In this document: piece after piece, positions 1-64,000 of the stretch | How the letters are laid out: every line of letters starts with the position of its first letter | Position numbering within the stretch: position 1 is the first letter of the stretch | Origin: Okamejei kenojei | Lineage: Eukaryota | Assembly: GCA_035221665.1 (NCBI GenBank) | Contig: CM069133.1 | Span: 56,048,001 to 56,112,000 of the forward strand | Reading direction: 5' to 3' | DNA length: 64,000 nt | Notes under the pieces: model-generated | Seen by the model: only the letters and a program-made list of their open reading frames with translations | Databases searched by the model: none | Told to the model about the DNA's origin: nothing | Made by a program: the position numbers and the translations under genes

Positions 1-410
1 GCATTGTCTACACAAACAGGCGGAGGAAATTTCATATCAATTGCCATGGGGCAGTAATGCTTAATTTCTATTTTTGATGGGACAACATGAACATGTTTTT
101 AAAATGCCTAGTTACTCCAAACCAATACAATAATTGGAGGGATGTATGATGGCTTATGGATTTTTGAAAGCCAGATTTACACTATCAGAGAGTCACATAT
201 TTGACATTTCAAATTGTGTCAAATTAATTGGTTACATCATGGGATATATATAGTTGGCTAGATGAAAACCCCTGATCATTTTGAGTTGGTTATTTGAGTA
301 GACAGGTGGATCCTTGGTTTAAAGAATGATCAAAACACCATCACCTCCACTTCTATAACATTTGCTCAGCACTGCAATTAACTTTGAGTCTAGACATTTG
401 CTCAATATCT

Positions 411-534
411 CAATATCTCTTGTTTCCCTGATCCCTGACCAGTCTGAAGAAGGGTCTCGACCCGAAACGTCGCCTATCTCCTTCGCTCCTTAGATGCTGC
501 TGCACCCGCTGAGTTTCTCCAGCTTTTTGTGTAA
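411..534 (+). mobile_element. short Penelope-like terminal fragment with 12-bp TSD
   Basis: TGCTCAATATCT flanks it at 399-410 and 535-546. The body matches the terminal repeat found next to GIY-YIG-type fragments elsewhere in the window. Confidence 0.8.
441..474 (+). ncRNA. minimal hammerhead ribozyme-like motif (Penelope type)
   Basis: CTGAAGA (444-450), extra A, stem II GGGTC-TC-GACCC, GAAA, then CGTC. Helix III is reduced to the palindrome ACGT; predicted cut after GUC at 471; stem I weak. Confidence 0.7.
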
Positions 535-929
535 TGCTCAATATCTGGAATGGGAATGCCTTATCATCATTAAATCTCAACAGGTAGAGCGAACAAAATG
601 ATGTTTGTTTACTTCTCCTGCTCCAATTCTATTCCATGATCGAAAATGTAATAAAATAATCTTGGACCTGTGGTTAGATTCCAAAGTTTTTCATTAGTGA
701 ACTTAAATCCTTGACACTTACTGCCTAAACAAATATTGGTTAGGCAGTTGCACTGACATCAAATGTCTTGACTTGTCTTGATCCTCAAATTTTCTAGACG
801 CCGGTACACCATTGTACACTCTTGTACATTACCAAAAAAAATGCCTGTTGTACAAATACTTGATCAAGGAAACCCTCATTGCTATAAATGATCTCATCAG
901 ATCAAATTCAACATGTAGAATCGAAGAAT

Positions 930-1920
930 CATAGATTTGTTATAACGCACGCGACCGTTGAGTCTATGCCAGCTCCTAATAGATCAATCTCATTAATCCC
1001 GTTCTCCCACTTTTTCACCACAATTGCCTTGATGTTGAAATCTCTTGTCCCTGCAGCCAATCTAGTAAATCTCTCCTGCATCCTCTCTGGAACCTTTGTA
1101 TCACTCTTGAAGTGTGGTGACCAGAATTGGATGTAATATTCCAATTGCAAAATAGGTTCAACTTAATTTTCCTGTTTTTGAACATAGTGCCTTTATGAAT
1201 CCCGATCTCCCAAATATTTTCATCTCTTCTCTTCTAATATGTGCGCCCACTATCAAGGATTTATAAACATTCACATTCCGATCTCACTTTAGAAAAATGC
1301 CATTTAGTCCATATTGTCTTATATTCTTTCTGCCAAAGTGCACCACTTCACTGTTCTCTGCATTAAATTTCAATTGTTATAATGATCCACTCACCCAGCC
1401 TTTCATATCTTCTTCCAGTTTCTTAGCATCCTCTTCACTGTCATCACACTTCCTATCCATGTAGCTGTCTAAATATTTCTTAAACGTTGCGATAGTACTT
1501 GATTCAGCTACCTCCTGCAGTAGTTTGTTCCATACACCCACCACCCTTTCTGTAAAAAAAGTTACCACTCAGGTTTCCATTCAATCTTTCTCCCCGTCAC
1601 ATTAAACGTATATGTCCTCCAATTCTTGATCCCCCTGCTCTGGGCAAAAGACTGTGCATTTACCTGATCTATTCCTCTAGTTATTTTGTACACCTCTATA
1701 AGGTCATCCATTATCCACCTGCCCACCAAGAAATAAAGCCCAAGTCTTCTCAGCCTCTCCCGATAGCGCGGTCCCTCAAGTCCTGACCACATTCTGGTAA
1801 ATTTCAAGGTTGACGACATCTTTCCTATAACATTGTGAACAAAACTGAACACAATATTCTAAATATGGCCGCACTAATGTCATATAACTGTAACATGAAT
1901 TTCCAACTTCTATACTCTTT
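930..1920 (-). mobile_element. CR1 LINE ORF2 3' fragments (several, decayed)
   Basis: Peptides LEYYIQFWSPHFK, FFTERVVGVWNKL, DLIEVYKITRGID. Confidence 0.85.
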
Positions 1921-2374
1921 TATTAATTTATTTCTCTGTCTATGATACTTCACTCAGTTATTCATGTAGATTAAAAAAAACTTGGTCCCAGCTCTGACTT
2001 TGTGGTAACATCACTTTACTTCCTCTGCTCTGAACAACAACAATTTACCACTGCTCTCTCCCGTTAAGCATTTTTCCACCTCTGCTGCGACTGATGCTTT
2101 GGGTCCATGTCTGCAGTTGTATTGACAACTCTTCTGTAAGAGATTTTATTAAATGCTTCCCGAGAATCCAGATAGATAGCATCTACTGCATTCTATTCAG
2201 CTATCTTCTCTGTGATCTCATCAACAATTATGGCAAGTTTGTCAATTATGATTTGCTGTTGACAAATGCCGACTTGGGTCTCTTTAAAAAATTCAAACGT
2301 GGCCATATGCCCATCGGCTTTTCACTGCTTGTTATTTCAAGAACTCTGTATTTGTCAGGCATGTTCTTATGATG

Positions 2375-4090
2375 AATGAATGGATGAATGAATGAATTAA
2401 TGAATGAATAAGTTTATTGGCCAAGTATGTACACATACAAGGAATTTGCCTTGGTGCTCTGCTCGCAAGTAACAACACGACATACAGTAAACAATTAAGA
2501 ATAAAACATAAAACATTAAAACATTAAGAATAAAATATTATAGTTTAACATGTGAATGAAATAAAATACCAGAGTAAAAGGAGGCTGCAGACCTTTGGTT
2601 ATTGAGTAGAGCTACGGCTCGTGGATAAAAGCTGTTTTTATGTCTGGCTGTGGCGGCTTTGACAGTCCGGATTTGCTTTCCAGAGGGAAGTGGTTCAAAG
2701 AGTTTATGACCAGGGTGGGAGGGGTCAAAGATGACCTTACCCGCTCGCTTCCTGGCCCTTGCAGTGTACAGTTCATCAATGGAGGGAAGGTTGCAGCCAG
2801 CAACCTTCTCGGCTGATCGAACGATTCGTTACATCCTCCAGATGTCATGCTTGGTGGCTGAGGCAAACTAGACCATGATGGAGAAAGTGAGGACAGACTC
2901 TACGATGGCCATATAGAATTGGACCATCATCACCTGTGGCAGATTGTGCTTCCTCAGCTGCCGCAGGAAGGACATCCTTTGATGTGCCTTTTTGACTGTG
3001 GAGTTGATGGTGGCCCTCCATTTAAGGTCCTTGGATATGATAGTTCCCAGGAACCACCATAACCTTAAACGACTGTGATGTTGTTGATGGTGAGTGGGGG
3101 GAGGGGAGAGGGAGCTCTCCTAAAGTCTACAATCAATTCTACTGTCTTAAGAACATTGAGCTCTAGGTTGTTGTGACGGCACCAGGATGCCAGCTGCGAC
3201 ACTTCCTGTCTGCAACCAGATTCCTCCCCATCCTGGATCAGTCTAATCAGGGTTGTGTCGTCCACAAACCTGAGAAGCTTGACAGAGGAGCCTGTGGAGG
3301 TCCAGTCGTTGTAAAGAGAGTAAAGGAGATGGGGGAGGGGGGGTACACAGCCTTGCGGTGCTCCTATGTCGAGATGTGCTTTCCCAGTCTCACATGCTGC
3401 TTCCTGTCTGTCAGGAAGTTGGCGATCCACTGACAGATGGGTTCAGGCACAATCAACTGGGAGAGTTTGGAGTGTAGTAACTCTGGCACAATGCAGAGCT
3501 AAAATCCACAAACAAAATCCTTGCATAGGTCCCCTGGCAGTCTAGGTGCTGGATGATGAAGTGCAGCTAGTTGACTGCATCATCCACTAATCTATTGGCC
3601 CAGTATGCAAACTGCAGAGGGTCCAGCAGGGGGTTTATGATTTTTTTCAGCTGGGCCAGCACGTCAGTGTGACTGACCTGTAGTCATTAAAATGGCTGTG
3701 TATGATAACGGCGCCAGTTGTTCGGCACAGAGCTTGAGGGTAGAGGGGGAAACATTGTCCGGCCCTGGAGATTTCCGGCTTTTCTGTCTTCTGAATAGCC
3801 TCTCGACCTCCTCATATTCTATTGGTGGCAATGGAGAAGTGGCCAGACTGATGTTGGGCAGCAAGGAAGGGGTGGGTAGTGGACAGGGGCCAGTCTTTGC
3901 AAACTGGAGTCAGGCTGTAAGTGGGTGTTAAAATGGTGATTGGAGAAGGGTGGGTGGGAAAGGGCCCAGTCTTTGCAGACTGGAGTCAGGCTGTGAGCAG
4001 GTGTGAAGTGGTGATTGGGGAGGGGGGAGGGGGTACCAGGGTGAACTAAGATAGTAACCTTTGTTATCTTCCAGTCTTCTTGCACCTTCC
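2375..4090 (-). mobile_element. Rex1/Babar-like LINE, 5'-truncated, (TTCA)n tail
   Basis: KSPGPDNVSPSTLKLCAEQLAP, GAPQGCV, LLRFVDDTTLI, LELNVLKTVELIVDFRR; AATAAA and microsatellite tail at about 2375-2420. Confidence 0.85.
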
Positions 4091-4639
4091 CCATTTATGG
4101 AGGACAGGAAGAGTATTGAAGCTTGCCTTCAACCTCCATGCTTCCCCCCTTAGAAACTGAGGAGATGTTCATACTATGCTATGTGATATGTTTATCTACG
4201 CTATGTGATATGTACCTCCTGTTTATCAATTTTCACCACTCATAATCACTCCTCTCTTTCATTTCACTGAAATTAAGATAACATTCGTCCTCTTTGGTAT
4301 ATGCCAATACTAAGTACTCATTTAGTATTCCAGCTCACATTCTGCCTTTACACAGGCACCACCTTTATCCTAATTTGTTCCACATCTCTACACTTATTTA
4401 CTATTGAGAGCCTTTCTAAAACTTTTAGGTTCTTTCTTACGTTAAAAATCGTTCTTTCCATTTCTCTCTACTGGTCTGAGTTTTCATAACATCATAGAAT
4501 TATAATGCAGCCAAATGAGTCCTTTCAATCCACCTTATCTCAGCTGACCCTGATGCCATATAACCATATAACATATAACACCATATAACAGTGCCGATCT
4601 ATGCTGAACACATTTGCCCACAATAGGTCCACAAAATTC

Positions 4640-4815
4640 ACCATCTTTGTAACCTAAAACTACTTTCTTTTTCTCCCTTTCCCAGTTCAGAGGAAACGTC
4701 TTTGACCTGAAATGCTAACTCGGTTTCTCTTTCCACAGTTGCTTCTGACCTGCGGAGTGTTTCCAGTATTTTCTGTTTTTGTTTCAGATTTCCTGCATCT
4801 GCTGAGTTTTTGGTT
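4640..4815 (+). mobile_element. older Penelope-like terminal repeat (family B)
   Basis: Degenerate hammerhead-like core followed by ccacagttgcttctgacctgcggagtgtttccag tail, related to the other termini. Confidence 0.55.
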
Positions 4816-4819
4816 GTTG

Positions 4820-5041
4820 GTCTGTGGAATTCTCTGCCTCAGAGGGCGGTGGAAGCAGGTTCTCTGGATGCGTTCAAGAGAGAGCTAGATAGGGCTCTTA
4901 AAATAGCGGAGTCAGGGGATGTGGGGAGAAGGCAGGAACGGGGTACTGATTGGGGATGATCAGCCATGACCACGTTGAATGGCGGTGCTGGCTCGAAGGG
5001 CTGAATGGCCTACTCCTGCACCTATTGTCTATTGTCTATTG
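4820..5041 (+). mobile_element. CR1 3' end, (TCTATTG)n tail
   Basis: ctgtggaattctctgcctcagagg...gaatggcctactcctgcacctattgtctattgtctatt. Confidence 0.9.
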
Positions 5042-5239
5042 CCCTTATCCCTTTACACCATCTAAGTTCCTGTCCAGAAATCTTTGAAATATAGTTGTAT
5101 CTGTTGTCCAAATGCAATTTACACATTGCAATTGTTTTCTTCTTACTTCTTGGCTCAGTTTACTATATTCAGAATAGTTCTCCCTGAAATGATTAACTGG
5201 TACCTTGCACCATGATACTACTCGCATTTCTTGACACTG

Positions 5240-6060
5240 ATTTATTATTCTCATGTGCACCGAGATACAGTGAGAAACATTGGTTGCATGCTATCCATTC
5301 AGATCAAATCATATGTATACAATCGAATTGTACACAATAGGTAGTACAAAGAAAAATACTAATGTAGAATGTTGTCTTACAGCGTTACAACCTTACATTT
5401 GGAAAGAAAAGTTCCAACAGCTGCATGAGGTTGGTTGGAAGATTGGGACTACAACCTAGCTTATGGGAGAACCATTCATTGGTCTTATAACTAAAGGGAA
5501 TGAGCTGTTCCTGAATCTGGTGGTATGTGCTTTCAAGTTTTTGTATCTTCTGCCCGACGGAAGTGGAGAGAAGAGGGAATGAGTGGGATGAGGGAATGAT
5601 CAAACTACATGTAAAACTCTATGAAATTTATTGCGGTCTTGAGCAGGGCTGTTCCCAAACTAAATTTTGATGCAACCCAATAGTATGCTTTCTACTGTGT
5701 ATCTACAGAAGTTGGCAAGAGTTGTTTGAAATTTGGCAAAAGTTCATCTCCTGCAGATATAGTGGCATTGGTGTGCTTTTTGGCTATAACTTCAACATGG
5801 TTGGACAAATATTTACACCACAGAACTTGAAACTCTCAAGCACTTTCACTTTGGCACCATTGACACTGATTGGGGCATGTACTCCATCATGCTTTCTGAA
5901 GTGAATAACTAGCGATTTCAGCTTGCTGACATTGAAGAAGAGGTTGTCGTCTTGACACCATGTTACTAAGTTCTCCATATCCTTCCTGTACTCTGTTACA
6001 TCATTGTTCATGACCCAGTCCACTGCATTGATATAATCTGGAAACTTGTTGAAGGAGTTA
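5240..6060 (-). mobile_element. Rex1-like LINE 3' fragment
   Basis: WCQDDNLFFNVSKLKSLVIHFRK...ESFKFCGVNI. Confidence 0.7.
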
Positions 6061-6469
6061 GCCTAAAGTTTACTCACAGTCGTGAGACCCTTGTCTTCCA
6101 GGATAGTTTTGTTGGTTCCTTACCTTTTAATTTGTGGAATGTATATGGACTGTACCTGATACAACTAGTCCTCATAGATGACTCATGTCTCATAGAAGTA
6201 GAGGTACCAGGTAGAACTGCTGCCTCGTAGCTCCAGTAACTTAATTCTAACCTCCAGTGCTCCCTGTATGGAGTTTGCATGTTCTTCTTGTGGCACTATG
6301 GATTCCTACCATCCCATCACATGGGGGCTTCAGTTTCCTTCAACATCCTGAAGGTCCATTTCTTGGTAATCCTTATCTATCTTTTCTATTACTAAATACT
6401 CTTGTCCTTCTAACTGATCATTCAGCTAAACACTGCCCAACACACATTTTTGAAGTAAAAATAAGCCTT

Positions 6470-6860
6470 GAGGTTATATAGCACTTGCCACAGCCTCAGG
6501 GCATCCCAAATGTATTTTCTCTCATTTAAGTGCTTTCGAATTGCAGTGAACAGGACAGCCAATCTGCCCATGGCAAGCTCCATGGAAAACAGTGCAACAA
6601 TTACCAGAAAAAACTGTTTCTGTAATGATACCTAGGAGTAAATATTAGCCAGCCCACTAACTGAGATTGGTGGAATATTTTACATATGAACAACAAGGTA
6701 AATTGGGCCTCGTTAACATCTTATGCCAAAAAAGTCACCTCTGGTAATATAGTATAACCTAGTGATGGACAAACGTCAACCTGGAGTCTTGTGTGCAAGT
6801 CATTGGAGTGGGATAGGAAGCTTTAGTACCCTGAGTCAAAGATCAACTGAACCATGGTTG
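6470..6860 (-). mobile_element. ancient Deu-domain SINE remnant (SacSINE1-like)
   Basis: Diverged resemblance to the recalled Deu-SINE consensus (gggcctcgttaacatctt...tgtgcaagtcattggagtggga); similar remnants at about 295-560 and 44430-44590. Confidence 0.45.
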
Positions 6861-6987
6861 GCATCTATAAATTAAATGAAATTTTGTAAGGGTCAGAAAA
6901 CGGAATTTGCAGCCAAAGGAAGAAAGTAAATAAAATCTCAGTATTTTTCAACATTAAGCCAAGTGGTCTTTTTGGATGATTGATTAT

Positions 6988-7201
6988 AGGGCCTGTCCCA
7001 CTTTCACAACCTAATTCACGACCTCTGACGAGTTTGCCCTTGACTCGTACTCGCAGCATGGTCGTCATGAGGTCGTAGGAGGTCGTAGGTAGGTCGTGAT
7101 GCTAGTCGTTGGTACTCGTGGCATCAAGTAGGTCGAGGCGTTTTCCTAGCCTGATGAAAAATGTCCATTAGTAAAAAGGTCGTGAAAGTGGGACAGGCCC
7201 T
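6988..7201. mobile_element. PIF/Harbinger-type MITE, 214 bp
   Basis: Perfect 20-bp TIR AGGGCCTGTCCCACTTTCAC; flanks TAT/TAA (TWA-type target). Confidence 0.85.
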
Positions 7202-8304
7202 TAAGCCTTCTGGGACACTAAGATCAGAAAATTAAGTGAATTATGTCCTTATCACTATCAGTTCATTATTGCAGGAGATGTTTAAAAATACATTAGGGAT
7301 AATTGAGACGAAAATCAAAATATATTCAAATTAGTTGTTGCGATGCAATTGAAATATCAGAGTACATTTTAACTTGCTCCATAGCTGTTAAACTGCTGCT
7401 GCAAATTGGCCACTTATTGCAAAAACTACTGTAAACTCCTTATACTGAATTCTGCGGAATGACTGCTACTCCATGCTAAGTCCCATTCACCCATGTGGTT
7501 GCTTATTGACACCAACTCCCCTTTGGCAATGCCTCAAATATGAAACATTAATTCTTCTCTTTGAAATACATTGTGACCTGCTCCCTATCTCACGGAGCCT
7601 TGTCTATTCTTAAAATCCACTGAGAGTCCTCTATTCTAATTCTAGTATTTAGTGCATTGACTATTTTATTTATGTCACTAATGCTGGCAGTGGAGTTTCC
7701 AATGCCCATTCTCTACCTAACCTTTTTGTCTTTCTCCTTCATCGTCCTCTAGGTTACCTAACTATTCACTTTGACCTGGTATTTGTCCTCCTATTTTCTC
7801 TTTGTGTCAGATTTTGTCATGGACCTCTTTTAAATTACTTCTGATATTTTACCATGGGACAAATGCCATATCAATATTGTTCCTGAGATTTCTTGAAGCT
7901 CTGTTCTCCCTTGTTCTTATTTTTGGGTTGCTTAATTTAGGAAGGCAGACAAGGCTAAGAGACTTTCGCACACTCTCGGCTCTTGGGACAGAGTAAATAT
8001 GGTGATGTGACTTTAATCCTTATATTTACAGTACAAAGAGTTAAAGATCACTGACTAATGTGCACAGTTAAAAGCACAACCTCATGTGTTGCCACCGTGT
8101 GATACCTATTTTTGCAGGAGCACAGCTCAGTGTATCTCTGCAATGATTGCATTGGTCACCAAGCTGGTCTCACACCCAATCAATGTGATCAGGATTGCTG
8201 TTCCCTCAGCCAGGGTATTTAGCTTGATAAGGCAACTTCACCACCATTGAAGTAAACCATTTTCGTGCAGTGTTTGGAAGCAAAGCCAATTAGCATTTTT
8301 TGCA

Positions 8305-8492
8305 TATCCTTTCTTCATATCTTTCATTCATTGTTCTTTATCTCTCTACATCAGCGTCTATATCTCTCATTTCTCATTTCCCTTTTCCCTGACTAGTCTG
8401 AAGTAGTGTCTCGACCCAAAATGTCACCCATCCCTTCGCTCCGTAGATGCTGCATGTCCCGCTGAGTTACTCCAGATTTTTGTGTCTATCTT
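8305..8492 (+). mobile_element. Penelope-like terminal fragment with decayed hammerhead motif
   Basis: ctgaagtagtgtctcgacccaaaatgtc at 8398, then gatgctgcatgtcccgctgagttactccag. Confidence 0.75.
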
Positions 8493-9754
8493 TAATTTAT
8501 ATTTACTTGGGATCAAGCAGTTAGCATGTGGCAGCCTCCACTCAGCAGTTCAAAGGCATTAAAGTTCTGTGACTGGGATTGCAGTGTAACTGAGATACTA
8601 ACATCTGGTGATGTAGCTGCCATTATGGATTAGAATAAAGAAGTACAGCAAAGAAACAGGCACTTTGGGCTGCAATGTCTGCGCTAAGCATAATGCCAAA
8701 CTAACCTAATCTCTTCTGCATCCATATGTTTCATATCCCCCCAATTCTTGAGTCAATCTTAAAGCCACTTAAACACATCCACTCACTATATCTGCTTCCA
8801 CCACCGCCCCTGGTTGCATATTCCATGTAGCTATCACTCTCAGTGTAAACAACATGGTCCAATCAGATTGTGGAGGAATTCAAAATAATAACTGAAATTC
8901 CCACCAAAAATGAGTCCTAAATCTAAATGATAAATGATAAGAGACATTTTCTTCTCTGTTTCAGCTGCTAGAATAGAAAAGTGATAAATAATGGCATTAT
9001 CTCACCCCCAGCACCATTAAGTCCAACGCACAGCTTCACGTTTGTTGAAATTGCAATTTTTCTTACTCGGGTGTGTGTGATAAACATGATTAATGTGGTT
9101 TTTGTTATTTTCAGATAACCTTCAAAAGTAGTAAAAGTCATCTTCTGATTAATCCTGACCTCACCAATTTCCAGTTACTTTCAAATCACAGATAACAAAG
9201 CCAGCAGTGTGCAAATAGGCAGCTGACCTGACTCTTCTTCACAATTAATTGCAGCCATTCGATTACATTGCCCTGTCAGATGTCTTTAGTCACACAAGCA
9301 TTGTCTGATGTCTCGACCAATCTCAACAGTTTACATAAAATACCCCTTTCTCTCTTCTGTGCTTACACTAGGGAATAAACATGCCAACAATAGCAATGTA
9401 TTACTTGCAAAGAGGATTTGTGACAAGCCATGAAATGTCTGACTTTGGTCATGCTGCAATATTAACTCATAAATCTTATGATACGTGCACCGTCTTCGTA
9501 TTGTTTGTATATTTAAAAAAAATCTCTAATGTGGGCTGTAAATGTTTGCACCTTCTCCTAATATATGTTGTTGAAAATCCTCAGAAACATTCTTTGAAAA
9601 TAAGTAAGAAGAGATTGATGTTTTAGGATTTCTTCTGGTGCTACATTTGTGGTGTGAACCTAAAGAGGTAGTCCAAGTCCACCTCAAGTTGACTGCTCTA
9701 CCTTGACATGGAGCAATTGAACCTTTAAACATGCGTCCACCCCCAAAGGGGCAA

Positions 9755-10362
9755 CAGAACTTCTCCTGGACCACCCATATTGAAGAGATGATTAAGACAG
9801 CATACCAATGCCTCCACTTCCTTAGAAGGATTAGGAAGTTTGGCATGTCCACAACAACTCTCACCAACCTCTACAGATGCGCCAAGAAATTACAGCGAAT
9901 TGTGGACTCGTTGAGCCCGGACCATCACACAAACCAACCTCCCTTCCATTGACCCCCTTTATTCCTCAAGCTGCCCTGGGAAGGTCAGCAGCATAATCAA
10001 GGACGAGTCGTACTCTGGACACACCCTCTTCTCCCCTCTACCATCGGGCAAAAAGTAAAGAAGTGTGAGGATGCACACCATCAGATTCAGGGACAGTTTT
10101 TCCCAGATGTTATCAGGCAAATTAACAATCCTACCAACAATTAGAGAACAGCCTTAAGCAACTATCTACTTCATTGGAGACCCTCAGACTAACTTCAATT
10201 GGAATTTACTGGATTGCACTAATTTCCTTTATGATGTATATGTACACTATGGATGGCTCAATTGTAATCATGCATTGTCTTTCCGCTGACTGGTTAGCAC
10301 ACAACAAAAGCTTTTCACTGTGCCTCAGTACACATAACAATAAACTAAATTAAACTAAACCT
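9755..10362 (+). mobile_element. Rex1-like LINE 3' fragment, (CTAAA)n tail
   Basis: LHFLRRIRKFGMSTTTLTNLYRC; ends caataaactaaattaaactaaac. Confidence 0.8.
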
Positions 10363-11114
10363 CCTGACTGAATACATCAACAAATGCACTAATTAGCAAT
10401 CTCATCAACATTATAGGAAAGGACCTCAAGTTAGATATACTTCTCAGTGCAGGTTAATGCTTGGAACCCATGGAAAAGTTGTTGTGCAAGAACAGGTCTT
10501 TAGATTGGTTTAGATAACAAGAACAGAATCCACTGCTGCTCCATCCATTTGAGAGCCTGTCATGGATTTCAACAATAAAATGAAGCTTGATTGGAGTGAA
10601 TGCTTGTTAGAAATCTCTCTTCCTGACAGAGGGTCAGGACCTATTTATTGAGAATCTTTCAGTCATCTAAAACATGACCTAATAAGTTGTCAGTTGTTCC
10701 TGAGAGAAAGATCAGCCTTTTGAAGGGCATTAATGACTCCATGACAAACTGTGACAAACATGTTCTGAGTCTTATGGAGCTAATTTATAGGGAGAGACCC
10801 GAGAACTGTTTCTCTGTAAATAGACATTAGATTGTGTGGCTGTACTGGAGTTCACCAATTTATGAATCTCTTTCATAATCTTGCAATTCCACAAGCTGCG
10901 AGATGCCATACAAGATTTATTTTCTATCAGTCTGACTATACCTGCCTGGTTTCATGCAAGCAAATGTATTGTTACATTTATGTTTGCCATGCTGCAAGCC
11001 AAGAATAAGATGTCTTATTTTTATATCCAATTCTACTAAATGGGGACAACCAAATCTACATTGTTGCAATCAGATAAAAGTAAAAATAAACTAAGTCTAA
11101 CAGATTTACCTTGG

Positions 11115-12418
11115 GTGTGTGTGTAAAATGCAAAGTGCTGGAGTAACAGTCAGGTCAGGTAGCATCTCTGGAGGACGTTCCCTTTTCAGATGGGAGTAGG
11201 GAGGTGAAAGCTGGAAAAAAGTTGGGGACGGACAAAGCCTAGCAATTGATAGGTGGATATAGATGAGGGGGAGTTGGTTTGATTGGCTGATGGGTGAACG
11301 AATGATGGTGGGCCCGATGGTGTATCTGTTCTCAAAACCAATGCGGACCAACTGGCTGGAGTTTTTGTGGACATCTTCAACCTCTCATTACTGAAGTCAG
11401 TTCCCACTTGCTTTAAGAGGGCATCAATAATACCGTTGCCCAATAAGAGTAAGGTGACATGCCTCAATGACTACCGACCGGTGGCACTAATACACATGGT
11501 CATGAAGTGATTTAAGAGGTTGGTTATGGAGCATCTCAATTCCTAGCTAAGCGAGAACCTGGACCCATTCAATTTGCCCGCTGCTACAATATATTAACGA
11601 AGGATGGAATCTCGCTGGCTCTCCACTCTTCACTGGACCACTTTGGCAATAAAAACACAAATGTCAGGCTGTTATTCATGGACTACAGCTCAGCATTCGA
11701 CACCGTCATCCCCTCCAACATGATTACCAAGCTCAGAGAATTGGATCTTTGTGCATTCCTCTGCAACTGGATCCCCAGCTTGCTCATCCACAGAACATAA
11801 TCAGTTTTAATTGGTGGCAACACTTCCTTCTTGATAACTGTGAGCAGAGGAGCACCTCAAAGTTGTGTGCTCAGCCCACTGCTCTATTCATTATATGCGC
11901 TTGGCTGTGTAGCCAGGCATAGTTCCAACTCCATCTTTAAATTCACCAATGACTCCACCATTGTTGGACGAATTACGAATGATGATGAATCAGGGTATAG
12001 GAGGGAGATCGATCGTCTGAACAGCAACCTTGCTTGTTACCTAAAATTGAAAATTAAAATTGAAGTCAAGTGGAATATGAGGTGCTATTGCTCCAGTTTG
12101 AGTGTGGCCTCACTCCGGCAATGGAGGAGGCCCAGGACAGTAAGGTCAGTGTGGGCATGGGAAGGGGAATGCAAATGGTTAACCGCCCCGGGCGATCTGG
12201 TAAGCCTAGGCTGATCGAGCACATGTTCCACAAAACGGTCTCTGAGTCTATGCTTGGTCTCCCCGGTGTACAGGAGGCCACATCGGATGCAGTAGATGAG
12301 GTTGGAGGAGGTGCACGTGAACCTCTATCTCATTTGGAAAGTCTGCTGGTGTAATTGAAAGAATGTGAGGGAGGAGGTATACGGACTGGTGTTACATCTC
12401 CTGTGATTGCAGGGATAA
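11115..12418 (-). mobile_element. Penelope-like element 3' part (GIY-YIG C-terminal region), interrupted
   Basis: 12066-12180 on the minus strand matches the HFNSPSHSHTDL..LGLLHC..EAT.KLE.QHLIF region seen at 30.8 kb and 61.3 kb; terminal repeat at 11115-11200. Confidence 0.7.
11311..12025 (+). mobile_element. Rex1-like RT fragment inside the Penelope-like element
   Basis: GPDGV...DIFNLSL...[12 protein letters not shown]...[10 protein letters not shown]; GAPQSCVLSPLLYSLY; KFTNDSTIVG. Confidence 0.85.
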
Positions 12419-12420
12419 GT

Positions 12421-12685
12421 AGTTTAGTTTAGTTCAGCACTGACCAGCAATCCCCGGACAGTGACATGATCCTACACTAGGGACAATTTACATTTATACC
12501 AAGCCCATTAACCTACAAAGCTGTACATCTTTGAAATGTGGGAGGAAACCGTTGATCTCAGAGAAAACCCATGCAAGTCACGGGGAGAACGTACAAACTC
12601 CTTTTAGACAACACCAGTAGTACGGTTCAAACCCGGGTCCCTGGCACTGTACGGCAGTAATTGTACCGCTGCACCAGCGTGCAGC
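12421..12685 (-). mobile_element. HE1-like tRNA-derived V-SINE
   Basis: Reverse complement of the copy at 47356; (TTTAG)n tail on the plus strand. Confidence 0.8.
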
Positions 12686-12901
12686 TGTAGATGTTCCTTT
12701 GCTTTGGAATACTTCAGAGATGTGGCATAGTCAAACCTGCCTGCCCAGCTTCAAAGGGACATGGGAGCCAACAAAATCCAACGTCAGTTAAAAGAATCTT
12801 TTGGATTTTGGCAAGTGCAGAAGTTGTACATTTTTTTAATTTTCCTTCCTCATTTTATGTTGTTGCATAGCATTTAGCTATTTTCAGGAATGTAAGCTTA
12901 C

Positions 12902-13069
12902 CAATGAGATCCCATTCTCCATTGGGTATATAAGTGGAAATATCAGCTTCCATCATCTGCAGATCTAATAGCCAGCCGTCATGTGTCCAGGAGCCAAACT
13001 TTAAATCACATCTCTGGACATCAAAGGGGAACCAGCGGACATCAATGTAGCATGTGCTCTTCAGGATAC
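12902..13069 (-). CDS. CHRNA8: nAChR alpha7-family coding exon with Cys-loop and loop B, equivalent to CHRNA7 exon 6
   Basis: [56 protein letters not shown](G), containing the C-x13-C Cys-loop. 168 bp with ctgtag| acceptor and |gtaag donor. ILKSTC and [10 protein letters not shown] are alpha8-like; the paralog call is less sure (about 0.75) than the family call. Confidence 0.95.
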
Positions 13070-13359
13070 CTACAGAGTCCAAAGATATTAAAATTAATTA
13101 TTGTAATTGTTTTTTTTGTACAGCTCAGTTTTATTTTAAATTCTTAACATTGATTTGTTTGGAAAGGTAAGACTAATTGAGGCTCTGTTAGTCTCACTGG
13201 TCTGTAGTTCCCTGGTTTTTCATTGCAGTCTTTCTTAAAAAGAGGCACACCTTTAGATGGCCTCCATTTTTTCCAGAACCTGGCTCATGACTATCGGTGA
13301 GACAAATATTTCTGCTGCGGTCCCTGGATTTTCATTCCTATCTTCTCACTAGGACCTGG

Positions 13360-14060
13360 GGAGATGGTGCATGGTTGCATGTGACCTAACTCTGGTATAG
13401 GAGGAGGCTGAGCCTACAGATAAGAATGAGAATGGGAAGGGAAATTCAAGTGGTTAGTAACCGGAAGCTTCAGTTGTCCCTAGTGGGCTGAGTGACATGC
13501 TGTGTGGGCTTGGTCTCTGGTTAATTGCAACCCAATGGCATAAACATAGAAGTCTCCAATTTCAGGTAACTGGCATCCTCTCCTCCACCCTTCCCCTGAT
13601 CTATCTGGATTGCCTCATGCACACCTTTCTCCCCATTAGCCTGCCCTCCCCCATCACCCAGATCCTTTCCCTTCCACCTCCTCCTCCACTCCTCTTTCTT
13701 CAAATCTAAACAAAATCACTCCCTCTGCTTCTGCATTTCACTCCTCACTTTCCCTTCTTGTCAGATTCCGCCATCTGGAGCACTTTTGTCTTCTCCAACC
13801 CGTGAGACTATCTCCACCCTACCCCCCCCCCCCCCCCCCCCCCCCCCCGACTCATCTCCCATTCAATGCCTCATTACCTGGATTCACCTATCACTTACCA
13901 GCTCTTGCCCACCCTTTCCACCCACCGTTTTCCACCAACTATCTCAACCTCCTCTACTTCATCAGTTTGGAGAACCCATTTTAATTTTATTTTCCATTTT
14001 CCTCCACAGATACCGCTTGACCCACTGAGTTCCGCCAGCAGTTATTTTCTTTTGTGCTCA
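13360..14060 (+). mobile_element. Penelope-like fragment with an inverted 5' segment
   Basis: 13370-13500 is an inverted endonuclease-region piece; tgcaacccaatggcataaacatagaagtctccaatttcagg (LQPNGINIEVSNFR), a C-rich UTR and a terminal repeat follow. Confidence 0.6.
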
Positions 14061-14392
14061 AAATTAATTGTTCAGCTTAATTACTTCATTGTTATTGACA
14101 AAGGTTGGGGAGACAGCAGGATTTAAGTTGCAGAGGGGGGTAGATTGAACAGAGGGATTGTGAATTCCACCAGACAGCCTTATCTGACCTTCATTCCTTT
14201 ATCTTTCAGTCAGAATGGACAAAAAAAATCCCAAGTGTGCATTACATGCTTATATCTCATTGCGAATGCTCTTTGAAACTAAGCATTTGATTGTTCAAAG
14301 TTCCTTCTTTCGTGGGTTGGTGTCAAGCTGTGCTTCATGGCACTCAGTGGGTAATCTTGGGACATTTTACTACAATAGTTACTATTTATGTA

Positions 14393-14485
14393 TGGATGAT
14401 GGGTCTCGACCCATAACATCACCTCACCATGTTCCCCAGAGATGCTGCCTGACCTACTGAGTTATTCCAGTACTTAGTGTCTTTT
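14393..14485 (+). mobile_element. Penelope-like terminal fragment
   Basis: gatgatgggtctcgacccataacatcacc...gagatgctgcctgacctactgagttattccag. Confidence 0.7.
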
Positions 14486-15463
14486 GCTTACCTACAATTG
14501 CAATAGTAGAAGATTGGGCAGCTGCCTCATTAAGCAGTTAAAATATTTTTAAGGAACAGTTGGCATGTGGAACAGGATGTTCTGGCTTTTTGTTTATATT
14601 TGATGAAATAAAACTCCAGTGATTAACAAACTGGAAGGAACAAGACACATCTTAAAACTCTTTTCAAACTGAACTGAATGAGGTTTACGTTATTGAAAGA
14701 ATTACATTTCTCACTTTCATTTCTCTTTATTCTGGGTTTCCCACAGTGTTGCTGAAGCCACCAGGTGACTGACAGAGACCAGAGGTTATTTGTCGTAAGT
14801 TTATTTTTTATTATTTGCTTCCCCTCTGCTCATGTACTAACATTGTCCATGGTCCAGGACTGACACGTGCTAATCTGATTCCAGCAGTTCATGCCTCGAT
14901 AAGTTGAAAAATCAGCCCCTTGCATGACAACACCACTGGAGAAAGCTATATTATGCAGAAATTACAGAGCACGGCCTTGCAGGCAATTGACTGACATAAA
15001 AATAGCTATAAAAATGCAATGTAAATTGATTAAATTGGATCCATTGGAAACTCTTACAGAACAGTGTTCAAAGATAATTGAGAGGGGACATAATTGCAGA
15101 AGAGGGCAGGAAACAGGTGAGGGAAACATCCCAAGGACTACATAAATCAATTTCATTGAGATGGGTCCATTACTGGTTACAGCATCAATCATGAGGAATA
15201 ATCCCAAAAGAGATATTGTTATCATGTCCTTCAATTCATGCCTGCAAATGCAATGCTACTTATGGCAAATGATGCTCTGGACATTATTAGTTTTTATGAT
15301 GATTACATTTGGAAGGGAACTACAATGCAGCATTTGTTTCAAGGCTGCTGTGGCAGCTGCTCAGTGCTGTGAATATGTCTATCATGGAATGAGGAACAAG
15401 TACAGCCAAACGAATGGCAGATCAGCCTTGCAATGGAGAAGGCCCGGGACAGGAAGGTGAATA

Positions 15464-15595
15464 TCAGTCTGAAGAATGATCTCGATCTGAAACGTCACCC
15501 ATTCCTTCTATCCTGAGATGCTGCCTGAGCCACTGAGTTACTCCAGAACTTTGTGGATTTTTGGTAAAATAACATCAGCAGTTCCTTGTGCCTAA
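15464..15595 (+). mobile_element. Penelope-like terminal fragment with near-intact hammerhead core
   Basis: CTGAAGA (15469), at, GATC-TC-GATC, t, GAAACGTC, accc. Confidence 0.75.
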
Positions 15596-15599
15596 ATAG

Positions 15600-16670
15600 C
15601 TTCATTATTTTGTAGCTTACAATCCAATCGTATGCACACTAAATAACCCTCACCCTCTCCCTTCTTCCCTCATATAACCCCACCTCTTACCCCTCCCCCT
15701 TCCTCTGTGCCCCTCCTGTACATGCATCTATTTCTCCCCTCTCCCTCCCCTTTCACCTACATTCATACACCCCTTCCTATAGTTTCACAATTTGCAACTC
15801 TTCAACCCTTTTGTCTCACACCTTTTGTCTTTTCATCTCTATCCAACCATCTGCCTATAAAATAACCCTCCTCACCTTTGGTGGCCTATCACCTGCCAGT
15901 TTGGCCTGCCTCTCCTCTCTTCCAGCTTTCTTCCTCCCCCGCCCCCCACCACCCCACCCCCCACCCCCCCCCCCCCCCCCACCCCAACCCCCTGCCCAGT
16001 TAGACTGAAGAAGAGTCCTAACCCAAAATGTCACCTATCCATGTTCTCCAGAGATACTGCTTAACCCATTGAGTAAAGGGGCTGTCCCACTGCGGTGCCC
16101 TAATCCGCGAGTTCAGGCGAGTTTGCCCTCGACTCATACTCGCAGCATGGTTGAGACGAGGTCCTAGGAAGTCTTTGTAACTCTCCTTCATGCTCGAGAG
16201 TAGTCCCCACGTTCTCGAGGTCTCAGCTAGGTCGCGCCGTATTTTTCAACATGTTGAAAAATGCCCGCGAATAAAAAAAGCTCGCCATGGGAAAAAATAG
16301 ATACTTTTTCACTCGTAGGTTTAGTCAAGTCGGTCGTAGTAGGTCGGCATGTTAATGAAAGGTAGTCGAAGGTAGTCATAGATAGTCTTCAACATAGCCG
16401 AAGGGAGGTCGAAGGGAGGTCGAAGGAGATCGAAGGAGGTCGTCTTCACTCTCCACTATTCGGTGTCCAATTTTCCCAAAGCTAGTCGAAGCTAGTCGAA
16501 GCTAGTCGAAGCTAGTCTTCAACAGAGTCGTAGGAGGTCGAAGGTGGTCTTCTACATGGTTGAAGGAGGTCTTTAACATGACATTTTTTCGAACTCTCCT
16601 AAACTCTTCTAAACTCGCCAACTAGGTCGCCGCAGTGGGACAGCCCCTTTACTCCAGCACATTGTGTTGT
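15600..16670 (+). mobile_element. Penelope-like 3' region interrupted by a MITE
   Basis: C-rich UTR and ctgaagaagagtcctaacccaaaatgtc at 16005; the terminal gagttactccagc is split by the MITE. Confidence 0.7.
16077..16648. mobile_element. PIF/Harbinger-type MITE, 572 bp
   Basis: TIR AGGGGCTGTCCCACTGCGG; TAA/TTA flanks at a host TTA; internal GCTAGTCGAA and GAAGGGAGGTC repeats. Confidence 0.85.
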
Positions 16671-18419
16671 CTTCAACTGCCAGTCTGCTTGGAAGTCAAT
16701 TTTAAACATGCTATTTGAAAAGTGTTGTCTACTAGTTGTTTTTTGGGAAATCAATAATTCACCTGTTCCTGCTGATTTCTGCACTGCTATGTGACATTCC
16801 TCAAATGCGATGTTCATCTCACAAGTACTGATGAGTTGCATAATAAATTGTTCCAAATTAACCTGAAGAAGTATGATCAGGGAAGTGAAGATATTAATGA
16901 TTAAAATATATTGAAAAAATAATTAGATCCTCCTACTATTTAATCCAGACCTTATTTGAAAATAGAAGCAGATGTATTGAAATTACATGAACTAGGCATA
17001 TTAAAGATGCATATATGAATGAGGTTTTAAACATCCTTTATTAAGCTGTCTGCTATTGATCACTAACATTTGGTAATGGTTATTAAATAATGAATGCCTT
17101 TGTTATAATAAATTGGACAGGGGATGGGAGGAAATTAAGTTAATCCACCGCCACACAATTTGCAGCAAGCAGTATTATTTTAAACCTAAATTTAAAATTT
17201 AAATGGAGATGGGGGACAAGTTGTTCCAGTGTGTTGGCCAGTTCTCTCCCTCAATAAAATCAATAACGGTGGCCATTTCCATTCATGAAGCATCTTTGAT
17301 GTTTTGACATATCTCACTTAATTTAACAAGGTCAATATAGAACAAAAATTATCTTGTATCACAGGGAGAGTTATTAAGACGGATGACCAACAGCTTGTTA
17401 TTGAGATAATTGTACGCAGTTTCTTAAAGGAGTAGAGAGAGGTGGACGCAGAAAAGATGAACAGGAAATTCTATTGGCACGGCTATTAAATCCATGGACA
17501 CCAATGGTGGAATGATTCATGTTAATAGAGTGCAAGAATCAAAGTTGTAGAAACAGTGATCTAGAAGCTTGAATTACAATTGGAGATGGGTTGGGATGCG
17601 ATTGGCAGTGGTGTAGCGTATGCCTTTCATTGCATTCTTAAAAATAGGATGAGAAATTTGAAATTAAGGCATGGGAGAGTCATAGCCTGATTGGAGTAAA
17701 CAGCACAAGCACAGTTGGTGATTGTAATGGGCAAGCTGAGATCTCAACAGAGCGATTTGTTTACCTTTATGCTGTCCTGTGGATCAGTAAATCTACTGAT
17801 TGTATTCAAGTAGATCAGTGAATCTACTGATTGTATTTTTAATGTTATTTATGCACTACATTGGGACTTTTTGAGATAAATTTAAAACCAGTCAGTTGTA
17901 TTTATTGAGTGCCAGAAGGTTTAGGTCTTGAGGCAGAGAGGCAGTGAGGCAGCACACAAGTGTATCATCTACTATATTATGGAATGATTGACAAAACGAG
18001 TACCAGAAATTCCTAACATATCTTTTACTTCAGACATCTTTTTCTCTCCCCTTATATCTCACCTTCTACCCTCCCTCCCATTCACTTTTCTCTCTTTCTT
18101 GTATGTTCCTCTTTCCCTCCCTCTTCCCTTTTCCTCCATATGTCAGGCATGCATTAAGGAGAAAATAAACAAATACGATTTAAAACAATTAAAAATTGGT
18201 AAGGGCTTTACACCGGATTAAACAGCTTGACGAGATTTGTTATTAAGAACATTAAATTACACATACTGACAGTGTTCCAACAATATGAGCACACTTGAAT
18301 AATTTGCTATTTTTTATTAAGCATAGTACTGCTGAAAACAACTTTAATTCTCCACAAAAAATATTGACAGCAAAAATAATCTAACACAAGGTATGGATGG
18401 TTTTTCACTACTTCATGGA

Positions 18420-19883
18420 GATCTAAATGAAATATGTAACCACATTTTTTGTTTTATTTTTGGGCAGTCCATATTAAAAACATGAATTTCTGGCTGGAAG
18501 AAATGGATCAGCAACCAGACTGGTTAAGGATGGAAAAGGAAGATGGTTTGCCTTTTGAAATTGGTTCGATTATGTTTTCGCCCACAAAATTGCACAGAAA
18601 AACCTATAGGGAAAACCCTATAATACATAGTGGTATACGAATCTGGAAACAATTAAAAAAGGCTTAAAAATTGGATAATATATCACTCTGTTTTCCCATT
18701 GTAAGGAACCTTCCATATTGGATAAAGGTTTCACACAATGGAAAAATTACGGAATTAAAAAGATGGGACATCTTTATAAGAAAGGAATTTTTCTTTCAAT
18801 TCAGGAGTTACAACAGATTTATGAACTGCACTCAAATAACTTTTTTAGATATCTACAACTTAGAGATTATGTTAAATCTAATACACAAGAGGGGATCCAA
18901 AAATCCTTGATGAATGTTTGAATAAACATCCTAATACAGAAGAATAAACAACTTATATTGATAATACCCTCTGAGATAGCGAGGTCCCATTGATGGAATC
19001 ATATAGACATACATGGGGAAATGAATTAAGCCAACCTATAACGAAATATATTTGGGACAAAAGTCTACAATATATACATCAATGTTCGCTAAATGCCAGA
19101 CATGCTTTAATACAATTCAGTTTTACACAGATTACACTACTCTAAAGTAAAACAAAATAGAATTTTCCCACATATCTCGCCTATCTGCGATAAATGTTAG
19201 CATCTAGAGGCTAACATAACACATACTTTTGCAAATTGTATAAAAATCAAAAATTTCTGGACTGATATTTTTAGAATAATTTCTGAAGTTGTTAATACTA
19301 AACTGGTCCCCAACTCAAAACTGATAATACTTCGAATATCAGAACAAAGTCTAACACTCACAACAACCCAAATAAACTTTTTAGACTACAGTATAATAAC
19401 TGGGAAGAAATTAATATTAAAATTTTGGAAAGGCTCTATAACCTCCACAATTAAAATGTAGATTATGGAAATGTCGGCGACCCTACACCTGCAAAGAATC
19501 AGATTTGTCTTAATGGACAAACAAGAACTTTTTGTTAGAATATGGTCTTCATTCATCGATTATTTGAAAGGGTAGATTGGTTCGGCACGGGAACCTAACT
19601 GAAACGTGAACTTAGGATTAGATGAAAAGTTATACTTTATAATCTTCAAACCTATCTCCAATTATGTATTATTAGTAAATCATTCCATTCTTTTTTTAAA
19701 ATCTTGACATTTTTTTTTTCCTTTCTTTCTTTTTCTTACTTTCTATCTATATAAAAAAAATAGAAGCAGAATGAATCCACAATTGATAATATTAATAATG
19801 TATCATTGATACATATGAAATGTTTTAACCATAATATGTCTTTGCGTCTAATAAAAATAAAAATAAAATAAAAATAAAAATAA
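18420..19883 (+). mobile_element. L1/Tx1-like LINE 3' portion
   Basis: Decayed ORF2 C-terminus (FTQWKNYGIKKMGHLY, FFRYLQLRDYV, CDKC-H-C knuckle near 19185), T-rich UTR, AATAAA and A-rich tail. Confidence 0.8.
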
Positions 19884-20158
19884 ATATGTAACTGAACAGT
19901 TACTGACGTACGGAGATGCATAATTTTGCTGAAATTCATTTCTTATTACCAGAGATTCTGTAACTTTAATCATTAAGCTTCACACATTCTATTTTTTATT
20001 ATCAAAGTTTTAAGGCTTGCCAGCAGCTGCTAATGAAAAGAAATATTCCTGAAATGTTACACATTTTATTTATATTGTTGGGCAAATTAGTTTATCAGCG
20101 ACCCATATGAAAAACATACACATGGTGAAATCCAACTTTATTCCATTAAGTAAACAGG

Positions 20159-20686
20159 NNNNNNNNNNNNNNNNNNNNNNNNNNNNNNNNNNNNNNNNNN
20201 NNNNNNNNNNNNNNNNNNNNNNNNNNNNNNNNNNNNNNNNNNNNNNNNNNNNNNNNNNNNNNNNNNNNNNNNNNNNNNNNNNNNNNNNNNNNNNNNNNNN
20301 NNNNNNNNNNNNNNNNNNNNNNNNNNNNNNNNNNNNNNNNNNNNNNNNNNNNNNNNNNNNNNNNNNNNNNNNNNNNNNNNNNNNNNNNNNNNNNNNNNNN
20401 NNNNNNNNNNNNNNNNNNNNNNNNNNNNNNNNNNNNNNNNNNNNNNNNNNNNNNNNNNNNNNNNNNNNNNNNNNNNNNNNNNNNNNNNNNNNNNNNNNNN
20501 NNNNNNNNNNNNNNNNNNNNNNNNNNNNNNNNNNNNNNNNNNNNNNNNNNNNNNNNNNNNNNNNNNNNNNNNNNNNNNNNNNNNNNNNNNNNNNNNNNNN
20601 NNNNNNNNNNNNNNNNNNNNNNNNNNNNNNNNNNNNNNNNNNNNNNNNNNNNNNNNNNNNNNNNNNNNNNNNNNNNNNNNNNNNNN
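20159..20686. other. assembly gap (528 N)
   Basis: Run of N ending 36 bp from the 80-bp exon. Confidence 1.
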
Positions 20687-20722
20687 TGTTGAATGCTTTG
20701 ATTATCAATTAACAGCACTCAC

Positions 20723-20802
20723 CTGGTGGGATGTATTGACTTAATCCATTTGATTTTACAAGAACATTGGTGTGAAACGTCGCATCAAATCTTTCATCAG
20801 CA
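20723..20802 (-). CDS. CHRNA8: nAChR alpha7-family coding exon, equivalent to CHRNA7 exon 5
   Basis: (S)[26 protein letters not shown](G). Exactly 80 bp with ttttgcag| acceptor and |gtgag donor; phases join the neighbouring exons in frame. Confidence 0.92.
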
Positions 20803-22249
20803 CTGCAAAATAAATGGGGTGAAAACATTATAACATTCCAATAACATCTTAACATTAGATTATTCAAATTTAGTGGTAACAAGTTTAAAATAGTCACTAA
20901 TAGATCTAATAAAGTGTTCACCAGAAACAGCTTTGCAAGTGTAAGCCATTTCAGGGATGGGTTGGCTTATTTACAAATAAATCATTTTTCAAAGAAGGAA
21001 GACGGAGAGGGTACAGCACTGAATATAGCCTGGACATTCAGTAGCAATGAAACCATGAAGCTAATCAGTTGATAGCTTGAAAATAACCATTTCCTAAATT
21101 GAATGCCAATTATCTGCACCTTCAAATCTGACCCTTAAGAATTATAAAGTTGAATGTGGTGTTAGGTCCTTCACTTTGATTCTGGTTCATTATCATCCCA
21201 TTTCTCAGTTCCTTTCATGTCTGATTAATGAATGAATACTTTTTTTGGCCAAGTATTCACATGCAATGAGTTTGCCTTGAAATTCTCATCATACGTTGAC
21301 AATCCTATCACATTTCCTCAATCCCAAGACAGCTTTCCTGACCTCGTCTTGTAAAATGCAAGTGCACGCACATATTTCTGGGTAGCGTGGCACAGACAGA
21401 CCCTTGCAAAAGACTGAAATAAATCAGGTTAATGGTGCTTAGACATAGGATATTAATTAGCCTGAACATCACATCAAGAGGCAGACTGCACTGGATCCAG
21501 TCAGCTGTACAGCAATGTGAGCATAATTCCTGACTGAAATATTCTGAGAGCTACATGTGCTCTAACCCCACCCCTCCCTCCACCCCCAGCTGAAGCATCT
21601 CAAAAATATGTATCCTCTTAACATTCAAAAACATCTAAAAATAAAAAAATATATATAATTTTTAAGATTAAAAATGAAGGAAGTATTGAAGAGAAAACAA
21701 AAAGCATATTTGAATTAACACAATTAAATCATAAATTATTTAACTTTTGTACTTAACCTCATGCTGACAAGTGGAAGGGCCAGCTTTTATTTTAATTGCC
21801 ACTGTTAACCTGGCTAAGTCGGCAGCTTTCCCAGCATATGTTCAGAGGTGTCAAACTTAGTAGTGCAATTGGGAGCATCCTTGCAATCAGCTGCTTGTAG
21901 ATTTGACACTTTCACATCTGCACAGAATTCCTGATCTCACTCGCATTACATAGCTAAATGCCACTACCTCCATGCAGAACCATGGTATTCAGCAGAAATG
22001 TGGGCCCCTGTCACTTTTATGGTGCTCCTAATAATGGTAACTTTTGTATTCTTTTGTTATACCATTAGGAATGGATTGTCAAAAATCTAGTGACATTCCA
22101 TTTGGTGACATTTGTAGTCAATCGATAAAGAGACGTGGGTGATAGCAGCTGTTTGGTAATAAAAAGCAGTATGTTCAACATGCACACTTACAGTTTGTAA
22201 GCACTAGTATGTTGTATGTTGTATGCATCTATGGAAGGATAGATGAGTG

Positions 22250-22630
22250 GTGGGTGGAAGTACCCCACAGGAATGAAGGGTTTGTTGTGTGAAGGGACAT
22301 TAAGCAAACTGAGCCTATACTCCCTCGTAAAACTTTGAAAGGGTTTACAGTGTTCATGTTGAGCTAATGCTTCCTCCTGCTAAGTTGTTTAGAATTAGGG
22401 GTCACAGTCTCAAAATAAGAGGCAGCCATTCAAATTGTATCTAGGGAATACATATTTTGACATTTCTGCCCTAGTGGGCTATGAAGGCACAGACAACAAT
22501 GATATTTAAGTCAGTAATCGCCAGATTGTTGGTTATTCAGAGAGTGAAGGAGAGTGGTGCTGAGGTACAGGTCAGCCATGGTCTTAATGGATGGCGGAGC
22601 AGGTACAGGGACCAAGTGGCATATGCCAGC
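22250..22630 (+). mobile_element. old CR1 3' fragment
   Basis: tagaattaggggtcacagtctcaaaataagagg...gtcagccatggtcttaatggatggcggagcagg. Confidence 0.65.
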
Positions 22631-23587
22631 TATTATTTCTTTTCTTCTTGTAAAGTGCTGGTGACCAAATGTATACCAGTAGTAAGAGAGGAGCAGAAGA
22701 TGTTTTTGAGATGTCCTCTAGATGCAAAGTCACGGAGTCATGGAGTGGTTCATTTTTCATTTTATAGTAATCTATGCCAAGACAAATTTATCAGTATTAA
22801 ACAGGTATAGAATTGTCCATATTTTCTTAATTTAAAACTGTGCATGAAATTCGGTTTGCACTATCGGTGAATCTATAACAATTTCCCTACGGGCAAAGAA
22901 ACTATCAGCTATTCCCAAATTCCTATTCTCTGCGTGACTGACAGGATTGAAGAAAACCATTTATTCACAATCTCCAGGCTATAAGCTTTAGAGAAAGCCA
23001 GGATAAGTCCCAAGGCAGGTTTGCAACACCTGATTACAGAGTTCATTTTCAATCTGTCAGACCAACAACCAAGTTCATTTTTCAACTCCTGAAATCAAGC
23101 CGCTATTGGAGCACAGCTCAGTCATCAGTTGAAAAATGAAGCCAACCTATTGCCAAAAGTTGAAGCGTTACACATAGACCAAGTTGCTGCACATGTTATT
23201 GGACGCAGATTTTATATTTCACTTTCTTGTATTTGGCAACGATTAGGAATCGACAAATAATGAGAAACAGCAGCTTAGGAAAGTGAAGCAGCCCATTTCA
23301 AACCTTGTTCTTCCTTGGCAGTGATAAGAATTCACCATCACATTCCTGGTACAGAAATGCTGAAGAAACCAGTGGAAGTCAGTAAAAGGTCAGAGAAACA
23401 TTTAAAAGATCTGGAAAGTTTGTCGGTGGAAAAATCGAGCAAAAATTAATATATATCTACCGTATTTGGTTAGATTACCATGTCAACTTTAGACGTGTGT
23501 TAGAATAATATTTTCAAAAAATGAAGAACAAGCTGAGAAATTAAGTATTTGGTTCAACCGGGTAGTACAGTTGTTTATGCTCACTTA

Positions 23588-23685
23588 AATCTGAAGAGGG
23601 ATCCCGACATGAAATGTCACCTTTCCATCTTCTCCAGAGATGCTGCTTGACCCGCTAAGTTACTCCAGCACTTTGAATCTTTTTT
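23588..23685 (+). mobile_element. Penelope-like terminal fragment
   Basis: ctgaagagggatcccgacatgaaatgtcacc...gagatgctgcttgacccgctaagttactccagc. Confidence 0.7.
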
Positions 23686-24637
23686 TCACCTACATCTATC
23701 AATTTGCTTCTGTACTTTTTTACTCACATGGTTATCTTGAGTTCCCAGGAATGCTATTTATTATTTGTTCCAATTACTCTTTGTAGAAACAACAAGTTCT
23801 GCATTTTAACTATCTTCTGGGTGAAATTATTTCTCCTGAATTCATTACTAGATTTAACAGTGACAAAATTATTGTCCTGTTCCTCTCTTCCCATAATTAA
23901 AGACATCTTCTCTCAGTCTAGCCTGTCAGACATGAATCCTAAAAAACTCTCACGTCTCCACTCTTTAGAAGATCACTACTTTGTTAAAAACTATGTTGAT
24001 GAATCAAGTGATGTAAAACCACGAGATGGTTAGGAAAAACAAAGAAGATGAAACTATTCCAAGGATTTAATGGTTAATAATTGAAAGTTATTCTGAGTTG
24101 ATCAGTTAAAAGAGCTGGGGAATATAATTTATGCAGTGAGTGATTGGATAGGGTGATGGATATTCCTCAGGGGAGCTTGGGAGGGCAAAATATTCTCAGC
24201 AGGAAGCTTGATGAAGGATTTATTATTACCTCTTACAGGGATAGGTAAAGATGCAGATGTGGCCACTTAGGACAATTGATAAATCTACCCAAATAGCCCA
24301 GGATTGCACATCATGGTGTGCACAGGCACTACTGTGAGCTATATACCTGTTCAAGGTGCTTTTGCTTTCACAGAGGATCATTAGCACTCACTACTTTTGT
24401 ACTATGATTATCCCAAGACTATGATTATCTCAAGATTATATACTGAAGACGCATGATGGGCAAAGAGACACAGTGAAGGTAATTTTTATGGTCCGGTAAA
24501 TAGATTTTGGAAATGTTTACATTGCAAGGCACAGGTAGCTGGAGCAACGATAAACATAAGATGCTTATAAACCAGAGTGAGTGCAATGAAACTGATCAGA
24601 GATAAGAGGAGTTACTTTATGACAAACATTTACAGGA

Positions 24638-25390
24638 CATAGAAACATAGAAATTAGGTGCAGGAGTAGGCCATTCGGCCCTTCGAGCCTGCACCGCCAT
24701 TCAATATGATCATGGCTGATCATCCAACTCAGTATCCCGTACCTGCCTTCTCTCCATACCCTCTGATCTCCTTAGCCACAAGGGCTACATCTAACTCCCT
24801 CTTAAATATAGCCAATGAACTGGCCTCCACTACCCTCTGTGGCAGAGAGTTCCAGAGACCCACCACTCTTGTGTGAAAAAAGTCCTTCTCATCTCGGTCC
24901 TAAAGGATTTCCCCCTTATCCTTAAGCTGTGACCCCTTGTCCTGGATCTCTCCAACATCGGGAACAATCTTCCAGCATCTAGCCTGTCCAACCGCTTAAG
25001 AATTTTGTAAGTTTCTATAAGATCCCCTCTCAATCTCCTAAATTCTATAGAGTATAAACCGAGTCTATCCAGTCTTTCTTCATAGGACAGTCCTGACATC
25101 CCAGGAACCAGCCTGGTGAACCTTCTCTGCACTCCCTCTATGGCAATAATGTCCTTCCTCAGATTTGGAGACCAGAACTGTACGCAATACTCCAGGTGTG
25201 GTCTCACCAAGACCCTATACAACTGAAGTAGAACCTCCCTGCTCCTATACTGAAATCCTTTTGCTATGAAAGCTAACATACCATTCACTTTCTTCACTGC
25301 CTGCTGCACCTGCCTGCCTACTTTCAATGACTGGTGTACCATGACACCCAGGTCACGCTGCATCTCCCCTTTTCCTAATCGGCCACCAAA
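24638..25390 (-). mobile_element. young CR1 3' fragment, (TTTCTATG)n tail
   Basis: ORF 24830-25438 (LYRVLVRPHLEYCVQFWSP); closely matches 58000-58742 in inverse orientation. Confidence 0.95.
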
Positions 25391-26074
25391 TGGTACCATT
25401 GGTAGAAAGGACAAATGGTAAAATGGTTTTCTAAGCACCGGAAGAAAAGTCCTGGCTGTCAGCCAGTTAGAAACAACTCCTTCACAGATAAAACAAGCAT
25501 CAAAGAATTCAAAGCAAATTGGGTTATTGGTGATTCATTGCAAAAATGTAATATCCACACTTACATAACCATTGTAATGTTAAATATATGAAATGCTGTA
25601 CATTTTTAGAGTTTGTGAAACACTTTGGGTCCTTTCAAGGTGCTTCTAAGTATATACTGCCAAGGACTGAATAAACCAAGTTGTTTGAGAAACGCCATTG
25701 CTCTCTGAGATTTTCTTTGTGCATTGTCACAATCAGAGCTGTAGTTAAGAGGGCACTGAGCCCCATATCAAAGCCAGATTCAGGGTGCAGGTCAAACGCA
25801 CAATTTCCTCCAAGATAGGATAATAAGGAGATATACATTTAGGTTATAACTAGGAGAAACAATAGGGAAATCAGATGGAGAAGTAGGATAATTATCCGTA
25901 TTTGATGAATTAAGTCTGTTCTTGTATATTTCATTGTTGTGGCTCATGTTTCGTTGTGAAAGTGGAGTTGAAAATCAGGGTGCCATTCTAATAAACCCAA
26001 TGTTTTCATTTCACTGCCCGAATTTAATTACTTCTGCAGTTGGAAACCTCTATATTGGGTTATTACAAATGGCT

Positions 26075-26300
26075 ACTGTGGAATTCTCTGCCACAGAAGG
26101 CAGTGGAGGCCAATTCACTGGATGTATTCAAGAGAGAGTTAGATATAGCTCTCAGGGCTAACGGAATCAAGGGATATGGGGAAAAAGCAGGAACAGGATA
26201 ATAATTCTATATTATCAGCCATGATGATATTGAACGTGCGGTGCTGGCTCGAAGGGCCGTATGGCCTACTCCTGCACCTACTTTCTATGTTTTTATGTTA
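26075..26300 (+). mobile_element. CR1 3' end
   Basis: ctgtggaattctctgccacagaagg...tggcctactcctgcacctactttctatgttt. Confidence 0.85.
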
Positions 26301-28230
26301 TACTGTTTTAAAAAAAAGTGAATTTATTTCAAATGTGATACATATTTCAAAGAAGAAATATAAAAAGATAAGCAGAATATCAGGAAAATATTAGGAAAAT
26401 GTTAGCAAATACAGACATAGATGGGCTGAATGTACTTCAGATGTTTTAATTTCTGTGATAATTTCTTTTTTACTGTAGATAGAAGGATGACAAATCTTTT
26501 TTAATTAAAATGTACTGAGCTCTGTCTTATTTGACAGCAAAAATAATGTTCATGTCAAATTTAATGATAAATAATCTGATGAACTGTAATTCTGATTTAC
26601 AGCTAATTTGTCCTTATTCAACGATAACGTTTTCTGCACAGTGCAATGTGCTTTGTGGTTTAACAATTGGTCCTACAGCCAAAACGCTTGTGAAAGGTGG
26701 AAATGCAAAGCAAAATTCCTTAGCTGTCACGTTCATGAGTGAACTATTTTAATATATGATAATATACGAACAGCAAAGGATACAACAAAGATGGCAATTA
26801 TACCCATCTATCTTCTACGATTGGGATCAGCCCTTTTAATAAACTGTTCAACCAATTCGCTATCCATTCTGCTGATGACAACTCCAAAGTATTGTAATTT
26901 TATTATTTTCAAGCAGCATATCAGGACCATTGCCAAAAAAGGCCCTTGGAAAAATTAATAATATCTCTATATTTATTTATTTTGATTATTGGTTTGATCA
27001 TTTCCTCAAGGTTCAACTGATGTAATGAGACACATTCTGCACTTCTTAAACCCATGTCGAATAGCCACAACTATAGATTGCATACTGGCAAAATGTTCCA
27101 TGGTAGTTTCTTATTTGACACTTTTCAGCACATTTCTCATATCTTGTTACAACATAGAAGGAGGGCAGCCAGCCCAATATCTATGGTGACTCCCAGACCA
27201 ATTCCATCAACCTCTTGTCCTCACTTATTTTTACTCAATCTATTCTATTTCTTGTGACTTTCAACTCCAAGTTAATTCTCAAACATGAAAGTTAATGAGT
27301 GGTAATCTTTTGGGACATGGGAGGAAACTGGAGCACCAGGGGAACCCCAAGTGGTCACCAGGGAGTGTGCAAGTAGCACAAAGGCAGCACTCAGATGAAA
27401 TCTGATTGCAGGAGCTGTGAAGCAACATCAAAATCTGCTGAGTCTCTGCCACCTCATATATTTCCCAAAAGTCCAGTTACGTTGTTCACAGTTCCTGCCT
27501 GTGGACTTGCTTTAAGTAGCAGAGCCAAGAGCAACTTCCAAAGCTTTGTAATAATCCAGACATGAACAAGCCTCGGGTGCAACCATAACCCACCCTCTTG
27601 CTTTCACTTTTGTTTTTACAAAACACCCTGGAATAAGGTGGACAGGGATCTGCAGATCTATAGATCTTAGTTCTAATGAATTTGCTTCCAATTCTAATCA
27701 TACCTAATTTAATAATTTTCCTAATCAGGTGTGATGTAAATTGAGATCGACTCCAGGATGAATTCCGATATAGTAACCTGATTTCATTATACTGACTTTT
27801 CTTCATTGTCTCTATTTATATGACAATATTCCCACTTGAATTTTCATACTTATTTCTTCACTCATCTAACAAAGCTGCAAATTAGTTCTATTTTCCCCTA
27901 GTTCAAATAATTTTATGGAGTAGCCCAACTGAAATGTTAACTCTGTTTCTCTTTTCAAAGATGTTGTTTAGATTCCTGAGTATTTCAAGCATCTTTTATT
28001 TTTATACAATGTCCTTGCCTATCTTGGTAACTATTCCTGAACTTCATATACTATTTGACATTAATTTTCTTTTTCTTCAGTTGTGTTTTCCAATGATATT
28101 AATATGATAATGTTCATTGCTTTTACTGAAATCTACTATCCTTTATCCAATGTCATATTTCGTATACATACTCCTGGCAATTTGACTTCAATTTTGGCAC
28201 TTGTTTTATTTTAGAGATTTCTTATTTTTT

Positions 28231-28540
28231 AGTTTAGACATATAGCGTGAAATCAGGCCCTTCAGCCCACCAAGTCAATGCCGGATAACAATCACCCATA
28301 CACTAGTTCTATATTATCACAGTTTTGCATCCAACACAGTAGGGGCAATTTTGAAGCCAATTAACCTACAAACTTGTATGTCTTTGGAATGTGGAAGGAA
28401 ACCGGAGCTCCCAGAGAAAACCCATGCGGTCACAGGGAGAATGTGCAAACTCCAAACAGACTGCACCCAGAGACAGAATCAAACCCTGGTCTCTGGTGCT
28501 GTAAGGCAGTAACTCTACCGTTGTGTCACCGTGCCGCCCC
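28231..28540 (-). mobile_element. HE1-like V-SINE
   Basis: Ends ccgtgccgcccc on the plus strand (the 5' GGGGCGGCACGG head); body matches the other copies. Confidence 0.8.
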
Positions 28541-28949
28541 ACATTTTCTTACTCAGCAAGTGACACTTTTATCTCACAACTTTAATATCATCAGATAATA
28601 TATAAGAATACCTTTCACTCTCAAGAAACATGTTTTTTAAAACTGCTCTTTGCAACTATCTTGCAAGAATTGATATCTAAAATTACAATACAGTTACCTG
28701 TTCTTCACTCATCATGTCTTCAGATGTTATTCCGCTAACTAGGATATGCAATTCCCTACTATGATGAAGGTTCATTGGTCATAAACTTAAATACAGTTCC
28801 ACTCGCCACAGATCTTGCTTGAACAGTTGATTGATTCCAGCATTATCCAAATTTATTCTGGAGGTACAGCTTATGCTAATTTTATTTTTGTGTCCTTTTG
28901 AAATAATAATTAATATTTAATGATGCTTCTATAACCTAATCACATTAAT

Positions 28950-30484
28950 TAGCGATGTTACAATACTTACCTTTAGCGGCGCTGCAGTTCTGCCACTGGC
29001 CGTGTGCGCATCTTTGGCGCCTTTGGGGAGGGGGGCGGGATTAAAATCCACTATTGTACTGCCTGTCGGAGGCGGACTTCCTCGGACTGCTAGCTGATGA
29101 AGAAAAATCGATCGGAATTCCGTAACCGGTATATTTAAAAAAAAATTTGCTGGACAATTTAATATTTGGATTAAAATAAAAAGCGACTTCAAACGCCCTC
29201 AACGCCTACAACGTGACAGATCGCAAGAACGGGACAAAACAAAGGGTAAGTCGGCTATTTTACATATAATCTTACTTCTTGGGATGGCTTTAATCTAATT
29301 TTACTTTGCGAAAATGTTATTTGGGCCCCATACGAACCGGCAGTGTTTTTCCTGCCGATATGGAGTTCAAAGTCACCGCAAATGCAACGTTCCAATCGAT
29401 CGCGTTCCAGAAAAACCCACTCTCAAGATGATTTAAATCCTCTTTTTTTTGGACAATCATGTCATAAGCTGTCTAAATTGTCTATATTTTGCGTTATTCT
29501 CTCTCCATGATCATTATTTTTAAACTAAATATTCACAACAGTTTGAGTCACATGTATTGTGCAAAAAACAATAATTTTGATTATAGTTTGAGTGGATGTT
29601 TCTGGATTCATTTATGGGAATAAAACATTAAATTCCTTCCATCTGGCATATAAATTCATGACAGATTTAAAAATCATGTTATATTGTGAATTCTTGTGTG
29701 AATGGGATTAGTTTGTTATTTGGATACTTAGGCTATTTAAAAAATATATCCTTTTCTCAAGAAATGGAATCTACAGGACATTCTTAATGGGAAAGTAGTG
29801 GGCAGAAAGGCATGTCTTGCGTGGTTCGAAGAGCAAAAACGTGTAGTTAACAATGCCAAAATTGAAAAGTTGAGGATAAACAAGGTGTACAGAGTTGATT
29901 ATTGGTTACATTCTGAGGAGTATGATGATGCTACTGATTATGATATGCCAATGTACCAGCTAGCAACCAATCATCTTCATAAAGACTTGGTCTATTGCTA
30001 GAAAATGTCATTTATTTACCTATCTGTTATGGACCTATAGCATATTATACAATAATATTAAAGTTCTGACCTTGAGAATATCACATTTTTGAATTTTCAA
30101 GGCAGTCTGGGTGTTTATTGCTATTTCCGTCACAACGGACAATTTTGTAATTAGCTCCAATTAGGTAATTAACTAATTATAAGCTTTAATTTCAGGTCAT
30201 CCAAGTAAGATGTTTCATATTTGTTTCAGAATGATTCAATCTATAATAACTGAAAATTTAATTCAATTCTCTTAATTTTTAAGAAAGTTATGGGCTTTTG
30301 ACTGTCCTTGATCACAGCTTTTATGTTAAGTCAATGGAAAAGCAATAGAGAACAAGATGCTAATTTCCGAGTATGGGCCGTAACGTTTTTAATACTGAAG
30401 ATATAAAAGTGAATTAGGTGTCAAATTAAACTTCTTTTTATGCAGACTTGATTTTTAAAATCTCAAAAATGTGTAACATTGCTA
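28950..30484. mobile_element. non-autonomous DNA transposon, hAT-like, 7-bp TSD
   Basis: TIR TAGCGATGTTACA / TGTAACATTGCTA (12 of 13 match); CATTAAT at 28943-28949 and 30485-30491. Confidence 0.8.
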
Positions 30485-30639
30485 CATTAATGCACTAAAT
30501 GTTATTCGCTTATCATGTATCTAATCACTATAAATGGTTTGATTGTAATCATGTATTTTCTTTCTGCTGATAATAAACTAAACTAACTGTTAATATCTTG
30601 CCTCCATGCTGATCTCCATATGGAATACAGAAGCGTATT

Positions 30640-31345
30640 CCAAAAACAGCAGATGCTGGGGGTCTTTAGCAAGAAGCGAGAAGCAAACGGTTGGAGGAAC
30701 TCTACGGTTCAGGCAATGGACAGGCAATGTTTTTCGGTCTCACAATGTGGCCTTCTTTATGTTTTCAAAACCAAGAGTAGAATGAGTGACTGTGTCGATG
30801 AACACCTACACTCACTCACCAAGACTTGTAGGATTTCCTGGTTGCTAAACATTTTAACTTCCCTTCCCATTCCCATACTGACCTTCCTGTCCTTGGCCTC
30901 CTCCATTGCCACAGTGAGGCCACACAAACTGGAGGAACCGCACCTCATATTCCACTTCAGTCGCCTACAACCTTATGGTACAAATTGTAAATTCTCCCAT
31001 TTCAACTGACACCCCCCTACCCCACCACTCCTGCCTGTGGTCACCCCACCCCAATTTCTTTGACCATTTCCCACACCATCAGCCTTTTATTATCCCTATT
31101 TCACTTTTACCTGTCCTCTTTTCCCTCCCTCTGTCTGCTTCTTCCCATATCCCTCCTTCCTGCTTTTCATTTCACTCATTTTCTCTACTTAGCTAACACC
31201 CTTTTGCCTCCTTTTCACTTCTAGTCCTTGTCACTTATTCCACTCATCTATCACCCCCCCCCCCCCCCCCCCCCGACTCAAGACATTGCCTGTACATTCT
31301 TTCCACAAATGCTGCCTGACCTGTTGAGTTCTCCAGTATTTTTCA
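30640..31345 (+). mobile_element. Penelope-like element 3' fragment with inverted terminal piece
   Basis: KLEEPHLIFHFSRLQPYGTNCKFSHFN, C-rich UTR and terminal repeat; inverted terminal repeat at 30640-30740. Confidence 0.75.
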
Positions 31346-31477
31346 CTCTGCATTCCAAAAACCAGCAGCAAACCATTGTCTGCAATTTCAGGACAAAATT
31401 GCTTGTATTTTGTAGGGAAATGTTTGCACTTGGGTGTGAATGAACTAAGCAAAAGACAGAGCAAATCCATTTCTGGT

Positions 31478-31945
31478 ACATAGAATATAGAACAGTACAA
31501 GACAAAACAGACTCCTTGGTCCACAATGTATATGTGAGCATGATTCCAAGTTAAATTAACCAATTCTGCCTGCACACGATCTAAATTATTCTATTCAATG
31601 CAAATTAATGTGCCTGTTTATAAGCATGTTAAATGGTACTATAATGCCTGCTTCCACCACCACGCCATGCACAGTGTTCCAGGCATCTGCAACACTCTGT
31701 GTATAAAAGATAATTGGCATGGACATCTCCTTTAAAAGTTGACCTTTGTCCTTAAAGTTATGTCCTCTATTCATTGACATTTCCACTCTGGGAAAAATAC
31801 TCTGAGTGTCTATCCTTTCTGTGCCTTTCATAATTTTGTATATACCTATGAAGTCTCCCCTGAACCACTGACATACAAGAGAAAATAATCCAAGTTTGAC
31901 CTCTCCTCACAGCTGATACCTTCTAATCCAGGCATAATTCTGGTA
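31478..31945 (-). mobile_element. CR1 3' fragment
   Basis: IFYTQSVADAWNTVHGVVVEA; tail catagaatatagaacagtac on the plus strand. Confidence 0.75.
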
Positions 31946-33639
31946 TATTGTACCTTTTCTTTATCCTCTAAAATATATTAGAATTTTGAAAGAATTTATT
32001 ACTTTCAATGTGTTTACAAAGTTAATATCCTAAGGGAACTGTATGCAATAATGTGTTTTCATTTTAAGCAACACCATGCTTCATCATAAAATTAATTAAA
32101 TTATTTTACACCGGGGACTACCAGCATGTTCTGCTGACACCAATGCATTGAAAGTCAAGACAGCACTTACTGATGCAAATCTGTACAGCAATTCTGCTTC
32201 GGTGGTGCCATACCTAACTATTTTTCCGGAATCGAGTTAATTCCTTCAATATCTGCTGCCTTACCTGTTAGATAGCCTCGGGCCTATTTGATGTAATAAT
32301 AGAATTTATCATAAAAGGAGACTATCGCCTTCAGGGAATTTTTAAAATATTTATATTGCTGCAACAAATTTTGACTAAAATTTGCATTTTTCCTGCATCT
32401 GAGTTATTTCTTTTCTCTGGCTTATTATTTATCTTGTTGATGGGAGTCAGATTTTTCTAATTTTCTTTTTGCCAAGATTCTTCTTCTTTTCTGATGGGGT
32501 AAAGATAGATACTGCCACAGTTCCTTTAGCCAGATGTTGTTAAACAATGATGTTCCCTTGACATTTACACATTTTAATGGAGGGTTTGTTTTGGAAGTGC
32601 ATGGAATGCTGTCACTACCCTCTTCAATGCCAACCACTAGTCGTGATGATAAAATGGAACCAGTTTAAGATGCTGTCATGAATATTATCAGATCGCTTAA
32701 TATAGAGCTATATTCACATACATGAAACTGAAAAGGGACGGGAGGTTTCTTTCCCCATGTGATATTGCACGACCAAGTATGTTTTTGTAATAACATATAA
32801 GCATTCAAAGATCACACAGGCCTTTGTGTCACTACCAGCTATACGATCAAGCACCAAGATGGTCTACTAGCCTAACTTATCCATCCAGTTCAACTATCAA
32901 TCCAACATTGAAGGAATCTATCAGCACCTATGGCAAGACAACGTGCTTCAGGTTTGACCCTTCATTCAAATATCCTATGCTATAATATTATCATTACCAC
33001 ATTTTTTAATCACAACAGCAAAAAAAGTCTCCCTCAGAGATATTCACTTTGTTGTATCCATCTCACTCCCACCATCTCTGCAATTTAAAATCATCCTGTT
33101 TTCACTCGTTCTAAATTATGAGAAAAGTCTTTGATCAAAAATATTAGCACTTAGATGGTGTCTAACATGCTGAATATTTTCTGATTTATTCCCAACCTTC
33201 AGTGAATCTATTTTTGATCATAGCAACTGGTAACTAACAGAAATTCTCCTCCTTAATCCATAAATAAATAGATTTATGCAAGATAAATTAGTCAATAATG
33301 GGTTTGGTGTTGTAAGTATCAAACATGTCATCACCCAGTTTATACTATTCATTATATTGCTGTTTTGGTCAAATGTACCATTGTTCAACAGATAAAAATA
33401 TATCTTGTGGATTTGTTTAGATACTGTGCTTCATTTGTGCAAGTATGCAGAGCAAGACATTGGCACTGGATTGTACATTAACATGGCTGCATAATATTGC
33501 AACATTGCTTGTCTCTGTCAACTTTTCCATTGTCGCCAAGAATTCACCTGGACTGAGAAGTATGCCTAACTTGTGGTATTTTCCGATAACATTGCTGAGG
33601 TTGCTAATTATTGCCTTTGTTGATATATTCAGTCAGGAA

Positions 33640-33975
33640 GTTTAGTTTAGTTTATTGTTAAGTGTACTGAGGTACAGTGAAAAGCTTTTGTTGCAGCCAG
33701 TTGAAAAACAATGCACGATTGCAATCGACCAATCCACTGTGTACAGATACATGATAAAGGGAATAATGTGTAATGCACTACAATGTCAAATAAAGTCCGA
33801 TTAAAAATAGTCTGAGGGTCTATAATGAGGTAGATAGCAGCTCAGGACTGTTCTCTAGTTATTCGTAGGATGGTTACGTTGCCTGATAACAGTTGGGAGG
33901 AAACTTTCTCTGAATCTGGAGGTGTGCATTTTCACACTTCTATCCTATTGCATGATGGGAAGAGGGAGTGGCTGA
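33640..33975 (-). mobile_element. Rex1-like 3' UTR fragment
   Basis: Inverse of 10030-10362, including the (CTAAA)n tail. Confidence 0.75.
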
Positions 33976-34605
33976 GCTGCTCATGTCCCTGGGTTTAAAG
34001 AACATTGTTTGATTACTGTTTGAGAAAAATCCTGACAACTGCAGATGCTACAGATCTCAAATAAATACAGAAGGTTCTGGAAACACAGTGGGACCGAATG
34101 CCTGACTTATTGTGTGTTTCAAACAGCTTCTGTTCGAAGTTAAGATTTCCTAGTGACCTGCCTTCATCAATTTTGAGTCATCACCCTCTAAAAAAAATCT
34201 GATTTGTGTGACAGGATCTCCCTGAGTCAATCTCCTCCTAATCAATCCCTTCCATCTCAAGTGAACAGAAATCCTACCCCTTTGAATCTTTCCCAACAAC
34301 TTCCCTACCACTAATGCAAGTGTCCACGAGCCTGTAGTTTTCAGGTTGTTTTTATCATCGTTTTTGAACGGATGACAATATTAGCTATGGCCCTGTGTTC
34401 TGCTACCTCATCCAGAACTAACAAAGATGCAAAAATCTCCTACAGAGATCCCACCATTCTCTTCCCTTGCTTCCTTTAACACCTTGGGATAAATCCCCTC
34501 AGTCCTTAACGTGCCTATATTTCCAACACTCCCTCCTTCTACAGAATATCAGGATAACCTCCCCCTAACTTTCCAACCTCCACATCCTTCTCCCAGGTAA
34601 ATACT

Positions 34606-34912
34606 TTAGTTTAGTTTAGTTTAGAGATACAGTGCAGAAACAGGCCCTTCGGTCCACGGAGCCCACATTAACCAGCGATCCCCGCACATCAACATTATCC
34701 TACACACACTAGGGACAATTTACAATTTTACCAAGCCAATTAACGTACAAACCTGCAAGTCTTTGGAGTGTGGGAGGAAACCAAAGATCTTGGAGAAAAC
34801 CCACGCAGGTCATGGGGAGAACGTACAAACTCTGTAGAGACAAGCGACCATAGTCAGGATCGAACCCGGGTCCCGGGCCCTGTAAGGCAGCAACTCTACC
34901 GCTGCACCACCA
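34606..34912 (-). mobile_element. HE1-like V-SINE within an old CR1 remnant
   Basis: (TTTAG)4 tail and full body; flanks 34140-34600 and 34920-35200 resemble decayed CR1 ORF2. Confidence 0.85.
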
Positions 34913-35734
34913 TATAAAGGTATGAAGTCATCAATACTGATGAGATGCATTCATATTCCCTGGCTCTACACACAGATTCCCATTTTTATACCTGAGGGAC
35001 CTCCCGTATTCTTTGCTTTCCTCTTGCTTTTTAATATACTTATGATAGGTTCAAGAACCCTCCAATATAATTTCTTGCCCCCTTTAATTGTCTTAATTAT
35101 TTTCTTAAGTTCTCTCATATTTCCCCTTCAACTGCAAATAATGTGCCTGATACTAATTTCCTATGCCACATACATTTCCTTATTTTCCCTGATCATAACT
35201 TTGATTAACTGATATAAATTATTATATTACTGCATGGAATGTCATTGCACACAGTTTGATATCCTTGCTACAACAATGTCATCTGTTCAAATGAATTCCA
35301 CAAGGATATGCTTTACAATTCCAGAAGGCTGCAAACTGCATGAAATAAATGCAAAAACATTCTCTTTAAGTTATACTGGATCGTGGCCCTATTTTTCCAG
35401 ATATCAGAATTCCTGAATCAGATGTTTTCTGACACCGTGCAAATGAAGGAACTGATTCAGCATAATGTAATTCCCATGATGCAGTCTCTCCTATAGCTGG
35501 TCACAATGGGTTTGAATCATGCATACATAAGAGACTGCAGATGCTATAATCTGGAGGGGGAGAAAAAGAAAACTGCTGGAGGAACTCATCAGGCTGAATT
35601 GCATCTGTAGAGAGAAAGGAATTGGGTTGATGTCCTATATATTTGCTCCTCTAATTTCTGCTGACTATTGGGAGCCTATAATAGAAACCCAACAAAGTGA
35701 TCATCCCCTTATTTTGAAGTTCTACCCACATATA

Positions 35735-36051
35735 CAGCTCACCCCCTTTACGGCACACTGGTCAACCTGAGGAGTACCTTCAGCAACAGACTGGTTCCTT
35801 CTTCCCTGTGGCTATCAAACTTTACAACTCATCCCCATTCTGTCGTGGGGTAGACTGAGACTGACTGACTCCCCTCCCTCCCCCCACCCTCCCAAATCTT
35901 GGCACATCCCCCAAATCTTTCCACTCGTCACTTTAATTTCATGTTTCATGTATTTGTTTTTTTTATGACTGTTGGCAGGTCAATTTCCCTCATGGGATAA
36001 ATAAAGTTCTATCGTATCGTATCGTATCGTATCGTATCGTATCGTATCGTA
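35735..36051 (+). mobile_element. Rex1-like 3' end with (ATCGT)n tail
   Basis: SFFPVAIKLYN-coding segment, gggataaataaagtt, then about 8 ATCGT units (36011-36050). Confidence 0.75.
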
Positions 36052-36668
36052 CATAACCTCACTGGATATTTCACTTGGAATACCCTCTTTAGTACTGCAG
36101 TTATGCTTTCCCCAGTCAATATAGCAACTCCCCTCCTCGCTTACTCCACCTCTATTATGCCGGTGGCATCCGTACACTGAATTTTGAGCTGCCAATTCAT
36201 CCCACAACTATTTTTCTGTCATGGGGGGAGAGAGAGGGGGGGGGGGGGGGGGGGGGAGAGAGGGCAGGGGGAGAGAGGGCAGGGGGAGAGCCCCGAGCCA
36301 AGGCGTGAGTGTTCGTCTACCGAAGCTCTCGGGCGTTGTCGGGAAACTCGAGCTGAGGCGTGAGCATTCGTCGACTGAAGCTCTTGGGAGTTTGACAGGG
36401 CGACTTTTGAACAATGGGGGGAGGAGGGAGGGGTGGGAGTTGACATCAGTCACAGCACGAGCAGACGCTAGCAGGCAGATCCTTTGTGACGTCATCAGGG
36501 AATAAGCAGTTATTTCTTTCCAAGCTTCTTCAGATTTGTGAACATTATGATAAATAACTTGAGAAATAATGCATGAATTTTTCAGATAAAGCGACTTTTG
36601 ATTTAATGGGATAAATCTCTACCGGAATATGTAAAAATGTTACCGTTAGCACATCGTTTCTTCGAGTA

Positions 36669-36818
36669 NNNNNNNNNNNNNNNNNNNNNNNNNNNNNNNN
36701 NNNNNNNNNNNNNNNNNNNNNNNNNNNNNNNNNNNNNNNNNNNNNNNNNNNNNNNNNNNNNNNNNNNNNNNNNNNNNNNNNNNNNNNNNNNNNNNNNNNN
36801 NNNNNNNNNNNNNNNNNN
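36669..36818. other. assembly gap (150 N)
   Basis: Run of N hiding the left tip of the Tc1 element. Confidence 1.
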
Positions 36819-38368
36819 TACCCCTTGAACTTTTCCACATAGACCAACATAAAGTGGTGCATAATTGTGAAGTGGAAGGAAAATGATACATGGTTTCCAA
36901 ATTTTATTACAAATAAAAAACTGAAAAGTGTGGCGTGCAAAAAGTATTCAGCCCCCCTGAGTCAATACTTTGTAGAACCACCTTTCGCTGCAATTACAGC
37001 TGCAAGTCTTTTGGGGGTATGTCTCTACCAGCTTTGCACATCTAGAGATTGAAATTTTTGCCCATTTTTCTTTGCAAAATAGCTCAAGCTCAGTCAGATT
37101 GGATGGAGAGCATCTGTGAACAGCAATTTTCAAGTCTTGCCAGAGATTCTCAATTGGATTTAGGTCTGGACTTTGACTGGGCCATTCTAACACATGAATA
37201 TGCTTTGATATAAACCGTTCCATTGTAGCTCTGGCTGTATGTTTAGGGTCGTTGTCCTGCTGGAAGGTGAACCTCTGCTCCAGTCTCAAGTCTTTTGCAG
37301 ACTCTAACAGGTTTTCTTCCAAGATTGCCCTGTATTTGGCTCCATCCATCTTCCCATCAACTCTGACCAGCTTCCCTGTCCCTGCTGAAGAAAAGCATCC
37401 CCATAGCATGATGCTGCTACCACCATGTTTCACAGTGGGGATGGTGCGTTCATGGTGATGTGCAGTGTTAGTTTTCCGCCACACATAGCGTTTTGCATTT
37501 AGGCCAAAAACTTCAATTTTGGTCTCATCAGACCAGAGCACCTTCCTCCACATGTATGCTGTGTCCCCCACATGGCTTGTGGCAAACGGCAAACGGCAAA
37601 CGGGACTTCGTATGGCTTTGTTTCAACAATGGCTTTCTTCTTGCCACTCTTCCATAAAGGCCCGATTTGTGGAGTGCACGACTAATAGTTGTCCTGTGGA
37701 CAGATTCTCCCTCTGGAGCTGTGGATCTCTGCAGTTCCTCCAGAGTTACCATGGGCCTCTTGGCTGCTTCTCTGATCAATGCTCTCCTTGCCTGGCCTGT
37801 CAGTTTAGGTGGACGGCCATGTCTTGGTAGGTTTGCAGTTGTGCCATACTCTTTCCATTTTCGGATGATGGATTAAACAGTGCTCCGTGAGATGTTCAAA
37901 GCTTGGGATATTTTTTTATAACCTAACCCTGCTTTAAACTTCTCCACAACTTTATCCCTGACCTGTCTGGTGTGTTCCTTGGGCTTCATGATGCTGTTTG
38001 TTCACTAATGTTCTCTAACAAACCTCTGAGGCCTTCACAGAACAGCTGTATTTATACTGAGATTAGATTACACACAAGTGGACTCTATTTACTAATTAGG
38101 TGACTTCTGAAGGCAATTGGTTGCACTTGATTTTATTTAGGGGTATCAAAGTAAAGGGGGCTGAATACTTTTGCACGCCACACTTTTCAGTTTTTTATTT
38201 GTAAAAAAACTTGAAAACCCTGTATCATTTTCCTTCCACTTCACAATTATGCACCACTTTGCGTTGGTCCATCACACAAAATACCAATAGAATATATTTA
38301 TGTTTGTGGTTGTAACGTGACAAAATGTGGAAAAGTTCAAGGGGTATGAATACTTTTGCAAGCCACTG
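36819..38368 (-). mobile_element. Tc1 transposon, IR/DR type (Passport-like)
   Basis: TA|CAGTGGCTTGCAAAAGTATTCA end at 38368; about 210-bp TIRs with inner and outer AAAAGTATTCA direct repeats; the left TIR has an internal deletion of about 54 bp and its tip is in the gap. Confidence 0.95.
36962..37989 (-). pseudogene. Tc1 DD34E transposase pseudogene
   Basis: MKPKEHTRQVRDKVVEKF...GRPPKL...WSDETK...QDNDPKH...SPDLNPIENLW. Stop at 37873-37875, extra GGCAAAC at 37581-37601, frameshift near 37013. Confidence 0.95.
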
Positions 38369-39400
38369 TACATCCAAGATCAGAATGTTTTAGTTATAAG
38401 GATAGGATGACCCCCTCTCCCCATGATATTGATAGTGGGGAATTCAGGAATTCCGGTGAATGTCATGAGTATGTGGCGCCAGCGACATTGAGAAGTTCAA
38501 TCCTGACCTCCTGTCCTGCTTGTGTGAAGTTTTCATGTTTTTTCTCTGAGGGAATGAGTTTCCCCCTGGGATTCTGTTTTTTATTTAACCCTCATCCCAA
38601 AGACATATTGGTTGATATGTTTCCTGACTATTGTAAATTGCCCCTTGGGTGTAGTTGAGTGGCAAGAAATAAGGTGGTAGTGAGGTTGGGGAAGAATAGG
38701 ATTGATGTCAATGATGATGATTACTATGGGCATGGTAGGCTGAAGGGCCTGTTTATGTGCTGCCTCACTCTATCAGTCTCAGAGTTCAATATATCCTCTC
38801 AGCCACAGATTCCCCAGAATACATTTTAAAGACAGGATCATCTATAACCTGTTTCCATAGATAAATAAAACAAAGGTTACACATAGCTTGAAGCATTTAC
38901 GTTATTTTCAAAATTAGTCCCATTTATCTGCAATTTCAGAACTCCAGTAATGAGTTGGCATTTTGCCATATATCTGACTTTCTCAAATTCCTGTTTTTAA
39001 CTAAAACCGATAACAATATTAAATTCAGATGTGTGAAATTGAGCTACACAAAACTTCTCCCTAAAGATTTACGTGATATTTTGTTATTCATTTCCCAAGG
39101 GCTTGGCATTGCCAATAGGCAATAAATAGGCAATATTATTGTGCATTAATATTTACCCTTGTGAAGGCAGTGGTGAGCTTCTTGAATGATAATAGTACTT
39201 CTGGTAAAAGGGTTGCCGTAGTGCTATTGGGGAGGAAGTTTTTAAGGTTTAGACACAGTGACGATAAATGTCCACTCAAGATGATCTACAGCTTGCAAGA
39301 GAATTTGCTGGTGGTGATACCTCCATATTTTTGTGCCACTTGAGGTTACAGGTTTGGGAGGTGCTGTGGATATAGATGGGGTGAGTTCTTTACATTTTTT

Positions 39401-39688
39401 TTTAGTTCAGAGATACAGCATGGAAACAGGTCCATCGGTCCACTGGGTCTGCACCGACTAGCGATCCACGCACATCAACACCAACCCACACACACTAGGG
39501 ACAATTTGCACATACCAAGCAATTTATCCTACAAACCTGTACGTCTTTGGAGTATGGAACGGAACCGAAGATCTCAGTTCATGTGGAGAACATACAAATT
39601 CTGTACAGACAGCATCCGTAGTCAGGATCGAACCCGGGTCTCCCGTGCTGCAAGGCAGCAACTCTACTGCTGCGTCACCATGCCACCC
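39401..39688 (-). mobile_element. HE1-like V-SINE
   Basis: Matches the 34606 and 42973 copies. Confidence 0.8.
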
Positions 39689-40514
39689 TTTGGGGAACCT
39701 TGGATGCTTTAGTTAACAGGATTGATGATGACTTGGGTATGAAAGACATCTCACTTTGTGGTTCAGTTTGGGTTGCAAATGTCACATCAAAGTTTCAAAA
39801 ATGGTCAAAGAGCAAAGGGAAATGTTGAAAATGATTGGTGGTGAGGTAAGAAAGTTATTGTTCTGGTAAGTGTAGCCAGATGAGGGATTGATAATCAGAG
39901 CATAGGTTTTGTCTAATTTCGGAGATTTTGTCAAGAAAAAGATGTTTTCTCAAAGATACTGAACAGGGCATGAAGTGAGAGCAAAAATAAATGAATAAAC
40001 CATAATTTTCAGTCAAAAGCAAAATGCAAATTGGGGTAAGCATTTTGTATATGGATTTGATCAGAATAAAAGTTACAACAAACATCGGAAAAAATCTCGC
40101 TATATTTTTATGATGTGAAAACAAATTGCAATTTACGACAAGTGTCACCTAGGGACCATGCATCATAAGACAGTGTGTCCAGGAAAAAGGCTATGTAACA
40201 CAAAAGTAAAATACTGCAGATGTTGAAATCTGCAATAAAAACAGTAGAAATACCCTATAGTTCAGGAACTATCAGTGAACAGAGTAACAGAGCACATATT
40301 TCAGAACGATTACAGTTGTGAAGATCAACAGTCATGAAATGTTAACCCTGTTTCGCACTCCATAGGTGCTGCACTTTCAGCATTTTCTGTTCTTAATCTT
40401 GACAAGCACATTCATTGCCTTGTTACCCCACATATTAACAATGAATAATGTGTTTTGTATTATAAGAAAATCTTGTCATGCCTTAATCCAAATAGTCAAT
40501 ATTTTTTATAATGG

Positions 40515-40780
40515 GAGCAAAAGTCTGCAGATGCTGAAAATCTGAAATAAAATCAACAAATAACAGAAACATTCAGCAGGTGGCTTTCCGGTGAATGACA
40601 CTTGTTTCAGGTGAAACAATGTTTCATTTCAATGTTTCATGTGAAACAGAATCAATGTTTTAGGTGAATGACTCTTCGGCAGTGACTGATGAAAGGTCAT
40701 TGACCTAAAACACTTTTTCTGTTTTTTTCTCCGTAGATGCTATTTGATTTGCTGAGTATTTCTGGCATCTTCACTGTTTC
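40515..40780. mobile_element. palindromic element made of two inverted Penelope-like termini (family B)
   Basis: Left arm is the inverse of the right arm; centre carries CTGATGA-A-AGGTC-ATT-GACCT-AAAAC (40686). A more decayed copy lies at 40200-40400. Confidence 0.6.
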
Positions 40781-40789
40781 TTAATAGGT

Positions 40790-41400
40790 TTAAGGTCATA
40801 AGGTCATGTGATGGGAGCAGAATTAGGCCTTTCAGCCAATCAAGTCTAATCCGAAAATCAATCATGGCTGATCTATCTCTTCCTCTTAACCCCATTCTCC
40901 TGCCTTCTCCCCATTACCCCTGACACCCTTACTAATCAAGAAACTATCCACCTCTGCTTTAAAAATATCCATTGACTTTGCCTCCACAGCCTTCTGTGGC
41001 AAATAATTCACCACCATCTTTGGGGTGGAAGATTGCAACGTCACGTGGTCCACCATGTTTCGATGAAAGCAATAAATTTGGCGTGCTCAATCAAATAAGA
41101 TCAAATAGAACAAGTTGTCCTACAACTTTAGGTTGTGCACGCCATACGCAAGAAGAAGACCACCTTCTGACTGAAGGAATTTTTCCTCATCTCCTTCCTA
41201 AAGGAACATGCTTTAATTCTGAAGCTGTGACCTTTAGTTCTAGACTCTCCCACTGGTGGAAATATTCTCTGCACAACCACTATATCCAAGCCTTTCACTA
41301 TTTGGTAAGTTTCAATGAGGTTCCCCCTCATCCTTCCAAGCTCCAGCGAGTACAGGCCCAGTGCCGACAAATGCTCATCATACGTTATCCCACTCATTCC
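40790..41400 (-). mobile_element. CR1 3' fragment with internal insertion
   Basis: LGLYSLELGRMRGNLIETYQIVKGLD. Confidence 0.85.
41016..41158 (+). mobile_element. 143-bp retroposed insertion with (AAG)n tail
   Basis: ACCACC TSD at 41010-41015 and 41159-41164; ends gcacgccatacgcaagaagaag. Confidence 0.7.
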
Positions 41401-41574
41401 CATTTTCCCATCAACAATACCGTGCATCAGTTACACTATGCAACAATTTCTGTGTATTAATAGTGAATACATTTTTACATACAAGTACAACATACAAGAT
41501 GCAGGATTTATTTTTTAGAATGAAATGCCCTGGATTTGTTAAGAACAACTGCTTACACCAATGAGGAGAACAAC

Positions 41575-42092
41575 AATGAGGAAGGATATTCTTGCTATTG
41601 AGGGAGTGCATTGTAGGTTTACAAAGTTAATTCCCGGGATGGCGGGACTGTCATATGCTGAGAGAATGGAACAGCTGGGCTTGTACACTCAGGAGTTTAG
41701 AAGGATGAGAGGGAATCTCATTGAAACATATAAGATTGTTAAGGGCTTGGACATGCTAGAGGCAGGAAACATGTTCCCGATGTTGGGGGAGTCCAGAACC
41801 AGGAGCCACAGTTTAAGAATAAGGAGTAAGCCATTTAGGACGGAGATGAGGAAACACTTTTTCTCACAGAGAGTGCCGAGTCTGTGGAATTCTCTGCCTC
41901 AGAGGGAGGTGGAGGGGGGTTCTCTGGATGCTTTCAAGAGAGAGCTAAATAGGGCTCTTAAAAATAGCAGTCAGGGGAGAAGGCAGGAACGGGGTACTGA
42001 TTGGGGATGATCAGCCATGATCACATTGAATGGCAGTGCTGGTTCGAAGGGCTGAATGGCCTACTCCTACACTATTTTCTATTGTCTATTGT
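41575..42092 (+). mobile_element. CR1 3' fragment
   Basis: ORF 41561-42010 (RKDILAIEGVHCRFTKLIPGM); (TCTATTG)n tail. Confidence 0.9.
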
Positions 42093-42238
42093 CCATTACA
42101 GACCATCCTCATAAAACACCATATAGTAACAGGTCAAATCCCTGCACTGTTGCCATTGGGGATGAATTGCCAGGCAATAACCTGTTGAACATCCAGAGAG
42201 AGGTAATTACTACACTGGGCAAAGGTAAATAATCTCAC

Positions 42239-42348
42239 CTGTTGTACAGGAGGATATCCGGGACCCACACATGATCTGAAGGAAAGCGTACTGTTCGAAT
42301 GCCACCATATTCAGTAATATTCCACTTCAAATAGCAGTCTGTCCAATG
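42239..42348 (-). CDS. CHRNA8: nAChR alpha7-family (alpha8-like) coding exon, equivalent to CHRNA7 exon 4
   Basis: Minus strand reads [36 protein letters not shown](S), the loop A region. Exactly 110 bp with acceptor ccag| and donor |gtgag. RFPSD and [10 protein letters not shown] fit alpha8 better than alpha7 (recalled). Not in the ORF track. Confidence 0.9.
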
Positions 42349-42972
42349 CTGGATAATGTAATATACATGTTATAATATCTGTACACATAACAAAATATAA
42401 ATAACATCTTGTAAAAACAGCTGTAGAAATGCAATATTGCCAATGTTATTCCTTTCCTTTCCACCCTTTTCTCTTTGTTTTCCATCACAACTCTCTCGCT
42501 TGCTTAGTGTTGTCTTGTAATAAGATATTGCATTAGGACGCCTTGCCCTCCTTCTTTATTGAGGCTCCATGGGCCTCCATTGAGTATTCCACTCCAAAGC
42601 ATGGATGAGGATGATCATCCTTGCTGTGCGACCTTGTTGTAGCAACTCCCTATGGCTGTCCCAATGTGCATCATCCCCTCACTGGAGAATGGCATTGGCA
42701 TATTCAATGCTTCCTTGTTATAGAATGTTCCCCATTTCATGACAATATTCAGTGGATGATTTATAATAATGGAAGAAATAAATCACAAGGTTTAAAAAAA
42801 AAGATTTCAGTAGGGTTTATTCCAGATAACAATTGGGGCAATTTTAACTCTCCTACCCAGCAGAAAAGGCTGTAAAGGTTTAAAAGAGCTGATGCTATTT
42901 CCCCCTCCTTTCTCAACCTGCCAATTTCTTTTGTAAGGAAAAACATTCATCCAAAGTGGCCAAGAGTTTCAA

Positions 42973-43288
42973 GTTTAGTTTAATTTAGTTTAGAGATACA
43001 GTGCGGAAACAGGTCATTCGGCCCACCGTGTCCGCACCAACCAGCGATCCCCGCACATTACCACTATTCTACACACTAGGGACAATTTACACTTATACCA
43101 AGTCAATTTACCTACAAATCTGTACGTCTTTAGAGTGTAGGAGGAAACTGAAGATCTTGGAGAAAGCCCACATGGTCACGGGGAGAACGTACAAACTCCA
43201 TACACACTGCACCCATAATCGGGATCGAACTCGGTTCTCCGACGCTGCAAACACTATAAGCTAACAACTCTACCGATGTGCCGCCGTG
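42973..43288 (-). mobile_element. HE1-like V-SINE
   Basis: (TTTAG)n tail and full body. Confidence 0.85.
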
Positions 43289-43554
43289 CAGTGTTTTTGC
43301 AGATTGCGGTCACATATATTGGAGCTTGACAGGACTTAATCTGCTGCTAACTTTGCAAGCCAATTCCCATTGACTGCCTGCCTGCAGAAAAAGGCAAAAG
43401 AAAAAGCTTGGTCTTTCTTGGGATGCACCAAACGTGATTTGCAGCCAGTTTTTTTCAGAATGCAGATGCATCCCCACAAACTGCAATGAGACAACGGGCA
43501 CATAATCTACTTTAGGGATAACCATTATGGAAGTCCGACACTGGAGATAACCAC

Positions 43555-44310
43555 CGTTTGGCGCCATCAGCGATGGCAGCCTCGCCAACGGTCTCTCTGT
43601 CATTTCGTCTTTTTTGTTATTTTTAGTGTGTTTTAAAGGTATGTTTTAATGTTCTTTTGGTTTGTTTTATGTGAGGGGGGGACTTTTTCTCAATCTCTTA
43701 CCTTACTCATTTTATCCGTATCGTATCTCCGGTCGCTCTGTGGCCTAACATCATGGAGCTGGCGGCCTTGCTCAAGACTGACTTTGAGCCCCACCGTGGG
43801 GCCGTGCACTTACCATCGGAGCCTGTGATCCTTTGCCTGGAATCAATGCTCCAACTGTGGCCTGCGGATTTCACCATCGAGGAGCTCGCAGACTCGGGTA
43901 GAGGCCGATGTCGGGAAGGTCCAAAGTCGCAGGAGATTCGAGCAGCCCTGACCCGGGGTCCGATCGCCCGGCATGGGGCTGAAATCCTCCTGATGCGGGA
44001 GCTTGATCGCCCCGACGTGGAGGGCCCGACCGCTGGCTACCGTTGGTCTCGACAACGTAAGGTTCGAGGCCCCCGACCACGGGAGAACAAAGAAGGGAAG
44101 AGATTGAACTTATTTCTCGCCTTCTATCACAGTGGGGTATGTACAGGAGTCACTGTGGTGGATGTCTATGTTAAAATGTATTTTGTGTGTATTGTTGCTT
44201 TTTATTGGTATGACTGTATGTCATATCAAATTCCTCGTATGTTGCAAAACATACTTGCCTAATAAAGTATGATGATGATTATGATGATGATGATGATGAT
44301 TATTATTATT
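43555..44310 (+). mobile_element. CpG-rich non-autonomous retroposon with LINE-like 3' end and (ATG)n tail
   Basis: 3' end aaattcctcgtatgttgcaaaacatacttgcctaataaag resembles the Rex-like tail at 2410-2450 (inverse); no LINE coding sequence. Confidence 0.55.
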
Positions 44311-45044
44311 TTTAATGCTTTTTCATTGAATCATAGGGAATGGAAATAAGCTCTTCGGCCCAACTTGTCCATGGTGAAAAAGTTGTGATTCTGGGCAAGT
44401 CCCATTTGCCTGCTTTATGAAAATGATGACATGGGATTTTCCACCTTTGCCACTAAAAACAGATATGCCTCATGTTTAACATTTTATCCAATACACGGCA
44501 TCTTCTTCGTAGTAGCCTACATGTTATACTCAAATCTCTGGATAGGGATTTGAATCATCAGACTGAGAGGCCTTAGCGCCACCAGTGTTACGATGCATTA
44601 CTTCATTGGTTGTGGGAAAGTGAGACTCCACATGGCAGTCCTTGGTCTCTGTTGCTGGGGTGGTTACAATTGCCTTGACTAGGTTTTGTCAAGCAAGCAG
44701 TCCATATCGCTTGGCAGAGTTAAAATGTCATCAAAATGTTCTGAATCTGTGATAGGAGCCATGATGACAATGCAGTATTTAGGTTCATGTCAACTCAGGG
44801 ACCAGCAGGATAAAGTGACTCTCATATTTTGTGCCTTTGAAATGCAGCCAATAATTCTGTTTTTGTATATACAGTCATACAGTCAAATAGATCGGAAGCA
44901 GACCCTTCAGCCCAACTTGCCAATGCTGGCCAAGATGCCTATCTAAACTGGTCCCATATGCCCATGTTTATCCCACATCCCATACTTCAATGCGGCAGAG
45001 AATGTGTAACTGAATACCACATAAGATTTGAATTTTCACCAAAA

Positions 45045-45512
45045 GGGTTCAAGTGTTCAAGTGTTCAAGTGAGTTTATTGTCATGTGTCCCTAATAGGAC
45101 AATGAAATTCTTGCTTTGCTTCAGCACAACAGGGCATAGTAGGCATTGACTACAAAACAGTGTGTCGATATTCATGTGTGTATTATATAAATATATACAC
45201 ACATGAATAAATAAACTGATGAAGTGCAAATAACAGGTCATGGGTTATTAATGTTCAGAGTTTTGTCTGAGCCAGGTTTAATAGCCTGATGGCTGTGGGG
45301 AAGTAGCTATTCCTGAACCTGGTCATTGCAGTCTTCAGGCTCCTGTACCTTCTACCTGAAGGCAGCAGGGAGATGAGTGTGTGGCCAGGATGGTGTGGGT
45401 CTTTGATACTGCCAGCCTTTTTGAGGCAGCGACTGCGATAAATCCCCTCGATGGAAGGAAGGTCAGAGCCGATGATGGACTGGGCAGTTATTACTACTTT
45501 TTGTAGTCTTTG
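45045..45512 (-). mobile_element. Rex1-like 3' fragment, (CACTTGAA)n tail
   Basis: gttcaagtgttcaagtgttcaagtgagtttattgtc; RFRNSYFPTAIRLLN on the minus strand. Confidence 0.8.
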
Positions 45513-45532
45513 ATTTAGTTTTCATGAAGGTA

Positions 45533-46055
45533 TTTTTTTTTTAAATAATATTTTTATTAGAAGTAATCCATCATAACAATGGTATAACAACTTTTCAAAT
45601 ACACAACCAACTTATTTCAATAAGTATACGGATGTTACAAATAATTCTTATAAATTTCTAATTTTTATAAAGTAGAAAAAGAAAATAGATTTTAATCAAT
45701 AAGAATAGTGATTAAATAATAATTTTGATTATATAGAGAGAGAAAGAGACGAGAAAAAAAAAGAAAAAAAAGATTATAGTATACATCTTAATAGTGAATA
45801 ACACAATTTCAAATAATGATATCAATAGAGACATGCATACAAATCCAAAAAATAAAATAAAAATTATTTTCATCTAATCCTGCCGGGTACCCATTGAGTT
45901 GTGATGCCAAGAACAGCTACCCCTTCAAATATTCTATATATGGAGACCATATCTGTTCAAAGAGTTCGTATTTTGTCCATTAGGACAAATCTGATTCTTT
46001 CCAAATGCAACGTCTCCAACATTTCCACTGTCCACATTTTAATTGTGGGGGAATC
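45533..46055 (-). mobile_element. L1/Tx1-like 3' end
   Basis: Poly-T then ttttattag; PTIKMWTVEMLETLHLERIRF matches the end of the 18.4-19.9 kb element. Confidence 0.75.
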
Positions 46056-46762
46056 ATGAAGGTATTTAACTGCACGTTGTACTAAGCACAATGTTTCCTA
46101 TTTTGCCCAGCAGGTTTGATATGAAGAAGGATTCTTGTCACTGATATCAATAGCAAACTGCAATTCATTTTCCTATGTTTTGAAATATTTAACCCGCTGA
46201 TAGCTTTGCATTGAAAATAGATCATGGTTCTTAATTATCAATCTGTAAAGTGATGGCAAAATATTTCTTGCTTACTTCTAATGATACAGGAGGCCTCTCA
46301 GCCCATCATGTCCATCCTGGCTTTTGACAGTGCAATCCCACCTGCACCATCCACCCTCTCCTTATTTCCTATGTTTTCCTGCCACGTGTCCCCTCTCTGA
46401 GGTGGTGCAGTGGCGCGGCTAGAAGAGCTATTGTTTCACAGCTCCAGTGACCTGCATGCAATCCTGATCTCTGGTACCGTCTGTGTAGAGTTTGCATGCA
46501 TATACTCCCAGATGCTCCAATATTCTCCAACATATCAAAGAGTAGTGAGCTGGTAGATTGATTTCCAACTATAAATAGGTGTGGGGTTGAGTTTGGAGGG
46601 AGTCGATGGAATTGTGAAAAGAATAAAATGAGATTAATTTGGAAGCAAAATGTTCAAAACTATCAAAACTATCAAAATAGTGTGGAATCAAATGGATGCT
46701 TGACGGTTGGAACAGATGGTGTTTCTATGCTAAGTGATGATCACTCATGCCCATCAACTCTC

Positions 46763-47265
46763 ATAGAGTTATAGAGTGATCCATTGTGCAAACAGGCCCT
46801 TCAGTCCAACTTGCCCACACCGGCCAACATATCCCAGCTACATTAGTTCCACCTGCCCACATTTGGCCCATATACCTCCAAACCTGTCCTATCAATGTAC
46901 CTGTCTAACTGTTTCTTAAATGTTGGGATGGTCCCTGGCTCAACTACCTCCTCTGGCAGCTTGTTCCATACACCCACCACCCTTTGTGTGAAAAAGGAAC
47001 ACCTCAGATTCCTATTTAATCTTTTCCCATTCACCTTAAACCTATGGCCTCTGGTCCTTGATGTACCTACTCTGGGCAAGAGATTTTGTGCATCTAGCCG
47101 ATCTATTCCTCTCATTATTTTATACACCTCTATAAGATCACCGCTCATCCTTCTGTATTTGAAGGAATAATGTCCCAGCCTACTTAACGTCTCCCATTAG
47201 CTCAGACCCTCTAGTCCTGGCAACATCCTTGTAAATCTTCTCTGTCCCCTCTCCAGCTTGACATC
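46763..47265 (-). mobile_element. CR1 3' fragment
   Basis: ORF 46843-47148 (GDLIEVYKIMRGIDRLD...FFTQRVVGVWNKLP). Confidence 0.9.
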
Positions 47266-47355
47266 CTTTGATTCTTTTGCAGGTTGCCTACTTACAGTAG
47301 TTAATTTATCTACCTGCCTTTGAGATAGGCAATAACTTAAAACACCTAAGCTAAA

Positions 47356-47698
47356 GGGGCAGCACGGTGGCACAGCGGTAGAGTTGCTGCCTTACAGCAC
47401 TTTCAGTGCCAGAGACATGGGTTTGATCCCGACTACAGGTGCTGTCTGTATGGAGTTTGTACTTTCTCCCGTGACCACGTGGGTTTTTTTCCAAGATCTT
47501 CAGTTTCCTCCCACACGTCCAAAGATGTACAGGTGTGCAGATTAATTAGCTGGGTATAAATGTAAAATTGTCCCTTGTGTGTGCATAGTAGTGTCAATGT
47601 AGGGTGTGTAGGGATCGTTGGTCGGTGCAGACTCAGTGGGCTGAAGGGCCTGTTTCCATTCGGTATCTCTAAACAAAACTAAACTAAACCAAACTAAA
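47356..47698 (+). mobile_element. HE1-like tRNA-derived V-SINE, full length
   Basis: GGGGCAGCACGGTGGCACAGCGG head (A box), GGTTTGATCCC (B box), CR1-like 3' stem gggctgaagggcctgtttcc, (CTAAA)n tail. Confidence 0.9.
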
Positions 47699-47937
47699 TC
47701 TGGGTGAAACACACACAGTCATGATCAAATGCCACACAAAGAGCGTCCAAGATCATGATAGATCCAGTTTGCCTATGAGAATGTGGCACCAACTGCTACA
47801 CCACCCCACCTGCTTCAAGGATGGTGACCATTCAGCATAAAAGTCTGAAGCACCAATGGAGTTTACTAAAGCACTATATACATCAATGAACACATGCAGA
47901 TTAATACAGAGATGCACACTCAAATTGGAAGCTGGAT

Positions 47938-48510
47938 TCATAGAGTTATCTAGCACGGAAACAGTCCAACTTGCCTATGATGACCAAATTGCCCCATCTA
48001 CAATTGTCCTTCCTGCCTGCATTTGACCCTTGTTTCTTTAAAACTTTCCCATTCATGTACCTGTCCAAATGTTTTTTATTTGATTTTATAATAGTAGCTG
48101 TCTCAACCACCTCCACTGACAGCTCATTCCATATACCCATACTGTGTATGAAAAAGTGCACCCTCAGGTTTCTATTAAATCTTTCCCCTCTCACCTTAAA
48201 CCTATGTCCCCTTGTTCTTGATTCCCCTATACAGTGTAAAAGACTCTGTGCATTTATACTAGCTGTTTCCCTCTAGTGATATTATCACCACTCATCCTCC
48301 TGTGTTCCAAGGAATATAGTCCCAGCCTGCATAATCTCTGCCTGTAGCTCAGGCCCTTTATCACTGGCAACATCCGCGTAAATCCTCTTTGCACTCATTC
48401 CAACTTAACATCATTCTTCCTATAGCAGGGTGACCAAAACTGAACACAATACACCAAATGCGGCCTCAACAATGTCTTGTACAACTGTAACATAGCATCC
48501 TAACTTTTTT
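47938..48510 (-). mobile_element. CR1 3' fragment
   Basis: RGERFNRNLRVHFF...WNEL; RPHLVYCVQFWSP region near 48430-48470. Confidence 0.85.
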
Positions 48511-49284
48511 GCTCAGCCTGGCTTATTGTCCACAACATATCTTTGCATCCTTAAATGACATCTGAAATGCAGGTGAGGAATATTAGTTGAAATAAAATTG
48601 AATCTACAAAGACAAAGGGATTTATATTTGTCTGCAGAATTGATCAAGCACGCTGTTTATTATTTCAGCACTGAACCTATTCGACCTGGGACTTGGATTA
48701 ATTGCAATGTACAAAGTATTTTTTCAAATATGTAAATTGTTAACAATTAATCAAAAGTGAAAGACCATTGATTCTGCTGGCAGGATTAGCAAATGTGAAC
48801 ATTTTAAAATCTTAAAATTTTTAACCTGAAGTTCTAGTTTTTTAATGGAGAAATGTATCAGTTTATAGGTCTTCTGCCCCACTGAGGAACTGGCTCTCAA
48901 ATGCTTATGTAAAGTGTGACTATGATGATATCATCTCAAGGGGATATTCAAAGATAGAACCTCTCTTGAGGGGCTCTTGATGAACTTGCATATGACTTGC
49001 CTCTGCCTGATATCTCACTTAAGAATTGTTTAAAATGCAAAAGAAAAATAAAATCAAACTTTATTCATCCATCTTGATTTATCTTTGGAAATAATTAGTT
49101 GTATTCATCAGGTAATCATATACCTATTTTTTAAATGCTATGCATGGAGCTCATTCAACCCATTGAGTCTATGCTGGCTTTCAAAGCAATGTTACCAACT
49201 CCATTCTTCTGCTAATTTACTATCAACCTCTTCACTATCATATGCTCATGAACTGTCCCCCGATTTTCCTACAATGTGTTAAAT

Positions 49285-49645
49285 CAGGGGCTATTAGAGT
49301 AGCCAATTAACCTACAATTCTGACCATCTTTAAGGGCTGTCCCACTTGGGCGGCCTAATTGGCGAGTTGAGAAGACTTTGATCTTGACTGCAGGTGCTTG
49401 TCTGTACATAGTTTGTATGTTTTCCCCATGACCTGCATTGGTTTTGCCTAGGATCTCTGCTTTCCTCCCACACTCCAAACACAAACAGGTTTATAGGATA
49501 ATTGGCTTGGTATAATTGTAATTTGTAATTGTAATTGTAATTTGTGGCTGGAGTGTGTAGGATAGAGTAAGTATGCGGGGATCGCTGGTCGGCATGGACT
49601 CAGCGTGGAAGGCCCTGTTTCCACGCTGTTTCTCTAAAACTAAAA
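49285..49645 (+). mobile_element. SINE fragments plus one Harbinger MITE end
   Basis: agggctgtcccacttgggcgg at 49333 (single TIR), followed by a 5'-truncated HE1-like SINE with tail. Confidence 0.65.
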
Positions 49646-50462
49646 TCATTGATTCTGTTGGCAAGTTCCAGCAACCATTAATCTTTAGTCAAGGACCATT
49701 AATTCTTCAAACAAAAATATTCTGTGAGAACATGCATGCTCTGCACTGATAGCATGGGAGGTTAGGTCACTGAAGTTCTAAGGAAACAACACTACTTACA
49801 GTGTCACTTGGCTGGTCAATCCATTAATAATTTCTTTACATGGTGGATTCAGTTCTGTTTTCAAAACTCATCCCAAGAGCTATCTTGTGCTTTTATGGAG
49901 TTCCTGGCCTGTGAGTTTATTACATAAAGCAGAGCGTACGTGTGCTGTGTGGTGCAGTTATGTCTGCCAGTGCTTAGCAAAGCTTGATCTGGTGCTCACT
50001 GAGCAGCCAGTAATGCACAGAGCTGTCCATACATGCATAGTGGAGACCCAACAGCATCCAATGACTTCCTACACACCATCTCTGTGACGTTCACCTGCAC
50101 ATCCTTTGCTGGCACTCGGTGTGCGCTCATTGTGTGGAAGCAAGCCTTCACGACAGTTGTGCCTTCTCAAGCCTTAAACTAAGGGAAAGCTGGCTGGGCA
50201 GATCCTGGGCTATGGAGTCTGGTATTGGGCACTCATTTGAAGCAGAAATAGCCATCCAGTTAACATCTCAATTTGAATTATGGTTTCCTCTTGGGACTCA
50301 CAATACTCCATTAGCTCAATCTCAGCACTCATTCACGACCACCCCAGCACATGATTCAGATCGGAAACCAAACCCCATTCCAATTCCCACCAATACCTGG
50401 ACTCATCCATCCAGGATCATTCTGCCTGACTGATGGAAGGAACTCTGCAAAGGAGAGGACTT

Positions 50463-50620
50463 GTTTAGGAAGGAACTGCAGATGCGGGTTTAAACCGAAG
50501 GTAAACACAAAATGCTGGAGTAACTCAGCGGGACAGACAGGTCTCGACCCAAAACTTTACCTATTCCTTTTCTCCAGAGATGCTATCTGACCCAGTGAGT
50601 TACTCCAGCTTTTTGTGTCG
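50463..50620. mobile_element. palindromic Penelope-terminus derivative (family A)
   Basis: acacaaaatgctggagtaactcagcggg ... ggtctcgacccaaaac ... cccagtgagttactccagctttttgtgt. Confidence 0.7.
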
Positions 50621-52468
50621 ATGTAAGAAGAGAATTTTCCTTGCATCACGTGAATCACAGATTGAATTTTATTGAGGTTGGCGCTCAAGTAGGTAATTGT
50701 TAACCCATTGTACTCCTCCAAATGCTGAAAATAGTCTTTGCCCCTGTTATACTATAGTATGAAGCTCTTTACTTTACTTTACTTTACTTACTTTACATTG
50801 TACTGCACTAACCTTATATTTGACGTCTTAGAAATGACATCAATATGGTTAAAGGACGCAGAGGACATTTACCAGGATATATGGAGGCATTATAGAAATT
50901 GAGTTTGTTCTCTTTCCAGCAGAGAAAATTAAGAGTGGTTTTAATTATAGTTTTAACAGAGTGCTGAGAGAGGGTCAGCTAAAGATAATTGTCAATTGAA
51001 GCAGTGCGTAGAACGTTTCAATTATGTAAAATGCAAGGGCTGAAATGTGAAATGTGAAATTGATAAATGAATCAGACATGGGCTTGAACAATACACATTT
51101 GTGCGGAAAAGTAGGTGACTGAGATGAACTATGTAGCTCTTTTAAAAGAGACACAACACGGCAAATGATAGTTCTGTGAGATTCAACAATTTAACGACTT
51201 TTGTGTTCACAACAGCTGAGTGCATGTTGTCCACTATAAACTGAGGCAGGGTTGTCCACTATAAACTGTGGTCTATATTAGTCATATGCATTGATTTTGA
51301 ATACTCAAACATTGCAGTTTCTTCTTCTAATGTGGTCTCAAACACTTCACATGTGAATATTCATTCAATAAACACATTTCACTATGCAATAACTAAGGAG
51401 TTGAAATGTCACTAACTAGTTTCCACACTGCATTTTGCCTTAGAATCTTACAAAAAACCTAATCCGTATGTGCGGTTTGTTCAGATCCCTAATGATGATG
51501 TTTATTTCTTAAAGTATTAATTTTTTTTAAATACCTGTATTCAGACTTAACCATAAATTGCTAATGACTGCACATGCCAATGTTGATTGTCACAATAATA
51601 AAACAAAATGGCTTTGCAGGATTTTTAATTTCTAATTTGCAATTTTGAGGCTAAATTGACCAACAATTTCTGGAATCTGCAGCCCTTACACTAGCATGGA
51701 AGATCATAACCTGTTCGCCGAAGGAGGGTTTAAAGTCATGGTAGGAAATCATAGAATAGTACAGCATGGAAGCAGGCCTTTTGACCCAATTCATCCTTGT
51801 CTACCAAGTCCATCTGAGCCATTTGCCTGTGTTTGACCCATATCCCTTGAAAATGTTCCTATCTATGATCCTGTTCAATGTGGAGCCCAACAATTAGGTT
51901 ATTAAAATGTTGATGAGATTGTGGGGTATGTCTGGTAACATCTATAATTGCAGCTTTACATAAAGCTTGTTGAATTTAGACGCAATATTAATTCAACAAT
52001 TTCGGGTAACTTACCTTTTCTGCTTTATTGGATTTGGCTAGAGCTGCTGCAAGGCTATCCATCTTTTATCTATATTACTAAAAGTCTGATCTTGACCACT
52101 TCTTGTTGTTCTGCATATTGATTTCAGAAAAAACTCTGTCACTTACGGCTGTGATATTTGGCCATCTTACTCAGAGTCCCCCTCCGCTGTGCAGGACGAG
52201 GATTTCTCCCATCGATGAAAAATAAAAGAGTTATTAGTGTTTAAAAAATGTTGAGATTCTCTCTCCAGAAGGCCACGCCCCTTCCGGAGGGACTATAAAA
52301 CCAGGAAATGTCGAGTGCCTCAGTCAGTCTCTGCAAGATGGGGGAGCAAGAGGGTCATGTCTCTCAGTCTGAGCTGTGAATAACACTGAACACATGTCTA
52401 CTAAACTATGAGTGGTTTTACTGACCTGTCAGTGCCCTTAATGTGGTTTGAAAATATAGTTTGGAAAA

Positions 52469-52672
52469 GCTAAAGCTGTGTTGCCTTTGGTTTGGAAATG
52501 CTAAAGCTGTGTTGCCTTTGGTTTGGAAATGCTAAAGCTGTGTTGCCTTTGGTTTGGAAATGCTAAAGCTGTGTTGCCTTTGGTTTGGAAATGCTAAAGC
52601 CGCGTTGCCTTTGGATTGGAAATGCTAGAGCTGTGTTGCATTTGGTTTGGAAATGCTAAAGCTGTGTTGCCT
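52469..52672. repeat. 31-bp minisatellite, about 6.5 copies
   Basis: GCTAAAGCTGTGTTGCCTTTGGTTTGGAAAT starting at 52469, 52500, 52531, 52562, 52593, 52624, 52655; followed by about 20-bp TTGCCTAATTAAAG units. Confidence 0.95.
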
Positions 52673-52979
52673 AAAGTTCCCTTGCCTAATTAAAGTTGCA
52701 TTGCCTATTTAAAATTGCCTTGCCTAATTAAGGTTGCCTTGCCTTCTATATAATTAAAAGTCTAATCTTGACCACTTCCTGTTTGCGCTTTATATTGATT
52801 TTAGAAAAAACACTACCACGTACCGCTGTGATTTTTGGCCAGCTTACTCCCCCCCACCCCCACACCCCCCCCCCCCCCCCCCCACTCATCAGGACCCGAG
52901 GATTTTTCCCATCGATGAAAAATAAAAGTTATTAGTGTTTAAACATTTTTGAGATTCTCTCTCCTGTCAATCATGCCAT

Positions 52980-54091
52980 AGAAACATAGAAAAATAGGTG
53001 CAAGAGTAGGCCATTCGGCCCTTCGAGCCTGCACCGCCATTCAATATGATCATGGCTGATCATCCAACTCAGTATCCCTTACCTGCCTCCACTCCTTCTT
53101 AAATATAGCCAATGAATTCGCCTCAACAACCTTCTGTGGCAGAGAATGCCAGAGATTCACCAATCTCTGTGTGAAAAATGTCTTTCTCATCTCGGTCCTA
53201 AAAGATTTCCCCCTTACCTTTAAACTGTGACCCCTTGTCCTGGACTTCCCCAACATCAGGAACAATCTTCCTGCATCTAGCCTGTCCAACCCCTTAAGAA
53301 TTTTGTAAGTTTCTATAAGATCCCCCCTCAATCTTCTAAATTCTAGAGAGTACAAGCTGTGTCTATTCAGTCTTTCTTCATATGAAAGTCCTGCCATCCC
53401 AGGAATCAGTCTGGTGAACCTTCTCTGTACTACCCCTATGGCAAGAATGTCTTTCCTCAGATTTGGAGACCAAAACTGTACGCAATACTCCAGGTGTGAT
53501 CTCTGCAGTAGAACCTCCCTGCTCCTATACTCAAATCCTTTTGCTATGAATGCTAACATACCATTCGCTTTCTTCACTGCCTGCTGCACCTGCATGCCTA
53601 CTTTCAATGACTGGTGTACCATGACACCCAGGTCTTGTTGCATTTCCCCTTTCCCTAATTGGCCACTATTCAAATAATAGTCTACTTCCTGTTTTTGCCA
53701 CCAAAGTGGAAAACCTCACATTTATCCACATTATACTGAATCTGTCATGCATTTGCCCACTCACCCAGCCTATCCAAGTCACCTTGCAACCTCCTAGCAT
53801 CCTCCTCACAGCTAACACTGCCCCCAAGCTGCGTGTCATCCGCAAACCTGGAGATGTTGCATTCAATTCCCTCGTCAAAATCATTAATATATATTGTACA
53901 TAGCTGGGATCCCAGCACTGAGCCTTGCGGCACTCCACTAGTCACTGCCTGCCATCCTGAAAAGGACCCGTTTACTCCTATTCTTTGCTTCCTGTCTGCC
54001 AGCCAGTTCTCTATCCACATCAATACTGAACCGCAAATACTGTGTGCTTTAAGTTTGTATACTAATCTCTTGTGTGGGACCTTGTGGAAAG
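52980..54091 (-). mobile_element. CR1 (host copy), 3' half
   Basis: FHKVPHKRLVYKL...SGVPQGSVLG...FADDTQL; tail atagaaacatagaaa on the plus strand. Confidence 0.95.
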
Positions 54092-54443
54092 AGGCCCAGG
54101 AGCAGTTGCAGTGGGAGGAGCGACGTCCGACCTGTAAGTTTAAAAACTCGCTCGCGGGGCTTGTTTTCACAGAGGCCCAGGAGCGGTTGCAGTGGGAGGA
54201 GCAACGTCCGACCTGTAAGTTTAAAAACTCGTTCGCAGGGCTTGTTTTCACAGAGGCCCAGGAGCGGTTGCAGTGGGAGGAGCAACGTCCGACCTGTAAG
54301 TTTAAAAATTCGTTCGCGGGGCTTGTTTTCACAGAGGCCCAGGAGCGGTTGCAGTGGGAGGAGCGACGTCCGACCTGTAAGTTTAAAAACTCATTCGCGG
54401 GGCTTGTTTTCACAGAGGCCCAGGAGCGGCTGCAGTGGGAGGA
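54090..54443 (+). repeat. 81-bp tandem monomers in the CR1 5' UTR, about 4.4 copies
   Basis: Units start at 54090, 54171, 54252, 54333, 54414; few substitutions; CpG-rich. Confidence 0.95.
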
Positions 54444-54506
54444 ACCTAAATCCGTAACGTTCCATTCACAGCTCGCAGTTCAAAACAAGTGGGCTTGAGA
54501 AAGCTG

Positions 54507-54546
54507 CTGATTGGTGGAAGACGACTCGAGGGAGCAGCTCATTGGC
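54507..54546 (+). promoter_or_regulatory. paired inverted CCAAT boxes in the CR1 5' UTR (putative)
   Basis: ATTGG at 54510 and 54541, 31 bp apart, between the monomers and ORF1. Confidence 0.35.
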
Positions 54547-54647
54547 AGTCAGATCCCTGCAGATTTCTTCCAGGTATAATCCTTGCTTTATACTGTATTG
54601 TATTGTACATTGTATTGTATTGTATTGTAGCCAGGGTAAGGGGGAGG

Positions 54648-55582
54648 ATGAGTGCCAGGGCAGCTTACTATTCTGGATGTCAGATGTGGGAGATCATGCA
54701 GTCAGATAGCTCTCCAGACGTCCACATCTGCGCCAGGTGCGTCAAGATGGTGCTCCAAATGGACCGTATTTGGTACCTGGAGCAGCAGCTCAATGACCTC
54801 CGTCTGGTCAGGGAGAGTGAGGAAGCCATAGAGAGGAGCTACTGACAGGTGGTCACTCCAAAACCACAGGAGGCAGAAAAGTGGGTCACGGTTAGGAGAG
54901 GCAAGGGGTAGAGGCAGGGACTAGAGAGTACCCCGGTGGCTGTACACCTAGGCAATAAGTACTCCTGTTTGAGTATTGTTGGGGGGCACAGCCTACCTGG
55001 GGGTAGCAACAGCGACCTGGCCTCCGGTACAAAGACCGGCCCTGTTGCTCAGAAGGGTAAGGAAACGAAGAGGAGGGCAGCAGTAATAGGGGACTCTATA
55101 GTTAGGGGGTCAGATAGGCGATTCTGTGGACGCAGTCAAGAGACCCGGATGGTAGTTTGCCTCCCTGGTGCCAGGGTCCGGGATGTGACTGAACGTGTCC
55201 AAGATATCTTGAAATGGGAGGGAGAGGAGCCAGAGGTCGTGGTACATATAGGTACCAATGACATAGGTAGAAAAAGAGAGGAGGTCCTGAAAGGAGAATT
55301 TAGGGACTTAGGAAGAGTGTTAAGGAGAAGGACCGCAAAGGTAACAATCTCAGGATTACTGCCTGTGCCACGCGACAGTGAGAGTAGGAATGGAGCAGGT
55401 GGAGGATAAATGCCTGGCTAAAGGACTGGTGCAGAGCGCAGAGATTCAAGTTTCTGGATCATTGGGACCTCTTTTGGGGAAGGTGTGACCTGTACAAAAA
55501 GGACGGGTTGCACTTGAACCCGAGGGGAACCAATATCCTGGCGGGGAGATTTGCAAAGGCTACTGGGGAGACTTTAAACTAG
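54648..55582 (+). pseudogene. CR1 ORF1 (zinc finger/coiled coil plus SGNH esterase-like domain)
   Basis: MSARA..GCQMWE..HICARC, heptad leucines, IGDSIVRG, CLPGA, HIGTND, DGLHLN. Stops at 54843 and 54909; frameshift near 55398. Confidence 0.9.
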
Positions 55583-55884
55583 ATTGGTTGGGGGGAGGGA
55601 CTCAAATAGAGAAAGCAAGTAGTCCATTTGTGAGGCAGGAGGCAGAGAAGAGAAGCATTCAGGCACAATACGTAGGGGGGGAAAGAAGAAAAAAATAACA
55701 AATGGAGAATAAGAAGTGGAGGGTTTCTTAAATGCATGAGCAGAGAGACAGAGGGGGTAAAATGAGGATAGGAGCAATAGGTAGCAAGGTGAAAAGTGGC
55801 AGGCAGACAAATCCAGGGCAAAAATCTAAAAGGGCCACTTTTCAACATAATTGTAAAAGGGGCAAGAGCGTTGTAAAAACAAGC

Positions 55885-58644
55885 CTGAAGGCTTTGTGTC
55901 TCAATGCGAGGAGCATTCGTAATAAGGTGGATGAGTTGAATGTGCAGATAGCTATTAATAATTATGATATGGTTGGGATCACGGAGACATGGCTCCAGGA
56001 TGACCAAGGCTGGGAGCTGAACATCCAGGGATATTCAATCTTCAGGAGGGATAGACAGAGAGGAAAAGGAGGTGGGGTAGTGTTGCTGGTTAGGAGATTA
56101 ACGCAATAGAAAGGAATGACATTAGCTTGGAGGATGTGGAATCGATATGGGTGGAGCTGCGAAACACTAAGGGGAAGAAAACGCTAGTGGGTGTTGTGTA
56201 CAGGCCACCTAACAGTAGTAGTGGAGTTGGGGATGGCATCAAACAGGAAATTAGAAATGCGTGCAACGAAGGTAAAACCATTATAATGGGTGACTTCAAT
56301 CTACATATAGATTGGGTGAATCAAATTGGCAGGGGTGCTGAGGAAGAGGATTTCTTGGAATGTATGCGGGATAGTTTTTTATACCAACATGTAGAGGAAC
56401 CAACAAGAGAGCAGGCTATTCTAGACTGGGTATTGAGTAATGAGGACGGGTTAGTTAGCAGCCTTGTTGTACGTGGCCCCTTGGGCAAGAGTGACCATAA
56501 TATGGTTGAGTTCTTCATTAGGATGGAGAGTGACATTGTTAATTCAGAAACACGGGTCCTGAATTTAAAGAAAGGTAACTTTGAGGGTATGAGACGTGAA
56601 TTGGCCAAGATGGACTGGCAATTGATTCTTGAAGGGTTGATGGTGGATATGCAATGGAAGGCATTTAAAGACTGCATGGATGAACTGCCTTAAGGTAGCG
56701 CATCCGTGGATAACAAGGGAAATCAGGGATAGTATCAAAGCAAAGGAAGAAGCGTACAAATTAGCCAGAAAAAGCAGCCAACCAGGGGATTGGGAGAAAT
56801 TCAGAGACCAACAGAGGAGGACAAAGGGCTTAATTAGGAAATGGAAAATGGAGTATGAAAGAAAACTGGCAGGAAACATAAAAACTGACTGCAAAAGTTT
56901 TTATCGATATGTGAAGCGCAAAAGATTAGTTAAAACAAATGTAGGTCCCTTGCAGTCAGAAACGGGTGAATTGATCATGGGGAACAAGGACATAGCAGAC
57001 CAATTGAATAACTACTTTGGTTCTGTCTTCACTAAGGAAGACATAAATAATTTGCCGGAAATAGCAGGGGATCGCGGGTCAAATGAGATGGCGCAACTGA
57101 GTGAAATCCAGGTTAGCCGGAAAGTGATGTTAGGTAAATTGAATGGATTAAAGGCCGATAAATCCCCAGGGCCAGATAGGCTGCATCACAGGGTACTTAA
57201 GTAAGTAGCCCCAGAAATAGCATATGTCTTAGTGATAATTTTTCAAAACTCTTTAGACTCTGGAGTAGTTCCTGAGGATTGGAGGGTAGCTAATGTAACC
57301 CCACTTTTTAAAAAGGGAGGGAGAGCGAAAACGGGGAATTACAGACCAGTTAGTCTAACATCGGTAGTGGGGAAACTGCTAGAGTCAGTTAATAAAGATG
57401 GGATAGCAGCGCATTTGGAAAGTGGTGAAATCATTGGACAAAGTCAGCATGGATTTACGAAAGGTAAATCATGTCTGACGAATCTTATTGAATGTTTTGA
57501 GGATGTAGCTAGTAGAGTGGATAAGGGAGAACCAGTGGATGTGTTATATCAGGACTTTCAAAAGGCTTTCGACAAAGTCCCACACAAGAGATTGGTATAC
57601 AAACTTAAAGCACACGGTATTGGTGGTTCAGTATTGATGTGGATAGAGAAATGGCTGGCAGACAGGAAGCAAAGAGTAGGAGTGAACGGGTCCTTTTCAT
57701 GATGGCAGGCAGTGACTAGTGGGGTGCCGCAAGGCTCAGTGCTGGGACCCCAGCTATTTACAATATACATTAATGATTTGGACGAGGGAATTAAATGCAA
57801 CATCTCAACGTTTGCGGATGACACGAAGCTGGGGGGCAGTGTTAAATGTGAGGAGGATGCTAGGAGGCTGCAGGATGACTTGGATAGACTGGGTGAGTGG
57901 GCAAATGCATGGCAGATGCAGTATAATGTGGATAAATGTGAGGTTATCCACTTTGGTGGCAAAAACAGGAGACTATTATTTGTATGGTGACCGATTAGGA
58001 AAAGGGGAGGTGCAAGGAGACCTGGGTGTCATGGTACACCAGTCATTGAAAGTAGGCATGCAGGTGCAGCAGGCAGTGAAGAAAGCAAATGGTATGTTGG
58101 CATTCATAGCAAAAGGTTTTGAGTACAAGAGCAGGGAGGTTCTATTGCAGTTGTACAGGGTCTTGGTGAGGCCACACCTGGAGTATTGCGTACAGTTTTG
58201 GTCTCCTAATCTGAGGAAAGACATTCTTGCCGTAGAGGGAGTACAAAGAAGGTTCACCAGACTGATTCCTGGGATGGCAGGACTTCCATATGAAGAAAGA
58301 CTGGATAGACTCGGCTTGTATTCGCTGGAATTTAGAAGATTGAGGGGGAATGTCATAGAGACTTACAAAGTTCTTAAGGGGTTAGACAGGCTAAATCCAG
58401 GAAGATTGTTCCTGATGTTGGGAAGTCCAGGACAAGGGGTCACAGTTTAAGGATAAGGGGGAAGTCTTTTAGGACTGAGATGAGAAAATCGTTTTTCACA
58501 CAGAGAGTGTTGAATCTGTGGAATTCTCTGCCACAGAAGATAGTTGAGACCAGTTTGTTGGCCATATTTAAGAGGGAGTTGGATGTGGCCCTTGTGGCTG
58601 AAGGGATCAGGGGGTATGGAGAGAAGGCAGGTACAGGATACTGA
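55885..58644 (+). pseudogene. CR1 ORF2 (APE endonuclease plus reverse transcriptase)
   Basis: LNARSIRNK, GITETW, VYRPP, MGDFN, SDHNM, SPGPD, NYRPVSLTS, GVPQGSVLGP, FADDTKL. Several stops and frameshifts, plus a deletion of about 40 bp near 56688. Confidence 0.95.
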
Positions 58645-58742
58645 GTTGGATGATCAGCCATGATCATATTGAATGGCGATGCAGGCTCGAAGGGCCGAAT
58701 GGCCTGCTCCTGCACCTCATTTCTATGTTTCTATGTTTCTAT

Positions 58743-59749
58743 GAGAGCCTTCTGAAAGTCCAGATATAACACATCCACAGGTTCTCCCTTTTCCACTATA
58801 CTAGTTACATCCTCAAAATATTCAATAAAATTCATCAGACATGATTTACCTTTCGTAAATCCATGCTGACTTTGTCCAATGATTTCACCACTTTCCAAAT
58901 GTGCTGCTATCCCATCTTTAATAACTGACTCTAGCAGTTTCCCCACTACCGATGTTAGACTAAATGGTCTGTAATTCCCTGTTTTCTCTCTCCCTCCCTT
59001 TTTATAAAGTGGGGTTACATTAGCTACCCTCCAATCCTCTGGAACTACTACAGAATCTAAAGAGTTTTGAAAAATTATCACTGAGGCATCCACTATTTCT
59101 GGGGCTAATTCCTTAAGTACTCTGGGATGCAGCCTATCTTGCCCTGTGGGTTTATCGGCCTTTAATCCATTCAATTTACATAACACCACTTCCCGGCTAA
59201 CCTGGATTTCACTCAGTTCCTCCTTTTCATTTGACCCACGTTCCCTGCTATTTCCGGCAGATTATTTATGTGTTCCCTAGTGAAGACAGAACCAAAGTAG
59301 TTATTCAATTGGTCTGCCATGTCCTTGTTCCCCATGATCAATTCACCTGTTTCTGACTGCAAGGGACCTACTTTGGTTTTAACTAATCTCTTTCTCTTCA
59401 CATATCGATAAAAGCTTTTGCAGTCAGTTTTTATGTTCCCTGCCAGTTTTCTTTCATAATCCATTTTCCCTTTCCTAATTAAGCCCTTTTTCCACCTCTG
59501 GTGGACTCTGAATTTCTCCCAGTCCTCTGGTAGGCTGCTTCATCTGGCTACTTTGTATGCTTCATCTTTTGTTTTGATACTATCCCTGATTTCCCTTGTT
59601 ATCCACAGATGCACGTCCTTCCCTGATTTATTATTTTGCCTTACTGGGATGAACAAATGTTGTAGTTCATCCATGCAGTCTTTAAATGCCTTCCATTGCC
59701 TATCCACCGTCAACCCTTTAAGAATCAATTGCCAGTCTATCTTGGCCAT
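58743..59749 (-). mobile_element. CR1 (host copy), 5' half, 5'-truncated
   Basis: ...VDVLYLDFQKA joins exactly to FHKVPHKRL at 54090; GCCAT is duplicated at 52975-52979 and 59745-59749. Confidence 0.95.
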
Positions 59750-60469
59750 GAAGTCCACGACCCTTCTGGTGGGAGGGGAGGGGGGGGGGGGGAGTTACTA
59801 TAAAACCCAGAGGTGTGGGCATGGCTCAGTCTCTGCATGATGGAGAAGGGAGAGGTCACGACTCACTGTCTTTATATCAAGGCCACTTATATCTTTATAT
59901 AAGTGGCCTTATATCCTGCATGAAATGGTATGAAAATGCACTTGAATTTGGTGGCCTGGAACCCTGCTTGAAATGAAATTTCAAGGAATAGCCGTGTCAA
60001 CTGCCAGCAAACCAGCCGTGAGTGAGCTACCAGCACAACAGGCTTGAGTGTCTGAGCCGCCAGCCCAAGAATCCATTCAGCCCATAATGTCCATACTAGC
60101 CCTTTAGAAACCAGTCCCTTCAGCCTACAACACCCATAGTAGCACTCCAGAAAGCCCCCCCCCCACTGGCCACCAATATTGGAATTGATGGAGAGGTGGA
60201 ATATTGCGTTGAGGGACTATTGCGCCCTCCCGTGTGATGCTAGACACTTCTTCGAGTATTAGCTATGTTTTCACTCCTCAGATTTATTTCATGTATTTAT
60301 GCTTGCCTGCACCACTGTAGTTTTAGTTCCTTAAGCAACATATGGAAAAGCTACTGGAACTACATCCTTTTGAGTACATTGCGAAGTAACAACCGTGTTG
60401 TGTGTTATTTATCTAAGTGATATCATTTAGTGATGGCATGTGACTCCTGGATACGATGATAATGATTGT

Positions 60470-62385
60470 GGATATTGATAAAGGCAGGATGAGGTAGACA
60501 TGGACTTTAATAAAACTTCTAATAATGTCCTGCACGGTAGACTGGTCCTGAAGTTTACAGCACATGGGGCCTGACACGTGTGAGTAAACTGAATTTTAAA
60601 TTAACTTGGTGATAGAAGGCAGAAAATTGCTGTGGGGAGTTGTTCACTGACTGCAAATCTATAATTAATGGTAATCTGAAGGGATTGGTACAAGGAAATT
60701 TGTTGTTTGTCAAGTATATTAATGATTTGGATGAAAATGCAAGTGGTCTGATGAGTAAATTTGCTGATATCACGAAAATTGGTGGAGTTGTAAATAGTTA
60801 AGAAGATTGTGTAATTTACAAAGGGACATAAATCAGTTGGATAGCTGGGTGGAGCAGTGGCAAATGGAAATTAATCCAGCCAACTGTGAGGCAATGCATT
60901 TGCAGATATTGAAGGTAAACACATAAAGCTGAAGTAACTCAGCGGATCCGGCAGCATCTCAGAAAAGGAATAGGGTCTAGACCCTTCTTCAGACAGAGTC
61001 AGGGGAAAGTGAACTGAGAGATATGAAAAGGTACATAGAACAAATTGATGAAAGATATACAAAAAGACAGATCTAAACCAGCAATGATGATTTAGGAAAG
61101 GTGGGGCCCACAATGGTCCATTGTTGCCTGTGGGAAAGGTGACAACGAGTAATACAAACAGTGAAGCTCAGCAGGATGACAGTGAAACTAGTGCAATGAC
61201 TAGGGAGGGGGAGGGCTGTAGAGAGAGGGGATGGAAGGGTTAGTTTGTTAGAGAAATCAATATTCCTACCGCTGGGTTGTAAGCTGCCCAAGCGAAATAT
61301 AAGGTGCTGTTCCTCCAATTTGCATGTGGCATCACTCTGACTGTGGAAGAGGCCCAGTATAGAAAGGTCAGTATGGGAATGGGAAGGGGAGTTAAAATGT
61401 TTGACAACTGGGAGATTGGCCAAGGAGGACTGAGAGAAGGTATTCAGCGAAACGATCGCCCAGTCTGCGATTGGTTGCGCCGATATATAGGAGTCCACAC
61501 CTGGAACAGCGGAAAAAGTAGATGAGGTTTGAGAAGGTGTAAGTGAACCTGTGCTCTACCTGAAAGGATTGTTAGCGTTCCCGGACAGAGTTGTGAGAGG
61601 AAGTATTGGGACAGGTATTGAATGCTCATAGGACATATTACAGTAAATGGCAGGGACCTTAGGAATGCTGACATTCAGAGAGATATTCACTGAAGATCTT
61701 CATGTCATCTTCATAGTCCACTGTACAATAGTGACATAGGTAGATAGGGTAGTTATAAAGGAATTTGGGATGCTTGCCTTCATAAATTGAGGCACCACTT
61801 TTACTAATTGGGATGCAACATTGCAGCTATACAAAACGGTCATGGGGCCGCACTTGGAGCATTTATGTACATTTCTGGTCATCACACTACAGGACGGATG
61901 TAGTCTCATTTGAAAGAGTGAAGAACAGATCCACCAGGATTTTGTCTGGAATAGCAGGCTTTAGTTACAAGGAGATATTAGATAGGCTGGATCTGGAGGA
62001 GACTGATGGGTGATCTTATTGAGGTCTATAAATTCTGAGAGGCACAGATAAGGTAGATCGTCATTTTTTTTTCCCGGGGAGGGGGGCAGGGGAGTAAGGG
62101 GGGGGGAGTCTAAAACTAAAGACCACAGGTTGAAGTTGAGAGGGGAGGAATGTGAAGGAGATCTGAAGGGGTCGTGTTTCACAATTAGGTTGTTGATTAC
62201 ATGGAGCCAGAGGAGATGGGAGAGGCAAAAACAATCGCAAAGTTGACGAGGCATTTAGATGGGTACGTGGATGTGAAAGAAGTGGAGGTGTTTAGGCTTA
62301 ATGTGGGCAATGAGGTTGGTATAGACAGGCATTGTGGATAAGCTTGTTAGAAGAGGCTATTTCTGTCTTGTGCACCTCTATGACT
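60470..62385 (+). mobile_element. old CR1 ORF2 3' part, interrupted
   Basis: YINDLDE...KFADITKIGG at 60715-60790; resumes at about 61625 and runs to a CR1 tail at about 62385. Confidence 0.75.
60915..61620 (-). mobile_element. Penelope-like element 3' part (GIY-YIG region)
   Basis: LPVVKHFNSPSHSHTDLSILGLFHSQSDATCKLEEQHLIFRLGSLQPSGRNIDFSN; upstream C-SRCGLLYIG motif; terminal repeat at 60915-61000. Confidence 0.85.
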
Positions 62386-62459
62386 GATCTGCTTTTTTCT
62401 ATTTATCCATCCAGTGAGATTCAAATCCTTACCTTCTCTTCTATTGCAGAATCCAATTG

Positions 62460-63545
62460 TTTCTTTTTTTTAATTTTCTTTATTAGAAGTAATGTACATT
62501 ACAATGATATGCCAAAAATAACATAATACATTTCCTGTACCACTTCTTATTTTAAACTTTAGGAAGAAGGAGAATAAGAAAAAGAATAGAGAGAGTTAGA
62601 TAGAATAGTAAGTGTGTGAGAGAGTGATCAGGAAGAACCCGTAGAAGCGTAAGACACAAGAAAGACTGAAAAAGAAAACCAAAGGAAAAGAAAGAGAAAA
62701 AATAGAAGACATAAAATATGAGAAAGTAAAATAAGCTAAGATAAAAGGGATGTACCTACTTCGTATCTTTACACATCCCTCACCAGGTCCTGATACCATT
62801 TATTTTCAGTTGTGTTGCACCCTATGCTTGTAATAAGTCGATAAATGGAGACCAAATCTTTTGGAAATGATCAGATTTGCCTGCTATGAGGAATCTTCTC
62901 GGTGTAACATTTTGGACATATTTGAAATCCACATTTTTATCGTTGGTGTGGGAGCGTTTTTCCAGAATTTAAGTATATGTTTTTTTGCCATAATTAAGGA
63001 AGCTCTTTTGGAATGAAGTCAGCTCAAAGCTGGCTTCCATTGTTCCAAATATAATCAATTCTGCATTCGGTTTCAATTTTATTTTGAATACTTTTGTAAA
63101 AATTTCAAAGATTTCATTCCAGAATTTTTGGATTTTTATGCAAAAAACTAAGGAATGTGCTATGGTTGCTTCTTGGGATAGACATTTATCACAAATTGCG
63201 GAGACATTTGGAAAACATTTACTTATTTTAGGTTTTGAATAATATAGTCTATGTAAGGTTTTAAATTAGATTAAAATATGTCTTACATTGATCGAGCATT
63301 TGTGCACATAGAGCAAGTGTTTATCCCAACTCTCTTTCGAGATTTTTATAGCTAGTTCTTGTTCCCAATCTCTTCTAATTCTATCAGATGATGGTATTTC
63401 TATATTTAGGATAATATTATACAAGTATGATATTAAATTAGTTGAATCCGCCTTTATATTCTTTGCTTCGTCTAATAAGTCTGGAGACAAATTTTGATAT
63501 TCTTGTGTATTTTTTTCAAGTAAGCACGAATTTTCCTTTACTTCC
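62460..63545 (-). mobile_element. L1/Tx1-like 3' portion
   Basis: WEQELAIKISKESWDKHLLYVHKCSINVRHILI; CDKC knuckle near 63190; poly-T end. Confidence 0.8.
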
Positions 63546-63579
63546 TGAGGAGGCTCAAAAAAGCCCACCTGTCCCGCCA

Positions 63580-63990
63580 GATCCTGACCAACTTTTACCG
63601 CTATACCATCGAAAGCATCCTGACCACCTGCTTTACGGTATGGTACAGTAGTTGCACCGTAGCAGATAGGAAGGCACTACAACGGGTGGTGAAAACTGCC
63701 CAGTACATCATCGGTGCCCCGCTCCCTGCCATGGATGCGCTCCACCGAAAACGGTGTCTGATACGGGCCGGGAAGATCATCAAAGACCCCTCCCACCCTA
63801 ACCATGGACTGTTTGCCCTGAACTCGGAGTCCCGCCGATAGATTTCTCCAGTCTCTCCGTCCACATTGTCTGCATTCTGTATTTATTTCTATATTGCTAT
63901 TACTACGAACTGACGCTAAACTGTATTTTGTTGTACCCATACTTGTATCTGTGCAATGACATTAAAGTTGAATTGAATTGAATTGATTGA
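63580..63990 (+). mobile_element. Rex1-like 3' fragment, (ATTGA)n tail
   Basis: FYR.TIESILT.CFTVWY, ALQRVVKTAQYIIG, IIKDPSHPNHGLF; ends attaaagttgaattgaattgaattg. Confidence 0.8.
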
Positions 63991-64000
63991 AAATATTTAA

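What the first reader, a model, noticed from the sequence alone, without database searches (positions are those of the whole stretch)
399..546. 124-bp mobile unit that is little more than a hammerhead ribozyme, with a perfect 12-bp TSD
Seen: TGCTCAATATCT flanks 411-534. Inside is CTGAAGA-A-GGGTC(TC)GACCC-GAAA-CGTC, i.e. both hammerhead core boxes around a perfect stem II with a GUC cut triplet. Helix III has no loop, only the palindrome ACGT, so it could form only between two copies. A second copy at 15469 keeps both boxes and shows a paired G-C to A-T change in stem II (GATC/GATC). Known: Penelope-like elements carry minimal hammerheads thought to act as dimers. Inference: either an extreme 5'-truncated Penelope insertion or a retrozyme-like non-autonomous family in elasmobranchs. 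Stem I is only about 2 bp, so activity is uncertain.
Basis: partly seen in the sequence, partly recalled or inferred. Interest (0 to 1): 0.7.

Follow-up and report, generated by a model that had tools for sequence, protein, structure and literature searches.

The report
Penelope retrotransposon stub with minimal hammerhead
This is a short inserted stub of a very abundant Penelope-type jumping gene in what is likely a shark or ray; it carries the tiny, predicted self-cutting RNA motif already known from such elements, so it is largely ordinary, although most of its sister copies begin at one fixed base that likely marks the capped start of the element's RNA.

Summary
Real, mostly ordinary. The 12-bp duplication is exact and both hammerhead boxes are present. 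But 411-534 is not a discrete 124-bp unit. It is 99% identical to the pseudo-LTR (pLTR) end of a Penelope-like element (PLE) with an RT + GIY-YIG ORF and a Neptune-type Cys linker. A 31-mer of it has 47,435 exact matches in the genome. Stem II is 4 bp with a 4-nt loop. The 'compensatory' change at 15469 is a singleton in a decayed copy.

A discrete short class does exist, but it starts about 30 nt further in. 57 of 101 copies begin at window 437-451 (11 of 22 in fresh DNA). Non-inverted copies starting at 441 are mostly preceded by a G that the element lacks (11 of 16), and a lone G recurs at 441 in three outside runs. This suggests run-off copying to a capped RNA 5' end lying 3 nt before the hammerhead core. 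Short and long copies share the same variants, so an independent retrozyme is unlikely. Earlier notes of this scan found the same family on other DNA.

The parts
399..410 (+). Left copy of the 12-bp target-site duplication
   Evidence: Identical to 535-546. TSDs of 8-25 bp were found in 25 of 101 sister copies.
411..418 (+). Junction duplication of the last 8 nt of the TSD; 413-418 also matches the element (microhomology), so the 5' edge is ambiguous (413-419)
   Evidence: 403-410 = 411-418; master differs at 411-412; same kind of junction at L079.
413..534 (+). pLTR piece of a Neptune-type PLE, without the 33-nt tail
   Evidence: 99.2% to L066:7296-7416, 205 bp after the stop of a 678-aa RT + GIY-YIG frame; the 3' end falls in the 120-129 class.
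437..451 (+). Zone where most sister copies begin; 441 (A) is the inferred capped transcription start, in an Inr-like context (consensus recalled)
   Evidence: 58 of 101 starts (57 after a flank control), 11 of 22 in fresh DNA; G before 441.
444..473 (+). Minimal type-I hammerhead: core box 444-450, bulge A451, stem II 452-455/460-463, GAAA 464-467, palindrome 467-470, predicted cut after 471, 2-bp stem I (442-443/472-473)
   Evidence: Sequence; 144,875 core-pattern matches against 529 control; identical between old and young majority sequences.
492..533 (+). Predicted stem-loop at whose base the inner RT start lies (501-505/529-533, 508-511/520-523); 492-500 pairs with the tail in tailed copies
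   Evidence: RNA folding only (z = -1.7 for the tailed form, not significant without the tail).
535..546 (+). Right copy of the TSD
15465..15555 (+). Older decayed copy; starts exactly at the short-class boundary (unit 30) and carries a tail beyond 15555
8369..8485 (+). Older copy that extends about 50 nt further upstream
50505..50618 (.). Head-to-head pair of copies; the minus arm carries the tail, the plus arm does not
60919..61024 (-). Older, longer 5'-truncated copy reaching the EN-coding end
23571..23675 (+). Older decayed copy (further ones at 14002, 14395, 15990, 31274, 35570, 40686)

Best explanation
411-534 is a TSD-flanked stub of the hammerhead-bearing pLTR of a Neptune-type Penelope-like retrotransposon, likely written into the genome by that element's own reverse transcriptase and GIY-YIG endonuclease and likely dead on arrival. 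Shown: identity to the pLTR, the parent ORF, tandem masters in which unit plus tail run straight into the next ORF, two 3' end classes (unit 120-129 and 159-161) and a sharp 5' peak. Inferred: the tandem master is transcribed from a capped start at window 441. The protein primes cDNA internally at one of two sites (as shown in vitro for the anole element PAc). Priming in the RNA's 5' pLTR runs off the capped end after about 95 or 130 nt and gives the dominant short class with an extra G. Priming in the 3' pLTR gives randomly 5'-truncated longer copies. The finding's copy starts 22-28 nt upstream of 441, so it belongs to the second group, joined with microhomology and an 8-nt duplication. The hammerhead is a conserved cis-element of the master RNA, predicted to cut only as a dimer or with protein help. 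Uncleaved RNA is the usual template.
For: Parent element: 30 of 30; CX2-5CXXC linker in 102 of 105 homologues with the EN motif; C-x4-C-xx-C is the commonest form in the EN-anchored loci. Tandem masters: 9 of 30 loci show the unit in the same orientation at the master's spacing upstream of the ORF (L174 read through). 5' peak: 58 of 101 in 15 nt against 0.26 expected from background; only 2 of 37 non-inverted short copies share upstream sequence with another locus; replicated in 11 of 22 and 41 of 114 older copies; the listed 'loose before' ends in outside contigs centre on unit 30-32. Cap G: 10 of 11, 4 of 6 in a test written down beforehand (p = 0.047), 11 of 16 pooled without inverted joins; all 5 listed joints resuming at 441 in three runs have a single G between the sides. 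The same signature was attributed to cap copying in L1/SVA (PMC3287187, passages). Uncleaved template: all 80 hammerhead-anchored copies run past the cut site; 1 of 123 young copies starts exactly at it. Same masters: short and long copies share variants at equal rates.
Against: No RNA ends were observed; only assembled contigs were available, and their RNA status is a guess. The G counts are small; nine start positions were examined, and over all of them G was not significantly enriched (19 of 46 against 14.6, p = 0.11). Many short copies start at unit 27-30, upstream of the proposed start, or at 32-41, so the start is heterogeneous or blurred by microhomology. The clade was called by motif, not by a tree with reference elements, and the Pfam hits are below gathering score. 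The hammerhead fold is not favoured: the dimer is -6.7 kcal/mol against -19.7 for the cofold minimum. No empty site was found.
Confidence: 0.85

Rival explanations
1. The short copies are an independent non-autonomous, retrozyme- or SINE-like family with its own master copies, mobilised in trans by the PLE protein through hammerhead-cleaved or circular RNA.
For: A discrete class with fixed ends and TSDs makes up more than half of copies. A few same-strand tandem pieces exist (3 of 101). pLTR sequences can be mobilised in trans (PMC3846280, passages), and tandem retrozymes derive from pLTRs, including in one chondrichthyan (bioRxiv 2026.07.22.740005).
Against: No private variants in 58 short against 30 long copies. 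Ends do not sit at the cut site. Tandem arrays are rare. The finding's own boundaries are not those of the class.
Confidence: 0.07
2. The 5' peak is an RT stall or template-switch hot spot at the hammerhead during copying of the 3' pLTR, not an RNA 5' end; all copies are ordinary 5' truncations.
For: The peak is 15 nt wide. Stem II and the predicted pairing of the core box with the tail could slow RT. 20 of 58 short copies are arms of inversions.
Against: The peak lies upstream of the hairpin. It appears with and without the tail. It does not explain a G specifically before 441.
Confidence: 0.2
3. The fixed 5' edge is a splice acceptor (polypyrimidine tract, branch-like CTGAC, CAG at 440-442), as in D. 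virilis Penelope, where an intron ends at helix I.
For: Sequence context at 419-442; PMC4209133 describes this arrangement in D. virilis.
Against: No shared upstream exon: 35 of 37 non-inverted short copies have unique flanks. No GT..AG joint among those listed (33 joints not shown). Many copies keep the CAG.
Confidence: 0.07

Closest known systems
Minimal hammerheads (min-HHR) in pLTRs of metazoan PLEs, including fish Xena, Poseidon and Neptune (Cervera and De la Pena 2014, PMC4209133; parts 1-2 of 4 read)
   Same: Core boxes, unpaired nucleotide before stem II, G10.1-C11.1 pair, palindromic 15.2-16.2 without helix III, mostly solitary genomic copies from truncated PLEs; a 2-bp helix I is described for D. 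virilis.
   Different: Stem II is only 4 bp (7-8 bp in Schistosoma families). About 145,000 intact cores, against 4,000-9,000 reported for coelacanth and Xenopus with a different descriptor. The motif is nearly invariant within the genome.
PAc (Poseidon, Anolis carolinensis) internal initiation of reverse transcription (Frangieh et al. 2024, PMC11167929; parts 1-2 of 4 read)
   Same: Two RT start sites about 33 nt apart defining the tail; tail continuous with the element body in tandem copies; HHR cleavage not needed for insertion.
   Different: Here the hammerhead lies in the 5' UTR, about 135 nt before the first ATG, not across the start codon. The element has a Neptune-type linker. The parts read do not describe a fixed 5' end or cap G of short copies.
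EN+ PLE insertion architecture: pLTR, inverted 5'-truncated copy, 30-40-bp tail at one end (Craig et al. 2021, PMC8557442; Arkhipova et al. 2013, PMC3846280; passages)
   Same: Partial tandems, head-to-head inversions, tail on one arm, TSDs of about 8-10 bp or microhomology joins, Inr-like motif in the pLTR.
   Different: Quantified here: the tail is on exactly one arm in 14 of 14 inverted pairs, and more than half of all copies share one 5' start zone.
Non-LTR retrozymes (bioRxiv 10.64898/2026.07.22.740005; parts 1 and 3 of 5 and passages)
   Same: Derived from PLE pLTRs, carry a type-I hammerhead, reported in one chondrichthyan.
   Different: Defined as tandem repeats with a hammerhead in each unit; this copy and nearly all sampled sisters are solitary or head-to-head.

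Membership tests
EN+ Penelope-like element | Single ORF with RT followed by C-terminal GIY-YIG endonuclease | tested here: met
   L066 678-aa frame with RVT_1 (E 1e-6) and GIY-YIG (E 0.002), both under gathering score; 1437 homologues at E<=1e-20. The window copy itself is non-coding.
EN+ Penelope-like element | Partial-tandem arrangement forming pLTRs | tested here: met
   9 of 30 loci; L174.
EN+ Penelope-like element | Optional 30-40-bp tail and inverted 5'-truncated partner | tested here: met
   3' ends at unit 120-129 or 159-161; 14 head-to-head pairs.
Neptune clade | CX2-5CxxC linker between RT and EN (PMC8557442) | tested here: met
   shared with Nematis according to the paper.
Neptune clade | RT phylogeny with reference elements | not tested
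   No named reference PLE proteins were at hand.
Minimal type-I hammerhead | Core boxes, bulge, G10.1-C11.1, palindromic helix III stub, NUH | tested here: met
Minimal type-I hammerhead | Covariation in stems | tested here: inconclusive
   No excess of double changes; only one-sided changes that keep pairing (U-A to U-G in stems I and II); region unchanged between old and young majority sequences (0 of 32 against 10 of 62 positions, p about 0.014, optimistic because adjacent changes were counted singly).
Minimal type-I hammerhead | Self-cleavage (dimer or protein-assisted) | not testable with these tools
   Folding does not favour the active form.
Non-LTR retrozyme | Tandem units each with a hammerhead | tested here: not met
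   Solitary here; 1 tandem dimer (L114) and 2 partial pieces in 101.
Non-LTR retrozyme | Own lineage separate from the autonomous element | tested here: not met
   Shared variants; sample of 88 copies.
Non-LTR retrozyme | Circular RNA made by self-cleavage | not testable with these tools
   No raw RNA reads were served.

The most novel reading that the evidence does not exclude
More than half of this family, roughly 27,000 young copies (57/101 x 47,435), are 'strong-stop'-like cDNAs: the PLE enzyme primes inside the 5' pLTR of its capped mRNA and runs off the cap, copying it as a G. The hammerhead core therefore sits 3 nt behind the cap, which explains the 2-bp stem I and makes it a candidate decapping switch of the element's mRNA. 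The two RT start sites are used one per target strand in inverted insertions (14 of 14).
Probability: 0.55. Interest if true: 0.5.

Novelty: new member of a known kind. Interest (0 to 1): 0.3.

Why it matters
As a single locus it matters little: it is one of tens of thousands of dead stubs. As a family it is a large natural record of PLE mechanism. If the cap reading holds, it maps the transcription start and both RT start sites from genome sequence alone. It also places the hammerhead, whose role in PLEs is open according to PMC8557442 and PMC11167929, at the cap, which gives a direct test (decapping or translation control). The young family has near-intact RT-EN frames and suits an assay like the one used for PAc.

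Tried and rejected
Rfam scan: no hammerhead hit. PDB search with the ORF: none. Apparent clustering of 5' ends at 411 among the hits: rejected as search bias, because 440-534 alone yields no seeds, so hits were chosen by rare words in 411-440. Stem-II covariation from the copy at 15469: rejected. Hammerhead-cut RNA as template: rejected; 4 of 101 starts at unit 63-65 and 1 of 22 at 62 are not clearly above background. Empty-site search in four runs: flanks not covered, no verdict. RNA evidence: contigs only, depth not interpretable. Spliced leader exon: none found. DNA search seeded on the short unit: empty. Literature: searches listed no paper on this elasmobranch family or on cap-G starts of short PLE copies (listings only; subscription papers are not held). 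Lunse et al. (PMC5785218) is not held and was seen only through a review passage. The text supplements of PMC11167929 gave no hits for my terms; its Fig. S2 (genomic ends) could not be seen and may already show a 5' peak. Supplements of the bioRxiv preprint could not be seen.

Full report
Coordinates: 'unit' position = window position minus 410.

1. The observation. 399-410 and 535-546 are identical, about 1e-5 by chance. Inside are the core box (444-450), A451, stem II (452-455/460-463), GAAA (464-467), the ACGT palindrome (467-470) and GTC (469-471), with a predicted cut after 471. Stem I is 2 bp. The loose core pattern occurs 15 times in the window against 6.4 expected, and 13 homologous stretches lie in the window. 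Rfam does not recognise the motif. 411-418 duplicates 403-410; the master reads differently at 411-412, and L079 shows the same kind of junction. The element's own 5' edge is therefore 413-419.

2. What it belongs to. Close genomic relatives run on both upstream and downstream of the 124 bp. Upstream lies a GIY-YIG frame. All 30 loci found with that EN DNA carry the unit about 230 bp downstream. L066 has an open 678-aa RT-linker-EN frame with the unit 205 bp after its stop at 99.2% identity. The four most identical named protein relatives in the list are from Mobula, Chiloscyllium, Rhincodon and Hypanus (63-73%), which fits an elasmobranch host. The CX2-5CXXC linker that marks Neptune and Nematis elements (PMC8557442, passages) is in 102 of 105 homologues with the EN motif and is the commonest form in the 30 EN-anchored loci. 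In 9 of 30 loci found with the ORF's 5' part, the unit lies upstream in the same orientation at the master's spacing; in L174, read through, unit and tail run straight into the ORF, with the first ATG near unit 196. This is the known partial-tandem pLTR. A 31-mer has 47,435 exact matches (control 0), and the core pattern has 144,875 (control 529).

3. Ends. I took the first 100 listed matches on contig C1 (101 anchors in those loci). 3' ends fall at unit 120-129 or 159-161, matching the two internal RT start sites and tail of PAc (PMC11167929). 5' ends: 58 of 101 at unit 27-41, 30 further upstream and spread over more than 1,400 nt, and 13 downstream, 11 of them arms of inversions. The background predicts 0.26 in that 15-nt zone. 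A flank control removed one copy of a sibling subfamily, leaving 57; 35 of 37 non-inverted short copies have unique flanks. The peak was replicated in 600 kb from three other contigs (11 of 22), in older copies (41 of 114, noisier) and in outside contigs. The finding's own start is not the peak: 2 of 101 copies start between unit -10 and 15. The apparent cluster at 411 was search bias.

4. Mechanism. Copies starting at unit 31 (A441) are preceded by G where the template has C: 10 of 11 (nine positions examined; over all positions G was not significantly enriched, p = 0.11), 4 of 6 in a test noted beforehand, and 11 of 16 pooled after removing 6 inverted joins. In three outside runs, all five listed joints that resume at 441 have one G between the sides (410 rows not shown). 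Such a G was attributed to copying of the m7G cap in L1 and SVA insertions (PMC3287187, passages). PLE transcription starts in the pLTR (PMC2377424, passages; review PMC6765202). I infer a capped start at 441. Priming in the 5' pLTR then runs off the cap and gives the short class; priming in the 3' pLTR gives random truncations such as this copy. Short and long copies share variants at equal rates, so they come from the same masters. All 80 hammerhead-anchored copies run through the cut site, so uncleaved RNA is the usual template, as for PAc. In 14 of 14 head-to-head pairs exactly one arm has the tail (p = 6e-5 against 0.5), a strict form of a described pattern.

5. Is the ribozyme real? The anatomy matches the published min-HHR (PMC4209133). 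Unit 30-61 is unchanged between old and young majority sequences, while 10 of the next 62 positions differ, which suggests selection in the masters. There is no two-sided covariation: both sides changed in 6, 1, 4 and 2 old copies per pair against 3.4, 1.3, 2.3 and 1.6 expected, and the variant at 15469 is 1 of 124. The monomer does not fold as a hammerhead, and the dimer form is 13 kcal/mol above the cofold minimum. Activity is untested. PAc's hammerhead needed its protein, and 8 of 9 Xenopus retrozyme dimers did not cleave. A solitary stub is unlikely to cut host RNA.

6. Novelty. The locus is a new member of a known kind. The retrozyme membership features tested were not met. The family-level cap signature is the only part I did not find in print (searches; listings only; Fig. 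S2 of PMC11167929 not seen). Earlier AI notes of this scan (read after most of my analysis) report the same family in this and other genomes, and two note the sharp start. They are leads, not support. Verdict: interest 0.3.

Noticed in passing
G000 C1, 14 loci (L075-L145): In every head-to-head pair one arm ends at the inner RT start (unit 120-129) and the other carries the tail, suggesting coordinated use of both sites on the two target strands.
   Followed up: partly
window 474-478 joined back to 440-441; L115, L188: Same-strand template jumps recur in which the upstream piece ends 3-7 nt past the predicted hammerhead cut, followed by a G and a restart at 441. The offset from the cut site is unexplained.
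   Followed up: no
L128, L224, L213, L202, L197: A sibling subfamily shares the unit from about position 30 onward but has a different upstream pLTR, i.e. a chimeric boundary at the inferred transcription start.
   Followed up: partly
L174:488-620: In tailed RNA, the end of the tail is predicted to pair with the hammerhead core box and could hold it inactive (z = -1.7).
   Followed up: no
L174:541-714: A 57-codon upstream ORF begins inside the unit and overlaps the main ORF's first ATG out of frame.
   Followed up: no
window 36948-37622 (-): 224-aa frame that looks like a Tc1-type DDE transposase remnant (name from recall, not scanned).
   Followed up: no
window 24830-25534, 53050-54479, 57716-58450 (-): Several fragments of a CR1/L2-type LINE reverse transcriptase (name from recall), with an 81-bp tandem repeat inserted at 54090-54443.
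   Followed up: no
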